A stretch of DNA of 63,936 nt, counting the filler, from Octopus bimaculoides (Eukaryota): NCBI RefSeq assembly GCF_001194135.2. It is 4 parts of 3 records of this genome, joined end to end, with 100 filler letters (N's around TTAATTAATTAA, not from the genome) between each part and the next. Parts side by side here need not be neighbours in the genome. Positions count along the whole stretch, not along the records: positions 1 to 26,207 come from NC_068982.1; 3 more parts are not named here. One strand, written 5' to 3'. Below are positions 1 to 63,936 of this stretch, piece after piece (position 1 is the stretch's first letter; each line of letters opens with the position of its first letter). The notes under the pieces were generated by a model. The model had not been told where the DNA came from. It saw only the letters and a list, made by a program, of their open reading frames with translations, and made no database searches. The position numbers and the translations under genes are program-made.

Positions 1-12699: not shown

Positions 12700-14420
12700 A
12701 TCAAGAAACCCGAAAAAAAACAATAATCAATAAAATCAGAACATTAATTCACCAACACCCAGATTCCTCCACAGGTAAGGAAATAGACTACTTATTTAAC
12801 TGTGTAATGATAGATAGCAATTTCTACGGATTACCCAAGATCCACGAAAGCTCAGAAATACAGAGAGCCACAAATGAACATAAGAACCAATACAAAAAAT
12901 TACTAAGACCCGCTGATCTCAAATTGAGACCAATAGTTGCTGGGCCTCAATTCCCAACACAGGACTAAGTCAACTTTTGGATATACTCCTTAAGCCCCTA
13001 TGCTCATTAATACTCAGCTATATTCGAGATGACATGGATTTCCTCAAATACATTCCACCCACTGTCTCAGAAGGTATTATCCTTACAAGCCTCGACGTCA
13101 ATAATCTTTATACTAATATACCTCACACTTTGGGGGTTTGGAAGCAATCAAACACTTGGTAGAAAACATAGAGGTAAGATAAGCGAGCGCTTCAAAACGA
13201 ACTTCATTACCAAGAACGCACGCCTGATACTAGAAAAGAACACAGTTAGCTTTGATTGTAAAATATATCGTCAAATAAAAAGCACAGCTATGGTAATGAA
13301 ATTTGCTATGGTGACGAAATTTGCACAGCTATGGTGACGAAATAAGGTAACCTGGTTGTGGGTTTCTTAGAAGAAAAACTGTACGAGGAAGTAGAGAAAG
13401 ATTTTAACCAAAATTTCAAGAAATATGCCATTGAAAAGTGGAAACGATTAATCTACAAATATTTGATAACCTCCTCAACACTCTTCACCCATCTTTCAAA
13501 TTGGCGAAAGAAACCACTTATAATGACCTACTATTCTAGACTTTCGTGTAAAAATACGTGACTCCACAGTCGCAACGGATATCTTTTACAAAAACAAACG
13601 GACAAGCACCAATACTTGAACTTCTACTCTTGCCATCTTTCACACATTCCATACAGTATGGCAAGTATCTGTGTAATAGTTGTTGATACAAAAATACGTC
13701 AAATTCAACTTCATAAATTCAAATGCTTCCTAAAAACAGAATTACCGCTTAAAATTATTAAGTTATGGAATTATAAATGCGATGAAGCTGGACGTCACGC
13801 AACTGAGGACACCAAAGAAAACAAATTAAAGAAAATACTATTCCATTTACCAATACACACAATCCTGGAGTAACCAAGATGTTTCACACTATAAAAAGAA
13901 TTACCAAAACTCCTACAAAGCCTCAAAAGGAAAAAATTGGTTAATGAAAAGTTTTTACGAAACAATAAACGTCATCCACAAAATCTTTAATAACATCTCA
14001 CGCGGGCAAAATTCACACCAGAGAATAATTCAGAATTCTCCATGAAAGACTGTGGAGATAACAGATGTGGAACATGTAACAACAACTTCAAATATTTAGA
14101 CAGTGGTTCCCACATAAAATTCACAAGTGGATTCTCCTTCAAAATAAATGCAGATATGAACAGACGAAACCAACAATTCCCTTTGCCAACGTGCAACTTT
14201 CCACAGACAGCATATCAAACTAAAGGAATTACACAAGATTCTACTGAGTAAGCATCTGGAAATATATGGAGACGGCAAATTCATGCTATTTCCCTTCTAC
14301 AAATGTTCAAAGGATGACCCAAAGTTCCGAAGGCAATGGAACTACTTTTTATCAAAAGATTCTTACAGAAACTAAAAGTTTTAAACAAAAGGAAGGATAA
14401 TATTCGAGAACACTCTTTGA
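12700..14420 (+). mobile_element. Degenerate Penelope-like retroelement (RT + GIY-YIG)
   Basis: Frameshifted motifs NFYGLPKIH, LKLRPIVAGP, LTSLDVNNLYTNIPH, YRQIKSTAM, the Cys motif CGDNRCGTC, and the C-terminal HRQHI...SKHL...FPFY typical of the PLE GIY-YIG region. Confidence 0.85.
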
Positions 14421-14753
14421 AATTGAACAAGTTATGGACACTATTTTACATAGTTAACTCATACAAGTACTGTACCTAGCTAACTTTCCAATAAATACGG
14501 TTGGAGTAAAATTAAGCAAATGCGAGTACTTGAAAACTCAAGTTTGACCTTCTCCAAGCGTATCATTTTTTATAAAATTAATTAACATTGGGGCGAGGCA
14601 TGATTTCATTCTAAACTGGACTTGAACTTTTTGGATTTCTTTTATAGTTTATAACCGTGGATGTACTTGCTTAAGAATCACTTTTTCAATCATCAGCTAA
14701 CATTCAAAACACCTTGATGGTATAAAATATATATGCATGCATACAGATGTGTG

Positions 14754-14796
<43 letters not shown>

Positions 14797-17562
14797 GCGC
14801 GCGCGCGTGTCTATGAGTGTGTATGTGTGTAGATACGCAATGTGTGTAACTACTTCGTCCCTACTTTCAAGTTCGTGCCTCACAGCGTTCATACACACAT
14901 AATTTTTCTCGTCTGGCCGTAAAGCCTTTTCTGTTTGTTTTCCTGTCTTGTTTTTTGTCCGCCACTACATTCCTCCATGGCAAGATTTAATTTGTGTATA
15001 CAAATTTAATTTGCCGTCCATGGGAAGNNNNNNNNNNNNNNNNNNNNNNNNNNNNNNNNNNNNNNNNNNNNNNNNNNNNNNNNNNNNNNNNNNNNNNNNN
15101 NNNNNNNNNNNNNNNNNNNNNNNNNNNNNNNNNNNNNNNNNNNNNNNNNNNNNNNNNNNNNNNNNNNNNNNNNNNNNNNNNNNNNNNNNNNNNNNNNNNN
15201 NNNNNNNNNNNNNNNNNNNNNNNNNNNNNNNNNNNNNNNNNNNNNNNNNNNNNNNNNNNNNNNNNNNNNNNNNNNNNNNNNNNNNNNNNNNNNNNNNNNN
15301 NNNNNNNNNNNNNNNNNNNNNNNNNNNNNNNNNNNNNNNNNNNNNNNNNNNNNNNNNNNNNNNNNNNNNNNNNNNNNNNNNNNNNNNNNNNNNNNNNNNN
15401 NNNNNNNNNNNNNNNNNNNNNNNNNNNNNNNNNNNNNNNNNNNNNNNNNNNNNNNNNNNNNNNNNNNNNNNNNNNNNNNNNNNNNNNNNNNNNNNNNNNN
15501 NNNNNNNNNNNNNNNNNNNNNNNNNNNNNNNNNNNNNNNNNNNNNNNNNNNNNNNNNNNNNNNNNNNNNNNNNNNNNNNNNNNNNNNNNNNNNNNNNNNN
15601 NNNNNNNNNNNNNNNNNNNNNNNNNNNNNNNNNNNNNNNNNNNNNNNNNNNNNNNNNNNNNNNNNNNNNNNNNNNNNNNNNNNNNNNNNNNNNNNNNNNN
15701 NNNNNNNNNNNNNNNNNNNNNNNNNNNNNNNNNNNNNNNNNNNNNNNNNNNNNNNNNNNNNNNNNNNNNNNNNNNNNNNNNNNNNNNNNNNNNNNNNNNN
15801 NNNNNNNNNNNNNNNNNNNNNNNNNNNNNNNNNNNNNNNNNNNNNNNNNNNNNNNNNNNNNNNNNNNNNNNNNNNNNNNNNNNNNNNNNNNNNNNNNNNN
15901 NNNNNNNNNNNNNNNNNNNNNNNNNNNNNNNNNNNNNNNNNNNNNNNNNNNNNNNNNNNNNNNNNNNNNNNNNNNNNNNNNNNNNNNAACTTCAAATGTC
16001 ATTAACATCAGCCACTTTTGAAAAACCTACAAACCACAGACCATCATCAAATATAACAATTAAAGCCATCTTACAGAAGAAAAAACAAAGAAGACCCTCC
16101 TTTCTCTTTCTTTCTTCTTCCTTTCTCTCTTTCTCTTTTCTCTTTTCTGTCCCTCTTTCTATCTTCCTCTCTTTATTTCTCTCCTCAATTCTTTCATCTT
16201 TTCTATTTATACATACATATAGATAACAAAAAAAAAAAACATCCTATTCCAGATTTATATAAAAAGCAACGAAATTTTTTGTAAAACTTATATCTGAGGA
16301 GTTTCGATGAATGAGATGAAAAGTACTAATAAACAATTACCCAAAATTCGGACTATTTCGTTTTTTCTTCATACATAAAATTTATACAACACTTCAAACA
16401 ATCTACATATATATATACATACATTTAAAAATACACTTCAAAAGAAAATTTGAGGAATTATACGTTTATGTAGTCGCATAGTGCATCCTTAGTTTTGGCA
16501 TATAACCGGTCAGAACGTTACCATTAGTTTCACGTCTACTATTAAACCTGGCAATATTCACGACTCATCAGACAGGAAGCACATGGCCTCTGATAAAGCA
16601 CGTTCACTGGCTTATTGTTCGTTGGGCATTTGATTAGTGAGAGAGACGGAATACAATAATAAGGCTTGCACAACCATACAATATCCTTTCCGGGAGATGC
16701 AAACTATGGCTCTGAGGAATCGTTGTCCATTTTGTGAACAAGCGCATTGATAGGATTTCTGAAAGACTATCAAGATGCTTGCATGCTACTAAATGTACTT
16801 TCACACAATACAGTGGGCGTGAATTAGAGGAATCTTTGACTAAATTAATAACCACACTTTACCTAAATCTATGGCTGAATAACCACAACCTCTCCATTCT
16901 TATAAACACAATGCCACACTGGTTACTAACATCACTGGGATACTCCTTTGCCATTGTATACCGCTTAAAGTGAGAAAAATACCAACTTGAGTCTCTCAAT
17001 ATATATCCCTCATCGTCGGATGAAAACGCAAAATTATATGCCCATCTACACTGGTGATCCTTACCCAGGCATTGATGCTTTCTACAGGCTATCGCTTGTT
17101 TATTAGACATTTAAAAAAATAGAAATCTACATCGTCAGTATTTATGTCCATATTCATGACTGTACAACTGCTATAAATATACCAACCAAACCCAGTGAAC
17201 CGCGTAACAAAAATCTGTGACTCCTCACCAACTAGAGTCGTATCACTAGCCAGTAGTAGGCACTGACTTTATTAATATCTACTCAATTCTGTGTGCGAGT
17301 GTATGTGTGCCAAACAACACGTTTATATGTGCTTGTATGTGCGTGTGCATTTGTACGAGCGAGTGCATTTGTACGAGCGAGTGCACGTGCGCCAGACCAC
17401 GTATGTGTGGGCGTTTGTACTTCCATAGCTACTAACGGTTATATCTAATACTCGTTTTCGTTGTATTGTGTATTTGTTTCATTTTGGTATCTGATATTTG
17501 TTTTGGATCTTCTATTAGAATGAAGTTGTGTATCTTAATTTGCCACTTCTATATATATGAAG

Positions 17563-17786
17563 GTGGAGGCGCGTGGCTTAGTGATTAGGGTGTCGGCATC
17601 ATGATCGTAAGATTGTGGTTTCGATTCCTGGACCGGGCGACGCGTTGTGTTCTTGAGCAAAACACTTCATTTCACGTTGCTCCAGTCCACTCAACTGGCA
17701 AAAATGAGTAACGTTGCGATCGACTGGCGTCCCGTCCAGCTAGAGAACACATACGCCATTGAAACCGGGAAACCGGGCCCATGGGT
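17563..17786 (+). mobile_element. tRNA-derived SINE family 3 (CORE/Meta-like central block)
   Basis: tRNA-like head, then TTGTGTTCTTGAGCAAAACACTTCATTTCACGTTGCTCCAGTCCACTCA. Related copies: 24410-24669(-), 32655-32900(+), 48335-48636(+), 59065-59270(-). Confidence 0.75.
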
Positions 17787-18304
17787 GCATTTATTTGTGG
17801 AGGCATATTAATATTAATATTGAGGCATATTAATATTGATAATAATGATGAATGACCTCATTTATCATCATAAGAAAACGGTCAAGATGAGGTGAAGAAA
17901 TCTACCTAACTTTATCATTTAGTGTACCAACTTTAGATACACAACTATATTCAGTACCAGAAATGCTACAATGGTTTCAAGTTCATTCTGTTGCTGTAGT
18001 ATATATTCAATTCTTATTACTTGGGAATACAAATTACATAGTAGGACCAAAATTCAAATCACCTTCGAGAGTAAACGAAGCCAGAGACAATAATATAACA
18101 TCATAATCAAAATGGAGAGATTATGGTAGCTTGCGACTCACTAAAAGTAACAAGAGAACAATACAATTGATTCGTGCAGCGTTCGAAAGATTTAACCCAA
18201 AGGCCTTAGAAAAATGGAATTTTTAACCTTCTAGAATTAGTTTTTTAAGCCAGCTTTTTAGTGAAATTTTGTAATTTGACAAAAAACGTTTCAAAAACAA
18301 AGTT

Positions 18305-18310
18305 TTTATT
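18305..18310 (-). terminator. Putative polyadenylation signal AATAAA of the C19orf81-like gene
   Basis: TTTATT on the + strand about 40 nt downstream of the stop codon. AT-rich context makes a chance match possible. Confidence 0.4.
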
Positions 18311-18350
18311 AAAGATCATTCGTAATTTGATTTCACTCACCGTTCTATAT

Positions 18351-18951
18351 TCACGTGACTTTTATTTTAAACTTTATTCTCTTGTTCTTTAGTTTCTTTG
18401 CTTGTTTCGTGCGTTCATCTTTTGATTTCGCAATCATAGCTTTCGCCTCCTTCACATATTGGTGGAGTTTATAAGCGTTGTGCTCCTCTAACATTACAGC
18501 ATCGAACGGTTTTACTGTGATTCGATCACTTCCTGCAATAGTTACACCACCTTTTACTAATGACTGGAAGTCTTCATTGTTACTTACACAAACAACCCAT
18601 CTATTTTTCGTATGAGAGTTACCAACAGCCACTGATACGGGGTCGAATCGAAGGCTGAGTAGCATAACCTCGGGGTACTGAGATTCTAATTCACGTTTAA
18701 TATCTTCATGAGTTATCTGAAGGTCAGAGTCACAAGCAAAACAAATGGTCAACGGCTGAGACTCTGGAAGCGTCTTACGCATACAGATTGTCGGAGGTTT
18801 CGTCTTTTTACTACGCAGCTTCGACTTTATATCAGCTACAAGTTTTTCTACTTTCTCTTGTTCGATACCATTCTCATCGTACCACATTAGTTGTTTTTTA
18901 ATTTCTTCTTCACTTACAGAAAGTCCGGTTGCAATTTTCACTTGCAAGCAT
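18351..18951 (-). CDS. C19orf81: Terminal exon (3 of 3) of a C19orf81/DUF4732-like gene
   Basis: Stop-free non-repetitive frame. Pyrimidine-rich acceptor tttattttttAG at 18953-18952 (phase 2); stop at 18353-18351. The peptide P.SQPLTIC...THEDIKRELESQYP...SLRFDPVSVAVG...NRWVVCV matches, from memory, human C19orf81 (P.SQPLCLC...TH....LEAQLP...SIRF....V.CG...NRWLIAV). Not database-checked. Confidence 0.72.
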
Positions 18952-19758
18952 CTAAAAAATAAAAAGAGGAATACCAATATAAACGCAATATGGAGGTATT
19001 CAGCATTCATTAATTTAACATGGCACTTAACTTTCACGAAGTTATCCAAGATGAAGTTACTTTAATAATTTGTATATTTATGAAACCGGGTAACATGAGT
19101 TTGCGTATTTACTACGCCAAGATTTTTTACTCCCAACGTAGGGGACGTAGGCAGAAACCCTTCATGATATTTATTTTGTTTGTGCCGTTCTGATGTTTAT
19201 GCTTTTTCATGGTAAGTAGCATATTAAGTGAAGAGAGTTGATGTCAACTTACTTGACTTAAGATAGAATCAAAAATTACAAGTTTAGGAATCCTTTAATA
19301 AAAGCTTTTAAAAGATCAGTTAATTTTTAAACACTACCAGTTGATACCTGCCTTCCATTAAAATATAACCTACTTACACCTTGCTTTTAAAACCACAATT
19401 AAAGAAGTATCAAGAAATGAAGCATACTCTCTTCGTTATTGTGTATATATCTTCAGATATATACTGATTTCTTTCTTCGATATCAAACGTCAGATATATT
19501 TGAAAAAAAAAATTGGAATGCCGTGACATTAACTTCAATCTCAAAAGGTAAATAGCGACGGGGGTGAGGCCAAAATTTGGGAATGATAAATTAGTCACGG
19601 TATCTTGTGTGATTCATCATAATTTTGGTGTTTATTTGACTAAACATGAAAGCCTTATGTTTCGAGAAATACGTATTAAGACGCTGAGTAATATGCGACT
19701 CATATAAGAACATTAGTTATTGTGTAATGAAGAAAATGTAAGACTGGAATGAACAAAC

Positions 19759-20332
19759 CTTGCACCAACTTTGTTTCCATTTAAAGAATAAGTCTTTTCG
19801 GAAATTATATTATTTTCAGCATCATCTCTACATGAAATCGGAATTATTGATTCGTTGGAGGTAAAATCTTTCGCTATCGTCTGTTTTTCATCTTTATTAT
19901 CGGAACTCCAAGTTCCGTAAGGTCGAAAACCAAGACTACGCAAGCGCTGGATTAAACTATTAGTATTTTCTTCATAAGAAGAGAGAGAATCAATTGAAGA
20001 CTGTTGATAATTGTCTGTATTTAGAGACATCACTGTCATATTATTGTGCAGAGCATTCAGTGACTGTAATGGCTTGTGAAATTGTTGAGATTTGCGAATT
20101 TCAAGAACAGGTTTTACTACTTCTACGGGATTTTGATCACTTGTCAAGTTCATTTGACTTTGATTGTAAGAACGTTGTGCATAGAATGAATTCTCAGTAA
20201 AGGATCGCGGCAGACGGGAAAAATATCGACCAGCGGTGAAATAATGGAGTTGAGCTGTCTTTGGCATCAAATAAATTAGATTTTTATCATCTGTCCTGGA
20301 GCAACAAAGTTTTGGATCAAATATGTTTCTGC
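19759..20332 (-). CDS. Internal exon (2 of 3) of the C19orf81-like gene, S/N/Q-rich
   Basis: Acceptor tctttttcAG at 20334-20333 (phase 1). The frame is open throughout. Donor AG|GTTTGT after 19759 is phase 2, matching exon 3 (AG+A = Arg). Confidence 0.62.
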
Positions 20333-20621
20333 CTGAAAAAGAATATTCAAGTTTTTCATCAATAATTCTTTAATATGAGATCAAAACTAAACAATACAGC
20401 TCTTTATATAGTTGTATAATCTTAAATTATCAAAATCCATCAAAAACATAAAGTTTACTCTGTAATCAAACACAAGACTAATTGTTTAAACGAAGCGAAG
20501 AGTTAAAAAAATCAATTCTAGTATATTATTGGTACGTGTGTTATCAATACTGAAAGGATGAAAGGAAAAGTTGATCTTGCAATATATAGAATCAGAACAC
20601 AGAGGGACAGATTTAAATAAT

Positions 20622-20747
20622 CTTTTCTACTCCAGGCACAAGGCCAGAAATTTTGGGGTAAGAGGCCAGTCGATTAGATCGACCCAGTACGCAACTGGTA
20701 CTTAATTTATCGACCCCGAAAGGCTGAAAGGCAAAGTCGACCTCGGA
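20622..20747 (-). mobile_element. 5'-truncated SINE family 1 nested in an older SINE
   Basis: 15-bp TSD ACAGATTTAAATAAT (20607-20621 / 20748-20762). Flanks rejoin into a degenerate SINE. Confidence 0.85.
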
Positions 20748-22771
20748 ACAGATTTAAATAATGTAAAATATTTAATCCAATGCTGGACCGTTTCTGCCAA
20801 CTTACTGCAGTTCTTCAGATATGTACTGATTTCTTTCTTCGATATCAAAAGTCAGATATATTTGAAAAAAAATTGGACTGCCGTAATATTAACTTCAATC
20901 TCAAAAGGTAAATAGCGACGGAGGTGAGGCCAAAATTTGGGAATGATAAATTAGTCACGGTATCTTGTGTGATTCATCATAATGTTGGTGTTTATTTGAC
21001 TAAACATGAAAGCCTTATGTTTCGAGAAATACGTATTAAGACACTATGTAATATGCGACTCATATAAGAGCATTAGTTGTGCATGGTCGTAGATATGGAT
21101 GTATGGCTAAGGTGCTTGGTTTGCGACCACATTGTCCAGGATTCAATTCCACTGCACAGCATCCCAAACAAGTGTCTTTTACCATAAACTCAAGATAGCC
21201 AGTGCCTTGTGGGTGGAATTTGGTAGATGGAAACTGTGCGGAAACTTGATATCGTGTGTGTATGTCTCTTATCCAAAGTGTATTGGTGAAAGATGTAAAA
21301 GAGGCGAGAAAACACGAAAACCCATGTTTTCCTATAAAAAAGTATTTATTCTGTCCGAGCTGTACAGACTATTCTTTTTCACCATCGCCGTAAGAAATAT
21401 AATGAATCAGTGAGTGACCAGCTGAGAACCTGTAACAGTGACATTACTATTGTTCATTAATACTAAACGGTGGGAATGAGTTGCATGAATGTGTGTGCCG
21501 AACAGGCAAAGAGCGAGAAAAATGTCTCTTTTTCTGAAAGGTAATCTTTACACTCATTTTCACTTTAAATAAGTACAAAAACAATAGTAATTGTTAGTGT
21601 CTCGCACAATAAAATTCGCAATCTCATAATCAAAAAGTGCTGTTAAATATTCACTTTCTTTTGATGATGGCCGTGTTCTTATAAAATTTTTGAAACTTCA
21701 ATTGGTGATGTCTTCTGTTTAAGGGTTAAAAACCATTCTAGAAGGATAAGAGGTAAAGTTGATTCAGCAGGATTTGGTCTCAGAATATAAAGAGACGTGA
21801 CTAATTACCACATGATATTTTGCTCGCCACTCCACCGCAAAGAACCCACACCTCTAATTCTACGTTATAATTCTATATAAGATCTTTAGTCTTATTTAAT
21901 TTAGCAAGTGTATAACTTGTAGAAAGAAAATATAGATCCTGCATGTACAACGCTAAATATACTTTTTTTTATAGAGTTAACCTAATTTGTAAACATCGAT
22001 ATGTGGTTGAAAAATAGCAAGGAACAGCTGTTGGTAATCGAACATATACATTTTTTGTTTGCTGCGCAAACGTCGTCATTTATACATTATACAGTTGCAC
22101 CTTTCTTCTCTCAAGCCGAAATACGAATGGTTCTGTGCCATATTAAACTGTCAATTAAACACATTAATCACGTCTTGTTTGTTTTCTCAGGAATTCGCCA
22201 CGAATGTAGTTATGCAGTGATAAACTTCTTTCACGTTTGTCTGACATTACAATGTTTCCCAAAGTGATCCGATGTATAAACGGACGTTAACTACGAAGAT
22301 GAATGAGTTATATACAAACGGCTGAGACTCCAAGTATTTTATTCCTCTATTCGTTTCAATTTCATGACTGCAGAAAGGTTCATACGAAGAGCTTCTGCAA
22401 AGTTTCCACCTGCCAAATTCCACTCAAGCACATCAGTCAAGAATATATTTTTAGCTATACTCTAAAATACTTAGGTAACTTGTAACCCATAGAGAGAACA
22501 TATGAGTCTAGCAAGTGCGACGCTAATTATATAGTCTGATATAGAATTAATGTTATTTCAAGTTCTTTTCTGTATCAAACTGATGCTTGTGTGTAAATCA
22601 GTAGATGAACTACAGATTCTATTTCGGCTCAAATTGTTTTCACAGTTAGAATATGTTCTATACAACCTTGAAATTTTTCAAAAGTGAACAAGAATGCTGG
22701 ATTGTTATCGAGCAACTTCTTTTAGCAAATTGTTTTTTATTGTCTACATATATTAAGAAGTTTTCACTTAC

Positions 22772-23270
22772 CTAATGAAAGATCAATAGAAATTTGGTTC
22801 CCAAAAATGCTAATGAAAAGTCCATTGTAGATGACAAAAACACGCCTTTGCAGAACATAAATATTAGCTCTTTCAACTTTACCTTTAGATATCTCCAACT
22901 TACCTGACAAAGAGCTTGTGTTACTGATTCGCAATGATGCTTTTGTCGGGTCATGTTTCTGAATAGCAGTCGAGGGCTCACGCTGATACAAGAACTCTAA
23001 AGAAGAATATAAAGAAGTTTTGGAGGGTTGCGTATTATCAGCCGAGCAAGTAGAGTTGCATTTGGTGCGACCAAAATATTCTGATTTGGAGGGTGATAAC
23101 CGATGATGGCAATATAGAGAACTCTCTGCAGAAGAATTCAGTGGCTGGTTTGTGTGGTTAGAATTTCTCCTTACAGACGACTGGAACTGATTGATCTCGG
23201 GTATATGTTGATTTAAAGGATTCGGACTGTCTACATTGAGTAGAATTAATGCTTGGCTTGAGGTGGGCAT
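22772..23270 (-). CDS. Exon 1 of 3 (first coding exon seen) of the C19orf81-like gene, S/N/Q/T-rich
   Basis: 180-codon open frame ending at a strong donor G|GTAAGT (exon end 22772, phase 1, matching exon 2: G+GC = Gly). Starts at ATG 23270, which follows a pyrimidine tract and cAG; an alternative in-frame ATG is at 23282. Confidence 0.62.
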
Positions 23271-23314
23271 CTGTTGAGACATAATGTAAGAAAACAAAAT
23301 GGGCAATCAGATAC

Positions 23315-23440
23315 TTTCAAATTTTGGCACAAGGTCAGTAATTTCAGGGGTGGGGGTAAGTCGATTACATCGGCCCCAGTGCTCAGCTGGTACTTATTTT
23401 ATCGACCTCAAAATGGTAAAAGGCAAAGTCGACCTCGATG
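23315..23440 (-). mobile_element. SINE family 1, 3' half, just upstream of exon 1
   Basis: Similarity to 12038-12251. Confidence 0.7.
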
Positions 23441-24241
23441 TGAGAAAATTATATTACCACAGATACGGTGTTGTAGTTTAATGTATTTGACAACAGTGAA
23501 AGAAACTGGTTATAACTAAATAACTTGATAAAAAAATGAATTTCAGTACCTTGTCATATGTATGGTAAACAGTGAAAATCGGAACAATGACAAGCATATT
23601 ATTTATTCTTAATACATTACGGCAGATTCAAACACGAATATGCTACTCGAAACAAAACAGCGATTAGCATTTTTGCATTCGAATCTGTCAGAACATATAA
23701 ATATGGAAGTCATCGTTTTGATAGTCGCTGTTCACCGTGAATATGACGATTTATTATTGGTTAGCAGATAACAGCACGGATCAACAAATAACTTGTTTGC
23801 CACTAAAGAAGAGCAATATATATAAGTCATCGAAAAATATTTTAATGTGTAAGAATAGCATAATAGATTATATTTATTTTAATGTTGGTTTAGGTATTGA
23901 TGTTTAACTGGCAGTCAAATTGACTGAAATTGATGTGTGTGTATATGTGTATGTATAGATAGATAGATTGATTGATTGATAGACCGACTGACAGATGCAT
24001 AGAATTTGTGTGCCTTTGGTCGGCCTGGGGTTCTAGTAGAAGATACTTGCCAAAAATGCCACGCTGTAGAACTGTACTAGAAACCACGTGGTTGTGAAAC
24101 AAACTTCTTACATCACAGCCAACAAACATGTCTGCGTCTATGTATGAATACTTTTGCCAAGAAAACTTATGAAACAATATACTGTATAAAGAAAATAGTT
24201 CCTGTGCTTAGGGATTCTAAACTACTACAACTACTACTACG

Positions 24242-24284
<43 letters not shown>

Positions 24285-24299
24285 GTAGTAGTAGTAGTC

Positions 24300-24343
<44 letters not shown>

Positions 24344-24717
24344 TGTTGTTGTTGTTTAGCTTGAATGGGTTAAAGTATTATCAAAGTACAATTATCTATT
24401 TTAAAGTGACCACGTGACTGATCATACTAACAGACGTTGTTGATCATTGCTGGCCTCAATGTGCTTTGCATTGTTTTAGCCTTCGAATGGTGCCACCCTG
24501 GTGGCTAGGTGAGCAGGCCAGCATTCCCTTCCGATAAAAAGGGGGACTGGAGCAACGTGAAATGAAGTGTTTTGTTCAAGAGCACAACGCGGCGCCCGGT
24601 CTGTGAATCGAACCCACAGTCTAGCGATCATGAGTGCAACACCCTAACCTCTAGGGCATGCGCCTTCACGCTATTTTAAAATATACTTATCAAACCACAC
24701 AAATGGGATAAGGAAAT

Positions 24718-25092
24718 TGTTGTTGGCACTCTGTCGCTTACGACGTCGAGGGTTCCAGTTGATCCGATCAACAGAACAGCCTGCTCGTGAAATTAACGTG
24801 CAAGTGGCTGAGTACTCCGCAGACACGTGTACTCTTAACGTAGTTCTCGGGGGAGATTCAGCGTGACACAGAGTGTGACAAGGCTGGCCCTTTGAAATAC
24901 AGGTACAACAGAAATAGGAAGAAAGAGTGAGAGAAAGTTGTGGTGAAAAAGTACAGCAGGGTTCGTCACCATCCCCTGCCGGCGCCTTGTGGAACTTTAG
25001 GTGTTTTTCGCTCAATAAACACTCACAACGCCCGGTCTGGGAATCGAAACCGCGAGTCCGCTGCCCTAACCACTGGGCCATTGCGCCTCCAC
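24718..25092 (-). mobile_element. tRNA-derived SINE family 2 (~380 bp, ACA tail)
   Basis: Head GTGGAGGCGCAATGGCCCAGTGGTTAGGG, B-box GGTTTCGATTCC, 13-bp TSD GGGATAAGGAAAT (24705-24717 / 25093-25105). Confidence 0.88.
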
Positions 25093-25337
25093 GGGATAAG
25101 GAAATATAACGTTAATAACAGACATGTTAAACAAAGAGTGGTGACGATGGTAAAAAAAGTGGGTAAGGAAAATTTTTAGCTATACAAGGTGAAAAGAAAG
25201 AATTTCTAGATGTATTGTGTTAGTGCCTCTTATAATATAGAAACATTTCTCATGGCACCAACAAACAAAATGGAAAAGGTGGTACCCCAGAGGACAGCGA
25301 GGGAGATGAAGGAAGTTGTTGTAATTTAGTGACAATG

Positions 25338-25553
25338 TAAAGGCGGCGGATTGGCAGAACCGTTTGCACACCGGACAAAATGCGTAGTGGAATTTCTTCC
25401 GGGTTTTTACGTTCTGAGTTGAAATGTCTCTCAGGTCAGCTATGCCATTCATCCTTTCGGGATCGATAAAATAAGTACCAGCTGAGCACTGGGGTTGATG
25501 TAGTCGACTAGCCTCCTCCCGCAACTTCTCAGGCCTTGTGCCTATAGTAGGAA
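25338..25553 (+). mobile_element. SINE family 1
   Basis: Similarity to 12038-12251. Confidence 0.75.
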
Positions 25554-26137
25554 AAAAAAATTTGTTGCGAGGTCAAGGACATTTGAGTGGAGCGAATTAT
25601 TTTTTTTATCGTGAAATATGAATAATGATTCCTTTTATAAGTAACTTGTGGCCTACGTGCAATTTTGCAGAAAATTGTAGCAACATTTCTATCTGCAAAT
25701 ACAACATATGTCCTTTTAATTCCTCAAAACATTTGTCGTCGTTTCAAAGCAAACATCACGCTTCCTTTAAGATATTGTATTCAATACACAGACTATTTTA
25801 TAAAAACCATTTCAGTTCATTTTTATTGCTGTTTGTGAATGAAATTGTTATTTGTTTGCTTTTCACTTATGTTTCAACGTTTTGTATGAGTGAATAGTCG
25901 ACAAACAGGCTTATCTCCAAATGACTATTCAGTTAGTATAAAAACTACCTTGATACACGAAGTGTTCATATACATACATACATACATACATACATACATA
26001 CATACATACATACATACATACATAGTCCATATGTGTGTGTATATAATGTTTGTTTTTATAAGTTTTCAAATGCCCTTCAACTTAGGCAAGTATTTCCAAC
26101 TATAGACCGGCACTAACTAATGATTTATGAGTTAAAA

Positions 26138-63936: not shown

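What the first reader, a model, noticed from the sequence alone, without database searches (positions are those of the whole stretch)
18351..23282. Phase-consistent 3-exon gene: C19orf81/DUF4732-like domain with a ~357-aa low-complexity N-terminal extension
Seen: the three longest non-repetitive minus-strand ORFs join through canonical splice sites with matching phases (1, then 2) into 1674 nt / 557 aa, followed by AATAAA. Known (from memory): human C19orf81 is a ~200-aa uncharacterised protein, and exon 3 reproduces its motif order. Inference: this is an invertebrate member of a functionally unknown family. It carries a large, probably disordered S/N/Q/T-rich extension and a basic C-terminal tail (KKLKNKRIKFKIK, possible NLS), suggesting a nucleic-acid-binding or condensate-forming protein.
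Basis: partly seen in the sequence, partly recalled or inferred. Interest (0 to 1): 0.7.

Follow-up and report, generated by a model that had tools for sequence, protein, structure and literature searches.

The report
Octopus DUF4732 (C19orf81-family) gene
This is a real, intact three-exon octopus gene for an uncharacterised protein of the DUF4732/C19orf81 family, already predicted in Octopus vulgaris, so it is an ordinary gene whose main interest is that nobody knows what the family does.

Summary
The window is octopus DNA, syntenic with O. vulgaris chromosome OX597815.1. Pfam DUF4732 is hit above its curated cut-off (33 vs 27 bits).

Two details need correcting. The conserved start is ATG 23270 (MPTSSQ...), because ATG 23282 reads ATA in O. 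vulgaris. Exon 1 most likely ends at the CAG|GTAAGT donor at 22904, not at 22772. The corrected CDS (23270..22904, 20332..19759, 18951..18351) encodes 513 aa and aligns without gaps, at 94.9% identity, to the annotated O. vulgaris protein.

The "extension" is not an octopus oddity. Long forms in bivalves, gastropods and cephalopods share an invariant N-terminal MPTSSQ, an LGFR motif and the C-terminal domain. AlphaFold2 gives a confident (pLDDT 94.5) helix / beta-alpha-beta-beta-alpha-beta / long-helix module. Its structural neighbours are almost all RRMs, but with weak E-values, and the canonical RNP aromatic residues appear absent. About 300 N-terminal residues are predicted disordered. Exon 3 is under strong purifying selection (dN/dS 0.06-0.14).

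Function remains inferred. My verdict is a new member of a known, uncharacterised family, of modest interest.

The parts
22904..23270 (-). Coding exon 1 (367 nt, aa 1-122 plus 1 nt, ends in phase 1). It starts at the conserved ATG 23270 (MPTSSQALILL = 23270..23238) and ends at donor CAG|GTAAGT.
   Evidence: It aligns without gaps to O. vulgaris P0001. MPTSSQ is invariant in 16 aligned relatives.
23271..23282 (-). Four in-frame codons (MSQQ) from an upstream ATG specific to this species.
   Evidence: ATG 23282 reads ATA in O. vulgaris. No relative carries MSQQ.
22772..22903 (-). It is most likely intron and at best an alternative exon-1 extension. It would encode a hydrophobic 44-aa insert.
   Evidence: Both donors are phase 1 and both are conserved. 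Identity is 91.5%, dN 0.082, omega 0.53, all intron-like. It is absent from the O. vulgaris model P0001.
20333..22771 (-). Intron 1 (remainder). It contains a SINE-like repeat copy (20617..20746) and the source copy of the duplicated segment (20812..21078).
   Evidence: 91-95% identity with indels against O. vulgaris. Repeats are shown.
19759..20332 (-). Coding exon 2 (574 nt, aa 123-314, ends in phase 2). It encodes the disordered region, including the conserved helix/motif LIQRLRSLGFR (aa 239-257 = 19985..19929).
   Evidence: Splice sites are conserved in O. vulgaris and in a third octopod, L003, whose only indel is 9 nt and in frame. The LGFR motif occurs in 14 of 20 long relatives.
18952..19758 (-). 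Intron 2. It contains a 269-nt lineage-specific duplicate (19450..19718) of the intron-1 segment.
18351..18951 (-). Coding exon 3 (601 nt, aa 314-513 plus stop). It encodes helix aa 328-359, basic linker 355-375, RRM-like core 370-462 (18785..18507), long helix 463-512, and basic tail 499-511 (18398..18360). The Pfam DUF4732 match covers aa 367-468 (18794..18489).
   Evidence: Pfam. AlphaFold2 pLDDT 94.5. Coordinates. dN/dS 0.06-0.14.
18305..18310 (-). AATAAA polyadenylation signal, 41 nt downstream of the stop codon.
   Evidence: Read directly. Conserved in O. vulgaris and L003.

Best explanation
This is an intact, selectively maintained, three-exon host gene of an Octopus species. It is the ortholog of the O. 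vulgaris 'hypothetical predicted protein' of 513 aa.

It encodes the mollusc 'long form' of the DUF4732/C19orf81 family, laid out as follows:
- an invariant N-terminal peptide, MPTSSQALIL;
- about 325 residues of mostly disordered, Ser/Asn-rich sequence, with a few short conserved islands (a hairpin at 102-117 and the LIQRLRSLGFR helix);
- a folded C-terminal module: helix, basic linker, a beta-alpha-beta-beta-alpha-beta core with an RRM-like fold, then a roughly 50-residue helix ending in a Lys/Arg-rich tail.

What is shown: gene structure, family membership, fold class, predicted disorder and selective constraint.

What is inferred: the protein acts as an adaptor or ribonucleoprotein component. 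In this reading the C-terminal module binds RNA (or a partner), chiefly through its basic flanks around a non-canonical RRM-like core. The short linear motifs of the disordered region then recruit other factors. By analogy with vertebrate C19orf81, a marker of undifferentiated spermatogonia, the germ line is the most likely place of action.
For: Gene and structure:
- 1046-bit hit to O. vulgaris P0001, which carries PF15876.
- The corrected CDS is 513 aa, gapless and 94.9% identical to P0001.
- Exons are 95-98% identical with no gaps, while introns are 91-95% identical with indels.
- Exon 2 and 3 splice sites and AATAAA are conserved in a third octopod.
- The same exon layout, with a 9-kb intron, appears in a more distant cephalopod contig. 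An intron-less 2069-nt contig (L001) carries the full 571-aa homolog, which fits a spliced mRNA.

Family:
- DUF4732 scores 33-36 bits against a gathering score of 27.
- There are 69 representatives at E<=1e-3, including named C19orf81 homologs.

Architecture:
- MPTSSQ is invariant in 16 aligned relatives and present in 15 of 20 representatives of 300 aa or more. LGFR occurs in 14 of 20.

Fold:
- AlphaFold2 gives pLDDT 94.5 and pTM 0.76 with beta-alpha-beta-beta-alpha-beta topology.
- The top 50 Foldseek PDB hits are almost all RRMs, for example the CFIm68 RRM (TM 0.68, rmsd 3.2 A over 85 columns), eIF4B, U1A and the LINE-1 ORF1p RRM. The viral library gives the same picture.

Disorder.

Constraint: exon 3 omega is 0.06-0.14, against 0.45-0.6 for exons 1 and 2.

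Basic flanks: aa 463-513 has pI 10.1, and the linker reads KSKLRSKKTK.

Germ-line analogy: C19ORF81 is listed among markers of human undifferentiated spermatogonia defined by single-cell RNA-seq (PMC13003925). The Human Protein Atlas antibody against it was used in the human testis atlas (PMC6274646).
Against: Against RNA binding:
- No Foldseek hit reaches E<=1e-3 (best 0.015).
- No family member hits Pfam RRM_1.
- Profile-profile comparison with a small RRM alignment gives only 14.7% probability.
- In that alignment register, and by the strand alternation pattern, the RNP1 aromatic positions are Arg and Val, and the invariant Trp faces the core. The canonical RNA-stacking surface therefore seems absent. 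This is inference, because no model coordinates were available.
- The core itself is acidic, pI 5.6.

Other gaps:
- No octopus expression data could be consulted, so tissue and splice-isoform usage are untested.
- No experimental function exists for any family member. No held paper mentions DUF4732.
- Orthology to vertebrate C19orf81, as opposed to paralogy, was not resolved.
Confidence: 0.55

Rival explanations
1. Translation starts at ATG 23282 and exon 1 runs to the donor at 22772. This gives a 561-aa protein with an extra MSQQ and a 44-aa hydrophobic insert.
For: Both features exist and are in frame. The 22772 donor has GTAAGT, is phase 1, and is retained in O. vulgaris. The 44 codons stay open in both species. 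ATG 23282 has A at -3 (read).
Against: ATG 23282 is ATA in O. vulgaris. MPTSSQ is the annotated N-terminus of 14 relatives. The O. vulgaris model uses the 22904 donor, whose CAG|GTAAGT is the full consensus. The 132 nt diverge like intron, and 8 of their 12 differences change the amino acid. No relative has a matching insert.
Confidence: 0.12
2. The gene and fold are as described, but the RRM-like core is a protein-protein interaction module (a pseudo-RRM, as in UHM-type or eIF3b-type RRMs). The long C-terminal helix mediates oligomerisation. The protein does not bind nucleic acid directly.
For: The RNP1/RNP2 aromatic residues appear absent. The core is acidic, pI 5.6. A roughly 50-residue helix follows beta-4. 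There is no RRM_1 sequence signal.
Against: Strongly basic segments flank the core on both sides and are conserved as basic in relatives. Structural neighbours are overwhelmingly RNA-binding RRMs. Atypical RRMs without RNP motifs can still bind RNA (established knowledge, not tested here).
Confidence: 0.3
3. The ORFs are not a functional host gene. They are chance ORFs, a pseudogene, or a transposon-derived ORF (for example a LINE ORF1p-like protein, which also has coiled coil plus RRM).
For: LINE-1 ORF1p RRM structures are among the Foldseek neighbours (2w7a, 2ldy). The surrounding introns are full of interspersed repeats.
Against: The locus is single and syntenic, with introns at conserved positions in three octopods and a more distant cephalopod. 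Reading frames are intact and exon 3 has omega 0.06-0.14. There is no reverse transcriptase or other transposon ORF nearby. Relatives are annotated as ordinary genes across molluscs, echinoderms and vertebrates.
Confidence: 0.02

Closest known systems
O. vulgaris 'Hypothetical predicted protein' (P0001; chromosome OX597815.1, assembly GCA_951406725.2)
   Same: This is the ortholog. It has 513 aa, a gapless 94.9% identity, the same three coding exons, a syntenic locus and a precomputed PF15876 hit.
   Different: There are 26 amino-acid substitutions, 22 of them in the first 313 residues. The window species has an extra in-frame upstream ATG and a 269-nt duplication in intron 2, and its introns are shorter overall (gene span 4.9 vs 6.15 kb).
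Vertebrate C19orf81 (human C19orf81, mouse 1700008O03Rik; named homologs in bat, lungfish and elephant shark)
   Same: It shares the DUF4732 domain: a helix, the RRM-like core with P..P, H, RW, G and DD..E landmarks, and a C-terminal helix. Identity is 22-30% over the domain, with E 1e-8 to 1e-4. Function is unknown in both.
   Different: The vertebrate proteins are about 200-220 aa. They lack the MPTSSQ N-terminus, the LGFR motif and the roughly 325-aa disordered region. Orthology versus paralogy was not resolved.
Mollusc long-form DUF4732 proteins (for example Lottia XP_009056050, Haliotis XP_067676430, Saccostrea XP_062620110, Dreissena XP_052238524)
   Same: The architecture is identical: N-terminal MPTSSQ(A)LIL, a Y.RL..LGFR motif, a C-terminal DUF4732 domain and a basic tail.
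   Different: Overall identity is only 18-24%. The G(Y/F)(R/K)G.L.(F/Y)D....W hairpin motif is degenerate in octopus (aa 102-117). All are annotated only as uncharacterised.
Canonical RRM (Pfam RRM_1) and atypical RRMs (for example xRRM or UHM types; this second comparison is from memory and untested)
   Same: It shares the beta-alpha-beta-beta-alpha-beta fold. RRMs dominate the structural neighbours. A helix directly follows beta-4, as in several atypical RRMs.
   Different: There is no significant sequence or profile similarity. The RNP1/RNP2 aromatic residues appear replaced, and the core is acidic. RNA binding has not been shown.

Membership tests
Pfam PF15876 (DUF4732) | Score against the family HMM at or above the curated gathering cut-off (27 bits) | tested here: met
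   The 561-aa model scores 33 bits (E 8e-8), exon 3 alone scores 35.8 bits, and the 172-aa domain scores 36.2 bits. The match covers profile positions 44-149 of 159. 42 of 60 aligned relatives also hit it, best E 4.5e-71.
Pfam PF15876 (DUF4732) | Direct sequence homology to proteins named C19orf81 homolog | tested here: met
   phmmer of exon 3 against 1.84 billion representatives returns shark, lungfish and bat 'C19orf81 homolog' proteins at E 1e-8 to 1e-4.
C19orf81 orthogroup (strict ortholog of the vertebrate gene) | Same domain architecture (about 200 aa, domain only) | tested here: not met
   The octopus protein has 513 aa, with a conserved N-terminal peptide and a roughly 325-aa disordered region that the vertebrate members lack.
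C19orf81 orthogroup (strict ortholog of the vertebrate gene) | Phylogenetic or syntenic orthology | not tested
   No tree was built and no vertebrate locus was available. Molluscs carry several paralogs (two each in Pinctada and Mytilus, tandem genes in Batillaria), so one-to-one orthology is uncertain.
Mollusc long-form DUF4732 proteins (informal group) | N-terminal MPTSSQ, an LGFR motif and a C-terminal DUF4732 domain with basic tail | tested here: met
   All are present in the corrected octopus protein and in 14-15 of 20 representatives of 300 aa or more.
RRM (RNA recognition motif, Pfam RRM_1 / RRM fold) | beta1-alpha1-beta2-beta3-alpha2-beta4 fold | tested here: met
   The AlphaFold2 model (pLDDT 94.5) has elements E41-46, H54-64, E70-76, E89-95 and H98-107, followed by bridge or strand marks between residues 109 and 121 that the tool does not list as a strand of 3 or more residues and that I read as beta-4. 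In the full-length model this strand is E460-462. Foldseek neighbours are nearly all RRMs, with probability 0.95-1.0 and TM up to 0.68, but E is never better than 0.015.
RRM (RNA recognition motif, Pfam RRM_1 / RRM fold) | RNP1 and RNP2 consensus with solvent-exposed aromatic residues on beta-3 and beta-1 | tested here: not met
   hhalign places NRWVVCV on RGQAFVIF. The exposed RNP1 positions are therefore R and V, and W432 is core-facing. Beta-1 reads x-V-C-F-x-L, with the hydrophobic residues on the core face. This rests on sequence register and alternation, not on coordinates.
RRM (RNA recognition motif, Pfam RRM_1 / RRM fold) | Significant sequence or profile match to RRM families | tested here: not met
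   None of 60 members hits RRM_1 at E<=1. hhalign probability is 14.7%. A PDB sequence search finds nothing below E 0.17.
RRM (RNA recognition motif, Pfam RRM_1 / RRM fold) | Binds RNA | not testable with these tools
   This needs EMSA, CLIP or a complex structure.

The most novel reading that the evidence does not exclude
DUF4732 could be an unrecognised, ancient bilaterian class of non-canonical RRM-like domain. Its ancestral protein would be the long form kept in molluscs, with a shorter form in echinoderms that starts MPISSS.

In this reading the strictly conserved N-terminal peptide (Pro exposed after Met removal) acts as a position-dependent signal. It might be a Pro/N-degron read by the GID4/CTLH ligase, or a docking peptide, controlling the abundance of a germ-line ribonucleoprotein scaffold. 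Vertebrate C19orf81 would then be a truncated descendant.

The degron idea comes from my own knowledge of the Pro/N-degron pathway and is untested. In-frame upstream ATGs in this window and in the L001 transcript argue somewhat against a strict requirement for the free N-terminus.
Probability: 0.12. Interest if true: 0.55.

Novelty: new member of a known kind. Interest (0 to 1): 0.28.

Why it matters
C19orf81/DUF4732 is one of the human 'dark' protein families. In humans it marks undifferentiated spermatogonia, yet it has no known biochemical activity.

The octopus gene itself is ordinary and already predicted in a sister species. Placing it among its relatives yields three usable leads for the whole family:
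- The domain has a confidently predicted RRM-like fold flanked by basic helices.
- Invertebrate members keep a much longer architecture, with an invariant N-terminal hexapeptide and an LGFR motif. These are candidate short linear interaction motifs that are invisible in the mammalian proteins.
- Selective constraint is concentrated on the C-terminal module.

Together these give concrete constructs and residues to test: W432, the R-M-R-K-x-L-P segment, the basic tail and the N-terminal Pro.

Tried and rejected
- The first word-indexed homology search, with the full 561-aa protein, found only 2 proteins. A search with the 60-sequence domain alignment found only 6. The exhaustive representative search was needed to see the family.
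- PDB sequence search with the domain profile found nothing meaningful. The best hit was mitochondrial uL2 at E 0.17.
- No held paper mentions DUF4732, and 1700008O03Rik appears only in gene lists. The C19orf81 papers I opened also give only lists or antibody tables.
- Rfam, tRNA and tandem-repeat scans of the window found nothing related to the gene.
- I tested RNA structure as an explanation for the lack of synonymous change in exon 2. The fold z-score is -0.10, so this is rejected for the exon on its own.
- The readings 'chance ORFs', 'pseudogene' and 'transposon ORF' are rejected on synteny, conserved splice sites, intact frames and dN/dS.


Full report
**1. What is in the sequence**

The minus strand between 23306 and 18351 carries three ORFs of 180, 185 and 232 codons. 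These are the longest minus-strand ORFs in the piece that do not consist of N runs or microsatellites.

- donor TTAG|GTAAGT after 22772;
- acceptor TTTTTCAG| before 20332;
- donor CAAG|GTTTGT after 19759;
- acceptor TTTTTTAG| before 18951.

The phases are 1 and 2. AATAAA lies at 18310..18305.

**2. Organism and orthology**

The translated model hits an O. vulgaris 'Hypothetical predicted protein' (P0001, 513 aa, precomputed Pfam PF15876) at 1046 bits. Fetching that locus (L002, chromosome OX597815.1) shows the whole window to be collinear with it at 88-97% identity. The window therefore comes from a close relative of O. vulgaris.

Against O. vulgaris, the three exons are 95.0%, 97.9% and 96.7% identical with no gaps. 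The introns are 91-95% identical and carry indels.

**3. Corrections to the model**

The O. vulgaris protein starts at MPTSSQ and joins ...SSLSG|RNIFDPK. The base-by-base alignment shows three things:
- ATG 23282 is ATA in O. vulgaris, so the shared start is ATG 23270.
- A perfect-consensus donor, CAG|GTAAGT, sits after 22904, also in phase 1. This is the one the O. vulgaris model uses.

Those 132 nt behave like intron. Identity is 91.5%, 8 of the 12 differences (Nei-Gojobori counts) change the amino acid, and dN is 0.082, against 0.03-0.04 in the rest of the N-terminal half. They would insert a hydrophobic stretch that no relative has.

The corrected CDS is 23270..22904 / 20332..19759 / 18951..18351, which is 1542 nt and 513 aa. 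It aligns to P0001 without gaps at 94.9% identity. I cannot exclude the long exon 1 as a minor isoform, because no octopus RNA data were available.

**4. Cross-species support for the exon structure**

A Logan contig from a third, more distant octopod (L003, 80-85% identical) contains exons 2 and 3. It has the same acceptor and donor sequences, its only exonic indel is an in-frame 9-nt deletion, and it has the same AATAAA.

A more distant cephalopod relative (P0002, 571 aa, 51% identical in the domain) is encoded without interruption on a 2069-nt contig (L001). This is the pattern expected of a spliced mRNA.

In yet another cephalopod genome contig (L004), the segments matching P0002 aa 120-352 and 367-559 lie 9 kb apart. 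The breakpoints fall at the positions of the octopus introns.

**5. Selection**

Nei-Gojobori estimates against O. vulgaris give omega 0.06 for exon 3 (16 synonymous, 4 non-synonymous changes) and 0.45 for exon 1. Exon 2 shows 12 non-synonymous and no synonymous changes.

Against L003, exon 3 has omega 0.14 with dS 0.27, and exon 2 has omega 0.58 with dS 0.11. The folded C-terminal part is therefore strongly constrained, while the N-terminal part evolves fast at the protein level.

The shortage of synonymous change in exon 2 is unexplained. Exon 2 alone shows no unusual RNA folding (z -0.10).

**6. Family**

Pfam DUF4732 is hit above the gathering score: 33-36 bits against 27, covering aa 367-468 of the corrected protein.

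An exhaustive phmmer search of exon 3 against 1.84 billion representatives finds 69 proteins at E<=1e-3. Cluster look-ups name them as follows:
- 'uncharacterized' proteins of bivalves, gastropods, a chiton and a cuttlefish;
- sea urchin and sea cucumber proteins of 235-255 aa;
- 'putative uncharacterized protein C19orf81 homolog' of elephant shark, lungfish and bat, about 200-220 aa.

**7. The N-terminal 'extension' is a conserved architecture**

Of 20 representatives with 300 aa or more, 15 contain MPTSSQ. In 14 it is at residue 1, and in the L001 transcript contig it is at residue 23. 14 of the 20 contain an L(G/S)F(R/N/P) motif preceded by Y.RL.

In a 16-sequence full-length alignment (sequences I chose because they start MPTSSQ), the only invariant columns are M1-P2-T3-S4-S5-Q6 and W432. 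The two echinoderm representatives start MPISSS.

Octopus keeps the N-terminal peptide and LIQRLRSLGFR (aa 247-257). It has only a degenerate version of a third motif, G(Y/F)(R/K)G.L.(F/Y)D....W.

**8. Structure**

AlphaFold2 on the 172-aa C-terminal part, with a 60-sequence alignment, gives mean pLDDT 94.5 and pTM 0.76. The model runs helix, linker, beta1-alpha1-beta2-beta3-alpha2-beta4, then a roughly 50-residue helix.

Foldseek against the PDB gives no hit at E<=1e-3. The top 50 (E 0.015-0.09, probability mostly 0.9-1.0) are nevertheless almost all RRM domains: eIF4B, Prp24, LINE-1 ORF1p, U1A, U2AF, CFIm68 (TM 0.68, rmsd 3.2 A), La and Sxl. The viral library gives RRM proteins as well.

Sequence-level homology to RRMs is not demonstrable:
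- no RRM_1 hit in 60 members;
- nothing in a PDB sequence search.

The hhalign register puts the invariant Trp on the core-facing Ala of RNP1. It puts Arg and Val on the two RNA-stacking positions. Beta-1 reads x-V-C-F-x-L. I infer that the canonical RNP surface is absent, though I had no coordinates to check this.

The core is acidic (pI 5.6), whereas the preceding linker (KSKLRSKKTK...MRK) and the last 51 residues (pI 10.1) are basic.

The full-length model has pLDDT below 50 for residues 14-102, 117-243 and 257-325. Small islands of higher confidence lie at the N-terminus, at 102-117 and at the LGFR helix.

**9. Mechanism**

Shown: a maintained gene for a protein with a long disordered region carrying short conserved motifs, plus a constrained RRM-like C-terminal module with basic flanks.

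Inferred: an adaptor or ribonucleoprotein role, with RNA or partner binding by the C-terminal module and recruitment through the linear motifs. A germ-line context is suggested only by analogy. Human C19ORF81 is listed among scRNA-seq markers of undifferentiated spermatogonia (PMC13003925), and its antibody was used in the testis atlas (PMC6274646). The mouse ortholog 1700008O03Rik appears only in a list from a bone-density screen (PMC7822523).

The main functional rival is a protein-binding pseudo-RRM. Readings as a transposon, pseudogene or chance ORFs are rejected.

**10. Verdict**

The gene is a new member (an ortholog in another species) of a known but uncharacterised family.

Confidence by claim:
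- gene and family: about 0.97;
- RRM-like fold: about 0.8;
- nucleic-acid-binding mechanism: about 0.35.

Noticed in passing
window 19450-19718 and 20812-21078 (minus-strand introns 2 and 1): A 269-nt piece of intron 1 is duplicated (95.2% identity) into intron 2, starting about 40 nt downstream of the exon-2 donor. O. vulgaris and the third octopod L003 have only the intron-1 copy, so the duplication is specific to this lineage.
   Followed up: yes
window 19759-20332 (exon 2): Against O. vulgaris, exon 2 has 12 non-synonymous and 0 synonymous differences over about 121 synonymous sites, while exon 3 has 16 synonymous differences. Against L003, dS is 0.11 in exon 2 and 0.27 in exon 3. The exon alone has no unusual RNA fold (z -0.10). 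Constraint linked to cephalopod RNA editing or to splicing enhancers is possible but untested.
   Followed up: partly
window 3771-3968, 4377-4494, 6653-6792, 11389-11592, 12030-12260, 20617-20746, 23357-23437, 25340-25554: A SINE-like interspersed repeat of about 200 bp occurs at least 8 times in the window and many times in the O. vulgaris locus, at 68-92% identity between copies. One partial copy lies 90-170 nt upstream of the start codon. ARAGORN and Rfam do not recognise it.
   Followed up: partly
window 23271-23282: A species-specific in-frame upstream ATG (ATA in O. vulgaris) would add MSQQ in front of the otherwise invariant MPTSSQ N-terminus, if the transcript includes it.
   Followed up: partly
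window 13629-14694, next to the N run at about 15000-16000: About 1.07 kb matches O. vulgaris (L002 18839-19902) in inverted orientation relative to the otherwise collinear alignment. It is either a small inversion between species or a scaffolding artefact beside the assembly gap.
   Followed up: no
window about 2800-3000, 7000-7100 and 15000-16000: There are runs of N (assembly gaps). The largest one produces spurious ORFs of 330-410 codons.
   Followed up: no
window 1-84, 7351-7446, 14748-14830, 24221-24343, 26133-26207: Long microsatellites are present: (AAT)28, (TG)48, (TG)41, (ACT)21 adjoining (TAG)20, and (TAA)25. The piece begins and ends in trinucleotide repeats.
   Followed up: no
L002 8400-9834 (O. 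vulgaris) against window 23389-23437: O. vulgaris carries about 1.4 kb of extra sequence, rich in the SINE-like repeat, just upstream of the gene. It is absent from the window. The O. vulgaris gene span is 6.15 kb against 4.9 kb here.
   Followed up: no
Batillaria attramentaria proteins P0022 (BaRGS_00013935) and P0093 (BaRGS_00013933): A long-form and a short-form DUF4732 gene lie two gene models apart on one gastropod contig. Pinctada and Mytilus also have two members each. This suggests tandem duplication and diversification of the family in molluscs.
   Followed up: no
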